Source: Takakia lepidozioides (Eukaryota > Plantae > Bryophyta). Taken from it: a stretch of DNA of 64,000 bases. This document shows, in pieces, positions 1 to 64,000 of this stretch. The DNA is taken from the NCBI GenBank assembly GCA_030704615.1, contig CM060733.1, positions 17,980,001 through 18,044,000 on the forward strand. The letters are read 5' to 3'. The stretch's first letter is position 1. Each line of letters starts with the position of its first letter. The translations under genes were made by a program, and so were the position numbers. The notes under the pieces were generated by a model that was not told the DNA's origin, made no database searches, and was given only the letters and a program-made list of their open reading frames with translations.

Positions 1-337
1 GAGAGGGTAAGCGGGCCGATAAAAGTAGGTGGTTGTCTGAATCCGTCTGAATCCGTCATGTGCGGAAAACAAACAAAAGTTGAGGTGGCTCGTGACCAAA
101 CTATCTCCACGTTGTCAGGGCCACTTTGGACTATTCGCCTGTCTCTGACCTCATATCTCAAGAGAGGATATCCACCGGATGCATGCCTCTCTCACTCTGC
201 CATCGCGAGGCTGCATGCTACAGTTCAGGTAACGAACGAGGTTTTGATTACTGCTACCCATTCTCTTGGTGGGTTGGACGGCTACAAGCACCCACCACGG
301 GGGCTCGTCTTCGCTACACCATTCAAGCCAAATGTGT

Positions 338-1327
338 GGACATATGAAGACGCGAACAAAGTGGCCCGTGGCCGATGGTGGCTAGTGATGAGTGAATTTT
401 GTGTCTTTGATGCATCCATAACCAGAGACGACAACAAGCGGCACTAAAAGCCTTAAAAATGCTGTGAGCATACTATAAATTCCCAAGATGAAGGGATGGT
501 GGGTGGGTTAGAATGATGGTAAGGATCAGAGCAAACGTTTTGCAATAGGTTGTTCACCTGCGCACACGATTCACGTGCTTTCTTGTTCTGTTGTTATCAG
601 GAATGTTGCTGGTCCCACAAAATTTCCCATTTTTGTCATTTCGACCAGCATACCACCAAGTTGTTACTACAGAGGTAGTCACGCAAGATGGCAGACTCAC
701 AAAGAAATGCACATAAGCTTTGTATGTGTGGAACTAAGAAGCTCACAGGCGAGGTGAAGTGTAGCTGCTGGCCATCGTCCTCTGTAAAAGGGGTCACTCG
801 AGCTCATGATGGCATATGCTTCAACTTTCTTCTCCCACAATGAAGAAAGTGGAAGATCCTTTGCAAATCAAAATACCATCAAGTTTTCAGTTCTTTTTAT
901 ATGTACTACTTCTGTCTTGACGAAAGCAGATTTGGTCTTATACCTTATAATGTGGCAGTATCTCATCCTGCTGGAATCGCAGCAGATGTGAGTAAAGTTG
1001 ACACTCTGGGCCATATGTCACAACCCCTTGCCACCCTTGCAGAAACTAATGTATACCACTACTCTCCCAGACTCCCTTTCCAGAACAATAGGTGTCTGGC
1101 AGGCCTTGCAAAGCGTATGTTGACCATTCGGACTTGAAATCACACAAGTCACACTATAACCCAATAAATAAGAATGAGCGAATCTTTGCAATCTGTGGGG
1201 ATGCCTCTTATCATTCGCTGGTCCAGTTTCCAGATGAGACATATCAGTGTTCATATTTTCAACAAGCTACAAGTCTCGCTCCACAGTGGACAAGAAAACT
1301 AGCTGTCTATCTTTGCCATATAGTGTT
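338..1327 (+). repeat. Dispersed ~1 kb direct duplication of 51957-52926 (region between the DQD/SDH 3' end and the OMT promoter)
   Basis: Colinear similarity with indels from GGACATATGAAGACGCGAACAAAGTGG to CTATCTTTGCCATATAGTGTT in both copies. Confidence 0.9.
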
Positions 1328-2785
1328 GCAGTCTACCTGTGGATAAGTGATAGAGTTATTTCTCTACATTTGTTAGGATTTTTGTACTCTCTAAGATTTT
1401 CCAAAGGAAATGTGTTACGAAAAGTGTACTCTCTCTTGTTTGTTTGGTCCTGCCCTCAGGCAGAGACAACGCAATGGTTTCTCCCCGTTTGTCAAGGGAC
1501 CAGTTTTTCATGGTCCAACATTGTTGGATGCATGTTTTGGGTGGAATACATCGATTTTGAAATTTATTTGCTGCTTTAAGATTATGTTAGAGTTTGCTGC
1601 TTCTCATGTCGAGTGACATGTGGGTAGCAAAAACAGAATTAGTCTGCGCATTCTTTGCATGAAAATAAAGTATGGAACAGTGATGGGGACGGATTAAAGG
1701 CTATAGACTCAAGCAATGTGGGTTAGATTGATCCGAAACCAACAGGACTGGAAGACTAATAACACCCTTATTTGGAACATGAACCATACTCTGAGATGAT
1801 GAAGGGCAGGGCTCGCATGTAAGTAGTAAGTACCATGGTTTGTTAAAATGCCCTTTGGCCACCGGCCGCCCTGCTAATGTCCGCTAAAAATAGGTCTGCT
1901 AGGATTTAGCTAATGAGGAGCCGCACCAACAGTTAGCGGTGATATATTTTGCCCAAAGTGCCAGTGAAGATGCTCAAACTGCCCGCCCAAAATGAATTCA
2001 GAGCCGCCCCAAAAGAAGGCGAGGTTGTGGAATTGGACTGAGCCACATGCAAGATGATGCAATGATCGAAAAGGTGAGTGTTTGAATTTGAACCTGATGC
2101 TAAAAGATCCAAGCATAGGTAGAAATCAACTGCCATAATCAACCTGCCATCCAGTTAAGGGATAAACTTGTAAACTTGTAGACCACAACTCCACTTTCAT
2201 TTTGTACTTTATTCATGGTCGCATCAGACATGGCCTGCAGATCCCTTTGTTCTCACTGCTAGTGCCATCCGGTTCTATATCAGACTTGGCCAGCAATAGG
2301 TACTCATTTTCCTGTTAATATTTAACGTTCGGAATATGAATGTCGCAGGCTGTTTGCCCAAATGTGGCTCTCATTGGGGTGGTGGTGAAACCAAGAGGGC
2401 AGCCAGGATTATCACCCTAAAGGAGAAAATCAGAATTAGACTAACTTTGACTTTGCTCCGGAAATTGCAAGACTGGGGGGACCCTTATACAGAATTGCAA
2501 TCACAAATGGAGAAAATCCAACATGTTAAAACTTTTGAATCAACTTATGAATTGCCAGTCAAAATTTGAACATATGAACTTGCAGCCAAGTAGAAAAACT
2601 CTTTGTAAGTCACAATTTAATCATCAAGAAACCAAATGGATTTCTATGGCTTCATTCCTGAAGACTGCTGGAATCTGTTATCTACAGTTTCATGCTAAAA
2701 TACACTCATGATGATAAACACATAAGGCCCTCTCTCCTGCCATACATTTGCACTACTAGTGCAAGCAACAGCAGTCTCTCAGTAA

Positions 2786-2810
2786 GTTCTCTCTCCCTCC
2801 CTCCCTCCCT

Positions 2811-2858
<48 letters not shown>

Positions 2859-2860
2859 CT
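2786..2860. repeat. (CCCT)n/(CT)n microsatellite
   Basis: Read directly from the sequence. Confidence 0.95.
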
Positions 2861-3014
2861 GACAGCTTATTGTCTCCCCGATGAAGAAGCCAGGCTTCTG
2901 CAGACTTGTCAGTTAAGTAGCACTTCTAAGAATTAACCCTACCCATCTCCTCACACGATCCATGGTGTTGAGGTAACACCAATTCCGCAAACCCATTCCC
3001 TTGTGGCCCTCTCC

Positions 3015-3347
3015 TCACCTTGCCTGAAGGAGTGAACTGTGTGTGATTGAGTTGTACTGATTGGTAAGGGAAGTCTTGAGGTTGCTGTAGAGCCCAAAGA
3101 GTGAATACTGCCCAAGATTACTAATTTGGTACCATGAATTGAGCACTTGGTAACGACGGTCAGTGCCAGACCATGTGAGTTGAATGCTAAGACTGCAGTC
3201 CACTTTGCCTCCAGTATCTTTGCAGGTTCCACTTTGGATAGCACACTCCCCATCCATGCAAACAAAAGAGGAGTTCCCTTTGCATGACTGGCAGCCATCA
3301 TTCTTCCAGAGTAGATTCTGGAGTCTGCCTTGGTCAAGATTTAGTAC
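3015..3347 (-). pseudogene. Expp1-like secreted protein, copy A, exon 3 (inverted relative to its exons 1-2)
   Basis: Acceptor tttag| then VLNLDQGRLQNLLWKNDGCQSCKGNSSFVCMDGECAIQSGTCKDTGGKVDCSLSIQLTWSGTDRRYQVLNSWYQISNLGQYSLFGLYSNLKTSLTNQY. This resembles the C-terminus of the plant At3g44150/At3g11800-like family (recalled). Confidence 0.8.
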
Positions 3348-4236
3348 CTAAATTCATGGACTTCATTAGTATTTTGCGTGAAATTATGGTCGCTCAATTA
3401 ACTCCGAGGTTTTGTCAAAAACAAGCTGACAGTATCTTTCCTGCAATGTCATCTCTTGTTATTTCAGTGTTCAGCCACCCTTCCCATCAAAGAAATTAGT
3501 CACTTGTGCAGCTTCCATTGGGGATGTAACTTCCATTTGGCTGAACTGAAGAACATACATGGTTTCTCACCATAGGCGCATCATGTTGGGAGCCTGTATC
3601 AAATGAGGAGCCAACGATTGACATACGACCTCCTAAGCGCTTGCGGCACATTCATGATACACGATACATACATGATACAAATGTTCCAAATGTGCCTTCT
3701 CTCCTTGTGTATGCCAGTGGAAGTGCTGTCACCCAGAATCCTCATCTTTTGATCAGGTTTCTCTGGTGACTCTGTTAGGTTCTTTGCCGCTGTTTGCATC
3801 TGTTGCGAGTTCTTGAAGCGACAGCTGACTTATGATACGACGTAGGATCATACATAGCCATATTTTCAAACAAAGGGAGGGAGTTTATTAGAGTGATTTG
3901 AGTCGTAGACTTCATCTGTTGGGAAAGGGCTGTAGGTTGTTGCTAAAGGTATTGGAAGGAGACAAGTCTTTATCAGAGGTGGCATTGTTTGCCTTGTTGC
4001 TCCGTTTCTTCTGGGAGAGGAGGGGGAACCATTGGAGTGTGAAAGAAGTTCTCGGGTCGCCAGTTCTCGATTCTTGTCGAAGCGGGCATTCGTCGTTTAT
4101 GGTCATTCTAAGGGAGGCATTGAAAGTAGAGTTTGCTTCCACGAAATAGAAACGGAAACAAAGACAGCGATCGAGGCAGGTGATAAAGCGGATAAGGGGA
4201 CACTCAGAGGAAGGGACGGAGAGGTAGAGGGAAGAA

Positions 4237-5206
4237 ATGGCAGCGATGTGGTTTAGCTCGCGGTTTTGGGCAAGCAGAGTTGTGCTGGTGGTGATGGTGA
4301 TGAGTGTCGGAGCAAGGGCAGATACCAATACGGCATCCAACAGACCCTGTGACGACACCACAGTCCTAAAGAATGACGGATTCACATTTGCATTGGCTTT
4401 TGCTAGCAATGCTTCCTTCTTCTTCAAACAACACCCATTTGTCTCCATGCGATAAGCGGCTAAACAACTTGAATTCTGGTCGTATTTCGGTGTTTCGGCC
4501 GAACGTCGATGAGATCACTCTGCTTACTGTCAACTACACTGAATTTAATCCTGTAAGTTTTCCATCTTTGGTGGTCGGACTGCGCTTGACTGGCAGAGAA
4601 AAAGATGGTGTCAAATGAAGACTACTGTGCTTCTGCCTACCGCATAACTTCTACTGTATCAGTGCCATCTTCACATTTTTATGAAGCTTTGGCCTTGGCA
4701 GCAGGCCATCTCTTTGTCCTTGCTTTCTCTGCTGCAATTAAACCTTACACGAATGTAGCTGTGATATGATTTTAGTTTGAGTAATCCTGAAGTCTGCCGA
4801 TCCTATTCTGCATTCACAATTGAAGGATGGCGAGTGAAAGAACCAGAGGGCTGCAAAGAATCAAGGTCTTTGGAAGTCTGGCACTTAGCTGCATTCGTCA
4901 TTGCTGACTCCAGTGCTTGCTGGCCTGCAACCTGCTGGGTCATGTTTGAAGTCCAGGTTCAGGCGCTGACTTTTACTGATGTGGATGTACATTATTGAGG
5001 TTTCCCTCATGCTATGGTACTCTATTTGCATATGTCCGTCTTATCTTGCTATTTGTTGATGGCAGGGTGGCCGCATGCTCTGATGTCTCCAGGAATACAT
5101 TCCAAATGGAGCATATATTACAGCCTTTGCAGGGAGCACGTTTGCAGCTGCATCTCGGCCTCAGTTCTTAGCTAATACCAGCTATCGCATCACCAGTCTC
5201 TCACTG
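4237..5206 (+). pseudogene. Expp1-like secreted protein, copy A, exons 1-2
   Basis: Exon 1 4237-4552 has a signal-peptide-like start, then PCDDTTVLKNDGFTF and LSPCDKRL..FRPNVDEITLL, with a +1 frameshift near 4426 and donor gtaag at 4553. Exon 2 5093-5206 reads EYIPNGAYITAFAGSTFAAASRPQFLANTSYRITSLSL with ag/gt borders. Confidence 0.8.
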
Positions 5207-8200
5207 GTACACTCTGTCTCTTGTCACTGGGAATGTTGGATGGAGTGTAAGCTTATAATCAATCATAAAATTCTCTTACTTTCAGGCACATGGCACACAC
5301 ACCAGACATTTTGCCAAACCCTGACTCTTTCTATTTCGACTGTGACCGGGTGGTTCTCACAGACCAATCCGATATTATCTGACTACAGACACAAGCAGCG
5401 CACTTGCAAGAGGTCCTTTCAGGTTGAATCCTCCATGTGTCATGACGTCATGACACAAAAATCAATCAAAGGACAATGGTAGCTTTCAAAGGAGTTTTTT
5501 TGAAAATTGCTTACGAACTGTAAGTTAGCTCATTGGTTGGATCTATGGTGGTTTTGAGTGATTTTGTGGCGGCGGGAAAGTATCCTAAAACATATGACAG
5601 AGATGAGGAGAAGCTTAGTCTGGAATGCATGTTTGATTAAGAGAGAAGCAGAGCAACCCAGCTTTCGGTGGCGAGGTTCAAAAATCTAAGAGTGCACTTC
5701 ATTGTAAGTACCAATGTTCCTCTCAACCTCCCTAAGCTTCTGATTGTTCATGAAGTAGGGCTTGGATGCAGAGGACCTCGACTGAATGAGGTTGGGTGTG
5801 GTGCTTCAGATGGGTGGGTGCAAGGAGTTGACAGCCACATGCTCCAGCAGCACTTGCGCTGGACAATTATTCCCCACCAGCTCTGCCATTCCCGGTTGCC
5901 TGTATGGTGCCAATCTCTTCGACAACCTGACTGGCACAGGAATAGACAGGTACTTCTGAGGCATAAAGTCCACAACCCAGGAGGAATTCTAGACTTGTAG
6001 GGACTTGGACGAGAGTAAGGGGGAGTTTGTTGGGCTGTGGAGCTCTTCGCTGCCAAGAATGTCGTGCCGCTACACCACTATACTCTTGACTGCTTTCCTC
6101 TTACATCCATGGGTTGTGTAAGGAATATATTAAGTGGCAGCACGCATCTTTTCAAGTGACTAAAGAGTGTATTTTCTCTTCAGTACGCCACACTTATAGG
6201 AAGCGTCTCACTAGAATCAAAAAGTTGAAGTGGGACAGGAGAGTCTCGGTACCTCCATGATGAGCAAGGCTGGAACGACTGACTTGGTTTTCATGGCAAA
6301 TGATGTGGCAGTTTTGGCAATTTGAATGATGTATAGCTTGGAACCCACATGGCCGCCATGTTGATGGGGATGGCCCTAAAGGTTTACCTTCTCTCCTTCC
6401 TATTTGTCTCTAATTTATGTTCCACTTTGGGTTTTGCATTACAATGCTTACCAGGGTGGGAAGAAAATAAAGGTGCGAAGAGGTGCTCTGTTAACAATTC
6501 AACTGTTGCTTTCAAGAAAGGTTGGTGGTGCGCTAAATGACTGGCGTGGATCTTGGACTGATAGCATTACAGATACTGATCATGGTATCTTTCTCTCTGA
6601 TGATTCCTATTTTCTTTGTTTTTGTGCTTCACAAGATAGCTTTGTGTTTACTCTTACTTGTTTTCAAGCTGGTGTGAGGATGTTGTCACCAGGACCTTGT
6701 CAAATGTGTCCCCTGGTAGGAAAGCTTGCAAAGTAGAAATTACTTCAGATGTTGTAGAAATACTGAGCAGAGTCTCTGCAGGGCTGGTGCTATTTGATAG
6801 CCCTTATGGCACCATGGGAAGCACTGGTAGCTACAGCTTTGAGTTTGCGAGGCGACTTTGCACGTCTGATCGATTTCAGGAGGTGTGCATGTCGAGACAT
6901 TCATATTGACGATACCATTTCAAAGTTCTCCCGTCCACATTTTGCTTGATACCGGGATATTGTGGGTAAAGTAGCAGGGTGGTCTTATATATGTTTAAAT
7001 CTCATCTTCTGTTGGCAATTGTGGTTCAAAAGTCCACAGATAGGTTGGTCATGGGTCATAGCAGGGTCCATGGGGGCATGAAATCTCACCTTTTTGACAT
7101 GCCCATGCAGGATGCTCAGTTCAGATTTTTCCGGGAGCAGTTAGTAGTGAGCGAGGTGTTTCAAGGGCAACTGCAGGTGCCATTGGTGCATTCTCCCGTC
7201 TTTTGTCGTTGGCAGTTGTATCCGTGTCTTGGATACTTGTAGATTTTTTCCTATATCAGTCATGGCAGTAGATGCAAAGCCAAAACAGGGCAGCAGAAGG
7301 AAAAGAAGGGCCTAGCATAGAGAGACTATAATTGTTACCAAGAGAGGCAGAGACAAAAGATGGGTGGAAGAGTTAGGTTTTAAGTCATACTTCCATGTTT
7401 GCTCTGGCTGCTGTGGAAGACTTCGACTCCATGATCAGCATAGTTCTTCAGTTGGATCTTAGGTGGCTATGCCCCCAAGGAGAACTCTACTTTTCATTAT
7501 ATGTTAGAGCTGTGATTTTAGTTAAACTGCAGCCATGAGTGTCCTCCTGACTGGGTTAGGGGTAAAACCTTTTGGGAGACAGATTTAATGGCATAAATGG
7601 GAGACCTACCAGCAGAGCACAGCTCTTTGTATCATGTACACCAGGTTTTACTGGCAGGGATGAAGCATCCCAATGTGTGATGAAATCTTGTGTCAGATTT
7701 GCAAACAGATCCATAACAATCCAAGCAGGCAGGTCATTTACTGCATGAACATCAGTTCAATATGAGCCACCATTTTTTGACATAACAATTTCTTACATGT
7801 TCTCCCAGATTTGCCAAGTGAAAATTAAAAACCAACCCTCTCACTACTAGTTCCTACAGCTCTGTCTGTTGGTGTTCTCTTGGGCCTTCCGAGGGCATTA
7901 TAAATCCCAAACGTTACAAGGTGGAATGACTCATGCAGTTACAAAGAAGACAGGAAAGAAGGAAAACTTAAGTTGCTCTCTGGTTTTTGTGGTTCCACTG
8001 TGTTGCTCTATTTGTGCATCTTGGGTCCTTTGGGCCTCCTGCAAATGTTAATAAGTCTGTTTCTTTCTTCCACTCTGAGGAAATCTTCCACTATGAGGAT
8101 AAGAGATGCTTGGCAGCTCACGTGCACGAGGCCTTGACCCTTAGACAATCCCTTGAGCAGTAGTTGCTTTGGGCTGTTTTGTTTCCTCTTGTTTTCTCCA

Positions 8201-8220
8201 TTTTGTCCCATGAGCTTTTT

Positions 8221-8267
8221 GAGCTTTCCCCGGACGTTATAAAGTACCATTTCATTTCATTTCATTT
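8221..8267 (+). mobile_element. 3' terminus of a LINE with (TTTCA)n tail; possibly the end of an old degraded LINE extending upstream
   Basis: GAGCTTTCCCCGGACGTTATAAAGTACCATTTCATTTCATTTCATTT matches the terminus of the LINE fragment at 56277-56505. Confidence 0.6.
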
Positions 8268-11200
8268 CTTTTCTTTCTCTTCTGTGTTCTATTTCTAGTT
8301 CTAACCCCTCTTTTTCTCTATAGAGCGCTTAATCACCCCCCCTTGAGTAGCTTTCAAACTTAGGGTGATATGTTGCTTATGTTGGGTTTAGAATGTCAAT
8401 GTGAACGGACCCTCTATGCATCATGGCCTCGAGGTTCCCATGGACATTTGACATATGTTTATCTAACGAACTTGGTCCAGGTGCTCATCCCTGTGCAGTC
8501 ACAAGTCATAAATGTGGTCTTTGACAAGCTTATGCCATCTGAAGTGACCTTCAAAAGTTTGTCATAACTCCTCCTGACTCTAATTTTCCAAGGCTACATG
8601 GATTTATCTAGTGAGTATTGCGGGTGATGGGGTACGGACGGGGACTGTGTCAGCTGTCAAAGGGGAGGGCAAGCTATGTTACTTTGCTGTGGTATGTTTG
8701 CACCTTCGTGTGTGTTTCGACCGTATGTAGAGACCCATCTGGAACAGGTTCTCTTTCTCAACCTGAGTTCAAGAGTTCTGTTGGTTTTATAAGGTTCAGT
8801 AGTTTGAAGGTAGTAGTCCCCACCCCAGCAAATTGCTCCTATATGTTCCTTTAGTGTTCTGAAAATGGATAGGGAAGAAATTGTCTTTCCAGAATAACAA
8901 CAGGAGTGGCATCTTTGCCTGTGGGTGTAGCAAATCATTTATATCAACTACTGATTGGAGGGTTGTCATGGAACTAACTTGTGAGTGGTAAGTAGCAGGG
9001 AAAAAGTAATCACTCAAAAGAGCAGCCCTTGTTTGACTTAAGTTGATGTTAGCTGTAGGCTCTTCATTATTCGCACCCCTACAACAGTCATCAGTATGTT
9101 GTCGAATTTCACAGCCAACACCTGCGAAAATGCATCACACCAGCTAAAAGAACAAATTATCCTGTGGTGTCCCAAAAACTCTTTGAGCTTCCCTTGGCTG
9201 GTATGGAGTCTCTCCTTCTGCCCAGGAGTCCTGGAACTGGGAGGCATACAGTCTGGGACTTGATGCGGCTTATGACTTTGTGCTTCCTAAGAGGTCCAGA
9301 ACCCATGGTTAAGTCTGGTGTATCGGTGGCAGGTAGTGAGTCGAGAGCTTAGAGGGACTAGAGCCAAAATGTGATAGCTATGCTCAATCACCAGGTCCAT
9401 GGAAATCCAGATGCAGCTTCATTTTCTTTGTTGCATATGCGGAAGCTGGCACAGACTGGTCCCCGTTGGCTGCTTCCCTTGTCTGAGGAAGTCAATGCTA
9501 TTGAGGTGTCCAAATTTTCCTCTCCATCTCTGTCAAATCTGTCTGTACATGGGCCTCTTCATCTCTTACGTACATTACCTGGAGTGAAATCTATGTCTAC
9601 ATTTGGAACTTTCTCTGGGTTGAACAGGCAATTTGCATTCCTAGTAGATGTGAATGGAAAAGGATCATGAAGGAAGTCGCTGCCAACTGATACTTCTGGA
9701 TCAGGCTACCTCTCTATTTGTTCGAGATAGAACCAGAAGCCAAATAGAAAAGGGGATGCTGCTCACCTATCTTGACACAGGGAGATAATTAGAATTAATA
9801 AGGGACACAGGCAGCTACATTTTGTACTGAAGCAGTTGACCCTCAGAGTATAGATACGAAAATCATATGTGTTTAACCACCTGACAGGGAAACGGTGTGC
9901 CAGGTTGCAATGAACAGCAATATTCAAGCCACAAATATAAGCCACTCGTTGTTAAAACCAAGAGCTTCATAGGCGGTTTACTATTCCATAAGACATGGGG
10001 GGCCAAGAATCCATTGAGGTCCTTAGACCTTAATCATGCTTTGGGTTAAAAGAAAGAGGGGACAAGACAGGAACACTTGCAATTCAAACTCTCTTCTTCA
10101 AGACCACATAGACAAGGCCATCCAAGCACGAAGATGAAACCCGAGCTTATAACTATGGCAACCACAACCCCAGTGCGATGGGACATTGTGGCTAGGCACG
10201 TCGCACCATTTTGTGAATATGTCAGGCACAACCCCGGGTTCTCAATGAGCGAGCTTGGAGATGAATTTAGTGGATCCAAATGGAGACCAGGCATGTTGAG
10301 GCATGAGAAGATGCCTGGTCTCCGTTTTAGAAAAGTTGTTGAGGCATGTTCCAAATGTGCCTTCTCTCCTTGTGTATGCCAGTTGGAAGTGCTGTCACCT
10401 CATCTTTTGATCAGGTTTCTCTGGCGACCCTGTTAGGTTCTTTGCCGCTGTTTGCATCTGTTGCGAGTTCTTGAAGCAGCTGACTTATGATCCGACGTAG
10501 GATCATACATAGCCATATTTTCAAACAAAGGGAGGGAGTTTATTAGAGTGATTTGAGTCGTAGACTTCATCTGTTGGGAAGGGGCTGTAGGTTGTTGCTA
10601 AAGGTATTGGAAGGAGACAAGTCTTTATCAGAGGTGGCATTGTTTGCCTTGTTGCTCCGTTTCTTCTGGGAGAGGAGGGGGAACCATTGGAGTGTGAAAG
10701 AAGTTCTCGGGTTTGCGATACGGTCGCCAGTTCTCGATTCTTGTCGAAGCGGGCATTCGTCGTTTATGGTCATTCTAAGGGAGGCATTGAAAGTAGAGTT
10801 TGCTTCCACGAAATAGAAACGGCAACAAAGACAGCAATCGAGGCAGGTGATAAAGCGGAGAAGGGGACACTCAGAGGAAGGGACGGAGAGGTAGAGGGAA
10901 GAAATGGCAGCGATGTGGTTTAGCTCGCGGTTTTGGGCAAGCAGATTTGTGCTGGTGGTGATGGTGATGAGTGTCGGAGCAAGGGCAGATACCAATACGG
11001 CATCCAACAGACCCTGTGTCGACACCACAGTCCTAAAGAATGACGGATTCACATTTGCATTGGCTTTTGCTAGCAATGCTTCCTTCTTCTTCAAAAACAC
11101 CCAGTTGTCTCCATGCGATAAGCGGCTAAACAACTTGAATTCTGGTCTTATTTCGGTGTTTCGGCCGAACGTCGATGAGATAACTCTGCTTAGTGATACA

Positions 11201-12417
11201 CTGAATTTAATCCTCTAAGTTTTCCGTCTTTGGTGGTGGGACTGCGCTTGACTGGCAAGAAAAAGATGGTGTCAAATGAAGACTGTAGTGCTTCTGCCTA
11301 CCGCATGGCTTTTACTGTATCAGTGCCATCTTGATTTTTATGAAGCTTTGGCATTGGCAGCAGGCCATCTCTTTGTCCTTGCTTTCTCTGCTGCAATAAA
11401 ATTGACCATAGCCTTACACGAATGTAGCTGTGATTGATTTTAGTTGGAGTAATCCTGAAGTCTGCCAATCCTATTCTGCATTCACAATTGAAGGATGGCG
11501 AGTGACAGAACCAGAGGGCTGCCAAGAATCAAGATCTTTGGAAGTCTGTCACTTAGCTGCATTCGTCATTGCTGACTCCAGATGCTTGCTTTGCCTGCAA
11601 CCAGCTGGGTCATGTTTGAAGTCCAGGTTCAGGCGCTGACTTTTACTGATGTGGATGTACATTATTGAGGTTTCCCTCATGGTATGGTACTCTATTTGCA
11701 TATGTCTCTCCCTGTCGTCTAGGAAGCCTATTGCCATTGGGTGGACAGATACGGGAGTACATTAATGTCTCTGAATGCCGGCCTTGTGACCTCGTGTCCT
11801 TGTTTGTTTCGACCTGAAGCGCTTTGCTCCAGGTAAGGTAGTGCATTGGATTTAGTTGGAGAGCTTGGGGCCTTTCCCTCTTTAGAATATGCCTACACGG
11901 GCCATTCCCTGCAACTCCCTGGAGTGTGATCTCTGAATGGTAACAAGCGGACCCCTACCGCTTGGGGGCAGCCCCTCCGCCCAAATTGGGCATCGTATGC
12001 TCTGTATAGCATACTCGGCACCTGGGCTCGGGTTGGTTCCTGTGCTTAAACTTATAGCCTGCGAGATCAATCAAAATTTTAGCTCCTATCAACATCAACA
12101 CTCCCCAGGGTGATTCCTGGGAATTGGTTACTTATGCCAAATCTAGGGCTTCATGTGTAGTTTTTGGGGTGAATCCCAGATGTGTCCTTTAAAACTACAT
12201 GCTCTAGCTTAGGCTTGGATTTCATGGCTAATGGTTCCATCTCGCGACTTGATAACAGGGGTTCGTTGAAGGTTGCAATGACCAAAAGTGCTTCTAATAG
12301 AGTTCCACATCAATTCAATCTCAAAGAAGTTCGTCCCTTGACTGGCTGGAGAGCGGTCTTAGACATTGGTGATTCAATGGGGCGCTCTAGGAAGACAACC
12401 AAGGGGAGGACTTCAAC

Positions 12418-15400
12418 TTGAGAGTCTCTAATCGGTTTGATGCTCTGAATGAGGTTGAATCCAAACAGCCAGAAGGACAAGATGCCCCTAAGTGTACAGA
12501 ACCTGAACGTCCTGAATCTGAAGGATTTGGTACTCTGAATGGTTTACCAATCCTCAAGGTTTACACAAGAGGAACAAATTCTATACACGGGGTAATTGTC
12601 CCCAAGCCGTCAGATGGACAATCTGTCCCTAAGTGTGCAGAGCCTGAACGTCGTGTAACTGAAGGATTTGGTACTCTAAATGGTTTACCAATCCTCAAAG
12701 TCTACACAAGACGAGCAAAATCTACACACGGGGTAATTGTCCCCAAGCAGTCTGACGGACAATATACCTCTAAGTGTGTGGAGCCTGTGCGTCGTGTAAC
12801 TGAAGGATTTGGTACCCTGAATGGTTTACCAATTCTCAAAGTTTACACAAGACGAGTAAAATCTACACATGGGGTAACTGTCCCCCCTTTGCAGAACGGT
12901 TGGCCGTCCAGGAGCAATCACAGGCTACCTAGACGACAAACAATTCACATGCAAAGGGCTGGCTTGCGGCTGGCCATTTTCAACTTCTCAGGGCTTACTA
13001 ACCAAAGGAAACAACTCGAAGTGGGACAAGTCCTTCGGACTAATGATATTCTTTATCTGTGCTGGGCAAGAAACATGGGAAACGTCGGATAAACTGGTTG
13101 GAGATGTCAATGGTTATAAATGGGCAGGTAGGATGTGTACTCTCAAGGCAGCCTCTGCCAAACGCGGTCAAAAAGGGGTTGGATTCTTTGTCCGTGATTT
13201 CTTGTTTGATAATTGTGAAATTATCAACAAGGGTTTGAGGTACGAGCATAGTATCTGGCTAAAACTGAATCTGAAGGGCGGCATGAGTACGAAGGACCTC
13301 TTCGTGGGTTGTGTTTACATGCCCACAGAGGGAACCCTCAGTGCTGACGCAGACAAAGCCTTCGAAGATGTAAAGCTGGACTGTGCTTTGTTCCTTGCCA
13401 AAGGTCAGGAAGTGCTATTGGGTGACTTCAATGCCCGGGTGGGCAAAGGGCTCCATCAGGACGATATCATTGGGCCTTTTGGTGAGGACGAGCTGAATTC
13501 TAATGGCAGACGGTTAATTAACTGTCTGGAAGAGCTTCAGCTTTTGACCTTGAATAACAGGACAAGAGGTGACCAAGTGCAGTGGACTCGTGAGAAATCC
13601 CAAACTGGGGAACGTTCCATTGTGGACTATATCATAATGGACAAAAATTTGTTTCCCCAGCGTGCCAATCTGTTGATCGACAGAACTGATATTGGTACCT
13701 CTGACCACTTCCTGGTTTGGACTGAGATCAAAAGGTGTTTTCCCAACACCAAGAGATCTGTGAAACGTTCGATTCGGAAGTGGCGCATAGAAAAATTCCA
13801 TAATGAGGAGGTCAAGGCTGAGTACGTCCAGGCCTTGCAAGAGGCTCTCCCTCACTTTGTCCAATCGCTCCAAGAACTTCAGTCTCGCTCTGACAACGCA
13901 AGAAATGAAGTCGAAAGAGCAGTGGACTCTTGGGAGAGTTTCATTTCCTCCGTGGCTGACAAGATCATTGGGAGGAAACTAATTGTCTGCGGTAGAGCTG
14001 TTAATTGGTGGACCAATGAGATCAAACTCAAGATAGCTGAGAGACGAGCCCTCTATAAAGAGTGCTGCAATTTGAAAACCAACAGAGAATTGTGGGCGAG
14101 GTACTACCAGCTCCGTAAAGATATCAATCAGCTTGTTAGGTCTCAGAAGAAATTATACTGGGATAAGTTATACAGTGAAATAAACTCAAACCACCATGGT
14201 GGTAATGACAGGAAATTCTGGTTGGCCCTTCAACGTTTGTACAAGCCTAAAAACGGTCAGCAAGTACAAGCGCTGAAGACTACTAAAGGTGCAGTGGTGA
14301 CTTCATCGGTTGACATTGTCAAAACCTTTGAAAATCACTACAGTATCCTTGGCAGAACTTCTAGGTCTAACAGTGAGGGGTCTTCTGCTGAATGGAGGGA
14401 CACAGTTGGAAAAACTGTTCCTATAATTCAAAACAGCCCTGATGAACTGGAGTATATTTCAATGACTGAGGCCCTAGTTCTCCTCTTTAACCTTATCTGG
14501 AAGACTGAAATGATCCCCTTTCGCTGGCGACAGGGAGTCATTGTCAATCTATACAAGAAGGGTGACAGAGAAGAACCAGGGAACTACCGTGGCATCACGC
14601 TCCTCAATGCTGTTGGCAAGACATTCTGCAGAGTTAGAAGTACTCGTCTGGAGGTTGATCTGGAGTCTAGAGGTTGTTTCCACGAAGGCCAAGCTGGCTT
14701 TCGGCGAAACAGGGGCTGTGTGGATCATATCTTCACTCTAAGCCAGATTATTCAGGGAAGGAAAAAAGAAGGGAAACCCACTTATGTTTTTTTCCTGGAT
14801 GTCAAAAAGGCTTATGACACAGTGTGGAGAGATGGCCTATGGTTCCGCCTCTGGTCTTGTGGGATCAAGGGAAAGATGTGGAGAGTTGTCCACAACTTGT
14901 ATGCTCACACCAAAAGCTGTGTCACTGTTAACGGACAGAAGTCCAACTTCTTTGACATAGACCAAGGTGTAGCTCAAGGATGTACTCTCTCCCCTCTGCT
15001 CTTCAATGTTTTCATCAATCAACTCCTCGAGGATGTGGAAAGTGAGGGATTTGGGTTAAGGGTGGGTGATACCACCATACCAGCCCTTATGTTTGCGGAT
15101 GACTTCACAGGCATAGGGGAGACTCCAACCAATCTCCAGGAGTTGATTGATTGCGCGAAGAGATACTTTGATCTTTGGGGGCTAGAGGCCAATGTCAGCA
15201 AATGTGCAGTGGTAGCATTCAACGACAGAGGAGAGGGAGGAAGTGATCTTAAGTGGCAGTGGGGTAGCCAAGAGATCCCGGTCCTCCCTTCCTACACTTA
15301 CCTGGGCGTTGAGTTTTCCTCCAATTGTAAGTGGGATGCACATATCCAGAAAGTTGTTCAAACTGGCAAGGGCAAAGCTCTGGGGCTCACTAAATTTTTC

Positions 15401-16224
15401 CACTGCAGAGGGGTCAACTCTGAGGTTAAGAAAACCATGCTTTGTCGCGTTATTAGACCTGCCTTGGAGTATAGATCTGCTATATGGGTTGATAACTCCA
15501 ACCAGGCTAAGTCTCTAGAATCCATTCAAGTGGGGGTGCTTAAGGAGTGTATGTCAGCATGCTCCAAAACAGCCAATGTGGCTGTTCGGGGTGAGTTTGG
15601 CATTCCATCCTTAAGCTCCCGACGAGATGAATTCAAGGTCAGATGGTGGGGTCAGCTGCAACATATGCCCAACACCAGATATCCTAAGTTAATCAACTCT
15701 ATATCTTGGAAACAGGACCGCCCTGTCAAACAGGCTAAGTCCTAGCAGAAGAGAGTAGAAGAGATTCTCAAGGACCTGGACCTGGATCCGCAAGTCTTGC
15801 CCTGCTGGATAAATCTGACTTAGAGACTGTAGTGTCCAAAGCCATGTCTGTTGCCATGACATTGTCTGATGAAAATGAAGTTAGGCAGAAAACTTCCCTG
15901 AACTTGTTTCCAGTCAGTGACATGGGGGAGGACATCTTGGATGACCTCAAGGGTCTACCCACTCTCGGCACTAGACTGAAATTCAAACTCAGGGCAGGAA
16001 GCCTACCTTTGAACAGCAAACAGAAGCAGAGAGGAAAGGGAGAGTGCAATTGCCCGTTGTGTGGGCAATCTGAAGACAGTATTCATTTTCTGATGCACTG
16101 TCCGGGGTTCTCTCACCAAAGAGACGCTCTCTTCAACTCTATCAAGGGAATTGTGCCTGTACATCTGTTTACCAACTTTAAAGTCTCGAGGCTGAGCCAA
16201 AAGCCAGGCCCTCCTGAGGCCTAG
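12418..16224 (+). pseudogene. LINE polyprotein (N-terminal repeats, APE, RT, zinc knuckle), disrupted
   Basis: ORFs 12418-13092, 13043-15745 and 15832-16224 join into one protein via a frameshift at ~13050 (NDI to FICAGQETW), a TAG at 15743 and a further frameshift. The usual K-A-P-G-x-D-G block before the RT appears deleted near 14460. Confidence 0.85.
12474..12886 (+). repeat. Three tandem in-frame 141-bp (47-aa) repeats within the LINE
   Basis: GAAGGATTTGGTAC recurs at 12520, 12661 and 12802, encoding EGFGTLNGLPILKVYTR three times. Confidence 0.95.
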
Positions 16225-17670
16225 TTTTTGGGCAAATCACACACAGCAGATTGATGCTTGTGTGAAGGGATTTCTAGAGGATATCTGGAAAACCCGGATT
16301 ATTTCTTTATATGAAGGTAAGTCTTACTACCAACGTCAGCCCCTGACAGAGGTAGGTTCCCGCTCAAACTGGGTGCGGGGTCAATGGCCACAAGGCTACG
16401 GCAAACAACGTCTTATGAGTACAATCTATTTGCATGTCCGTCTTATCTTGCTATTTGTTGATGAGCAGGGTGGCTGCATGATCTGATTTCTCCAGGAATA
16501 CATTCCAAACGGAGCATTTATTACAGCCTTTGCAGGGAGCACGTTTGCAGCTGCATCGCGGCCTCAGTTCTTAGCTAATACCGGCTATCACATCACCAGT
16601 CTCTCACTGGTATACTATGTCTCTTGTCACTGGGAATGTTGGATGGAGTATAAGCTTATAATCAACCATAAAATTCTCTTACTTTCAGGCACATGGCACA
16701 CACACCAGACGTTTTGCCAAACCCTGACTCTCTTTGTTTTGACTGTGACTGGGTTAGATCTTATTTGATACAGGCTCCCAACATGATGCGATGCGCCTAT
16801 GGTGAGAAAACATGTATGTTCTTCAGTTCAGCCAAAATCGAACTTACATCCCCAATGAAAGCTGCACACAAATGACTAATTTCTTTGATGGGAACCTTGG
16901 GTGGCTGAACACTGAAATAACAATAGATGACATTGCAGGAAAAGCTTGTTTTTAACAAAACCTGGGAGTTAATTGAGCAACCATAATTTCACACACAATT
17001 CTAATGACGTCCATGAACTTAGGTGCTAAATTTTGACCAAGGCAGACTCCAGAATCTACTCTGGAAGATTGATGGCTGCCAGTCTTTTGTTTGCGTGGAT
17101 GGGGAGTGTGCTATCCAAAGCGGAACCTGCAAAGATACTGGAGGCAAAGTGGACTGCAGTCTTAGCATTCAACTCACATGGTCTGGCACTGACCGTCGTT
17201 ACCAAGTGCTCAATTCATGGTACCAAATTAGTAATCTTCGCCAGTATTCACTCTCTACAGCAACCTCAAGAATTCTCTTACCAATCAGTACAACTCAATC
17301 ATACACAGTTCACTCCTTCAGGCAAGGTGAGGAGAGAGCCACAAGGGAAAGGGTTTGCGGAATTGGTGTTACCTCAACACCATGGTTTTTGTGAAAGGAG
17401 ATGGGTAGGGATAATTCTCAAGAGTGCTACTTAACTGACAAGTCTGCAGAAGCCTGGCTTCTTCAACGGGGAGACATTAAGCTGTCAGAGAGAGATAGCT
17501 TTTGTCTTGTCAAAACAGGAAAGGAGAATACAGCCTTAACTCAAGTCCATTACTCTGTATCTCCTGCACCCCATTAACAATAGAGAATAGTGCCAAAGAA
17601 AGCTATATACCCCTCTTATAAGCTCAATAAGTCAAAGGGACCTTGTAAAAAATTGGCAAATATCACATAC

Positions 17671-18424
17671 TGTAATCCCCAGGCGGCAACATTCTGCTAT
17701 ATGGAGTGTAGCCCACAGTGCATTGATATTGACCACTGCTTCCAAGGGTTGACTTGGGCGCAGCAATGCCTCAAACTGTCCAAACAAACACCAGGCCAAC
17801 TCAGTCAAACACTCGAATCAAAGGACACAAGATGTCTCTTGAAGCATGCTGGCTATTGTGCAAATCAGGGGGGTGAATGCCTACCACTTGCAGTGATGGC
17901 TTCTCTTGCAGGGGCCTGTGGGTGTCCGCAAACAGCTGGTGTTGGATGCAGACTTGATAACAAATCAAACCGCCCAGAAATGACAGTGAGGTTAGGTCCA
18001 AATATTGAAAGGGACCCTAGAGATAGCGATGGAACCTGGTTCAAAGGAGGTAGACAGCAAGTGTACATACTTGCCATGTATTCGCCGGTCATGGCCCTAG
18101 CAGATCCACCAAACTAATAGGACATGAATGAAAGGCCAAGAGGTTGGCTGACACAAATCTATCAAAAGTGTCTAATACTGCAAAGCCTAAGACATACTTA
18201 GTACTTACCTCGTCAGCTTCATCCTCAAGTTGGCTAATCAAGCGAGCTTACAGATGCTGGACCCGGGCTTGCTTGATGACGCTCTTATGGGATTCAAGCT
18301 CCACATGCTTACACACCATCTACAAAGGGCAGCACATCAACAGAATTAGTCAAGCTAGTACACACAGCACCAACAGAGTATTCTGTATTCCAATCAAACC
18401 CTTTCTAGCAAACAGTCGCTCCGG
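17671..18424 (-). pseudogene. PHYLLO: PHYLLO (MenF isochorismate synthase fused to MenD) relic
   Basis: Splice-bounded exon remnants: PERLFARKG from 18424; MVCKHV..KQARVQHL*ARL..EDEADE at 18319-18209 with an in-frame TAA; FDLLSSLHPTPAVCGHP at 17969-17885 with acceptor mutated to cgg; FEALLRPSQPLEAVVNINALWATLHIAECCRLGIT at 17775-17671 (MenF end into MenD start). Confidence 0.85.
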
Positions 18425-18973
18425 CTGGCTCCCATCCATTGCAAGTTTCAACATTACTAGAGAACGTCCTCAGCTTAACCGCAGATCACATCTCTGAAAA
18501 GGCTAAGGAGCAGGAGAAGATCAGGTTTAAGGATAAGATAGACAAAGTTTACCAATACCTGTGCACATTGGCTAACCTTTTGGGCTTCAGGGTTTCTTCC
18601 ACCAGGAAACTCAAACCCAAGATTGCCTTGGTGTACAGACACCAAACATCTATCATATGGATAGAAATTATGTTTTAGGTGTTGGCATCATACCGGAAAG
18701 CGTGAGATCAATTCAAGAGCTGCTCTAGGCTTTTAGATTGTATCAGATCTGCCAAATGTAATGTGGTGCACTGCCAATGATATTGCTGAAGAAAGGAGCA
18801 GAAGAAAGAAAACAGAAAAGATGGCTAGAAAACATCCAGTCATAGGTTGCCAACTCTCTCTACATGGGACTATGATTTTGGAGATCCTAAGCTGTAATAG
18901 AACTAATTCCTATCATGTTTATGAGTGTCTCAAATTGTATCAAGCCAAGATGCTTTGTAAAGATATTCGCCTG

Positions 18974-21900
18974 TTATTCTCGAGTGGGAATGTACTCTAA
19001 GTTAATTTCACATTTTTCCAATCTTTCTCGCACATCGTGGTGTTGGATCTCTATATGTTTTGTTCTAGCATGAAAGATTGGATTTTTGACTAACTTGATA
19101 CTATTCTGATTATCGCACCATAATGTGACTAGTTGAGAGGATTCTTGAATCGTAAGGTCAATCAACAAGTTTCTCAACCACACACTCTCTTTCGTGCCCT
19201 TAGATTATTACTTTGTACCCCACTTTTGTGGAGGATATTAAAGCTATAGTAGGTTGGCGTTTAGAGCTCCATGTAATTGGAGAATCTCCCAACTTTAAAA
19301 GATACACAGTTGTCGATTTCTTGTTTCAGTATCTCCTGCCCAATCTGAGTCAACATAGCCAGTCAAAATCGGTTCCCTCTCCCCCCACGTCCTAGGTCAA
19401 CCCATAGTCAAGAGTGTCTTTTATGTATCTCAAGATTTGCTTTACAACATTCAAATGAGCAACTTGGGGTGTTGATAAAAGTCAAATGACGATGCTTACT
19501 GTGATGACAATGTCAAATCTGGTTTGGGTGAGATATATGAGCTTTCCCACCATTCTCCTGTACAGTGTAGCATTACAGCATGACGAATCCTGTTACAAGT
19601 TTGAGACCCTCATGCATTGGTACTTTGCTTGGGAAGCAATCTGCCATTTCAAATTCCTTGAGAGCTGCACCTTGACCTCGGTCCTTGTCAATAATAGGTC
19701 ATCCACGTACAAGAGTAGAATAACATATATATTTTCCTCCATCAAATTTGTAATGGAGGTTGTGATCATGTTCACTTCTTTTGAATCCTTGTGAAAAAAA
19801 AAATTTGTGGATGCATTCATACCAGGCACATGGAGCCTACTTGAGCCCATAGAATGCTATCCTTAATCGACAAACTTTGGCGTGTTTAAGCAACGAATCC
19901 CTCTGGTTGCATCATATAAACTTCTTTTTTTAATTTGTCATTCAGAAAGGTTGTTTTCACGTCTAAGTGCGTGATATCCCATTTTATCTGAGTTATAAGA
20001 GCAACCATCAGCGGATAGTTCTTCACGTATAGGGGAAAACTTTCTTGATAATCCAATCTCTCATGTTGTTCAAAACCTCTAGGTGTTATATGAGCTTTAA
20101 GCTTATAATCAACTTTTCATGTGGCATCATACTTGGTTTTGAACACCCCTTAGAAAAAATTAGAACCTTCCTTGGAGGTAGATCAACTAGGAATGTTCAT
20201 GTAAATCGAATCAATTTTGCTCTCCGTGGCCAATTTCCATCCAGGATTTGAAATTGCTTATGCAACACTAATAGGTTACAACTTCATGAATATCTGTAGC
20301 TACAAAATAGTCAATAAATTTTACGGTGCTCCTCTGACTCGAGTTGATCTTCTTATCTCGGGAGGCTCCAACGTCTGGACAGATGGATGCTCATGATCGA
20401 GTGGAGTTAGAGGTGGCAGTTCTGGTGAGAGCAGCCTTGCATTAGGAGATGCACTTGTTGAAAAGTCGGGAGCCGTATTGGGTAAGCCGACATCCATTGT
20501 TTGTTCAATTACCGGAGGTATCTCAGCCAAAGGTGATGCTATTGTTTAGTGCCAAAACTCTAGTGTAATATTCTTCACTGAGACAGATTGGGTTGGCTTG
20601 ACTATCCCCTTAGTATTTTCATCAAATTTTACATCCTTAAATACTCCAATCTTCCTCAACACATGTCAAAACACCAATATGCTTTTGAACTAGCATCGTA
20701 ACCCACAAACATACACCGAGTAGTCTTAGTATCTGAAAGTTTGTACAGACCATTGTCATGATTGTCTCTAGTTCCTTTTGTAAGGATTTTTCGAGGATCC
20801 TTGCTATTGAAGATAAGACATGACTTTGAATCAAAACATACGATACATCATTTGTCAGTGCCAACCGAGAGCAAATTCTTGGTGATACTCAGCCCGTAAA
20901 GAATATCTCTGATGTCTTTAAATTCTTCACTAGGGAGGCGGAAAGTTACATGACTCTTGCCTTAGATAGGGATTATTTGTCCATTGGCAGTTTTCATTGT
21001 ACTAATGTGACTGCTAATCTTCATGAAGTCAATCGCAGTTTTTTGTCCAGTGACGTGTTGAGTTGTCCCAGAGTGTTGAACCATTCTTTATTCTTTGCAA
21101 TATTAGGCTAGTCAATAATGTAAGCCGCATCGTGGTACTTCTCATTTTATTTGATGGCAAGGTTGACTTCAAACATTGGATCTTTGGTGTCTCTACTTTT
21201 GTCTTCAACGTTCATAGCAGCTAGAGCTGATTCAAACATTGTGTTTGAGTCGTCATGTTTTTCTCCCCTCCTATGGTGGCCTCCTTATGAACCACATTTT
21301 TCTGTTGACGAGGTGCTTGTCTAGATCATCTAGGGTTGCAACATTCTTTGGACTAGTCTAGACATGCCACAATTGAAGCACCGGGTTCCATGTTTGCGAC
21401 GATATTATATAGTGTTATTGTTATCGTGGTCTTCGAAACTTGATTTGTCTCCATATTCGGGGCGCTGGTCGTGTTGAACGGGTGTGTGCTTAGTGAAAGT
21501 TCCTGGCATACGTCGAACAAAGTATAGTGCTTCATCTGGAGCTTTTGATGAAGCTCTCAGCATATCTCATGGCTTTTTCATGCAATAGGCGTCCTATAAT
21601 GACATCAAGTAGAGGGTACTAGAGACCCTAGAGTAGAAAATCCTTGGATAAATGAGTCATAAGTCTCAGGTAAATTAGAAAACAAGACCCGAATAATTTC
21701 TTCATCGTCTATTTTGATCGCACAACTTGTTAGATGAGACACAATTTCATTGAACTCTCTAAGATAGGAGTACAATCCCAACTCCTCGTGCATTTTGAGA
21801 GTTCGTAAAGTTTGGTTCTCAACAAAAGTTTCCTGGTGATATATATCCCGAGACTCGTATAATTTATTAAGCAAAAGCCAACAGTCTCTAGGATTATCGA

Positions 21901-22330
21901 CATCATGCAAATAATGATTGATCTGATCTTTAACCGGCATGACAATGATAAAGCCTTGGCTTTGAGTTATTCAAATTCAACCATGGATATTGCAACAGTT
22001 CTTCGTTTAAGTTAAGTTTGCATCTCAGGCGAGCCAGGTGGCCTCCCTGAAGCTGCAGATACACCTACAGAGACGGGACTACCTTGTCACTAGTAGTGGA
22101 ATCTTGGGACACAATGTCCCTGTGCATAAACCCTCCTTCTTGAAAATATGCTTGACACGAACTTCCAGATGCTGAAGTTTGAGCTCATTTCGACCAACGT
22201 GCATGTCTTGGAGATGCTTGTGTTGTCACTGTTGTCCATCATTGTCTCTTGTGGAGCTGGGCTCGCACAACTAATTTCAAGTTTTGTGGAGCTATGCTCA
22301 CACACGGTCACATATAGTAGTACGTTCATG
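18974..22330 (-). mobile_element. Degenerate Ty1/Copia LTR-retrotransposon internal region
   Basis: RNase H motif LWCDNQNSIKLVKNPIFHARTKHIEI, RT motif LLLYVDDLL and a gag-like segment at 21605-21940, with many stops. No LTR pair was found, so boundaries are approximate. Confidence 0.85.
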
Positions 22331-23685
22331 TACTGAGAACTAAGCCCACAACCATCCTAATCAACTGAGCTTAGCTCGAGTTAATATTGAAGATGTCATA
22401 CACTAAACAAAGCTCAAGTTTAACTAGAAAAAGAGAAAACATTTGCATTCAATACCTTGAGAGTACCGTAGAGGTCGCTCTATTCTGATGTTAATTAATT
22501 CATTTTAAGAGAGAACGAATATTTTAAAATTCTGCCCCTGGGAATAGACAAAATATGGGAATAATCATCATTTTTAAAAAATGAACTTCGGAAAAAAAAA
22601 AAAATGGCAACTACCGACTGCAACAAAAATACGGTAGTGAACTCCTAAACGTCATGTTTGAGACTTACCTATAAAAATGCAGCGTTTAGCACTAACCATG
22701 ATTATGGCTTGCCACATAGTTTTATGGCTAACCATAACTATGACTTGTGACAGAGAATGTCAACTGTACGTGAATCATGACATGGCCCACCCAGTTTAAT
22801 GAAAAGTACCCAAGGGGTGTCGTATTCCAGAAAAATTGGATGAAGCTTGGACGAAAAAATTAATATTGTCATCAAGCCTGCCAAACCTGACGACATGCAT
22901 GTATTTAATGATTCCAGCAGGGCTATGTCGAAATAGAGCGGCCACGTAGGAGCTCATCAACTATTTTCCAATAAAAAAAGTGAACAAAACGCTCATCAAG
23001 TAGAGGTCATCATTGATAACCACGTGGCCTCAAAAAGAAAAGAAAAGAATATGGTGCCACGTCAACAATATAAATCTATCAACAAATTATATATTTACAA
23101 TCTAGTATATAATGACTTTATTAATTACATTTGACGACCGCCAGACAATCCCAAATATTTTCCAAAGTTTTAAATAAATTGGTTACAAAGATATGGATTA
23201 TGGTGGTTTAATGAAACATAGGTTTTTCTTAGTTCAGACTCAGATCCCTTGGATTGTTTTCAATCTTTGCAAATGAGGGTGAAAAGAATGTCATCTCCTG
23301 CTTTGATACTATTGTAGTCTGAAAATTCCACAAAGCATATCTTGAAGCCTAACCATCTAGCCACAGTGTAAAGAGGTTCATTTCTTGTTTAATATGTGCA
23401 AGGAACCTCATGTACGTGGAAAGCTTGTTGCTACATATCTACAAACTAATGCAAACTTTAAATTATTAATCTATTTAAAAAGATGAAAAAAATATTATTG
23501 TTGTCGTTGCCTAATTTGGAATACAAAAGGCACTCGAGTCCCTAGGCATACAGGAGAAACCATACATCAGAACAAGGTAGCAAGATTTGAGCCCCAAACC
23601 ATCGGATGACAAGAAATGCACAAACTAACTAGTAGCTAAGCTATTAATTGCTAATTATGATGTATGCTTTATAATAAATAGTTTA

Positions 23686-25338
23686 GGGGCCGCACTGGAC
23701 GATTTAGCCATGGCTAAGTCAGGTTTAGCCATGGCTAAGTTTATGTAGATGCCGCACTGGATGATTTAGCCACTGTTAAAGTTAGTTAAAGTTAGTCAAG
23801 TCGCTAACTACCTCCAGTATTTGTCGGACGAGATAACCCCTACCCACCCCCACGTATTAACTTTAACCACATGGGGCAGCATATGGAAAATTCCAACGCT
23901 CCCCGTTCTACCTCCGTTCCCCGTTCTGCGCAGTCCTCGCAACTAACGTACTGTAGCTTGGCTCCACCAAACTCCAGATGCAAGCAAGATTGACGTAGAA
24001 ATTTGGATCATTGACAATCCGCCAGCAGCTACTAACATATTAGCACTCGGAAACATAGCACATAAATTGAAAAGGCTCCGATGGGGGACAAGGTTCCAGA
24101 ATTAGAGCAGGAAATTTAGCGTAGCACCAGCGATAGCAGAGTAGAAAAGATCATCTGCATCAGCTAAACAACATTCCTAGGACAATTGCGGAACTAAATC
24201 TACGCCAGCCTTCCTCCGAAGGCCTTCGGATTTTAAGCGATTCCGATTAATTTGAGTGAACCTCGCTTTTGTATGTTTGTTCTTCCTGTGCATCTAGTCG
24301 GTTGTCAATGCATCGTGGTCTGGCGGAGACATAAAATCTAGATGATCAACTCCAAGCAAATGATCATGATAGTCAAAAATTCTTGAACGTAGTCTAAGCC
24401 CTTGCTAGACGTCGCACGATGCATGAAAAGACAAACCTATTTTCCAAACGTCTTTCTAGTCCCTTGAATCAGTAGAGCTCTAAGAGAAAATTAAACTTAA
24501 ATGATGGAATGCATAGATCTGGAATTCAATTCTTTCAACGTGCACCTACTCTTCCCATTTAAAGGTTCTTACAAAGAGAGCAGCTGGCAAAAGAGCCTCT
24601 ATCCCCATTTTAACACTAAATTATAAACAAATGTATTTGAAGCCCGGTTCTATGCATATCATTTTGAGCACTAGCAATAACTTAACAGAATGTTCAATCA
24701 AGGGCAAACGAATGAGGTCATGATCCAGTTGGGCTCCACTTAAGTAGTGGATCAAAGTCGAGAAGCGGTTTTCCAGTCCAAGTTTTTCAAAGAGCTGTTA
24801 TTTTTAGCAAGACCTGGTTCGTGCTGATTCAGGAAACATTTTGGAAGAGGGATTTGATCTCGAGGAAATATCAGCAAATTCACTTGTAGGGATAAATCAG
24901 GCGAGCTTCTCCTACATCAGAGAGAAGCTTTGTTCCATCAACGTCTATCTCCCTCAAAGCAAAAACTAGCTATGGCTACCAAGCTACTGCACAAGCCAAC
25001 CTACTACCAGTTCAGTGGGATGTGGGTTCTCCTAGCCATTGCAGGTTATTAGGACTCAGATGTAGAAGGCCAATGAGATGGTGCCGCCATGTACTCATAG
25101 ATTTATGTACTCTGTCGTTCTATCTGTGTGCATGAGCACGCTCTACACGAGCTTCGCAGCTATGGCGTCCTCGCTGCCTCGACGGGCAGCTCCAGCGGCG
25201 CATGGCGGGCAGCTCGCGGGATAACCTTCGTTAGCCATTGCTGACTTTTTAGCCATAAGTGCGGCTGCACATTATCCCGGGCTAACTAACCATTGCTTAA
25301 CAGTGGCTAGCAGTGGCTAGTTAACCACCAGTGTGGTA
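23686..25338. mobile_element. Probable degenerate TIR DNA transposon (PIF/Harbinger-like ends)
   Basis: Left end TTA|GGGGCCGCACTGG and right end CCAGTGTGGTAC form an imperfect inverted pair. TTAGCCA/TGGCTA motifs cluster at both ends. No transposase motif was recognised. Confidence 0.45.
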
Positions 25339-26174
25339 CAAAAAGTGTGCGATTGATGATATGTCATGTGTGGATGTCGACTATAGCTTCTTCTTCTTTT
25401 TAGAAAAAAATTTAAGAGAAGAGGGATAGTTCTTCCTGATGTTACTTGTTCTTAAGTGGTTTCATTTTTCACTTATTGCGGCACTCTCAGGTGTTCTCAT
25501 GGCATAAAGTGCATTATTATTACTTTGTTCTCTGTAAAAAGAAACAGGGAGCGACAGCCCGTCACAATTCAGGCCCTTGAATGTGCATGTGAATGTGTTA
25601 AACAAAAAGAAAAGAAAAAGAAAAGCCTATGGTAGTTCTGGCAGGTAAGCAGACATTGAGATAGTTGATGGTTTTTTTTCCGAAATTTTGGAGAAGTTTT
25701 GAGGAAAAAAAAACGATGATGATGTTTAGGGACCAACGTCCGGGAAATAATTTGAGTTGAACCAGCCAGTAGCCGCTCATTCCCAGCAGCAATCGGCTAA
25801 GTGGGTTGGGCAGTCGGTTGCTGCCCCTTAGTGGTAACTATACCCGGTCAATTTCCAAGATAAATTCCTTACAACCGGTAATATTCCTAATGATTTATTT
25901 TGTGTTCAGCTATAAATCCGGCCCTTATAAATATCAACCGGTTGACTACACAAGTGTCAAATGCACAACAATAAGTAAATAATAATAATATTAATAAATC
26001 ACAACCAGTTTTAAACAAGTGAAGAACATTGTATCCTTATAGAAGTTGGACCTGTCAATGCCTTCAAACCACATGGAGGCCAAGAATTGAACCCGCGTGG
26101 ACAGGTGAGCTGTGATAGTAGGCAACGAGTGCAACAAGGAGTGGGGCCGGGGGCTGCGAGAGCAATGTCTAGAC

Positions 26175-27284
26175 CAGTGTTGGGTATATCAGGGTATATT
26201 GATATATATATACCTTGGTGTGGCAAGTTTAGGTACCCGGATGTATACCCTTATATCAGGGTATATTTTTATGATATACCCTTATCCTTATATTTACCCT
26301 GCATCAAGACCCTCAATATACCCTACTTTCCTGAATGGTATATGTTAAAATGAAGGGTATATCTAATCAAGGTATATAAGGGCCTTTATGTGCTAGGTCT
26401 TTTCTCTTTGTGTTGTGTTGGTAGGGAGTAGGGAGCCTTGAGCTATAAGAAAGCTCCAATCACAGCTAAAACAAATGTTACATATATATCATTCCTAAAA
26501 TGTCATATAACCCAAACAATAACTCTTCAGATCTCGCATATATATATATATATAAGGAAACCTGACAGCCCACAATTTAGGTCCTTGAGGGGTTTTTATT
26601 TATTTATTTATTTAAGGAAATCTGGGAGCGACAGCCCACAATTCAGGCCCTTGAGGAGGGGGAAAGATTAACCCCCTTTCATTTCTGGGCCATGAGACCT
26701 ACAGGACGATCAACCCCAAACATACCGTCACACACGAACAATCCCACACACGGGGCAGGGCAACGGGTTCGAACCCCAAACCACTTGAGTGACACACACT
26801 GTGCACTTACCAGCTGAGCTACCACCTATGTGCCTTTTTTTTTAATCTCAAACCTCCTCCATCTTGCATTGGAAATTAACACCAAAATATTATGCAATAT
26901 ATCTTATCAATTTTCTCTTTTACCATATTGTTTTTTATTTTTTTTGTGTTTTGTACATATTGAAGAACATCTTGTGAGCAGTCGCTCCCAGGTTTCCTTT
27001 TTGAAAAAAAAAAATCATATATTCTTTAAAACCATTAAATTATATATTAATGAAAATAACTATCCATACCCGGAAACTATTCATACCCTCAGGGTATATT
27101 TTGGCATATATATCCATACCCGGGGGTTATATAGAAATCTGAAAAGTTAATTTACCCATACTCCGGAGGGTAAATAATTTTTTGAGATTTCAATTTATCC
27201 ATATTTGGAGGGTAAATGATTTGACAAAAATAATTTACTTATACCCTAAGGGTATATTGAAATCAATATACCCCCAGAACACTG
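26175..27284. mobile_element. Non-autonomous hAT element (Buster/Charlie-type ends)
   Basis: CAGTGTT...AACACTG termini, exact 8-bp TSD GTCTAGAC (26167-26174 and 27285-27292), and many subterminal ATACCC/GGGTAT motifs. Confidence 0.9.
26596..26834 (-). mobile_element. tRNA-derived SINE nested in the hAT element
   Basis: The minus strand has A box TAGCTCAGCTGG, B box GGTTCGAACCC, a 3' body ending TGTGGGCTGTCGCTCCCAG and an (AAAT)n tail. Related 3' ends occur at ~25545, ~26560, ~26980 and ~37560. Confidence 0.8.
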
Positions 27285-27521
27285 GTCTAGACTTAGTAGG
27301 GTTTGCCCGAGGGCCCGCCCTCTTGAGTTCAATATTTTTTCACCTAAACACCCTTCCTCAGATGTAACCCGGCCTGGCACGTTGGATTTCTGCCATGTGG
27401 CGGACTTTGACGGCCATTTCTGGTTTTTATAATATAAGAAGGGCCGGAATCCGTCCAGGCCTTGTATTCCTGATCTAGGATAAAACTACACTAGTCTCCG
27501 TTGTAGGTCGCTGGCTCGCCC

Positions 27522-29647
27522 ATGGCCTCTCTGCCATGCGCGCTCCACTCTGGCCTTGCCTCCGCCAGCTATAGCTGCCACCACACTTCAGCTTCCCTGG
27601 ATAAGAGACGACAACAGCAGCAAGGCGAAAACTTGGAGGTTTCTGAGGTTGGAGAGCGCCAAACAGGAAAAGGAGGATGTGGAATCTCAAAGGGAGACCT
27701 CCAAATCCTTCAGGGGGAGCGAGGTTCTGCAATTGTTCAAAGCAAAGAAGGGTCCCAGGTTTTCGAGAGAGAGCGAGGATGTGGGCAGAATCCGAAGGCT
27801 GGGGAGACTGGAAGAGATGGGGGGCGGGGAAGCCTCCAGGACGGTTGGGGAGGTGAGGGTGAGGGAGAAAGATGTCCCGGAGAGGATTCAAGTAGTATCC
27901 ACGCCGGCATTATTATAGAAAAATCTGGTGAATCAGCTGAGGATGGAAATGCAAACGTACAGAGAGGGTATTTGCCGCAGGACCAAAGAGGGGAACATGA
28001 TGGTCTAGAGTCCAAGGCAGGAATTATTGCCAGGGAGTTCGCGCATCATGAACCCGGGATGGCACGGCTGAACAATGGAAGCTTTGGGAGCTGTCCGCAA
28101 TCAGTGCTAGCAGCCCAAGCCGCTTGGGTTCAGGTATGGCTGCAGCAACCTGATGCATTTTATTTTAAAGATTTGGAGGTGGGCTTGCTCGCGGCGCGCA
28201 CGGAAATTGCCCACTTAATTCACGCACCCAGTGTTCAAGAAGTCGTTCTGGTGGAGAATGCCACAACCGGGGCCGCAATGGTTGCCCTGGATGTAATGTG
28301 GGCTTTCGTGGAGGGGAGATACAACAAAGGGGACTCCATTCTTTTACTCGATTGCACTTATGTGGCTGTGAAGAAAGCTTTCAAGGTACGTTTACACCTT
28401 ACGTACATCATCCAAGATCTCTGCAGTTCTGCTTACTCGACGTATCTGTACATTTTCCTGTACAACACCAATTATTTCACAATGCTTGTAACGGTGCTCA
28501 TACGAGTGTGTGTTGCTCCTCGTCTACAGGGGTATGCGTCAAGGGCAGGTGCCCATCTTCTAGAAGTTAAGATGCCCTTTCCAGTACTCTCTGCTGAGCA
28601 GATTCTCCACAGTTTCGAAGGAGCTTTGAAGAGAGAGAGGGCAGAGAACCCCTCTCGAGCAATTCGCCTTGCAGTGATTGATCACATAACATCCATGCCG
28701 TCAATTGTTCAACCTATTCCGGAGCTCGTAAGACTCTGCCGCAAATATGGGGTGGAGCAGATCTTTGTCGATGGAGCGCATGCAATTGGGAATGTTGACA
28801 TCAATGTGCAAGAAATAGATGCAGATTACTACATGAGTGATGTGCACAAGTGGCTTTTTGGCCCTTCCACTGTGGCTTTCTTCCATTGCAAGCCGCAACA
28901 TCTGTCACGCCTTCATCACCCTATTGTGTCCCACAATCATGGGACTGGTCTGGTAACCGAATGTGATTGGGTGGGTACTCGTGATTACTGTGCTCTGTTA
29001 GCAGTGCCAGCAGCAATCAAATTTATTAAGGACTTGGCTGGGAGTATTGAAGCATATAGTGAGTATAATCACAAGAAAGTGGTGGCTATGGGGGAAATGC
29101 TTGCAACTGCTTGGGGCACACACTTGGGAGCACCGCATGAGCTTTGTGCCGCAATGGTTATGGTTGGTCTGCCTCCATCCCTCAATGTCCACTCTCAGGT
29201 ATTGTTTGCTCTTGTAATCAATATCTGGCGTATGATGGTTTGCCTTAGTCTGGAACTCAGGCAACATATAAACCCTCTTTTTTCTGGTTGAGGTGCTTTC
29301 CCTGCAAGTAATGGACACAAGAATTGGTATCTGACCATATGGAGTTGGACTTTCAGGATGACGCCCTCAAGATGCAGGAACGCCTGCTGCATGAATTTCA
29401 AGTTGAAGTTCCCCTTTTCTATGCAGGGAAACCAAGTCTGGTATTTCAGAGGGATTCACTGTCAGGTGACCATCAGGGCAGGCAGACGGAGGTGACTGTG
29501 TATGCACGGATTTCTCATCAAATCTACAACCGAATGGAGGACTACTGTGTTCTTAGAGATGCAGTCAATTCTCTTTCGGATTCTGAAATTTTTCCAAGTC
29601 CTTATTCGTCTACCGCGACGGACTTGGCAGACCCTCGAGCAGACTGA
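27522..29647 (+). CDS. LCD: L-cysteine desulfhydrase-like PLP-dependent enzyme (aminotransferase class V), 607 aa predicted
   Basis: Exons 27522-28385, 28530-29198 and 29357-29647, all GT-AG and in frame. Motifs EFAHH..ARLNNGSFGSCP, IDHITSMP, FVDGAHAIG, PLP lysine in SDVHKW, WVGTRDY and RISHQIYN. The start codon is less certain because of the long N-terminal extension. Confidence 0.9.
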
Positions 29648-31665
29648 CTCCAACCTTGTCCAAGGAACTTATGGGACAAGTAGGAAATGAATGATGAAAC
29701 AACAACAACCCCAAAGAAATGGAATGAAAGGATACTTCATAACATAAGAATCTAAGAAGAATCTTAAAAAATAAGTTTATCAAAGACCACAAATGTCACT
29801 CAGAGATGGACGGTGGACCATCTCTGATTATTATCATCATCGTCTATATTATGTCCTCCACAAGGGGGTCTATGCCACACCACTCCGGCATTCATGTGGT
29901 TTTCTTCCAGCCGTAAGTCTGTGTATGAATCACAAAAGACAAACCTGGTCATATTGTTCGGAAATGGCTGGCAGCAGGTAATTTGCCAACCTACTTTGCG
30001 CTGCCTTGGAATTTCAGAGGTTACACTGGGAATCCGCACATGTTAAGCAAACAATGTGATTCTTCCAAAAGCTTTCATCCACTTCAGGGGTACTGATTCT
30101 ACTCCCTCCACTATCCCACAGCTCACAGGAACCACCAGAGAAAGGGAGATGTCAACAACGACCATTCCTGACGGGCCTTTACCCCTGCAGACGACTGAGT
30201 CTATGGAGCTTGTTGTGAAGCACCAGCTAGGGTACAGAGAGGGCGCATGTAAGCATTAAATCGTCCAGGAAATGACTTGAATACTCGCATACATAAGTGA
30301 CCTTGGGTATCTATTCAAAAATTACATGTAGAACCAATTTCACAACCAAAAGATGTCAATGACTGATGATTGTTGGGAACTCACAGTGCTGCCAAGGAAG
30401 GGCTGCCATCAGGGAGCTGAATACAGAACTGATAGGCGCTCGGATCTTTTTCCGGCCATGGTCACTGTTCAGCACCCTGCTCTCGGGCAGACCAGAACAT
30501 GTTGCATTTGCAACAGGATAATAAGAGAGATGACTCAGGCTGAGGCCGGCGTAACTAAGAGATTGATGTTGAGGCAAGCCTCAAGCTTAAGCAGGAGTTG
30601 GGGGAGACCACAGCTACCCTGCAACTTGCAAAAGAGGATTTGATCAAGGCAGGCCTTGAACAGCAGCAGATGCAGAAGGATTACAATCAGCAACTGTATC
30701 AGTTGCAGAAAAATCATGAAGAACTTCTGACATCAGAGAAAGTGATTGCTGCAGGGTTAGAAGAGGCTAACCACAAACTTACCATGCAATCAGTGAATCA
30801 TCAAGCTCAACTCCAAGGGATAGAGGCACAGCTCAGGGAGAAAGCCAATCTGTGTGCAGAGGCTAAAGCTGAAGTGATCCATCAGAATGAGCTGATTGCT
30901 GGCATGAAGGAGGACACCATCAGTCGCCAGGAAATCTCCCTCAAGGAGTTGAGGCTCTACAAAGATTCACACTCACCGAATTCAACCTGCAAAATCAAGC
31001 AATTAAGGATGCTTACGTTTTTATACAACATCTGATTATCCATGTGTACTCTTTCAGAATCCATGTGTTCAGGAATCATATTATCACAAACAAGGGTAAA
31101 GCTCTAACACCTACTTGGGGTATCAGAAAGTAGAATGACTTGAAAGGGGCCCACTCTGGCGATGGATCCTCTTCTGCATTGAAGCGCATGGCACCATACA
31201 CTTTGATAAATGGAGATCCTTTGGAAAGAAACCTGAAACAGGCATTTACTGCTGTTGATGAGAAGAGAGTTTGGACAGCAGTGCATAGACAATGCAATGA
31301 AATAAGGGAAAAAAGAGAGGAATAAATTTTACCTACTCATGGGAGGCCAAGAGGACCGACCAGGGGAGCCAAGAAGGTAAACCATGCAAGAAAGTGGAAG
31401 TGTCCAAAATCACCAAATACTGCTCAGAGATGGACCACCTTATGCAGGTAAGCTGCTGAGCACTTTGGGTCCTCAGAGCTGGAGGCATCCATGAAAAAGG
31501 GGTACCCAAGCAGTTGACAGAGTCAGAGGGGAAGGAAAGGAGAGGGGAGAGGGAACATGGAATTAACCTTTTGATAGCCTTCCAGTTATCCCTGGAGAAA
31601 GGCTTAAGATCACTGAATAGCACAGCCCCATTAAGGAATATTTTGGATTCAATCTGTGCTGCCTC

Positions 31666-31790
31666 TGATCTCACAGGTACTGCTCCTTCTTCCAGCACAA
31701 TACGATGTTCACATATCGATGGTGGCACCCCCTTCAAGTCTGTATAGGTCCATGCAAAAGCCTGTTTGTTCTTTACAAAAAACCATGCCA
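31666..31790 (-). mobile_element. Short Ty3/Gypsy pol fragment
   Basis: AFAWTYTDLKGVPPSICEHRIVLEEGAVPVR is the typical pre-RT motif of plant Gypsy elements. Confidence 0.7.
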
Positions 31791-33654
31791 GTCCATCAAT
31801 ACTGGAGTTAAAACATTCGTACCAATGGAAATCATTGCTTCTTCCTCCATAGTTCCCAAATTTAGTTCTTGGCACAGTTCCTGGGTTTGTGTACGCCATG
31901 GTAAATCTTCATTAGGGGTACTCCATATGTTGGAGCATATACTTAAACACCTCGGACTATGCATATGAGGGTAACTTAATCCAATTCTACAAAGCTGCAA
32001 AAGCTTGAGAACTGTGTAAACCCAAAGCAGTTTCCCCCTTTTCTTGTGGGTATTAATGTAGGTTTGTGTGTATGAGAGAAGGATGTACAGGAACTGGTTG
32101 CGTAATTGCCTATATTCTCAGCTGGTTCTGGATGGGGAGTTGGGAGGAGTAGTGGGAAACCTAAGCCCAAGATTTTAGCGCCAGCCATTCGGCAGGCAAG
32201 CTAATCAAAACTGTGAGCAAGAGAGGGACCGAGAGATCTTCTTACAGATGCATCAAATTGGACAGGTTGTCTAAGTGAAGATGTGGTTATAAACTTGTGA
32301 CTGACTCTTGCCCCCAATGCCTTTCCTCGTGTTTGTAGAAAGCAGGCTTAGGAAGTGGAGAAGGTGACAGAGGTATTGCAGCCTGGCCATTAGGCATTGA
32401 AGAGCACAAGTACACAGATGTGGAGCTTGCCAAGGCAAAGGCCAGTGCAGCCCAGGCGCACGAGAATTGGACTTGAGTTTCTAACAAGTAACCTAAAGGC
32501 TGTTGATGTTTGTATAATGAACTAGGTGGAGATCCTGCATACTGTTTGTTGTACTGGTGCTCCACTTCAATTGACAACAACAACAGCCCACTGGTTTACA
32601 TTCTTTTAGGGAATGGTTATACTCATTTCTTCATTCAACCCATTTGGAGTTGTATGCTATTGTACCTTTACAAGCTTGCTACAAGCTTGCTACAAGCTTG
32701 ATCAGCAGATAGTGACCACAGGCATTGTATTTGGTTCCCTTTGCATAAATGGTCACCTTGTTTGAAAAGCATGGCCACATGGTATTCTGCGCAGCAGAGG
32801 GCAAAGCCAAAAAACTAAGCAAGAGTCCAACAGACTTGCATATAAGTTCTTGTATCTGTGAAAAAGTGGGGAAAGTGCTACTGTCAGATTCAGAGAATGG
32901 AAAATGCTGCCTATCACTGCACTACTGACTGCCAGAATGTAGAGAAACAAGCTGATCCACAGGGAGACTTACATACAATGTCAACGAGGACTGACACGAA
33001 GAAACAGACCAAGTGCAATGGACAATTTGCAGACACAAATCACAACTAAACCAATCCAGCACAACTGCATGGTGGCTCTATTTCGATTTGAGAACTAATC
33101 ACCGTCTCCACTTGCTCCCCACCAGTGCTCACCCACTGCAACCTCTTGATTTCCTGCAATTGAGTTAACCTCTTGAATTCCTCCAATTCAGTTGTCACCT
33201 TGTTGATGCTAATTGCCAGATTCAAAATATCATCCACAATTGTACCTGCAATTCACACCACCGTTCAATTGATTAGACGACTACATTCCAAAGAAGCTAT
33301 GGGAGTTTATCAGACAAAAAACCAAAACACCCAGACCACTTCCACCATAGTCAAACAAACAAAAACAGACACAAGTTTGTGCCTGTGAGCCTTGCATCAC
33401 AGCCCTCAGCACTTGTCAGATTACAAAGATCCCACAGCCTCTTATCAGATGGTAATTCACCTCATGAAACAAACTTCCTCAAGCACTGTGAGCTTTTCTT
33501 GCTCAAGAGTCTTAGTCCAGACAGGCAACAATAGAAAGATGAAGACAGGGGAGGTGAAAGCACAATTACCGGATGTGCTTGATGTGGACGGACTTGCGGG
33601 ACTTGCTGGATTGAGGAGAAAATCCAACGTTTTCTCGTCATCACTTGTCCAGGG

Positions 33655-33692
<38 letters not shown>
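33655..33692. repeat. (GACTCCT)5 heptamer run
   Basis: Read directly from the sequence; it abuts the large tandem array. Confidence 0.9.
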
Positions 33693-33693
<1 letters not shown>

Positions 33694-33696
33694 GTG

Positions 33697-36600
33697 CTTG
33701 GACCAATAGACCACTGGACATTGTCTTTTGCTACAGCCTCCCCTAAGAAACAAAAAAAAATCATGCTAAATTAGGGTTGAAGGTATGTACCCTTCAAGCA
33801 TAATCCGATTTGGAATATACTTGTCCACATGTGAACACAGCAGCCCCGCTGCAAGGTTATTGATTTTATATTGCATAGCCCTGTGGGCTGTCCCAGAAAT
33901 GAGATATCTGTCACTCTTCAAATGGAGCAGGGCAGGGCAGGGTAGGGCAGACCAGAGACAGAGTTGGGGGGGGGAGCTGAGATGCAGTACCACGACTGAG
34001 GAGAACCTTATAGAACTCCTGCCAGCGCTGTTCTATGCTCCAGCATTGACCTATGTGCAAGATATACCAAGTGTCAAAAGGCCACGATACTGTGCAAAAC
34101 CAGACCTGCAGGAGTGAGTACTTGACCAATGGACCACTGGACATTGTGTTTTGTACAGCCCCCCCTGAAGAAACAATAAAAAATATTGTGCTAAATTTAG
34201 GGTTGAAGGTATGTACCCTTCAAGCATAACCCGATTTGGAATATACTTGTCTACATGTGAACACAGCAGCTCCGCTGCAAGGTTATTGGATTTAGATTGC
34301 ATAGCCCTGTGGTCTGTCCCAGAAATGAGATATCTGTCACTCTTCAAATGGAGCAGGGTAGGGCAGGGTAGGGCAGACCAGAGACAGAGTTGGGGGGGGG
34401 GGAGCCGACCTTGTCAATGATGTGGCCACGACTGAGGAGAACCTTAGAGAACTCCTGCCAGCGTTGTTCTATGCTCCAGCATTGACCTATGTGCAAGATA
34501 TACCAATTGTCAGCCTTGTCAGCCCGGTTGCAAGGTTACTGATTTTAGTTATTATAGCCCTAGAGGCTGTCTCAGAAATGTCATGTCTGTCACTCTTGGA
34601 ATGGAGCAGGGCACGGCAGGGTAGGGCAGACGAGAGAGAAGGGGGGGGGGGGGGGATGACTCCCAAGACATTGTTTGCCGTAGCCTTGTGGTCGTTGAGG
34701 AGGACGGGGAAGGAGAGAGAGACAGAGAGGAATGTACTCGTAAAGAACTTTCCACTCGATGTGGGAAATTGACCAGGCTGCACATGCTTTCCTCTCTGCA
34801 ATCCATCTCAATGGTCCCTAGCCTAAGGCTGGCCACTGTGACAACAAGGCATGACGATGAACTGTCTGACTAAACCTTTGAATGCAAAAGGATGCTATGA
34901 GTACAATATTTAACTATATCTAGGTAGTGCTCAAACATGATCGACTAAGATAAAGTTCACTACTGTTGCTCCTTTCAAAAGTTCGACACTCCAGATGAAA
35001 CCAAGTGCCTTATAGAGTCTTGCGCGTGCCAGCAAGCATGATGTTTGATAGAGACTCGAGAGCCCCTGAGCAACATATAACGACTCTCAGAGGCTGCCTT
35101 TGTTCTGTAAATTTACCTCAGTTTTGTAAGTTGAAGGTCCTAAAGTACCAGGAAACACAAGAATGCAGATCAAAAAGGATGTGTTGAACGTCTTCTTACA
35201 GATTAAGCGTCAGTTTCAGGCTGGGAATATGTCGTCCGATAAAGCCCTCGTCAGTGAGGTGTGGTAGAATTTGGTCACTCTCTTCCAGGGCCAGGCTGAT
35301 CTACTGTAAGTCTTCAGCCACCTTTTGTCCTTGGGCCCACGATAGAAACAAAGTCTTTCCGCCTTCAAAAGGCCACAATACTGTGCAAAACCAGATCTGC
35401 AGGAGTGAGTATTTGACCAATGGACCACTGGACATTGTGTTTTGCTACAGCCCTCCCTTAAGAAACAATAAAAAATATCGTGCTAAATTTAGGGTTGAAG
35501 GTATGTACCCTTCAAGCATAACCCGATTAGCAATATACTTGTCCACATGTGAACACAGCAGCCCCGCTGCAAGGTTATTGATTTTATATTGCATAGTCCT
35601 GTGGGCTGTCCCAGAAATGAGATATCTGTCACTCTTCAAATGGAGCAGGGCAGGGCAGGGTAGGGCAGACCAGAGACAGAGTTGGGGGATGGAGCTGACC
35701 TTGTCAATGATGCGGTACCACGACTGAGGAGAACCTTATGGAACTCCTGCCAGCGCTGTTCTATGCTCCAGCATTGACCTATGTGCAAGATATACCAAGC
35801 GTCAAAAGGCCACGATACTGTGCAAAACCAGATCTGCAGGAGTGACTATTTGACCAATGGACCACTGGACATTGTGTTTTGCTACAGCCTCCCCTGAAGA
35901 ACCAAAAAAATATCGTGCTAAATTAGGGTTGAAGGTATGTACCCTTCAAGCATAACCCGATTTGGAATATACTTGTCTACATGTGAACACACCAGCCCCG
36001 CTGCAAGGTTATTGCATTTAGATTGCATAGCCCTGTGGTCTGTCCCAGAAATGAGATATCTGTCACTCTTCAAATGGAGCAGGGCAGGGCAGGGTAGGGC
36101 AGACCAGAGACAGAGTGGCAAGGGGTGCTAACCTTGTCAATGATGCGGTGCCTAGACTGCAGAGAACCTTATAGAACTCCTGCCAGCGTTGTTCTATGCT
36201 CCAGCATTGACCTATGTTCAAGATATACCAACTCTCAGCCTTGTCAGCCCAGTTGCAAGGTCATTGATTTTAGTTATTATGGCCCTAGGGGCTGTCCCAG
36301 AAATGTCATGTCTGTCACTCTTGGAATGGAGCAAGGCGCGGCAGGGTAGGGCAGACTAGAGAGAAGGGGGGGGAGAATGACTCATTGTTTGCCGTAGCCT
36401 TGTGGCCGTTGAGGACAGAGAAATGTACTCGTAAAGAACTTTCCACTTGATGTGGGAAATTGACCAGGCTGCACATGCTTTCCTCTCTGCAATCCATCTC
36501 AATGGTCCCTAGCCTAAGGCTGGCCACTGTGACAACAAGGCATGACGATGAAACGTCTGACTAAACGGTTGAATGCAAAAGGATGCTATGAGTACAATAT

Positions 36601-37034
36601 TTAACTATATCTAGGTAGTGCTCAAACATGATCGACTAAGATAAAGTTCACTACTGTTGCTCCAAGTGCCTTATAGAGTCTTGCGCGTGCCAGCAAGCAT
36701 GATGTTTGATATAGATACTCGAGAGTCCCTGAGCAACATATAACCGACTCTCAGAGGCTGCCTTTGCTCTGGAAATTTAACTCAGTTTTGTAAGTTGAAT
36801 GTCCTAAAGTACCAGGAAACACAAGAATGCAGACCGAAAAGGATGTGTTGAACGTCTTCTTACAGATTAAGCGTCAGTTTCAGGCTGGGGATATGTCGTC
36901 CGATAAAGCCCTCGTCGGTGAGGCGTGGTAGAATTTGGTCACTCTCTTCCAGGGCAAGGCTGATCTACTGTAAGTCTTCAGCCACCTTTTGTCATTGGGC
37001 CCATCATAGAAACAAAATCTTTCCGCCTTCAAAA
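33697..37034. repeat. Higher-order tandem repeat, (A-A'-B)x2, with A ~420-440 bp and period ~1.7 kb
   Basis: GACCAATRGACCACTGGACATTG recurs at ~33701, 34124, 35414 and 35852. B blocks end with TTTCCGCCTTCAAAA at ~35370 and ~37034. Confidence 0.9.
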
Positions 37035-38091
37035 TAACTCAAACAAAAATGATCCTCTTGAAACTACATTCTCAAGATCAAGAAGAGATTCGAGGCCGAA
37101 GAACACATATCAGGCGAGGGATAAGTCAGAAAAGTCCCTTCAGGTTGAGGAGGTATGCGAGAAACTCTCTGCAAGGGCCGTGACACTGATCTACAGGAGA
37201 GGAACTGGAAACTATCTCGAGGACCACACTGATCTGCGCAAATACTTCAGATACTTTTCCCTGAGGAAGTCCCTTGAGGAAGTATGCGAGAAACTGTAAT
37301 TTAGACTAACCTTTATTGGCTCCTCCCTAAGGAGAGACCACGCAACGATTGTTTTCTCCTGATGTACCTTCCCCACTTAATACCTGCCTATCAGGATAAT
37401 ACCTGATAACGTGATTATATTTGATATATATATATTTTTTTAAAAATAGAAAGGGGTAGTTTATTACCCAAGGCCAAAACTTGAGCGGCTGAAGTCCCGC
37501 ATTAAGCTTTTTTTTTAAGAAAATTATTTTAAGAAAAAATCTTTAAAGGGAAACACCTGGGAGCGACAGCTCACAAATCAGGCCCCTTGAGAAAATAACC
37601 TCTCATTAACCTCGTTGTAAGGCTTTCCGATGCGACACTGCGCAACACCCATCAAGGATTTGACCCAGGGTCATCCGGATGGCAATATTTTTAATAACTT
37701 GAAGATCTCGAATGACCTGCTCAATTTTAGATTTCAATTATTTTTTAATTTTTAATTTTAGGTTTTTAATGACATGATGTATAGTTTATTGGAGGCCAAA
37801 ACTTTAGTTCTGAGGTCCAGAACTTGAAAGTCTGGAACTTAACAGCTTAAGTCCGAAACTTGAGTGGTTAAAGTCCGGCTTTGAGCTTTTTTTTTTAAAC
37901 AAATTATAAAATACTTTTATAACTTTAAAATTTAGGTTGAACTTTGATCTTTATGTTCAATTTTAAATTTCAATTTATATTTTAGTTTCTTTTCCATTGT
38001 GAGGAGACAGCGTTGACATCTAGATACATCAGATAACTTCCACAGAAACCTCGGTGAGTCTTATCTCGAATGATATGATCCCCACCCAGAA

Positions 38092-39000
38092 GTGGTGTGT
38101 GTTACTATAAGAGTCTGTTGCTGGACCTCCCCCACGAAAGACATGAACCCCGAGCCAGACCCTTCGATCCCTACTCATACATGGCTGGCAAGTAATATCT
38201 TCCTCTGGGTGCTAGGAAGACCCCTGGCAGAACTGCAATTCGACCCCAAGGAGTGGACTTGGGGCTTTCAAACATTCGCCGATCCCCTTTTCGCTTACTC
38301 TAGTACTAGGAAGGCCTACAAAGCCTTTGGCAGATCCAAAGCCTCTCCATGACAAATGGAACACCAAATGGCAATCATTTGGTTTTCAAAATGAAAACTG
38401 GAAGGCAATTTGGAAATCCATATGGATAAAAACTAGGCTTGCAAAAATCTTGGCATTCCTATGGCAGTTCGCAAACAAGGTGCTTAAGATGGGAAAATGG
38501 CTCCAACTCCACAATGCATTACTATGCTCTTGTTGCACCTAGGGTTTGATAGAAACATTGGAGCACTGTCTTCTAGGCTGCCATGCTCCGACAAAAGTCT
38601 GGAACGCAATTAAAGGGCTCTACAGATATCGGAATCCATAGCCCATATTACCCATCACCCTCTTGCTCAATTTTGACAAGTCCTCCAAAGGACAGGCTCT
38701 TGATTATCCAGTCTTCGAATGCCTGCGAACCTCCACGCTTTGGCACATATGGAAAGCACGTTGTGCTTGGTCTTTCTCAGGTTCTACATGCTCTCTGTCA
38801 GTCTTGTTATCTAGAATGTTTTGAGATCTGCAAATTGAGGCAAGAAAAGCTTGGATAAAATTATGTGCAGACATTCAAAGAGCACCTCAAACTGCAGCAG
38901 CATTGCATGCTACCTTCAGGAGCACCTGGGCCACCAATGGCCACATTTGCACCTCCTCTGATCAGTCAAGCTGCATCTGGACAGCCCTCCCCCCAGTCAA
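38092..39000 (+). mobile_element. Degenerate L1-type LINE 3' region (zf-RVT)
   Basis: WKSIW..KILAFLWQFANKVL..CSCC..ETLEHCLLGC zinc-binding motif, interrupted by stops. Confidence 0.75.
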
Positions 39001-39599
39001 TTGGAGGAATTTCGAGTCAGCATTCCATGGCGGCCTCACCGGAGTTCAATAGGGATACAAACTGAGGGCACGTCAAGTCAGCAGCCAGGCTGCGGTTCCG
39101 ATAGTCGCCACTCTTACCACCTTCTCGCTCTGCTAAACTTTTGTTCTTTTGTTCAGTTGGTTTTGTATGCACAATCACTCAGCTTCAAAGCAGCCTGTAT
39201 CTCTGGAAAGAGAGGCTTGTCCGCCGAGACCCCCTAAGAGCATAGTATAGGATTCTCGCCCTAGTGGATTCTCGCCCTAGTTTTGCTCTGCTATATATCT
39301 CTCCACAACGGGGAAGGAAACATCCATGCAGGATGGAGGCCATATGGCCGTTCTTTAGCGCTTAGCTGCTTTTAGATGATTCATCCATCCCATATGAATG
39401 AGGTTTAAGGTTCGAACACTTGTCAACTCCTCATGCGAGGGTAGTTCCATCCATCACTAATTACAGTGTGTGTGCCTAATGGCGTTTCACTGGGGTTTCC
39501 GCGACAAATAAACTTAATAAAAACCCAGGGCTACTATGAGCAAACAGTGAAATGCATATTGGGTTTCCACTTTGAAGGGATAGGATCATTGTTATGGGG

Positions 39600-40000
39600 T
39601 TAATTTGGAGTGGAAATCCTACGAAGTAGTCGTGGAGCCTGTCCTTGATAAAGAATATTGTGATATCATGAGATTGGTATTCATGATCCCTAGAGACCAG
39701 AAGTTGGTATTTGGCATAACATGAAATATTTGAAGAGCTAAGAGCCAGGCAGAGGGGATGGAGTCTTTAACGATCTGGTAACCATGATTCAATCTCACCC
39801 TTCCTACTTTGAGAGCCAAGTGTTGGGGCTCCTGAAAGCCCCGGTTATTCCAGATGTCATTAATTTGGCTGACTCCCTTCCTGTCCCAGAAAGACCAACG
39901 ATGCGCCTGGGATCTTTGAGTATGAGAAGGGGGGGTTGTCATTTAGGAAGATGTGCTGCCTCAATATTTCCTCATAGCTCTGCGGTTCCGATTTTTTGAG
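39600..40000 (-). mobile_element. Probable L1-type LINE fragment (post-RT region)
   Basis: WSFWDRKGVSQINDIWN..IVKDSIPSAW resembles the L1 ORF2 linker. The match is weak. Confidence 0.4.
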
Positions 40001-40030
40001 GAAACGGCATAGGCTCTGTGGAAAAAACAT

Positions 40031-41972
40031 GTATTTGGACTTAGATGACATTGGACCTTTGGGCCAATGGCAGAGGCTACCCTAGAGGTTGCACTTGGGC
40101 CTGGACATAGGAGATACACTTGCATACATAGGAGATTGCACTTGTGCTTAGATGACACTTGACACTTGGGCCTTGACATAGGAGACGCACTTGAATGCAT
40201 AGGAGATTGCACTTGGGCATACACATGACCCTGGACACTTGGGCCAACGGCAGTGGCTACCCTAGGGCCTAGAGGTTGCACTTGGGCCTCGACATAAGAG
40301 ACACACTTGGATACATAGGAAATTGCACTGGGGCTTAGATGACAGTGGACAATTGGGGCTCTACATGGGAGATGCCCTTGGATACATGAATAAAAGGTTG
40401 CGCTTGGATACATAGGAAATTACACTTGGTCTTAGAATCCAATTCTTCACATATGGGCCAAACGGCATAGGCTACACTAGAGGTCGCACTTGGGCCTCGA
40501 CATAGGAGACGCAATGGGATACATAGAATCTCACACTTGGGCTTAGATGACACTGGACACTTGGGCCAACGGCACAAGCTAGAGGTCGCGTTTGGGCCTC
40601 GCCATAGGAGATGCATTAGGATACATAGGGGATTGCACTTGGACTTAGATGCCACTTGACACTTGGGCCAACGGCACATGCTACCCTAATCAATATATAA
40701 AGCAAGACGTTTGTTTTGTTTTGTCACGTGGAGATGTCCCAAACCGGAAGGCCCAACGCATTGCTTGGTACCATTGGGAAGCCCTCGACGAGGATGGGTG
40801 CATAAGCTTGGTCTCATGATTTTTGGACCTGCGGTGTGGGAGATGGGGAAATCCAAGTACTTTTGGTCACTGGAAATTCCCGAAAAATAGCAAATTGGGC
40901 ATTCATGGGACAACTAGGGTAGCTTGTGCCGTTGGCCCAAGTGTCTAGTGTCATCTAAGTCCCAAGTGCAATCCGCTATGTATCCAAGTGCGTCTCATAT
41001 GTCGAGGCCCATGTGTGAAGAATTGAAATCTAAGTCCAAGTGCAATCCCCTGTGTATCCAAGTGCGTCTCCTATGACGAGGCCCATGTGTGAAGAATTGA
41101 AATCTAGGCCCAAGTGCAATCTCCTATGTATCCAAGTGTTTCTCCTACGTAGAGGCCCAAGTACGACCTCTAGTGTCCAATGTTATCTAGAGAACCAAGC
41201 CCGTGCACCCCTCCTCGTCGTCATCTAAGTCCAAGTGCATGAATATATTAAGAAGTCCAATGTCATCTATGTCATCTATGTCATCTAAGTCTAATCATTT
41301 TTTTTCCATAGAGCCTAGGACCGGATTTGAACCGGAGACCTTTCCCTTGATATCTCTCATGTGGAGGCTCCAACCATTGTCCCATGAATGCCCACTTTGC
41401 TATTTTTCATGAATTTCCAGCGACCAAAAGTACTTAAAATTCCTATGTCAATGCCCATGTGTGAAGAATTGAAATCTAAGCCCAAGTGCAATTTCTTATG
41501 TATCCAAGTAGGTCTCCTATGTCAAGGCCCAAATGCGATCTCTAGTGTAGCCTTTGCCGTTAGCCCATGTGTAAAGAATTGAAATCTAAGCCCAAGTGAA
41601 ATCTTCTATTCATGTATCCAAGTGCAATCCCATATCTAATCATTGTCCAACAAGTACTTGAAATGCGTTTTAGCCATATCTAATGAATTTTTTTCCACAT
41701 TGCCTACGACCAGTTGCGAACCGGAGACCTTTCCTTTGATATCTCTCCCATCGAGGCTCGTCCCATGAATGCCCACTTTGCCATTTTTGCTATCTTTTGT
41801 GAATTTCCAGCGACCAAAAGTACTTGGAATTCCGTATCTCCCACACCACAGGTCGAACGATCATGAGACCACCTCTCCTCGTCGAGGGCTTTCCAACGGT
41901 ACAAGCATCAGTGTTGGCCCCGTGGTTTGGGACATCTTGACGCTACAAAACAAAACAAAACAAACAAACGTC
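40031..41972. repeat. Composite repeat family arranged as an imperfect inverted (fold-back) structure; continues at 45392-45572
   Basis: Subrepeats CACTTGGGCC..GACATAGGAG..CTTAGATGACAC in 40031-40688 recur reverse-complemented in 40915-41630. Segment 40690-40912 is inverted relative to 41761-41972. Confidence 0.85.
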
Positions 41973-44900
41973 AGAGAGAGAGAGAGAGAAGACTCCGGCC
42001 AAAGCCGGCGTAACTAAGAGCCACTTCGCCTTGCGGCTACTGCACCCTTTCGGGGGTGGGTTCTATAAAAAGAAAAGGTGTCATGTGAGACACCAAGTGA
42101 CCGTAGAAAGTAGAGGAGTCTATGGTACCCCTGGGTACCCAGGGGTACCCTAGGAGACCTAGGATGCGTTTGAAGTGCCGGATTCTAGTTGGCGTTTGTT
42201 GGTGATAATAGCTGTGAGTGAACGGAGTGTCGTGAGATGAATTGCTTTGAAGCATTTGTGGATGTGAAGAGTGGGAAATTTGAAGTTATCATATGTCATT
42301 GATACTGGCATTATGAATGCCGCCTCGAGTACCGACGGTGATGACGGTTATTGAGCCAGTTTTCCAGCCATACCGTCAGATTGCAAAGATAAGCGGGGCA
42401 TATTTTGACGTTTTTCTAAAATCCAGTCATTGGGATAACAATCGTGGCAAAACGTGAAATTCAATGAAATGAATGGTAAATTGTGGGGATGGTGAGGTAG
42501 GGGGTGGGGTGTTAATGTGTAGGCCTTGTACAAGGAGTATGTCCGGGCAAAGCCTAGCAGGGCATAAACAAGGTGATCGGGTACATATGCATGGTAGCAG
42601 CCAGGATGACACAGTATGGTCAGGTAACCGACTTTGGTAGGTGCCAGCGTTTATGAGCAAGAACCATTTGGTTTCAGCACGATTTAGAAAGAGCTTATGG
42701 ACATGCCAGACTGTCTGGTTGTGTCGCGTGATATGAAGGCCATGTATGATCGGGTGCATACATTGGCTGAGGAGATGTGACCAGGTGTCACGAGCTTGGT
42801 GAGTGGTTGAACATAATGGGCAGTATGGGGATGGGAATATATGCGGCCAGAAGATGTGTTTGCGTTGGTAACCCATGTATTGGGTGTATCTGAATTTGTG
42901 TTTGTCAAATTTGTGCGTCAGTGGTAGCTTTAGTTAGCCAGAAATGATTTGAGAGTTTATGGTGCAATACATTTGATTGAGTCCATTTTTGGATGTGTAC
43001 TTTGGTGTGGCTGATGGAGGCTGCGTCTTGTTTATTTGCTTCTCTGGTCAAAGTGATCAAAAGGTTTCGGACTGGTCTGGGTACAGGGGGTCCAGGACTG
43101 GGTGTATAAACCAGAAGGGGTAGGTATGGGCGATGTGGATAAGGTCGGTTGTGGGTACGATTGTGGGTTGAGAGACGCCAAGTTGAGCGAGTAGGTCTGC
43201 TTCCTCATTACCATGAATGCCAGTGTGCGAGCAAACTTTGAGTAAATGGATTGGATGGTTTTTGGAAATGGCCATTTGGACAATGGCGGAATGAGGTTGC
43301 GGTCGGGGTGATGATGATGCGGGAGATGTGGTTTCAAATAAAAAATAGAGAGGTGAGGCTATCAGTGAAGATATAGTATGGGGGGGGGGGGGGTCAAGTA
43401 GAGAGAGAACGTTGTGGATGGCCATGAGCTCAGCCCTTAGAATGGTGGCAGGGCCAGGGAGTCGGAGGGCAACACCACGACCGCTGTTGGCGTGATAAAT
43501 TCCATATCCTGCATTAGGTTTGGTGAGGGATCCATCAGTGTTACAGTGTGAGTTTGCCGGGGGATACTTGAGGGTGGTGTTTTATTGATATAGTGAGGGG
43601 ATTGGGGGAAGGGGTATTGTTGGTATTACCTGGGGGGGGGCGGCGGCTATGCAATGCCCCATGCTTTGTTTGTTTTGATCTGGGGAAGTATGGTGGTTGT
43701 GTGGGTGTGGAGGGGTGTAGCTGGGTAATGGATGGTGGCCTTCATTTTATGAGTTATGATTAGCAACTTGTTCTAGCTGGTGGAAAAAAAATGTCGGTAT
43801 GTTTGTATGAAGGGGGTTTTGGACATGTAGAATCAAGTTAGGGTAGGTTCTTTCATTTTGAGATACTTGGGAAGATGGGAGGTATGAACATACTTAAGCT
43901 GATTTGGCTCAATTGTGGCGAGTAGATTGTTCCCTTCGGGGAGTCGTATGAGAGGGTGGGGGGTGCTAGGTGTGTTTTGCTGTGTAAAGATGATGACTGT
44001 GAAGGCAAGAGGAGAGGAGTGTGATGGAATTTTTCCCATTGGAGAGCTTTATAAGCGAGGGGGCCATAGGGGGGGTGGGCAAAGCCCCTACCCTCCCAGG
44101 TATGCTGGGTAGTATTGTCGGTGGCTCCAAAGAGACAATCCCTATGGTGCGGGCTGGAAAATGTGTGCAAGTCCATAGGACATGTCAGTGGATTGGAGTA
44201 ATATGAGTGAGTAAGCTGGAATATATTAATAAGTAAGGCGAGAATATCTTGGGGTATGGCATGGTATGCGCATGCCATTTCCAGTCGGATGAGGGATCAT
44301 GGCTTCTTGGGGGGGGGGGGGGGGGGGTATTTGAGGTAGTGGTCTACGAGCCAATATAATTCGGTAGTGAAGTCTTGTTTTGGGGGTTGTAAAGATTGTG
44401 GATATGAGTTTGCAACAGAATACTTCTCCCACAACCATGTTAATATTAGGAATGAGTCCAATGAAGCGGCGTATTGAGCGTATATATTGGAAAGGCGGGG
44501 GCCCATGTGAATTAATGGTTGGTCATGCTTGACATCTTTGTCGGGGTTACACTCAGTTATGCAGATGTGCACGTTAGGGGCAGAGATCGGCTGGTGAATG
44601 TATCCACTATCTGTAGGTTGGGCGGGGGTGGTGTGTTGTTGGTGAATGTGTGTAAAGTAGTCCGTGTTAGTATGTTTATGGAAGGAGGTGAGAAGGGCAA
44701 GATTGTGTTCGGGGTCACAATCATCATATGGGCCAAATAGGTCATCTTCTATCTGCCATGTGTTGTCTTGTGGAGAGTAACCAACCCATTTACACTGGTA
44801 GTATGTATCAATACAGGTGGGCACCGAAGGCATCGATTGACGTTTGGGTTTTGACTCATAATATGGCTTCAATGATGTATGCATTATTATTGTCATCATT

Positions 44901-45391
44901 GTGTGGATAAGGTGGGGGGGACGTTGTGGTGAGTGGTTGGGAGTGGGTGGGGGAGCCTTGCATATTAGACAAGGGGTTGAATGGCATATCCATGTTGTGG
45001 TCAGGTTCGGTATGTTGTGTGTTAGGTAGATGAGAGGGGGGGTTGGTTCTGTGATAGTGGGGGTATTGGCGGCATATGCCGTTTTAAGTGTTGGTAGATG
45101 GAGGTAATAGGGGTAGATCGGTACTTGGGGAGCAAATCTTGAACCATATGGGGATAGTAGAGATATGGGATATCACATTGGAGGGTGCAGGCTGCTAAGG
45201 GATGATAGAAGAGGGGTCGGAGATGGTGTAGGTATCGACTGGTTTTGGTCGTAGATCGGGAGAATTTAAGAGTGAATTCGCTTGGTTTTAAAAGTCGATG
45301 GCCGGAGGCGGTGGTAAGTTGGGTGAGGGGTGGTAATATGATGTTCTTTGAAATAGGGGAGGATGGGGATCTTTTGTTTTGGATGAGAAAC
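41973..45391 (-). mobile_element. 5'-truncated Dualen/RandI-like non-LTR retrotransposon (chromodomain, MTase-like, RNase H, CCHC, RLE)
   Basis: TSD ACAAACGTC at 41964-41972 and 45392-45400, and a (TC)n tail. RNase H motifs TDGS (~43535), RAELMAI and SHTGIHGNEEADLLA; CPLC..HLLSQC; RHN; PDIL..IEF. Many frameshifts, and the RT domain is absent. Confidence 0.85.
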
Positions 45392-46715
45392 ACAAACGTC
45401 TTAATTCATATATTGATGGTGACATGAGAGATACAAAAGGAAAGGTCTCCGCTTCAAATATGGTCGTAGGCTCTCTAAAAAAAATGATTAGATATGGCTT
45501 GCTTCGTATATCGATGCACTTGGACTTAGATGACACTCGACATTTGGGCCAAAGGCATGTCAGGCTACCCTAATAATTGTTATGCTTAGGTTCTTCCAAA
45601 TATTGGTGGCTCATTAGTCATTCCACCCAACTTGAGGTTACTAAATAACACTAAACAAATAAAAACGTTTTGCCCCTCTCCCCCACTTTTTTTCCCCCAA
45701 TAATTATTACTAAAATTCATCATGGCTACAATCCCAAATTTATTTAAAACAAATTCCCCTGTAATTCTCTTCCATGTCATATAAATTCGGTGTAGAGGCA
45801 TATCGCGTCATAATGGAATACAGCCAAGTGCGTTGGAGATGTAATTTCGAGCAGAAAATTTAGCCTTCAATACGGAGAGCATGACATAATAATAATAAAA
45901 GTTGGCATAAAACCTCGTCGGTTTGTCGTTATATCAACAGTCTTTACAGCGCATGTAATACGCAAGGGGACTACAGACCTCACCCGTGGATCAGTAGTAA
46001 CTCGCACGCCACTTATTTACAGTACATCCCTCAAGTCATGTCGTGTGGATCAGCACAACACCGGATCAGCACAACACCAAGCAACCCTTCCGCCCCAAGT
46101 AAACCACTGTCTTCCAAAATCCTTCCATCTCCTTGTCTGCAGTCTGCACGTAGACCTGGGCCCACTCCTCCCGCACCTTGAAATCACCCACCCTACTCGA
46201 CCCTCGATCCTCCTGCACCCTCTGGTCCTTGCCTGAGCTCCCACTTTGGGCTATACCTTGCCAAAATCACCTCCGTTCTAGAACTCCCTAGCATTCCTGG
46301 ATTCCATGTGGGCCCGCATGCAATAGCCACTTTGAAGGGGCATGCAATAGCCATGTGGGCCCAATGCAAATAGCCACCCTAGTTGAGCTGAGTCAGCTTG
46401 CTAGATGTTGCATGCAATAGCCATGTGCGCCCCACATGCAATAGCCACTTTGAAGGGGCATGCAATGGCCACGTGGGCCCAATGCACGCTGCCACTTCTA
46501 TTCAGACAGCCGCTTAAGCGTCGGCTTGCCTCTAGCTGATTTGGTTTTTTGGGCGTTTGGGGTACATATAGGGGTTTAAAAAAAATAAAAATCCACTAGG
46601 CGGACGAAAAAAAAGTTGTTCTATGTCACAATTTGTACGCTATTCCTTGGATAAAGTAAGTGATACATTTCTAAGTGTTATAGTTTGACATCTTGATCTT
46701 TCTATTCTTTCGGCA

Positions 46716-46775
46716 ATTCCTTGGACGGCCAATGAAAAGCTCGAACTGGCAGATATAGCCTGCCTTATGAACATC
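46716..46775 (-). pseudogene. Relic of DQD/SDH exon 9 (3' part)
   Basis: TGGACGGCC..TGAAAAGCTCGAACTGGC..ATAGCCTGCCTTATGAACATC closely matches 53492-53543, in the same orientation. Confidence 0.8.
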
Positions 46776-48816
46776 AATGTACAGCCCAATACCATTGGGA
46801 GGGGGGAGGAAATGACAGATGAGATCAGAGTCTGAAGCGCATACAGAGAGCTCTAGAACAAGCCAAGTGGCAATCTATAGATGGAGTTAGTAAAGATTGT
46901 TATACGTATGGTCTTTTTCTGCAACAGATATGCAGTCACGATTCTTTGCACCCGTTTTGTTACCCTCAAGGCAATGCTCGATGCATGTTGGAATCGAAAT
47001 CGTTTTCGATCCAGTGTTTAGTAGAAGGTACTTGCTCATATGCATAGCATGCAGTAGTCATCTGGGAGACTAATGGAAAGATGAATGATGTGTGATAGAT
47101 GGATTTGAGAGAGCAGGTAGAGAAATTATGCAAGACAATACAAGCTGTAGAGCAAATTCGATAGGTGGCTATGAAATGCACTTCCTAGAACAACATTATA
47201 GCATTGTGAACATTACAAGTCATTGAAATATGCTGTCAAGTATTGTCCTTCCCTTTGCCACCATTGTCGGATGTCTAGAGCTGGTGTGCTAGTATTTCTG
47301 CAGGTTGGGATATTTCAGCTTTTACTATATGACTCTGGACAACGATGTTGGTTGGGACGAAAAAATCTCTATTGACATATGACCCCTCATGAATTAAATT
47401 GTTTGACTAGATCAGAAAGAAGATTCAACAATAATTGCTCCTAGAAAAGGAGGTTTATGTGTTGAAGGTGACGATTCATCTTTTGTTCGGCAACTACCAT
47501 TTCAATATGGGGTTAGTATGGGGTGCTAGGGCTTGTGACACTAATCCGCGATCCCTCTGTAGGATGTGCACGCCTCTGGATATTGGGCACCACCTTCATG
47601 TGTTCTTTCGCTATCACCTTGTTCATTCACGATTAATCGTGAATATTGTATTTGTCAGCTGCAAAGTCTAGTGGCTTCTCAATGTTTGTTGCCAGAGTTT
47701 CAGGTCATTTGTGTACAGAACTATGGCCTTGCGCTTGCCCATAGTCACCTTGTAATTGCCCCGATAAACTCTGCCCAGACATATATATAGTGCTCATATC
47801 CGAGTTACCCATGGTTTTGGGGCTTTAGGAGGCGTAGGAAGAGAAAGATGATTTAAAGATTTTTCCGTGTGATGAACAGCTGAGACAGAAACATCTTCTA
47901 AGGGGTCCTTGAATAGCACAAGACATAGATGTCATAAATTGTTCTAGATCTTTAGGACCATAACATGTCAGGATCCCATCCTACGTTTTTATGTACTTAC
48001 TTTTGTAAGAAGTGGAAATGTGCCAAAGGAACTGCAGACCTACAAATCCACTGGAGGCCGTTTTTGTAGGAGATCTCTACTGTTTGATATCCATGATTTA
48101 AGGGTTTGGGTACTAGTAAGGATCAGAATTTGAAATAGTAATTTCGCAGAAAGTGTTGAGCTACTACAAAGGGATGCGCTTGAAATGGCTTCAAAGATTC
48201 TCTAACTTTGAATTCAAGACGGGTTCAAGACCAAGAGGAGTTCATATGCACACCATGTCCTTCATTGCAAGATTGTCTTAAGATAAAAAATATATAACAG
48301 AATTTCTTAAAAGTACATGAGCATCTACAGCATTCAAGTGGCCGGCACCAAACCTCCCCTTGAAGCTTCAGATACAGATTTCAAACAAATCATTTTCAGC
48401 AGTGTAAGAGCTGCATTACAAATATCTTTCAGAGAAAGAAGACCATGCTACAGTCTTCAGAACAACAGATCACTTCAGCTTTCAGCTCCTCCGCATGTCA
48501 GGGATGGGCCCTATAACTAACTGTATATGTGCGGGGTTGGCGGTGTTCAAATCTTTATTTGATGGTATTAAATAACAATGAGAGATCGGATGGCTGTAGG
48601 ATAAAGCGCCAGGCGGGGTTTGAGAGTGTGGGTGTGCTGCATTTTGATGTTTCGTGCATATAGCCTGTTCGTAGATCACGGATCAGAGATTAGCGTAGAT
48701 TACATGGCAGTACGTAGATGAATTCAATGTAACGTATGATCTTTCCTGAAGATCGATAGGATCCCGGCCGTGGTATCACCTCAGAGGTAGCGGATACATT
48801 TGCACAAGATTAGAGC

Positions 48817-50175
48817 TCATGCTTTGACGAATTCCACGACGGAGAGATCACCCAGAGAGACGGCAATGTCCAGGCGTGAAAAGTCTGCTGCCATTGCCAA
48901 ATGCCGAAGTTCCTGCTCAGTGCGCTCCTGGGCGCCCAGTGATTGGGTGACCATCATGAGGAGGTTTTTGCGGAAGATCAGTCGAGCGGCTGCCCCATGA
49001 TCAACATCCACAGGCACCACTGATTCAACTGCTATAACCTTTCCATTGGGTGGGAGTGCCCGGTAGCAGTTCTTCAAGATCTTGATGCAATCGTCATCGC
49101 TCCAGTCATGCAATATCGACTGTTTAAATGATTCACCAGGACCCCAGTGTTAAGGGCAAGAGAATTTTCACAGCATAACCGTTAACTCATTCTTGAGTAA
49201 AGACGAGGGAAAGCAAATTGAATATCAAGTGGCACAGGGTCAGCAGGGGACCTTCATGAAGATTGCATCACCCGATGGTACACTCTCAAACATGTCGCCA
49301 CCTTTATGCTCCACACCTGGCATGCATGGGATATAAAAACTCTGATTAATACAGCACAAACCAGGGGACTTGCAAGAAAAAGAAATCGACGAAAGTGTTC
49401 AGAGCGTACCAGGATAAGAAGGGGCGGCTGCAACTACATGAGGCTGATCAAAGTTTACACCCTGAATGTGGGGGTACTTCTTAGTGATGAGGCCGAGGGA
49501 GTAGCCCCAGCCTCCCCCTACATCTATCAAATGCTTCACGTCACCGAAGCCGTGGTAAAGACTCAGGAAAAGCTGCATGGAGACCTGCGAATGGCTGGTC
49601 ATCCCTTCGTTGAATATTGCGTCAAAACGTGGATCTACAGCGGCATACTCAAACATACTCTTCCCATGTGCTTTCTTGAAAGGCTCACTGGTGTCATCCA
49701 GAACTGCGGTGTGGAGTTGCTGCCACGTTTCCATCAAAATCTGGTCCTGGCTCATCAAAAGTATGGGTCCATATTTCGGGAACCCCTCCTCATCCCTGAC
49801 AAAATAGTTGCTCACTGGCAGCAACCCGTAACGACGCACGGTCTTGCTACCATCTGACTCTTTCTCCACTGTTTCGCTGAAGAAATCCTGGCTCGCTAGC
49901 ACACGGAGAATTCGATCCAAGTAGACAGCATTGAGTTGCTTTCCTGGCATGACTTGGAGGGCAAGCTCTTCAGCTGTCAGACCTGCACCAGGTCCAGCTT
50001 TGGCTATAGTATCGGGAACGTTCAATAGAATGGCGGCTTTCAAAGCTGCAGGTACTGTGTTCATGGTGAAGAAGTCCATTGCATGTAACCATGGTTTGTA
50101 GTCTAGATCCCGCTGCCGCTGCTGCTGGAATGTGCCAGACAGCAGATCACCTTCAATGCTACCGAATGGTGCCAT
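48817..50175 (-). CDS. SAM-dependent O-methyltransferase, COMT (caffeic acid OMT-like) family, 377 aa predicted
   Basis: Exons 50175-49410, 49316-49252 and 49119-48817, GT-AG and in frame. Dimerisation motifs [16 protein letters not shown], then [34 protein letters not shown] and ERT. Confidence 0.95.
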
Positions 50176-50358
50176 GGTTGGACACTAAATCCACGGGCCA
50201 GAGTCCAAGGGCCAAAGTAGAACAGAACTACTTTCGCAGTGTGTGTTTCAACAGCAGCGAAACATAGGCCTGCAAGCAGAACAACACAGGCAGGGAGCAA
50301 GGAAACAACAAGTTGCAGCTCAACCAGTACATTGATAGAGAGACGGGGCCATCAGGAA

Positions 50359-50366
50359 TATATATA
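50359..50366 (-). promoter_or_regulatory. Candidate TATA box of the OMT gene
   Basis: TATATATA lies ~185 bp upstream of the ATG. Positional inference only. Confidence 0.45.
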
Positions 50367-50700
50367 CAGTGCAGCTGGAACCTTAGGCCGACGTTCCATG
50401 TGACCCATTTTTCAATTTTGCTGATGGCAGTCGCCGGAAAAAATTTCTATCTGTGACCATTCCATGTGAACCCAGTGTTGACCCATTGTCGTGAGACGTG
50501 TCGGGCGTTTGCATTCCATTTTAAACTAGGCGACCTGCAATACTTGCCATAATTTAGCTGACTTGCTGACTTGCTGACTCCGTTCTCCAAGATAGTTAGT
50601 GCACTTTCTGTTCTGGGATGGGTTCCTCTAATTTGTCGGCCTCCATCGATTGCTTGGGAGGTTTTGCACTGGATGGACTTGAAGAGATTGGGTTTACATA

Positions 50701-51606
50701 CAGTCTGCCCTGGATAAATGTTAACAGTCGGGAAAAATAACATTTAGACAAGGTTAACATATTAACAGTTTATGAAGGGGTTAGTTTAGCACATTTACAT
50801 TGACAGAATGTAACTTTTAACAAATATAAAAAATAAGAATTAACACATATGAAATAAAGTGTTATATATATATATGAACAGGGCTGGATTAACTTTAAAG
50901 GGAGAAACAATCAAACCCTTGAAGGCCGTTGGGGCCCAAACGCATGGTGAACCGTGACGGATATCCTGAAGAAGTATAACCATTAGTATATTCTATTCTC
51001 TCTTTGTTTGTGAGTTGTCTTTCATCTTCATTAATCACCTAATATCTAACTTATTAGTACAACACATATATCTAAAATCATATGTGGGTGGGCCTAACTA
51101 TCAACAACCAAAAATCGGAAAACTACATAGGTATTTCAAGAATAATTTAACTACACTCACTAGAAGACCAATCGATACCATCTACTTATAAAAGAGCTAA
51201 GGCATATGTGATCTCCTCTCTCTCGGGAAACATCCTGCATGTCAAGTCTCAAAATGCTGAACATACATTCGTTATATCTCCGAAATAACCTCCATATTAA
51301 GTCTTCAAATGTTGTACATACACTTGCTTCATCTATTCACTTTACCCACTTACTTTCTGGTCTTCTGATTGGTTATGTTTTAAGATGGAAGCTTGTCATA
51401 ATCTAATTGGAACTTATACTACTTATGGAGCATATCTCCTCTTAGGTGAAGTTAACATTTATAGAGGGCAAATTAACAAAGAGGGGAACAATTGTTGACA
51501 AGCAACACAACACATTTGCTAGTGTGCACAAGTAGGGGAGTCAATTTTTCTTAACATTTATGGTAGTTTAACATTTATAGATGTAACATTTATCCAGGGC
51601 AGACTG
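50701..51606. mobile_element. Tc1/mariner (pogo-like) MITE
   Basis: Perfect 23-bp TIR CAGTCTGCCCTGGATAAATGTTA, TA dinucleotide on both sides, AT-rich interior with TTAACATTTA subrepeats. Confidence 0.92.
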
Positions 51607-51956
51607 TATAGAGATCCACAAATGGTTTCCAAAGCCCAATCTTTTTTGTGAAGTCAAACCCATTTTGGGATGGGGTCATAGGATGGGATAGGGTTGAAGA
51701 AAAGGAGGACTCTTGCCGAAGGTAACGTGTCCCTGCTATTCCGACGATACTGCTTTCTATTGGGAAGCTTCTATGCGGAAGATGGACAAGAGATTGGGTA
51801 GGATGTGCGTAGGCTGATGCCGCTGTGAGCGTGCTTGTGTTAAGCCGACGGACTAAAACATGAGCTTCACGTATTTAGAGAAACTGCCAAGTCCAAGAGG
51901 CAGCAAAGGCCTCAACCCCCACTATGACAGATTGCCTATGAACGAAAATGGTTCAC

Positions 51957-52926
51957 GGACATATGAAGACGCGAACAAAGTGGCCGATGGTGGGTACTGT
52001 GATGAGTGAGTTTCGTGACTTGGATGCATCCATAAGCAGAGACGAACAACAACCGGAACTAAAAGCCTAAAAATGCTGTGAGCATCATATTGAAGGGTGT
52101 TGTATGTTAGAATGATGGTACTTAAGGAGCAGAGTAGACGTTTTGCAGTAGGTTGTTTACCTGCGCACACGATTCACGTGCTTTCTTGTTCTTGTTGTTA
52201 TCAGGAATGTTGCTGGTCCCACAAAGTTGCCCATTTCCGTCATTTCGACCAGCATACCACCAAGTTCTTAGTACAGAGGTGGTCACGCAAGATGACAGAC
52301 TCTCAAAGAAATGAACAGAAGCTTTGTATGTGTGGAATTAAGATGGCATATGTTCAACTTTCTTCTTGCACAATCAAGAAAGTGGAAGATCCTTTGCAAT
52401 CAAATTACCATCAAGTTTCAGTTCTTTTTATATTTCCTACTTCTGTCTTGATGAAAGCAGATTAGATCTTAGACCTTATAATTTGTGAGTATCTCCTCTC
52501 TTTTCACCTGCTGGATTCTCAGAAGATGTGAATAAAGTTGACAGGGGGGCCATATTTCACACCACAGCAACCCTTTGGCACCCTTGCAGAAACAAATGTA
52601 CATCACTAGTCTCTCAGTCTCCCGGATTCTTGACTCCCTTTCCAAAATAAGACCAACATTAGGTGTCTCGCAGGCCTTGCAGAGAGTATGTTGACCATTT
52701 GGACTTTCATTCATGGGAAATCGCACAAGTCACACTATAAGTCAATAAATAAGAATGAATGATTCTTTGCGATCTGTGGGGATGACTCCTACCAATCACT
52801 GGTCCAGTTCTAAGTTTCCAGATGAGACATATCAGTGTTCATATTTTCATCTTTTACGACAAGCTACAAGTCGCACTCCACCGTGGAACAAGAAAACTAG
52901 CTGCCTATCTTTGCCATATAGTGTTA
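51957..52926 (+). repeat. Second copy of the ~1 kb duplication (see 338-1327)
   Basis: Colinear similarity to 338-1327. Confidence 0.9.
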
Positions 52927-53250
52927 CTAAGCCAGTTGAGTAGGTGAATGACTACCTGCCCCAGCAGTCAGATTCCTAACTCTTACCAATTGATGTAGGG
53001 TTGTAAGGGACCAACTGTGGCTAGAAAATAGTGTTCGGGTCTGAAGGATAAAATATCCAGTGAAGTGTTTTGAACCGCTTGTCTTCAGAGTTTCGAAAAT
53101 GCTGTCCTGAGGAAGGCACGAAGTTGTCGGTTTTAGAAAGTGAAATGCACTGCTAATTGAACAAAAATGCTGGACCTGCTTTGGGAGGCAAGCTCACAAT
53201 ACACCCTTGCAAGGATGTGATCAACACTCTGCCGCAAGAGTGAACATTAC

Positions 53251-56200
53251 TCAGTACATAGCCTTGATGATGACCTCCCGCATCAGCTCTTTTGGAGCTG
53301 CAATGACACGAGTGTTTAGTGAATTGAGAAGGGATCTTATCCACACCACCATTTGCACTCCATTCTCTTGTGTTAAGCAAGTACCCAGAAGCATCCCACA
53401 TTTACCCTCTTGACAAACTGTTAGGTCACTTGAGGAGATCATTGAACTGGCTAATAAGGCTCAAGAAACGATGGAAAGGACAGAGATTACCTGGACGGCC
53501 TGTGAAAAGCTCGAACTGGCCAATAGCCTGCCTTATGAACATCTCCAGCCCACTCACAACTGCAGCACCTACATCTGATGCCTCCCGCAAAAGGGTTGTG
53601 ACTTTTGGTGTGTACACCGCATCAAACACGAGGCTGTATGAAGTCAATGCCTCCTGCTCAACAACAAAACAAACCTATTTTCTGTCACCAATTGCGTTCC
53701 TTCATGAGGTACCCCTAAGCAGAGCAATCTAACCAAAACATCTCACATGTCATCAAGGCAAGGAGAGAGAGCAAGATCATTATGACAATGGGAGGCCCAA
53801 AGGTACCCAACCAGAGGAAGGGAAAAGGAAAGGAAAGGACAAAGAGATGAAAACAGTCTGGGAGCACGGGGTGCTGATTTAAGGGCAGCTATTATGTAGC
53901 CTGGACCACACATGGCCGTGATTGTACTGATGTCACTCCACTACAGAAGGACCTCTTTTATTAACTCTTTTGGTTTGGCTTGTTGCAGTCTTCTGGCCAT
54001 CCACCCACACCCATATCTGTTAGAGAGTGGAAGACTCTTGCCGAAGCAGGCGTAACTTATAGTGTCACCTCACCCCGCTACTGCCTTCTGTTTGGAAGGT
54101 GACCACTTTCTAACAGCCATGGCAACACGGTTGCCCAAACCTCCCATAAGGACTCGAAAGTCCCTAGGTACCCACACATTAAGTAACCGGTTGACCCGGG
54201 ACCCCCCTTTTAAAGCTGGATTGGCTGTAATGAGTGACATAAAACATAACCCACGCAGCTTTTGAACCCACAACCACTTGTAAGGCAGCATTGTGCCCTA
54301 ACCACTCGGCCATCTGTTGGATGCTCACATCTGTTAAAAAAAGAGAGAGAGATAGGGATCAAAGCATTGTTAAAGTGAGGGAAGACGGGGGAGAAAGACC
54401 CCCTATGTAGTAACACATTGACACTAAAGCTGGATTGAGGGGTTGGTTCTACTGCTAGTCCAAGCAGGTGACACAAACCTTGGGAATAGGACATTCATGC
54501 ACATTGGGCTGCATTCCAATGGATGTCGAATTTGCCAGGACCATGCCACTTTCAGGTCGAAATGACCCCAATTTTTCTAGTTCAATTGCTTCCCCTCCCA
54601 CTGCTTCTGCCAATGCCTGCGCCCTTCCTTCAATCCCCAAAACCAGCAAAGAGCAACATCTGAAAAACTTATTTCATCATTAAAAATCATTAACTTGTAC
54701 ATAGCTGCTACCTCATAAATAGTACTACTGCCACTGAAACAGGACAAAACAGTCCAACCTGTGGTAAAAACCTGACTGGATGTCAAGGATCCCAGAACAT
54801 TACGAAGGGAACTTCTGAAATTTACCGAAATTCCTGTTGGCAATCACAACACGAGCACCCCTATGTTTGGCTCCAAATGCAAGAGCCTTGCCTGCCCCGC
54901 CAGCTCCAATGACTACAAACAACTTGCCTTCCAATGGTGACTCTGCATTTTGACTGCCAATGCCTGTAACAACAGAATTGGAAAAACACTTCCGCCATTC
55001 AGAAGACCAAAATTTGCAAGCTTGAAGGAACTGTAAATAGTAAAAGAAGTTAACTGGTGGTGTCTACATAAGAAGTAACAATCCAATCCCACAAGCAAAT
55101 CCACCTTACTACTGGTGATCTGTTGCAAGAGGAAAACAGAAAAGAAAATTTACAGACACTTGAAGATGTCATCCTTCTGTCCACATTTCAGGACAAGTTT
55201 TTCTATCTGCCCAATGCCAAACATCCTGTCACATGTTCAAGTCTCTGTTAATCACTAGTTGTGAACACCTCACACCTCACTCCTCTCGTCAATCCCACAC
55301 CAGAAACCATTCATATCCAAATCCCTCTTATTCAAAACACCACAAAGCACTGAGGCAGTTTCATGCTCTCTCCATCTTCTCAGCACCTTTTTCCCGTAGG
55401 CCATCCTCTATGGCAGTGATGGCACCCTCACAATCAGTGTTGTAGCCCACCAACTTCCCATCACTTCTCCGTACAATGGTGTTGACTGCACCAATTGCCT
55501 GCCTTATCCATAACCAACCCAGTGGACGTTGTCATGAATCATGCATCTACTTGATAGCTTGCAGTCCCAATCTTAAGTACATAATTTCTTTGACAAACCA
55601 TGACGGGAGATACATTTGTGTTTGATTGTGACCTGGTTTTATTTTACCTAATTCTGTCCTTAATGAAGTTCTATCCCTCCTTTTCAAAAGATTGAGTCAG
55701 GTGGTATGTGGAGGGTGGCATCTGATATCTTGCCCTAAGACCATGGAAGATACTCGGCATAAGAGAGAACTGCTTGCAAAACTATAAAATGCATTGCATA
55801 TGTAGTAATAGAAACACAGACATGGTGCACATGTTGTGAGTGTTTGAAATTGTAATGACAGACCTTAGCCATGGGATCGATTTCATCACAGCACTTCAAT
55901 GCCGCCTCCTTGTGTGGGATGGTGACACTGCCGCAGGGTGAGCCATACACATGATATGAGTACCTTTATGTCAAAAGCACCGAGTTTGAAATATTTGAGG
56001 GTATAATTTAAAACGAGAAACTAATCAGCCTTGTCCACTAATTTGTGCTCTAGAGACAATGCAATATGCCAATTAAATATGCCGATAGCTTCTGAGTCTA
56101 CTAAAGCTAGAGAGAAAAACCACTATGGACAGGAACATAAATGGTCAGACGCTAGACATTGAAACCCAAAAATGTGCCAAAGACCCCACACCTGCTTAAA

Positions 56201-58631
56201 ACAGACAAAAGGTGGAGAAAAAGGGAAGGGTACAGGCAGATTAAAAGATAGTGCCTACTACAATTGCACTCAATTAGAAATGAAATGAAAATGGTAATTC
56301 ATAACGTCCGCGGAAAGCTCCAAGGGAGAGGAAAATGTACTCATAAGACTTTGTTTGCCGTAGCCTTCTGGCCATAGACCCCACGCCTAGTTTGGACGGC
56401 AACAGAGGGGAAGACACTACCCCTTGATATAAACAATTGGTTCATGCTTTCCTCTAGAAAGCACTTCACACAAGCATCAATCTGCTATGTATTGAGCAGC
56501 CCAAAGAGAGAGAGAGAGAGAGAGGTTACCTGAAGCCTGCAAAGTCAGAGTTAGAGTAGACACTCAAAAACTCGGCCAAATCTTCAACAAGATAAGGCAC
56601 GTACACGGCATCAACCCCACTTTCCACAAAAGCTTTGTTGTGTAGCATGGGACCCTTACTGTGATATACCGGATTGCCTACAATGCCAAAGACTTTTGTA
56701 TCTCTTCCTACCCGCCCGAGCTGGTACACTTGGGATAGTTCCACCAAAGTGGGCTGTCCAGGAGCCGACTCCTGCGCTTTACTTAGTGATCCGAATGTCA
56801 AATAGCCCCCAAACTTTGGGCATAGAAGGCGGCTTATCATACCTTTTGGTCCCATCGCCAATGCTATTGTTGGCACCTGCAGCACATAGGCGTATTCAGT
56901 TGGATTGGTCTTCTGGCTCAAATTCGAGCAATGGACTTCAGAGTGAGAATGGAACTTCAGAAAAGCTTACTTGGGAATTAGCAAGCAACTGAAACACGCG
57001 AGCCACATCTGTGATATTTTCAGCTGTCGTGGCAAATTTGACAATATCAGCACCCGTTGACTGTATTTTAGCCACCAGTTCCCCTATCTCCTCTAGTGAT
57101 GGCGTAGTGTTCCAATTATGATTAGACACAATGATCTTCGTAGGTGATGCACAATTATTGTCTTTCACTTTCGCAATGAACTCCGCAGCCACCTACACAA
57201 GCCTGCCGCCACTTCAGCCCCTCACTTCAACACTCTTCATCACCACCTTAGATAGCTCTCACCCTGCCACCTGACCGCCAAAGTTAGATTTATCCTCCCT
57301 CTGTGCTTCCGCACAACTGGTCCACCATTGGTGGTCCCAAGTTGTATTCAATGGGCAGTCCAATCAGTCACATGTGCCACAGCTGTGGAAAGTACAGACT
57401 ATTAGTGACAGAGCTGCCAGATGCCACCCATCAATCAATAAGAATACGCTGTAAGCAGATTATCATGCACTCTGCACAATGCCTGGTAATTGTGTGCTTC
57501 AATTCCATACCCTGGTGGATAGAAACCCCACCGGAGGCTCCAAGAAGGTTGACATCCTGGGCCCTCAACGGTACATGATAGCCAACGTTCACAGGGACAG
57601 TCAATGGGTAGATTTACTCTGCCCTTTGCTGACTACAATGCAACTAACACTGCAACTATGCCACATGTCTTCCCCGGTGTACAACAGGGGCCTAAGTCCG
57701 GAAGGGATGCCCCACTGAGGATATGTAATTTTGACAGGAAGCTGTTAAGCGCAAATATCTCCAACTCGGAAGGGAAGCCTAAGTTTACAACAGGGGACGC
57801 GTTCAATATCCCAGCTCCTGGTCAAAGTGAGGATCCATCTTTATGCAGTTTTACATGCAGTAGAACTCTATTCCCTCTTTTAAGAAAGAGGGTAAATCAA
57901 AGGGAACACTGAAAAAATCAGACCTGCAGCTCCACATCAATGAATTCAGCACCAAGGTCAAGGGCTAATCGCAGTGCATCCTGCCGGGTGGTTTCGTCTC
58001 CTTCGTACTCCCCTCCTTCCCATTTTGCCCTGAGCAAACAGCACACAAATTTCTCAGAATTTCTCAGAATTTGAAATCATTTTGCAACTGTAGCTATTGG
58101 AACGTTTTCCCCCACATTGCTTCTCACTTCTCATTAGTGACATGTCTCCAACATACAGTCTTACTGAGCACTTTAGGATTATATCTTAGAATATACAGCA
58201 GAAGCTCTGAAGGCAAAGCAAATTTGCCAGCTGAATCAAACACTCATCCCACATACATCCTCTGTCTCCACGTGGAAGCAAACTAAACTCCAATTCGAAC
58301 AGCCAAAGCACCTCACTCATTGTATCAAGCCTTGAAGCTGTGCTCAGAAAGACTTACGCAGAAAAGGAAAGTACCTGTTTGTAACAATAACTGGAAGTGT
58401 GCGTGCGTTCAACAGGACAGGCAGATCAGCTGCGGCATTGAACCCTGTGATGTGATCTATCCGCAGTTCAACCACATCTGCCCCATTGGCTTTCGCCACG
58501 CCAATCTGCCCTACCATCTCAGGGACGGATTTCGCCACGAGTGGGGCACATATGAGACAACCCTGCGGAGTCATGACGCCCTTCTGCTGCTTCTCCAACG
58601 CCAACCCCTGAGTCCCAGCCACCTCGAACAT
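53251..58631 (-). CDS. DHQ-SDH: Bifunctional 3-dehydroquinate dehydratase / shikimate (possibly quinate) dehydrogenase, 534 aa predicted
   Basis: Ten GT-AG exons: 58631-58375, 58029-57924, 57192-56971, 56876-56530, 55927-55864, 55498-55387, 54963-54826, 54627-54479, 53653-53491, 53297-53251, totalling 1605 nt in an open frame. Motifs SNHN, DIVKFAT, SAPGQP, VTIPHK, GAVNT, NTD, GAGGAG and DAVYTP. Confidence 0.95.
54021..54330 (-). mobile_element. Short element sharing the Dualen-like 3' terminus, in DQD/SDH intron 8
   Basis: GAAGACTC..GCCGAAGCAGGCGTAACT..CAC.TC.CC..GCTACTGC aligns with 41988-42043. The far boundary is approximate. Confidence 0.55.
56277..56505 (-). mobile_element. 5'-truncated copy of the 11707-16424 LINE family, in DQD/SDH intron 4
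   Basis: The reverse complement matches 16227-16423 (CAGATTGATGCTTGTGTGAAG..AAGGCTACGGCAAACAA.GTCTTATGAGTACA), then continues to a (TTTCA)n tail. Confidence 0.85.
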
Positions 58632-60522
58632 TCAGAACAATTTTGAGCGTCTCACGATCCAACCTCCTGACCGTGTGTAACCGAGAACACGGTAGACTGA
58701 AACTTTATAACGTCTCCGGAGGGACAGACACAGACATGAAGAGAGATTAGGTCAGTCGATTCCCCAGCTATTATCACACATAGTCGATGGAATCTCAGAG
58801 TCCCATTGACACTATGATGCAAACAACTCACAGTTTTGTTGTGCAGATGACTTATCTGTACTTCAGCGGTCAGAGAGATGAAAGGAGAGCAAGACACAAG
58901 TTCGGACGAGTCAAAACCGGGAGAAAGTGAGAAAGTGCGTTGCAATCTAATGATGCACGTGTGTTTGATACCTCAGATCAGCATTGTTGTGTGCGGCCAA
59001 ATATTGACCCTTGTGATCACCATTGCGGGTCAAAGGATGCTCCAACTGTTGACCAATTCTAAGCTGATGTAGATATCCCTTACGTAATATTCTTCATCAC
59101 GTGGAGGAAAGAAAGAGCTCTAGCCCTTATGGGCACAAAAGTATGCACTAGAGTGAATCTATGAGTGAGAAATGTTCCCTAGCACACGGATGGATGCAAA
59201 TTTCAATGCAACGGGAAGGGGAGGTTTCCTGATTTGCTTCTGCGCAAACAGTGAAAACGAAACAAGCATTTCGTAAACGTTTGGACTGCGTGTCCAGAGT
59301 TGGAAAATGTACAATCCTCCGAAACGGAACTAATGTTCGGCTCTTGCATTTGAGCATGCCACGAATCTATTCCGTGGTCAAAATTTCCACAAAAATTCTT
59401 CGCATGGAGTTTTCCCCATACGCCCAACTCTACCTTTCCCTCCATGTTGAGTAAGATCACGGACAAATGCACAGATAGAGTGGAGATTTGATATGTTGGT
59501 CCCAAGTCAGATGGGGGCCTATACAACTACCAAAACACAGAATCACTGATCAACCTTGTTGCAGAATAAGACTAAGTGAGCAGATGAGAATTGTTAAACC
59601 AGTGTGTTTGTGATATTTGCTTGCGAAGCAGAACAAAAACTCGTTGGGCTTTTATTGATGAAGATCAACTAGCTTCAAAAAGCTGGGAGAAACTGTCACT
59701 ACTTTATCAGGGTTTGGTCGAGAACATAGGGAAGATGATTCTACTCTGGACTTCTGATGCGGTTGACGATCACCTGGGAAATTCTGGAGCTGTGTCTAAC
59801 CTCTTCCTTCTACCTGGGATGTGGGACAACATTCTCCTAGAGCTCACCTTCCTCGCTGATCGCCTGGATATCACAGCTTTACGGCGATCAGGCTGTAGAC
59901 CGTAACTTTTACTCATGATGGCCACATCTACAGTGTTGCAGTATTCCTTACTCTTACCGTTCAATCCTCCATCATCTGTCGAGCTTGACTGTAACCCCAA
60001 TTGCTGATCTGGTAACGAGACTTGCAGCGATTTCTGGGCTGCCACTAAAAGTCTTCTGGTGACGGATAGAGTAAAGCCTTTTAAGTTTGCACCCAAGTAC
60101 CCACACAACTTCTCGTACAGGTGGGTGGGCATGTAAACTTAAGGAGTGATTGCAACAACATATCGCTCATATACAAAACAAACACAGGCCCAAGTTGAGA
60201 TGGCAAGTTTTCCAATAGACACATCTCATTACCCGACCTCCCTAACTTCAAATATGACCTAATCAAGCTGCCAAAGTTGACAGATGGAGAGCCACTTACA
60301 CCAAAAGCTCCGCTCTGTCACTGTACTCTGGATCAGAAATGTCTTCACCTAGGTAATGTCCCCTCACCTACTACGGAATGCAGTGAACGGCTGCTAACTA
60401 GCTTAGCAGGCAGGTGGGGCCAGGTGGGGCTGGTGCCTAAGACTTATAAACTTAGTATGTTGCAAACTACACGTCCTCAAATTGGATGCTGTCTCCGCTC
60501 TTTGAGGCAAGTCTGTAACATT

Positions 60523-62445
60523 CTAGAAGCTAAAACAAGCAAAGCAAAGACTTTTCTTCCACGTCCCTGACTTGAATTCTGTGTGCGATAGTTGCTCTTG
60601 ACGACATCCTGAGAGGAAGTGGACTGGTTCGACAGGGCTATCGGAGTGTACATATATCTCCAATGTCTGTAGAGTAGGAAGGGCGGAAGTGAGGAGGCGC
60701 AAAACAGAAAGACAAGTCTCAAGCCTTTGCACTATCATATGTACAATCAACCTCTTCAGTTCTGGCCACTTCTGAACCATAGATAGTTCGTGGTCGCTTT
60801 CGAAATCGGACTCCATAGCATGCCACAGACCAGGGCCGACACTCAAGGTGTGCAGGCCCGGGCATGACAGCTCCAGGGCCTTCACGTCGGGAAGAGACAG
60901 AGGAACCTGCCGCATAACTCCCTCCCACTTGCCGTCATCTCCTAACGCCATGCACGGAACGTCGAGAAACACTTTCTCAAGATATGGGTTCCCCTTAATG
61001 AGCTTGGAGAGAGTCGAGAAATGAGATGCCCCGAACAACAGCTCTTTCAAATTGGTCACCTGCTCGAATTCCACTTTTGCACCTTCTCTCTTCTCCATAC
61101 ACACCGCGATGTATGCAAGATTCGGAGCGCACACTTTGAGGGAGTCAGGGCAGGCCATCTTTAGCTGCAATTTCACCACATTTGGCAAATCTAGATCAAC
61201 AGTTTTGGCCTTTGTGGATAGTCCCAAACACAGGACCTTCAGATGCTGCGAAGTCAGGCGAGCTTCCTGCACTCCAAATACGCTGACCAGAGCCAGGGTC
61301 TCGAGGGCTGGCATGCACTCGTTGATGTCCATTAGTGACTTTTCCATCATTTTGATACACCGCAGTGTCAAACTCTTGGCTTGCGGCAGCACTTGACACC
61401 CTGATGTGTCAAGGAACATATTTCTCAGCTCCAAAGTCTTCAATCCTTTACCTGTTACCACCACCCAACATGCTATTGAGTTACTCCTAGCATGCCTTCG
61501 ATCTCGCTTGCAAAACCAAAAAGTGAAGTGTAAAAATATCCAGTCTTAACACCTGCAGCTATGACAAGCACCCTCTGTGGAAGGGTTGAAAAACAGATCC
61601 TTTAGATAATGATTCAGCGAGATGACCAAGATCATGGACGAGCTTCACTAAGCTCCTTCGGTGTGGGGCCCCACAGCACCGAGCAGCAACGAAAAAGCTT
61701 CAAACTGCCGCTCAAAACTTGGGAATATTCTAGTATAGCCCACCAAACCTGGAGAGAAGGGGGACCGGTGATCTTTCTGAAGTGCACAAATTCCTACCGC
61801 TGTCGTACTGACTTGCAAACTCTTGAATCTCTGAAGATGCTTTCGATTCCACTAGCAATTACTTACAGTCCTACCTGCATTTTAGGCACAAAGAGACTTA
61901 CAATTCTCGGTCAAGATTCTCAGAATTGGTGTGGGCCGCATGATGGCTTGCTGTCCATAATCGACAACGCACAGATGTTGCAGCGAGTGTTTGATCGGTT
62001 GGACCCACTTTCTCACGAACGATGGCTCACTCAACCAGAAATCCCAAAGATATATTTCTTCCTTCTGAAAGGGGTTAGCTTGCATTTCTGGCTCAATCTC
62101 CATCCTCAGCTGCTCCAAATTTCTCATCCGCTGGAGCATCGTAGTCACGGCCACCTTGAAAGAGACAACGTCGTCCTCTTCGGCATCCTCACAGGATTTG
62201 CCCGACGCATCTTGCATACCACAGCAATCGTCGTCCTCGTCCTCATCATCGCCATCATCAGAGTTGATGGGGTTCAATTTCCTCACTAGATGATAATGCC
62301 GATTCAAGCAAACAAGCTGAAGTGATTGAACGTGCTGAACCGCTAGCTGCATGGATTTGCTTACCACATTACAGCGCGCAAGATCCCGCCCATCTCGCAC
62401 ACGGTTCATCACTTCCGCGAGGACACAGGCCGGAAGCACCTGCAT
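60523..62445 (-). CDS. F-box/LRR-repeat protein (At4g29420-like), 490 aa predicted
   Basis: Exons 62445-61902 and 61451-60523, GT-AG and in frame. N-terminal F-box LPACVLAEVMNRV..DLARCNVVSK, then LRR-like repeats. The start could alternatively be an acceptor (tatgcag). Confidence 0.85.
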
Positions 62446-64000
62446 AACAAAATCATCGGTAGGTTCAAGTGTAGAAACGAATTTAATCCCAGTAATAGTT
62501 TGCGGCGATCCCTGCGAGAAACTTTGATCGCAGGCATACACTCCTGACAGGTAAAAACTAAGACCATACAATCCTACCAGCAGACTGGACAAAAAAACTG
62601 AGAGAGACAGAGAGAGACAGAGAGCTAATCTGTAAGCTGCAGTACCTCGCAAACTGTAGAATATATGCAACACAACACAACATGCGCAGGTGTGCTCGAA
62701 GATCTGGCAAATACCAGAGCGCACAAACGGACTGGCATGAAGTAGTTTTTTACTTTCATCGCTGTATTACCACACGGAGCCATCAGATCGGCCACCGCAG
62801 GCACCTTCAAAGCCGTCCCCAAATGATCACGGAAATTTCCGTAGCGAGGAAAGCGAGTCTTTCATATATTCCTTAGACGATCACAGTGAAGGGCTCATTG
62901 TTCCACGTCCCCAGCATGATGCCGACTTACATTACTGGGTCGAAAAGCTAGAGTGTATGCGAATGACAAAAACCTCAGAACATGACGGAACTTTCAAGAT
63001 CATTCGGACGCGTGGAGTGGGGGACCAAAGGCCCGGTGTTTATACTGAGCATTGTGCAGAGTGATCGATTTACCTCTTCTAACCCGCGTTGAAGCATGGC
63101 GCCGTCCTCGGCGGTTGTCTCCTTCAAGCTCATTGGCTCCTGCGGACAATTACGCGATATCGCATGAGACAATCAATCCTGGAATTCGAAGATATCACAA
63201 AGTGGTCTGTTCAACAGCAGAAGCCGCTCATGCCCATGCGACTCCAGTTGAGATTAGGCAACGTAAATATCAAGAATAGTACGGTTTCACCAACTGTCTC
63301 TACAGCCGAGCTCGAGAGACGAAGAAATGCATAGTTTTAGTCCAGTTTCTTGAGCAAATATGCCCACTGATTGGTGACTTACGGGGACGAGAAGCTAGGC
63401 GGGATAAAAGAGGTCTTGCCACGCCACAGCCACCAGCGGACCGTGGTACGGGACTGCGGAGTTCAACAGGCATGCAGAAACAAACGGAGAAAAGCTCACA
63501 ATTTCTTCTTGACTCAAGAAACCGACAAGAAAGAGAATTACGGGACAGAAGCAGTGGTTTAAAAAACTCACAGGTATCCACTCCTCAGTCTGACGACCCT
63601 TAGCGTCCACTGGAACTGCTGCAGAGACAGCCATGCGATCTGGCTTACCTCATGCAGCGTGCATGACAGCTAGGAGTTCAGGAAGACATCAAAGACGAGA
63701 CTTTTACTGTCCAGCCACATAAATCCGGCGACTTTGGGGAGGACACTAACGGCACAAATTCAGGTCCCTTCCCCTCGCTCATCCAGAGGCACTCTCGGGT
63801 ATTTCGACTCCCCTCCTCGCGAGCGGCGCGAGCTTGCAAATACCATAGCTGCACACCACACCGATGGTTTCAGGTGCCCTTATAGCGCGAGAGAGACGAC
63901 GGGTCACCCTCTGATCCAACGGGCCTTTCCGTCGCCCGGCTCCAGAAGCCGGGCCCACCTCTCTCGAAACATCGGCCTCATCCCATCAGTCCGTTTCTTC

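Follow-up and report, generated by a model that had tools for sequence, protein, structure and literature searches.

Does a non-LTR retrotransposon encode an adenine methyltransferase? The question is raised by a short block of minus-strand translation in the window, i.e., in the whole 64,000-nucleotide stretch of DNA that was analysed, which a sequence-only reading had taken to be an N6-adenine methyltransferase-like domain within a LINE. Among the chromatin- and nucleic-acid-modifying domains that retrotransposons are known to have acquired are DNMTs, Dam-type methyltransferases, chromodomains, and MBDs. Two functions had been offered for the block, that is, methylation by the family of its own RNA or cDNA, or instead the binding of nucleic acid by a domain that is catalytically dead. 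The account that we consider reasonably likely is of a dead, 5'-truncated copy of a Dualen-type LINE, with a PCIF1-derived domain that does not methylate and that has been retained as a binding module.

The element and its boundaries

Positions 41973-45391 of the window (minus strand) constitute a 3,419-bp non-LTR element that is truncated at its 5' end. It is bounded by a target-site duplication (TSD) identical at nine of nine positions, reading ACAAACGTC on the plus strand, and its flanks, when joined, align across the junction with a paralogous repeat unit at 40689-40894. From the 5' to the 3' side of the element, its features are as follows.

45392-45400: TSD on the 5' side (9-mer identical to that on the 3' side)
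44900-45391, minus strand: truncated 5' start, left over from the ORF2 linker that follows RT, with APE and RT missing
44633-44806, minus strand: chromodomain, partly decayed (Pfam PF00385, E 3.2e-5, 24.2 bits, slightly below the cutoff)
43806-44518, minus strand: PCIF1/CAPAM-like methyltransferase-fold domain (tblastn with P0001 residues 94-350)
44066-44077, minus strand: HPPY (CAC CCC CCC TAT), at the position of PCIF1 NPPF (N553-F556) in the HMMER alignment
43177-43539, minus strand: RNase H (Pfam PF00075, E 2.8e-4; coordinates from tblastn)
42760-42822, minus strand: CCHC zinc knuckle (direct reading of the translation)
42718-42726, minus strand: RHN motif (direct reading of the translation)
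42132-42549, minus strand: restriction-like endonuclease (RLE) core and ORF end (tblastn of P0002 and P0003)
42546-42541 and 42465-42457, minus strand: endonuclease motifs PD and IEF, respectively, with a frame change near 42470
41973-42131, minus strand: 3' UTR, its end being a (TC)n run at 41973-41990
41964-41972: TSD, 3' side of the element (identical 9-mer at both ends)

The 9-bp TSD, the 5' truncation with its missing APE and RT, and the (TC)n end are hallmarks of insertion by target-primed reverse transcription. No terminal repeats (LTRs) were found, and the element is present as a single copy within the window. No APE or RT signal was seen in any frame of this element; in L003, a full-length relative, both lie upstream of the chromodomain. 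The block itself is placed as had been claimed, inside the TSD-bounded LINE and between the chromodomain, which tblastn with P0001 residues 2-57 locates at 44800-44633 (P0001 itself scoring 36.6 bits), and the RNase H at 43539-43177. The strings that had been quoted from the block are likewise real, being given by the minus-strand translation of 44293-43856, with the HPPY codons at 44077-44066.

The reading frame of the RNase H differs from that of the block, and the RNase H profile (PF00075) is matched at 54 bits in P0002 and P0003 and at 40 bits in P0102. Further toward the 3' end, the CCHC knuckle and the RHN residues are invariant in alignment A2. The copy is degenerate, as had been stated: its reading frame meets a stop codon at 44296-44294 and, further downstream, changes at least twice. 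The copy is dead and without function of its own. The last ~90-110 nt of the element are far commoner in the organism's DNA contigs than is the remaining element, and in RNA-labelled runs the contigs are confined almost entirely to the 3' terminal ~90 nt, from which they continue into unrelated sequence.

Assignment to Dualen

Dualen is defined by the possession of both APE and RLE, along with RNase H (PMC4640811, PMC5029228, PMC9977147). Full-length relatives of the window element combine APE, an R2-type CCHC/RLE, RT, and RNase H, and it is because of this combination that the family is, on its domain content, to be classed as Dualen-type; the truncated window copy retains only the RLE of the two endonucleases, and its RNase H would lie downstream of the lost RT. 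In L003, for example, Pfam matches are found to APE (E 9.8e-6) and to RT, with RNase H, CCHC, and PD motifs seen in the translation. In two intact ORFs of 3,400-3,700 aa, P0102 and P0103, the domains come in the same order, with APE and RLE both present.

The R2 character of the endonuclease comes from a fold search, as the C-terminus of P0002 found no match in the PDB by sequence. With an AlphaFold model of that C-terminus, the top seven Foldseek matches were R2 retrotransposon proteins (E 3e-7 to 4e-4), and only R2 proteins matched at E<=4e-4. The full-length ORF2 of what appears to be a high-copy Dualen-type LINE would thus consist of APE, RT, a chromodomain (in this lineage), the PCIF1-derived domain, RNase H, CCHC, and an R2-type RLE.

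Homology of the block to PCIF1

Database searches with the block yielded 82 relatives at E<=1e-3, the best at 1.9e-19. Pfam PF12237 (PCIF1) is matched by 50 of 81 relatives at E<=0.01 (best E 1.2e-12), and the matches by P0015 (44.5 bits), P0072 (42.7), P0079 (41.0), P0026 (39.6), P0069 (35.5), and P0044 (31.2) exceed the Pfam gathering score of 31.1 bits. The window copy falls below that score (13.6 bits, E 0.049). The window ORF by itself likewise found no match in the PDB, and P0069 by itself found chance matches only; the link to PCIF1 needed relatives or a profile, and in a profile search of the PDB it was PCIF1 that was the sole sequence match.

What HMMER aligns to PDB entries 6IRX and 6IRV is the relative P0026, with its A-H-P-H-T standing opposite the A-N-P-P-F of PCIF1. 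This alignment bears out the claimed parallel in spacing, that is, a motif series SPLxC ... D..FGS ... G.x.A-x-P-P which is common to the block and to PCIF1 and is equally spaced in both. Word-indexed protein searches using whole P0002, the domain region of P0102, or profile A3 added only P0103. A metagenome scan with P0002:1-240 gave no confirmed locus, and one with alignment A4 gave two short loci. Full-text literature searches found no paper on a PCIF1-like domain in LINEs.

Could HPPY and its flanking strings be a matter of chance? With 34% C and 13% G on the sense strand, Pro and His codons are common and the translation is proline-rich. The pattern [DNSH]PP[YFW] is nonetheless rare, with 11 matches when the window is read in six frames (~128,000 codons), one of them inside the element. 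Chance resemblance is refuted by the database relatives (E 1.9e-19), by the PDB profile search, and by the Foldseek and fold-alignment results given below (Z 16.6), and we assign it next to no probability.

The predicted fold

It had been proposed that members of the family be checked for a Rossmann methyltransferase fold and for relationship to PCIF1 or Dam. That check was made with an AlphaFold model of the relative P0001 (residues 55-380; pLDDT 77.6, core >90). The top six Foldseek matches to this model are all PCIF1 (E 1.6e-10 to 1.2e-8), and VIA-align places model residues 40-296 on human PCIF1 417-668 with a Z of 16.6 over 228 residues, versus a Z of 7.4 for the next-best fold. The predicted fold is in other words a PCIF1-type Rossmann methyltransferase fold. 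From sequence matches and modelled fold together, the resemblance of the block to PCIF1 is one of real homology, and the claim of a methyltransferase-like domain in a non-LTR retrotransposon holds up in a more specific form, i.e., as a PCIF1/CAPAM-type domain in a Dualen-type element.

The flagged block is the core of a PCIF1-derived domain which has the Rossmann fold of PCIF1 417-668 and is without the WW and helical domains, these being the CTD-binding and the RNA/cap-binding parts of PCIF1. No WW match was obtained in any Pfam scan of the relatives, and the helical domain lies outside of the fold alignment, which spans only human residues 417-668.

A derivation from the Dam-type methyltransferases of DIRS and some LTR elements is an alternative to PCIF1 ancestry. 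DIRS elements are known to carry methyltransferase domains, and clusters of phage-type Dam (PF05869) occupy rows three and five of an ESM Atlas fold search (the corresponding feature search gave scores <0.9). In that same fold search, however, the TM for Dam is 0.39 versus 0.61 for PCIF1, and none of 81 relatives matches Pfam Dam (PF05869) or any other methyltransferase family, versus the 50 matching PF12237. The element furthermore lacks a tyrosine recombinase and has an R2-type endonuclease, and the Asn-Pro-Pro plus aromatic that is kept by Dam-type domains of transposable elements (bioRxiv 10.64898/2026.05.21.726589) is not kept by the Dualen domain. A Dam-type origin therefore strikes us as very improbable.

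State of the catalytic motif

HPPY had been put forward as motif IV of amino-methyltransferases, to be expected as a conserved feature among copies. It is not one. The position of the catalytic Asn (PCIF1 N553) is His in 57 of 77 relatives (74%) and is never Asn or Asp in any of the 77, though as the relatives are mostly gene calls on decayed copies these column counts are noisy. HPPY is the tetrad of just 4 of 64 relatives, no tetrad among the 64 fits [DN]PP[YFW], and [DNSH]PP[YF] also is not conserved. Position four, aromatic in PCIF1, is mostly non-aromatic (Asn 20, Asp 15, Thr 11, Tyr 6), so the Tyr of the window copy is, by this comparison of sequences, to be regarded as a minority state at a variable position rather than as a conserved catalytic aromatic. 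The first Pro is kept in 53 of 74 relatives. Other tetrads include IPPF, CPPF, FPTD, and HPSD, the first two belonging to a sister lineage in which PPF is kept and Asn is replaced by Ile or Cys.

The classical motif is (D/N/S)PP(Y/F/W/H), with His not among the first-position residues, and we know of no natural amino-methyltransferase with His there. In human PCIF1, the substitution N553A abolishes activity (PMC9178792). Because the family has lost this key catalytic residue, along with the aromatic, N6-adenine methyltransferase function has presumably been lost as well, and the domain probably binds rather than methylates. Of the two functions originally offered, it is accordingly the catalytically dead binder that is favoured, with methylation by the element of its own RNA or cDNA disfavoured.

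A still-active enzyme nevertheless deserves weighing, one with a non-canonical loop (HPP[ND], or xPPF in the sister lineage) and with element RNA (at a cap-adjacent or internal A), cDNA, or an RNA/DNA hybrid as substrate. The fold is retained in full in a model of high confidence, the His and first Pro are strongly conserved, and human PCIF1 acts in vitro on ssDNA and on RNA/DNA hybrids (PMC9178792), both of which arise during retrotransposition. Conserved columns cluster at SPL[TN]C, at D..FGS, at W..G.G.AHP, and at a Trp following strand 5. Judging from fold topology, the best conserved of these (SPLxC, D, and FGS) would correspond to the SAM-binding places of class I methyltransferases, i.e., to the expected cofactor-binding loops; this placement, if right, would be no less compatible with an enzyme that uses a cofactor than with a binder, and it is conceivable that a substrate could still be positioned by the His-Pro-Pro loop. 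Against activity is the loss of Asn or Asp throughout, the unconserved state of the adenine-stacking aromatic in the window's lineage, the Ile or Cys of the sister lineage despite its PPF, and the absence here of the helical domain, which in PCIF1 is part of the RNA/cap site (PMC9916840, PMC13290413). We view continued catalysis as possible but doubtful.

Conservation and a putative binding role

Is the domain instead a functionless relic that is simply carried within the polyprotein? Its catalytic motif is lost and most sampled copies are decayed, as a relic's would be. The domain, however, occupies one and the same location in two Dualen lineages that have diverged deeply, the intact P0102 and P0103 included. 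Between these two ORFs, identity of the PCIF1-like domain (46%) matches that of CCHC plus RLE (49%) and exceeds that of APE (31%), with RT at 68%, and across 80 relatives many of its columns are >80% conserved. A relic is thus improbable. From conservation equal to that of the endonuclease between two intact ORFs, the domain probably is a functional, non-catalytic binding module, and its shared place in two deep lineages together with that endonuclease-like conservation suggests that it probably is a part of Dualen replication.

Selection would accordingly have kept the PCIF1-derived domain as a putative binding module. Its ligand, by conjecture, may be the element's own RNA, possibly at a capped 5' end, or else an RNA/DNA hybrid beside the RNase H, with the domain proposed to hold that RNA or hybrid during target-primed reverse transcription.

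A variant, which we would put forward just tentatively, is of the domain as an old and standard, though hitherto undescribed, Dualen part that acts on the 5' end of element RNA, via either m7G cap binding or SAM-dependent methylation. Particularly, the conserved Trp after strand 5 may correspond to the cap-stacking Trp of PCIF1 and could bind an m7G cap. In some lineages, a non-canonical His-Pro-Pro loop could instead be used with SAM to methylate RNA or an RNA/DNA hybrid.

Significance

Should the domain bind a capped 5' end or an RNA/DNA hybrid, then this would be relevant to the question of how LINE proteins recognise their own template and complete it. Should it still be catalytic, then it would link LINEs to adenine methylation. 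Cap binding or methylation, if true, would mean that for the first time a LINE was known to encode a cap-directed or adenine-methylating activity. For annotation, a PCIF1-derived domain accounts for the RT-RNase H interval of Dualen elements, which had been left unannotated, and a match in a plant genome to PCIF1_WW, a Pfam family that is misnamed, need not come from a host PCIF1 gene but can be the debris of a transposon.

Comparison with known systems

Dualen/RandI elements are like the present family in having APE and RLE within one ORF, RNase H, and a CCHC knuckle, and an N-terminal Cys-protease-like motif of P0102 and P0103 recalls the C48 peptidase of cryptophyte Dualen. Unlike here, the lists of Dualen domains published in PMC4640811, PMC5029228, and PMC9977147 consist of APE, RT, RNase H, CCHC, RLE, and peptidase, plus SET in cryptophytes; neither a PCIF1-like domain nor a chromodomain is named in these lists.

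PCIF1/CAPAM (6IRV-6IS0; PF12237), the cap-specific mRNA m6Am methyltransferase, shares with the LINE domain the same methyltransferase fold as well as the same motif series and spacing. The LINE domain differs in lacking WW and helical domains, in having His (Ile or Cys in the sister lineage) for the Asn of NPPF with the aromatic unconserved, in not conserving E558 of the m7G site, and in being embedded within a polyprotein between RT and RNase H. The insect Pcif1 of Drosophila has a mutated catalytic motif and is inactive, but remains functional in non-catalytic roles (PMC10158991). This catalytically dead protein is the best precedent for a retained pseudo-enzyme; unlike the LINE domain, it is the product of a host gene, has kept its WW domain, and acts via the CTD of RNA polymerase II.

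DIRS1-type and DAM-carrying LTR elements similarly have an adenine-methyltransferase-fold domain in a retrotransposon polyprotein. They are, however, of the tyrosine-recombinase or LTR class rather than LINEs, and their order is RT-RNase H-MT versus RT-MT-RNase H here. Iyer et al. (2016) placed the DIRS1 domains in the PCIF1 clade, predicting them to be inactive and possibly to bind the template transcript (PMC4738411), and in a 2026 survey the DIRS/LTR domains are assigned to the Dam family, their Asn-Pro-Pro-aromatic pocket being conserved (bioRxiv 10.64898/2026.05.21.726589). SymbioLINE-DNMT of dinoflagellates (PMC5890265) is, like the present family, reported to be a LINE with a captured nucleic-acid methyltransferase domain; that domain is a C5-cytosine DNMT rather than a PCIF1-type fold, and it is carried by another LINE lineage in another host.

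The insertion and its setting

The element is a 3,419-bp non-LTR insertion which is truncated at its 5' end. Its features within the window are as follows.

41973-45391, minus strand: the element
41964-41972 and 45392-45400, plus strand: target-site duplications, the same 9-mer, ACAAACGTC, on either side of the element
44296-44294, minus strand: single in-frame stop of frame 1
44293-43856, minus strand: 146-residue flagged stretch
44077-44066, minus strand: HPPY codons, in the minus-strand translation

The 3' end of the sense strand is a (TC)n run. When one copy of the duplication is taken out and the two flanks are joined, the resulting sequence can be aligned, through the join, with a paralogous repeat unit (40689-40894), and the insertion site thus is a local satellite-like repeat. 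That target array (40000-41750 and 45420-45575) consists of units which are about 80-87% alike and found in both orientations, with recurring peptide strings shared among its spurious ORFs. The window holds one copy of the element and no terminal repeats of it, nor is there RT or APE signal upstream of the window chromodomain. This copy is dead, that is, it is without APE and RT and has an in-frame stop as well as frame changes, and the sequence-only reading was therefore right in calling it degenerate.

In the sense strand C makes up 34% and G 13%, and such G-poverty results in proteins which are high in His, Thr, Pro, Gln, and Asn, and low in Gly, Glu, Val, and Ala. This type of composition is common to all 82 database relatives of the window's lineage and is not seen in four others (P0072, P0079, P0102, and P0103); it is found as well over positions 1-10000 of L003, a metagenome contig carrying a relative (GC skew -0.3 to -0.65, A-rich). 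Elsewhere in the window, a stretch of 25-27 residues at 47721-47810 (plus strand) resembles the nuclease region of relatives P0003 (59% identity) and P0002, and is possibly a small remnant of a further, related element. Two minus-strand ORFs, at 49399-50175 and 48817-49113, resemble, to judge by eye from their translations, exons of a gene for a plant-type O-methyltransferase.

Other copies in the organism

Compared at 80% likeness with public contigs of the same organism, the window copy is matched by thousands (4,791 in run X1), at a likeness which for most is 80-95%, so the family is both abundant and old. Differences from these copies are mainly transitions (plus strand: A>G 185, G>A 132, C>T 72, T>C 69). 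The near-private changes of the window copy likewise are mostly transitions, with counts that track each strand's C content. Such a pattern is expected of a methylated plant repeat whose cytosines undergo deamination. RNA-labelled runs match almost solely the last ~90 nt of the element, in contigs whose further extent is unrelated sequence. Summed contig depth over the last ~90-110 nt (41973-42086) is, in the DNA runs of the organism, 25-50 times that over the remaining element, an excess suggestive either of a non-autonomous family, SINE-like or sharing the tail, or of massive 5' truncation.

Reading frames and relatives

Frame 1 of the element extends from ~45400 to 43853 on the minus strand. 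RNase H, the CCHC knuckle, and the greater part of the nuclease lie in frame 2, and the ORF end in frame 3. Pfam matches on the window pieces are to Chromo (E 3.2e-5), RNase_H (E 2.8e-4), and PCIF1_WW, i.e., PF12237 (E 0.049). Read directly, the downstream ORF gives C-x2-C ... H ... C, then RHN, CPDILL, and IEF, a CCHC plus PD-(D/E)-K pattern which we take to be an R2-type restriction-like endonuclease (RLE). The chromodomain, at 44633-44806, sits inside LINE ORF2 with RT on one side and the PCIF1-like block on the other. Chromodomains have been described as integration-targeting modules of LTR chromoviruses, and are not known as such from LINEs.

Use of the 146-residue piece as an HMMER query against 1.84 billion representative proteins yielded 82 relatives at E<=1e-3, 17 of these at E<=1e-10, with a best value of 1.9e-19. 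Ten clusters were looked up, all of which derive from metagenome or read-assembly gene calls and none of which has an informative name. The window's domain order recurs in the longer relatives: chromodomain then PCIF1-like block in P0001 (chromodomain 36.6 bits), and PCIF1-like block then RNase H in P0002, P0003, and P0026, followed in the first two by CCHC and nuclease. The relative on L003, a 30-kb contig, is near-full-length and frameshifted, with Pfam matches to APE (E 9.8e-6), RT (E 9.4e-12), and the PCIF1-like block (31.2 bits); direct reading of its translation adds an RRM-like ORF1, a chromodomain-like stretch, RNase H, CCHC, and a PD nuclease.

Evidence from intact elements comes from natural ORFs out of public assemblies, P0102 (3,706 aa) and P0103 (3,382 aa), both of a sister lineage. 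These contain a Cys-protease-like motif, APE, RT, the PCIF1-like block, RNase H, CCHC, and nuclease, and are without a chromodomain (none detected by Pfam scan of P0102). Upstream of APE is a conserved motif, Q-x-F-C-Q-x-H-x-F-N-M-L (residues ~1280-1300 of P0102, at locus L006, and ~1010-1030 of P0103), which looks like a candidate cysteine-protease or deubiquitinase active site. Such a protease would fit the C48 peptidase of cryptophyte Dualen (PMC9977147).

In the C-terminal region, CCHC, RHN, RLxPD, E, and K do not vary among aligned relatives. With a model of this region (pLDDT 70.8) as query, the best seven Foldseek matches all are R2 retrotransposon proteins (E 3.2e-7 to 4.3e-4). The hallmark of Dualen/RandI is APE and RLE within one element, along with RNase H (PMC4640811, PMC5029228, PMC9977147), a combination that the relatives possess, placing them, by domain content, in that class.

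Likeness to PCIF1

The strings quoted in the sequence-only reading, HPPY included, are present in the flagged stretch, and the likeness to PCIF1/CAPAM which that reading drew has held up by Pfam, by profile, and by fold. PF12237 matches 50 of 81 relatives at E<=0.01 (best 1.2e-12), several exceeding Pfam's own cutoff, and no other methyltransferase family matches any of the 81. Despite its name, PCIF1_WW, this family models the CAPAM methyltransferase rather than a WW domain (PMC7641849). A profile of 81 domain pieces, run against the whole PDB, matched PCIF1 alone (6IRX, E 5e-4; 6IRV, 0.12).

For fold, an AlphaFold model of P0001:55-380 was built with an alignment of relatives (mean pLDDT 77.6, pTM 0.73, core above 90). 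Its top six Foldseek matches all are PCIF1 (E 1.6e-10 to 1.2e-8), with those following at ~0.02. VIA-align pairs model residues 40-296 with human PCIF1 417-668 (Z 16.6, rmsd 4.5 A, 228 residues), KsgA being the runner-up at 7.4, while in the ESM Atlas PCIF1 clusters are best (TM 0.61, 0.60), then phage-type Dam (0.39). Sequence and modeled fold thus show the block to be a homolog of PCIF1. PCIF1 possesses WW and helical domains for which the LINE domain has no counterpart, with only the methyltransferase core matched.

Motif IV and catalysis

When P0026 is aligned by HMMER with PCIF1 of zebrafish and human, A-H-P-H-T pairs with A-N-P-P-F, which puts the window's HPPY exactly at motif IV, N553-F556. 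The sequence-only reading, which had proposed [DNSH]PP[YFW] there, thus had the position right, but that pattern fits just 4 of 64 tetrads, and [DN]PP[YFW] fits none of the 64.

Residues of relatives at motif IV (human PCIF1 residue in brackets)
Position 1 (N553): His 57 of 77; Asn or Asp never
Position 2 (P554): Pro 53 of 74
Position 3 (P555): Pro 24, Thr 16, His 11, of 71
Position 4 (F556): Asn 20, Asp 15, Thr 11, Tyr 6, of 64

The nearest relatives have HPPN (P0001) and HPPD (P0002), two additional loci FPTD and HPSD, and the sister lineage IPPF and CPPF. As codons for Asn, Asp, His, and Tyr differ at the first base alone, the Tyr of the window copy would seem to be one of the rarer residues at a position that varies. 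From these residues, the block probably is not catalytic in the canonical way. In human PCIF1, N553A abolishes activity (PMC9178792).

Conservation between family and PCIF1 is highest in the columns for SPL[TN]C, for the Asp preceding FGS, and for FGS itself. Class I methyltransferases bind SAM after strands 1-3, and judging from topology these columns would fall at that location, conservation which counts against a simple ‘dead’ verdict. A Trp four residues past strand 5 (35 of 47 relatives, lost in the window copy) may be equivalent to W588, the cap-stacking Trp of PCIF1 (PMC13290413); a cap-stacking Trp serves elsewhere as a criterion in screening (bioRxiv 10.64898/2026.10.22.757692).

Retention and possible role

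The domain occupies the same place in both lineages, and is retained to a degree that would not be expected of a neutral relic, going by the following comparison.

Identity between P0102 and P0103
RT: 68%
RNase H: 56%
CCHC and RLE: 49%
PCIF1-like block: 46%
Cys-protease-like region: 41%
APE: 31%

The sequence-only reading had offered either methylation of the element's own RNA or cDNA, or a dead binder. Canonical catalysis probably is lost, and with catalytic residues absent the second is favored: we lean, if only somewhat, toward a non-catalytic binding module. During target-primed reverse transcription such a module would grip the element's own RNA, perhaps at a capped 5' end, or instead the RNA/DNA hybrid beside RNase H. 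The main rival, an active enzyme with a non-canonical His-Pro-Pro loop, is rather improbable; its substrates at least are plausible, as PCIF1 acts in vitro on ssDNA and RNA/DNA hybrids (PMC9178792). Insect Pcif1 proteins with mutated catalytic motifs are inactive but retain function (PMC10158991).

Comparison with known systems

Neither a PCIF1-like domain nor a chromodomain is among the Dualen domain lists of three publications (PMC4640811, PMC5029228, PMC9977147), and full-text literature searches on PCIF1, PF12237, and retrotransposons found no report of a PCIF1-type domain in a LINE. A 2026 preprint assigns the domains of DIRS and LTR elements to the Dam family, in which an Asn-Pro-Pro-aromatic pocket is conserved, and a term search of its text found no mention of PCIF1 (bioRxiv 10.64898/2026.05.21.726589). 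Iyer, Zhang and Aravind placed DIRS1-type methyltransferase-like domains in the PCIF1 clade, and predicted these to be inactive, possibly template-transcript binders or PCIF1 mimics (PMC4738411). A dead PCIF1-clade domain within a retrotransposon polyprotein is, from that prediction, an existing idea.

Follow-up and report, generated by a model that had tools for sequence, protein, structure and literature searches.

A probable Dualen/RandI-type retrotransposon remnant with a chromodomain and a PCIF1-like domain in the land plant Takakia lepidozioides

Introduction

Which kind of retroelement left the insertion at positions 41973-45391 of the window (the whole 64,000-nucleotide stretch of Takakia lepidozioides DNA analysed here), and what might a chromodomain and a methyltransferase-like (MT-like) domain do inside it? 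An initial annotation of the sequence had read the locus as one element with five modules, namely chromodomain, MT-like domain, RNase H, CCHC zinc knuckle and restriction-like endonuclease (RLE), and had assigned it to a land-plant lineage of the Dualen/RandI clade that would join a chromatin reader to a possible methyl writer. The Dualen/RandI non-LTR retrotransposons were reportedly described by Kojima and Fujiwara in 2005. Dualen elements have been found in green algae and cryptophytes (PMC5029228, PMC9977147), and the occurrence of APE together with RLE is unique to them (PMC9977147). Their published order is APE-RT-RNH-CCHC-RLE, with variable accessory domains that include a SET methyltransferase (PMC5029228); they branch between the RLE and APE clades (PMC4640811), and RandI elements carry non-A simple-repeat tails, (ATT)n and (CTATTT)n (PMC3747384).

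Results

The interval 41973-45391 is a single insertion inside a satellite-like repeat, with its sense on the minus strand. An exact 9-bp target-site duplication (TSD), ACAAACGTC, lies at both ends of the insertion (left copy, 41964..41972; right copy, 45392..45400; both unstranded). A paralogous copy of the host repeat, the reverse complement of 40660-40790, carries the 9-mer ACAAACGTC once, followed by TTgcTTtATATATTGAT, and therefore represents the empty site. The right junction (45391/45392) is spanned without differences by read-derived contigs of the same organism (records 7, 16 and 24); the 4401-letter query of this comparison skipped the repeat at the left junction, so the bridging concerns the right junction. 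Since many read-derived contigs of the same organism are 95-99% alike to the element, a multi-copy family in T. lepidozioides is suggested. The proposal that all five modules lie in the given order on one strand between matching duplications, and that the element interrupts the host repeat, is borne out by the exact TSD, the minus-strand sense of the modules and the empty-site paralogue.

At its 3' end, the insertion carries a microsatellite tail that reads (TC)n on the sense strand (41973..41992, minus strand), preceded by a structured 3' UTR (41993..42170, minus strand) that begins where homology to the ORFs of relatives stops, at about 42171. Within this UTR an inverted self-match marks a 26-nt palindrome at about 42120-42153, and the RNA fold of the UTR has an energy of -80.7 kcal/mol (z = -4.1 versus shuffles). 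The TSD, the 3' (TC)n tail, the structured 3' UTR and the random 5' truncation show the marks of target-primed reverse transcription.

The window copy is dead and 5'-truncated, with at least seven in-frame stops inside homologous blocks and at least four frame changes. Its tblastn homology to the ORFs of relatives spans about 44971 to about 42171, and the sequence at 44883..45391 (minus strand), in which this homology begins, is what the 5' truncation left of the linker that follows the RT thumb. RT motifs are absent from 44883..45391, and the ORF at 45022-45393 has no Pfam match; since the truncation point lies upstream of the chromodomain, the copy contains no RT. A host gene or an exapted domain was also considered as a reading of the locus and rejected, given the TSD and tail, the disrupted frames and the signs of multiple copies. 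Taken alone, the inert window copy has no effect on function. As the window ORFs, scanned by themselves against Pfam, yielded sub-threshold matches only, the case for the architecture required relatives, which are uninterrupted ORFs on plant-derived metagenome contigs from different samples.

The chromodomain (44738..44882, minus strand, with its first strand in another frame) matches Pfam Chromo (PF00385) at 24.2 bits (E 3.2e-5) against a cut-off of 25.1, and the relative L003 reaches 41.4 bits (E 1.4e-10). A search of the PDB with a profile of the chromodomain and MT-like domain returned the CDYL2 chromodomain (E 2e-4). By inspection, all three aromatic cage positions are occupied in the window copy (Y in AYIIEAI, W and Y in KWVGY), and Y, W and Y are likewise present in L003; a sister lineage has H, W and T at these positions, a degenerate cage, and Pfam matches only 4 of its 15 members. 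With the Pfam match and the Y, W, Y cage, the chromodomain of the initial annotation stands. It is followed by a conserved linker (44387..44737, minus strand) with ECNPDKD and WLW motifs in alignment A3, the end of which is marked by a C19 run (44309-44327) and a stop at 44299.

The MT-like domain (43839..44386, minus strand, with a frame change at about 44030) resembles PCIF1/CAPAM, the cap-specific adenosine N6-methyltransferase (PDB 6IRV, 6IRW, 6IRX). The window copy alone matches PCIF1_WW (PF12237) at 13.6 bits (E 0.049), and this best Pfam family is matched by 37 of 40 relatives (best E 4.2e-10), one of which, L001, lies above the gathering score (33.2 bits versus a cut-off of 31.1). Pfam Dam (PF05869) matched none of 40 MT-like members even at E up to 10, no WW domain was matched in Pfam scans of ORFs of the P0001, P0003 and P0153 type and of the members of alignment A3, and the PDB sequence search that gave CDYL2 returned chromodomains only and no PCIF1.

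A first structure model covering chromodomain, linker and MT-like domain from 15 sequences was too poor for fold searching (pLDDT 55.6); an AF2 model of the MT-like domain was of moderate confidence (pLDDT 68, pTM 0.67). The top three Foldseek matches of the latter are CAPAM (E about 6e-4, probability 0.99-1.0, TMq 0.43-0.49), and in VIA-align CAPAM scores Z 7.0-7.4, level with KsgA/Dim1, M.TaqI and METTL5 (Z 7-8.3), scores that the tool describes as common. Every one of the nearest folds belongs to an N6-adenine methyltransferase. In the ESM Atlas, structural resemblance was found to phage Dam-type clusters and to an arthropod retroelement cluster (TM 0.50/0.61), and a feature search with the domain gave scores of 0.80-0.82, which is the chance level.

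The domain is under purifying selection (dN/dS 0.09-0.19 in unsaturated pairs) and contains the near-invariant blocks THSYYSSPLTCP, SPHxRD and FGSxG, which lie around the cofactor and substrate site in PCIF1-type enzymes. PCIF1 and the MT-like domain have SPL(T/N), FGSxG and xPPx blocks in common, at similar spacing. The domain differs from PCIF1/CAPAM, however, in that no WW or helical domain is detected, that it is embedded in a retrotransposon ORF2, and that NPPF is changed to [H/F/Y]-P-[T/P]-[D/N/Y], with HPPY in the window copy; this correspondence was placed with Pfam profile coordinates and the PCIF1 sequence. Among 39 sequences the four columns read H15/F13/Y8, P36, T22/P11 and D22/N7/Y7; none of the 39 with a residue at the first position has Asn or Asp there, and the fourth position is D, N or Y instead of a conserved aromatic residue. 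Because the motif lacks Asn, a role as a canonical N6-adenine methyl writer is doubtful, and the most likely function of the domain is to bind adenine, the cap or nucleic acid. The relatives' sequences nevertheless support the chromodomain and MT-like domain as a conserved, selected part of the ORF rather than an accident of the window copy. Of the proposed chromatin reader with a possible methyl writer, the conserved and selected pair thus holds, but the writer is weakened by the absence of Asn in 39 of 39 sequences.

The RNase H (43177..43572, minus strand; Pfam RNase_H E 2.8e-4) was delimited by tblastn with P0001, P0003 and P0153. It is split across two frames at a C14 run (43380-43393), and the residues D, E, D, H and D are all readable. 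In P0001 and P0003 the corresponding RNase H (Pfam E about 2e-14) lies directly upstream of the CCHC. In the window, the zinc knuckle C-x2-C-x11-H-x4-C (42760..42822, minus strand) lies in the ORF at 42430-42876, which also contains the RLE motifs RHN, PD (P111-D112) and a conserved E139 (IEF), and this stretch aligns with 12 relatives. The RLE core and C-terminal region (42171..42726, minus strand), to the end of which P0001 and P0003 align (42171), shifts frame near 42430-42480 and is interrupted by stops at 42429, 42378 and 42350. A homologue search with the RLE-bearing ORF gave 324 homologues, of which P0093 and P0135 also have the order RNase H-CCHC-RLE. The best PDB match of the CCHC/RLE profile, to the CCHC/RHN region of R2Bm (8gh6, residues 938-979), is weak (E 0.21), and together with the motifs it points to a probable RLE. 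The claim that a CCHC and an RLE lie 3' of the RNase H is in agreement with the knuckle and with the RHN...PD...E series.

The full family architecture was obtained by tiling overlapping contigs with identities of 62-84%, no single contig spanning APE through RLE. The tiled order is ORF1, followed by an ORF2 with a 2A-like peptide, APE, RT, linker, chromodomain, MT-like domain, RNase H, CCHC and RLE; the family exceeds 13 kb in size, and ORF1 has 1659 aa. Overlapping parts of this order are found in uninterrupted ORFs: thumb, chromodomain and MT-like domain in L004 (660 aa); thumb through RNase H in P0153 (839 aa); RT, chromodomain and PCIF1_WW in P0159/L013; chromodomain and PCIF1_WW in P0151; and PCIF1_WW, RNase H, CCHC and RLE in P0001 and P0003. 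An APE was matched in L015 (Pfam Exo_endo_phos_2, E 6e-9), and APE and RT occur together in one ORF of L013. The APE-bearing ORF of L014 gave no Pfam APE match and no match in a PDB search; its APE is a candidate on the basis of 70% identity to L015 and the motifs WNAG, QETK and SDH. Among solved structures, R2 (E 4e-34) is a closer match to the RT of the relatives than L1 ORF2p (E 3e-18). The contigs with APE and RT represent a sister lineage from metagenome assemblies, with about 30-40% identity to the shared domains of the window copy. The P0178, P0004 and P0002 contigs, checked for full-length copies or for the upstream part of the lineage to which the window copy belongs, held only 5'-truncated or end-of-contig copies, and a related-locus search with the narrower alignment A2 gave nine short contigs. 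The upstream APE and RT for which the initial annotation had called are thus present in the sister lineage but not in the truncated window copy.

Discussion

The insertion, dead and truncated at its 5' end, probably belongs to a very long Dualen/RandI-type dual-endonuclease non-LTR family, for which the following mode of propagation is proposed. The APE and/or the RLE would nick the target, the RT would use the nick as a primer and start from the tail and 3' UTR, and the RNase H would clear the RNA template. The chromodomain, with an intact aromatic cage in the window lineage, would tether the RNP to methyl-lysine histone tails, and new copies would consequently land in heterochromatic repeats, as with chromoviruses; this targeting we infer from one insertion site and from analogy. 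Given the purifying selection that acts on it, the PCIF1-like domain would be required for propagation; with the catalytic Asn missing, it would most likely bind adenine, cap or nucleic acid.

The suggestion that RNase H with an RLE points to Dualen/RandI is supported by the RNase H-CCHC-RLE order, which is that of published Dualen elements (PMC5029228). Like Dualen-4b_cRei and Dualen-1_GCr, the family as tiled from its relatives combines an APE, seen in the sister lineage, with a C-terminal CCHC/RLE and has its RNase H between RT and CCHC; a non-A simple-repeat 3' tail, here (TC)n, very long ORFs and lineage-specific accessory domains are further likenesses, those of the cryptophyte Dualen-1_GCr being a SET methyltransferase and a C48 peptidase (PMC5029228). 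In contrast to Dualen/RandI, the present family comes from a land plant, has a 2A-like peptide ahead of the APE, and contains a chromodomain and a PCIF1-like fold between the RT linker and the RNase H; moreover, its TSD is 9 bp, whereas those of the active Chlamydomonas Dualen-4b_cRei are hundreds of bp (PMC9977147). A literature search found no paper on a Dualen-type architecture with chromodomain and MT-like domain, and as far as this search goes the architecture is, as had been suspected, undescribed.

Retrotransposons that unite an adenine methyltransferase with a chromodomain are documented among DAM-carrying DIRS/LTR elements, which include chromodomain 'EpiLTRs' (bioRxiv 10.64898/2026.05.21.726589). 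They resemble the present family in a polyprotein that joins an adenine-methyltransferase-fold domain to a chromodomain; however, they are DIRS or Ty3-like LTR elements with Pfam Dam (PF05869) and a retained Asn-Pro-Pro, whereas the present element is a LINE with PCIF1_WW (PF12237) instead of Dam and has lost the Asn. The preprint mentions neither Dualen nor PCIF1 nor land plants, and after negative activity assays it leaves open whether such domains are enzymes or binding modules (bioRxiv 10.64898/2026.05.21.726589).

This precedent bears on the possibility that the MT-like domain is an active methyltransferase, with His, Phe or Tyr in place of Asn, that acts on the element's capped RNA, an RNA:DNA hybrid or cDNA. 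The strength of the purifying selection, the near-invariant blocks and the closest folds all favour activity, but 0 of 39 sequences with Asn or Asp at the first motif position, a fourth position of D, N or Y, and the lack of any Pfam Dam match speak against it, as does the almost universal retention of Asn-Pro-Pro in retrotransposon DAM domains (bioRxiv 10.64898/2026.05.21.726589), and activity is therefore unlikely. A fuller epigenetic toolkit in a land-plant LINE, in which a working methyl-lysine reader that directs target-primed insertion to heterochromatin accompanies a still-active PCIF1-derived enzyme with a rebuilt pocket that deposits N6-methyladenine on the element's capped RNA or RNA:DNA intermediate, is quite unlikely. 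If true, it would make the family the first LINE to write methyl marks and the first case of a retroelement employing a cap m6Am-type enzyme.

Very unlikely, too, is a place outside Dualen/RandI, in a separate RLE-bearing lineage near R2 or in an unnamed clade that gained APE and RNase H independently. The accessory domains and the size of the family (>13 kb, ORF1 of 1659 aa) are unlike the described Chlamydomonas elements, and R2 proteins are the solved structures closest to its RT; however, such similarity is expected because Dualen branches between the RLE and APE clades (PMC4640811), P0093 and P0135 have the RNase H-CCHC-RLE order as well, and the combination and order APE-RT-RNH-CCHC-RLE matches the published Dualen configuration exactly and is reported from Dualen only. 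A foreign origin of the chromodomain and MT-like stretch, by nested insertion into the LINE or as an assembly chimera, is close to refuted: in the window copy the reading frame breaks on either side of the stretch, at long C runs, and the metagenome contig L015 is clearly chimeric further downstream, but individual ORFs without interruption keep the same order on independent contigs, which come from different samples and represent two lineages with about 40% identity, composition is evenly C-rich and G-poor through all modules, and no internal TSDs are present.

Under the Dualen/RandI reading, the land-plant lineage extends the known range of Dualen elements. Chromoviruses are Ty3/gypsy LTR retrotransposons with an integrase chromodomain, and no further LINE is known to us that has a chromodomain inside it. 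Chromoviruses and the present family share an element-encoded chromodomain with an aromatic cage and a presumed guiding of insertion to marked chromatin; in contrast to that of chromoviruses, the present chromodomain sits within the ORF2 of a LINE, after the RT and before the RNase H, and would serve target-primed reverse transcription instead of integrase-mediated insertion. If it guides insertion, the family would be the LINE counterpart of chromovirus targeting. The MT-like domain, selected yet without the catalytic Asn, offers a natural test of whether the adenine-methyltransferase folds of retroelements are enzymes or binding modules.

A decayed retroelement inserted in a satellite-like repeat

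The initial annotation had described a multi-module retroelement at 41973-45391, and this observation is borne out by copies of ACAAACGTC directly outside both ends (41964-41972 and 45392-45400) and by modules recovered with Pfam and minus-strand translation. Plus-strand GC skew is +0.33 to +0.42 across the element compared with approximately 0 elsewhere, indicating that the coding sense is the minus strand, which is 34% C and 13% G; the (AG)n at the plus-strand left end corresponds to a (TC)n tail at the sense-strand 3' end. When the joined flanks were used as a query, the alignment to a paralogous host-repeat copy at 40689-40911 spanned the junction, and a three-way alignment revealed a single 9-mer in the paralogue followed by the sequence that resumes past 45400, in line with the continuation of the host repeat described in the initial annotation. 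Around the insertion, the sequence repeats in tandem with periods of 71-187 bp. The satellite-like repeats that host it (periods of 71, 74, 102 and 187 bp) occupy 40081-41159 and the insertion flanks, and in reads of the organism they reach a summed word depth in the tens of thousands, far above that of neighbouring sequence.

The 45391/45392 junction was spanned without differences by unitigs from four same-organism runs, all from one sample that is possibly the source of the assembly. Many read-derived contigs are 95-99% identical to the element, and its summed word depth, which does not equal copy number, clearly exceeds the depth at 45616-45762, a neighbouring stretch that appears to be unique; these data are consistent with the element being part of a multi-copy family. 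On the plus strand at 47646-47792 lies a further short piece of a related restriction-like endonuclease (RLE) (WLLPC...CPxxLCPDI region; protein 38% identical to the main copy, E 8e-6), which is probably what remains of the 3' end of a separate insertion that was also heavily truncated.

Within 41973-45391, Pfam detected Chromo (E 3.2e-5), PCIF1_WW (E 0.049) and RNase_H (E 2.8e-4) on the minus strand, and in the translation of this strand one ORF has RHN...PD...E downstream of a CCHC knuckle. Homology to intact relatives runs from ~44971 to ~42171 (tblastn). Within the homologous blocks the reading frame shifts at least four times and is interrupted by seven in-frame stops, and several of the breaks coincide with long runs of C (C19 at 44309-44327 and C14 at 43380-43393). 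Single-base indels at 42402, 43289, 43768 and 43835 separate paralogous read-derived contigs from the window copy; therefore, at least some of the frame breaks are copy-specific. The 5'-most ~420 bp contain no detectable RT motif, indicating that the copy is truncated within the linker that follows the RT thumb and that it is non-functional. The window copy is an inert fossil. Compared with shuffled sequence, its 3' UTR (41993-42170) folds far more stably (z = -4.1), and the strongest predicted hairpin is a perfect 26-nt palindrome at 42120-42153 (sense strand GGTACCCCTGGGTACCCAGGGGTACC).

Relatives and composite architecture

An exhaustive search recovered 324 homologues of the CCHC and RLE ORF, nearly all of them short fragments. 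Two long homologues (P0001 and P0003) carry PCIF1_WW, RNase_H, CCHC and RLE with a C-terminal extension, and another (P0151) carries Chromo and PCIF1_WW. A second, better-sampled sister lineage from metagenome assemblies shows 30-40% identity to the window copy across shared domains, and its uninterrupted ORFs hold the thumb, chromodomain and methyltransferase-like (MT-like) domain (L004), the thumb through RNase H in 839 aa (P0153), and RT, chromodomain and PCIF1_WW (P0159/L013). The upstream APE endonuclease and RT, which the initial annotation had suggested looking for, were found in this lineage: Exo_endo_phos_2 was matched farther upstream in contig L015 (E 6e-9), the 70% identical L014 has the WNAG, QETK and SDH APE motifs, and a single L013 ORF holds both APE and RT.

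Approximately 210 residues upstream of the APE, sister-lineage relatives carry a 2A-like ribosome-skipping motif, D(I/V)ExNPGP (L014:7103-9982, ORF residues 214-221; also L015:4009-5922). They also encode a giant ORF1 (L014:1927-6903, 1659 aa; also L015:2772-4013) with a low-complexity N-terminal part and C-terminal ~400 residues that are conserved between contigs and matched no Pfam family. Tiled from several contigs whose pieces are 62-84% identical in their overlaps, the composite element exceeds 13 kb. From ~11500 on, L015 is ~70% GC with bacterial purC/purS/purQ-like genes; it is a chimeric long-read metagenome assembly, and this portion was left out as such. In another relative's contig (L005:1-220), a second copy, truncated at its 5' end, comes immediately after the CCHC and RLE start of a first copy, so that one family member is inserted within, or in tandem with, another.

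Neighbours on the relatives' contigs carry plant transposon domains (DUF4216/4218 and Transposase_21), and these contigs are therefore plant DNA within metagenome assemblies. Their sense strand is rich in C and poor in G, and the encoded proteins are consequently rich in Pro, Thr, His and Gln. This strand asymmetry is extreme family-wide (41973-45391 of the window, L013, L014 and L015), with sense-strand C of 30-43% and G of 4-15%.

Probable classification as Dualen

RLE and APE are reported to co-occur in Dualen alone (PMC9977147), and the published Dualen order is APE-RT-RNase H-CCHC-RLE with lineage-specific extras, for example a SET methyltransferase and a C48 peptidase in one cryptophyte (PMC5029228). 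The module order of the family agrees with this published order. In comparisons with solved structures, the family RT matched R2 proteins (E 4e-34) better than it matched L1 ORF2p (E 3e-18), in keeping with the reported placement of Dualen between the RLE and APE clades (PMC4640811). By module order, with APE and RT known from the sister-lineage metagenome contigs, the family is a probable rather than a proven member of Dualen.

Chromodomain and MT-like domain

A profile of the chromodomain region matched CDYL2 and other chromodomains (E 2e-4), and one relative (L003) scored 41 bits against Pfam Chromo; all three cage aromatics are present in both the window copy and L003. In the sister lineage the cage positions are occupied by H, W and T, and only 4 of 15 sequences have a chromodomain that Pfam detects. 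By analogy with chromoviruses, the chromodomain would target the element to methylated histones, and the sole local observation that points to such targeting is the location of the window copy within a satellite-like repeat.

PCIF1_WW was matched by 37 of the 40 MT-like homologues (best E 4.2e-10; L001, 33.2 bits against a cut-off of 31.1), and Dam by none of the 40. An AlphaFold model from the 40-sequence alignment (pLDDT 68, pTM 0.67) retrieved human and zebrafish CAPAM as the top three Foldseek matches (E ~6e-4, probability 0.99-1.0), with generic class I methyltransferases next in rank. VIA-align placed the model at Z 7-8.3, a range classed as common for this tool, to KsgA/Dim1, M.TaqI, METTL5, CamA and CAPAM alike, all of which are adenine-N6 enzymes, and an ESM Atlas shape search added phage Dam-type clusters, a PCIF1_WW-carrying phage cluster and an arthropod retroelement cluster. 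Purifying selection acts on the MT-like domain: dN/dS is 0.09-0.19 across pairs whose dS falls in the range 0.1-1.3.

At the site that corresponds to NPPF, the catalytic motif of PCIF1, the domain reads [H/F/Y]-P-[T/P]-[D/N/Y], and neither Asn nor Asp occupies the first residue in any of 39 sequences; in contrast, retrotransposon DAM domains keep Asn-Pro-Pro (bioRxiv 10.64898/2026.05.21.726589). For these reasons a binding or scaffold role is favoured over canonical methyl transfer, and it seems unlikely that the domain is still active. The class and architecture given in the initial annotation were largely right, and its possible "methyl writer" was an overstatement.

Novelty of the family

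Within the literature searched, we found no report of a land-plant Dualen, no retrotransposon with a PCIF1-type domain and no LINE combining a chromodomain with a methyltransferase. The nearest precedent is the same 2026 preprint, which deals with DIRS and LTR elements that carry DAM as well as chromodomains and mentions neither Dualen, PCIF1 nor land plants. The retroelement family to which the window copy belongs is worth targeted follow-up.
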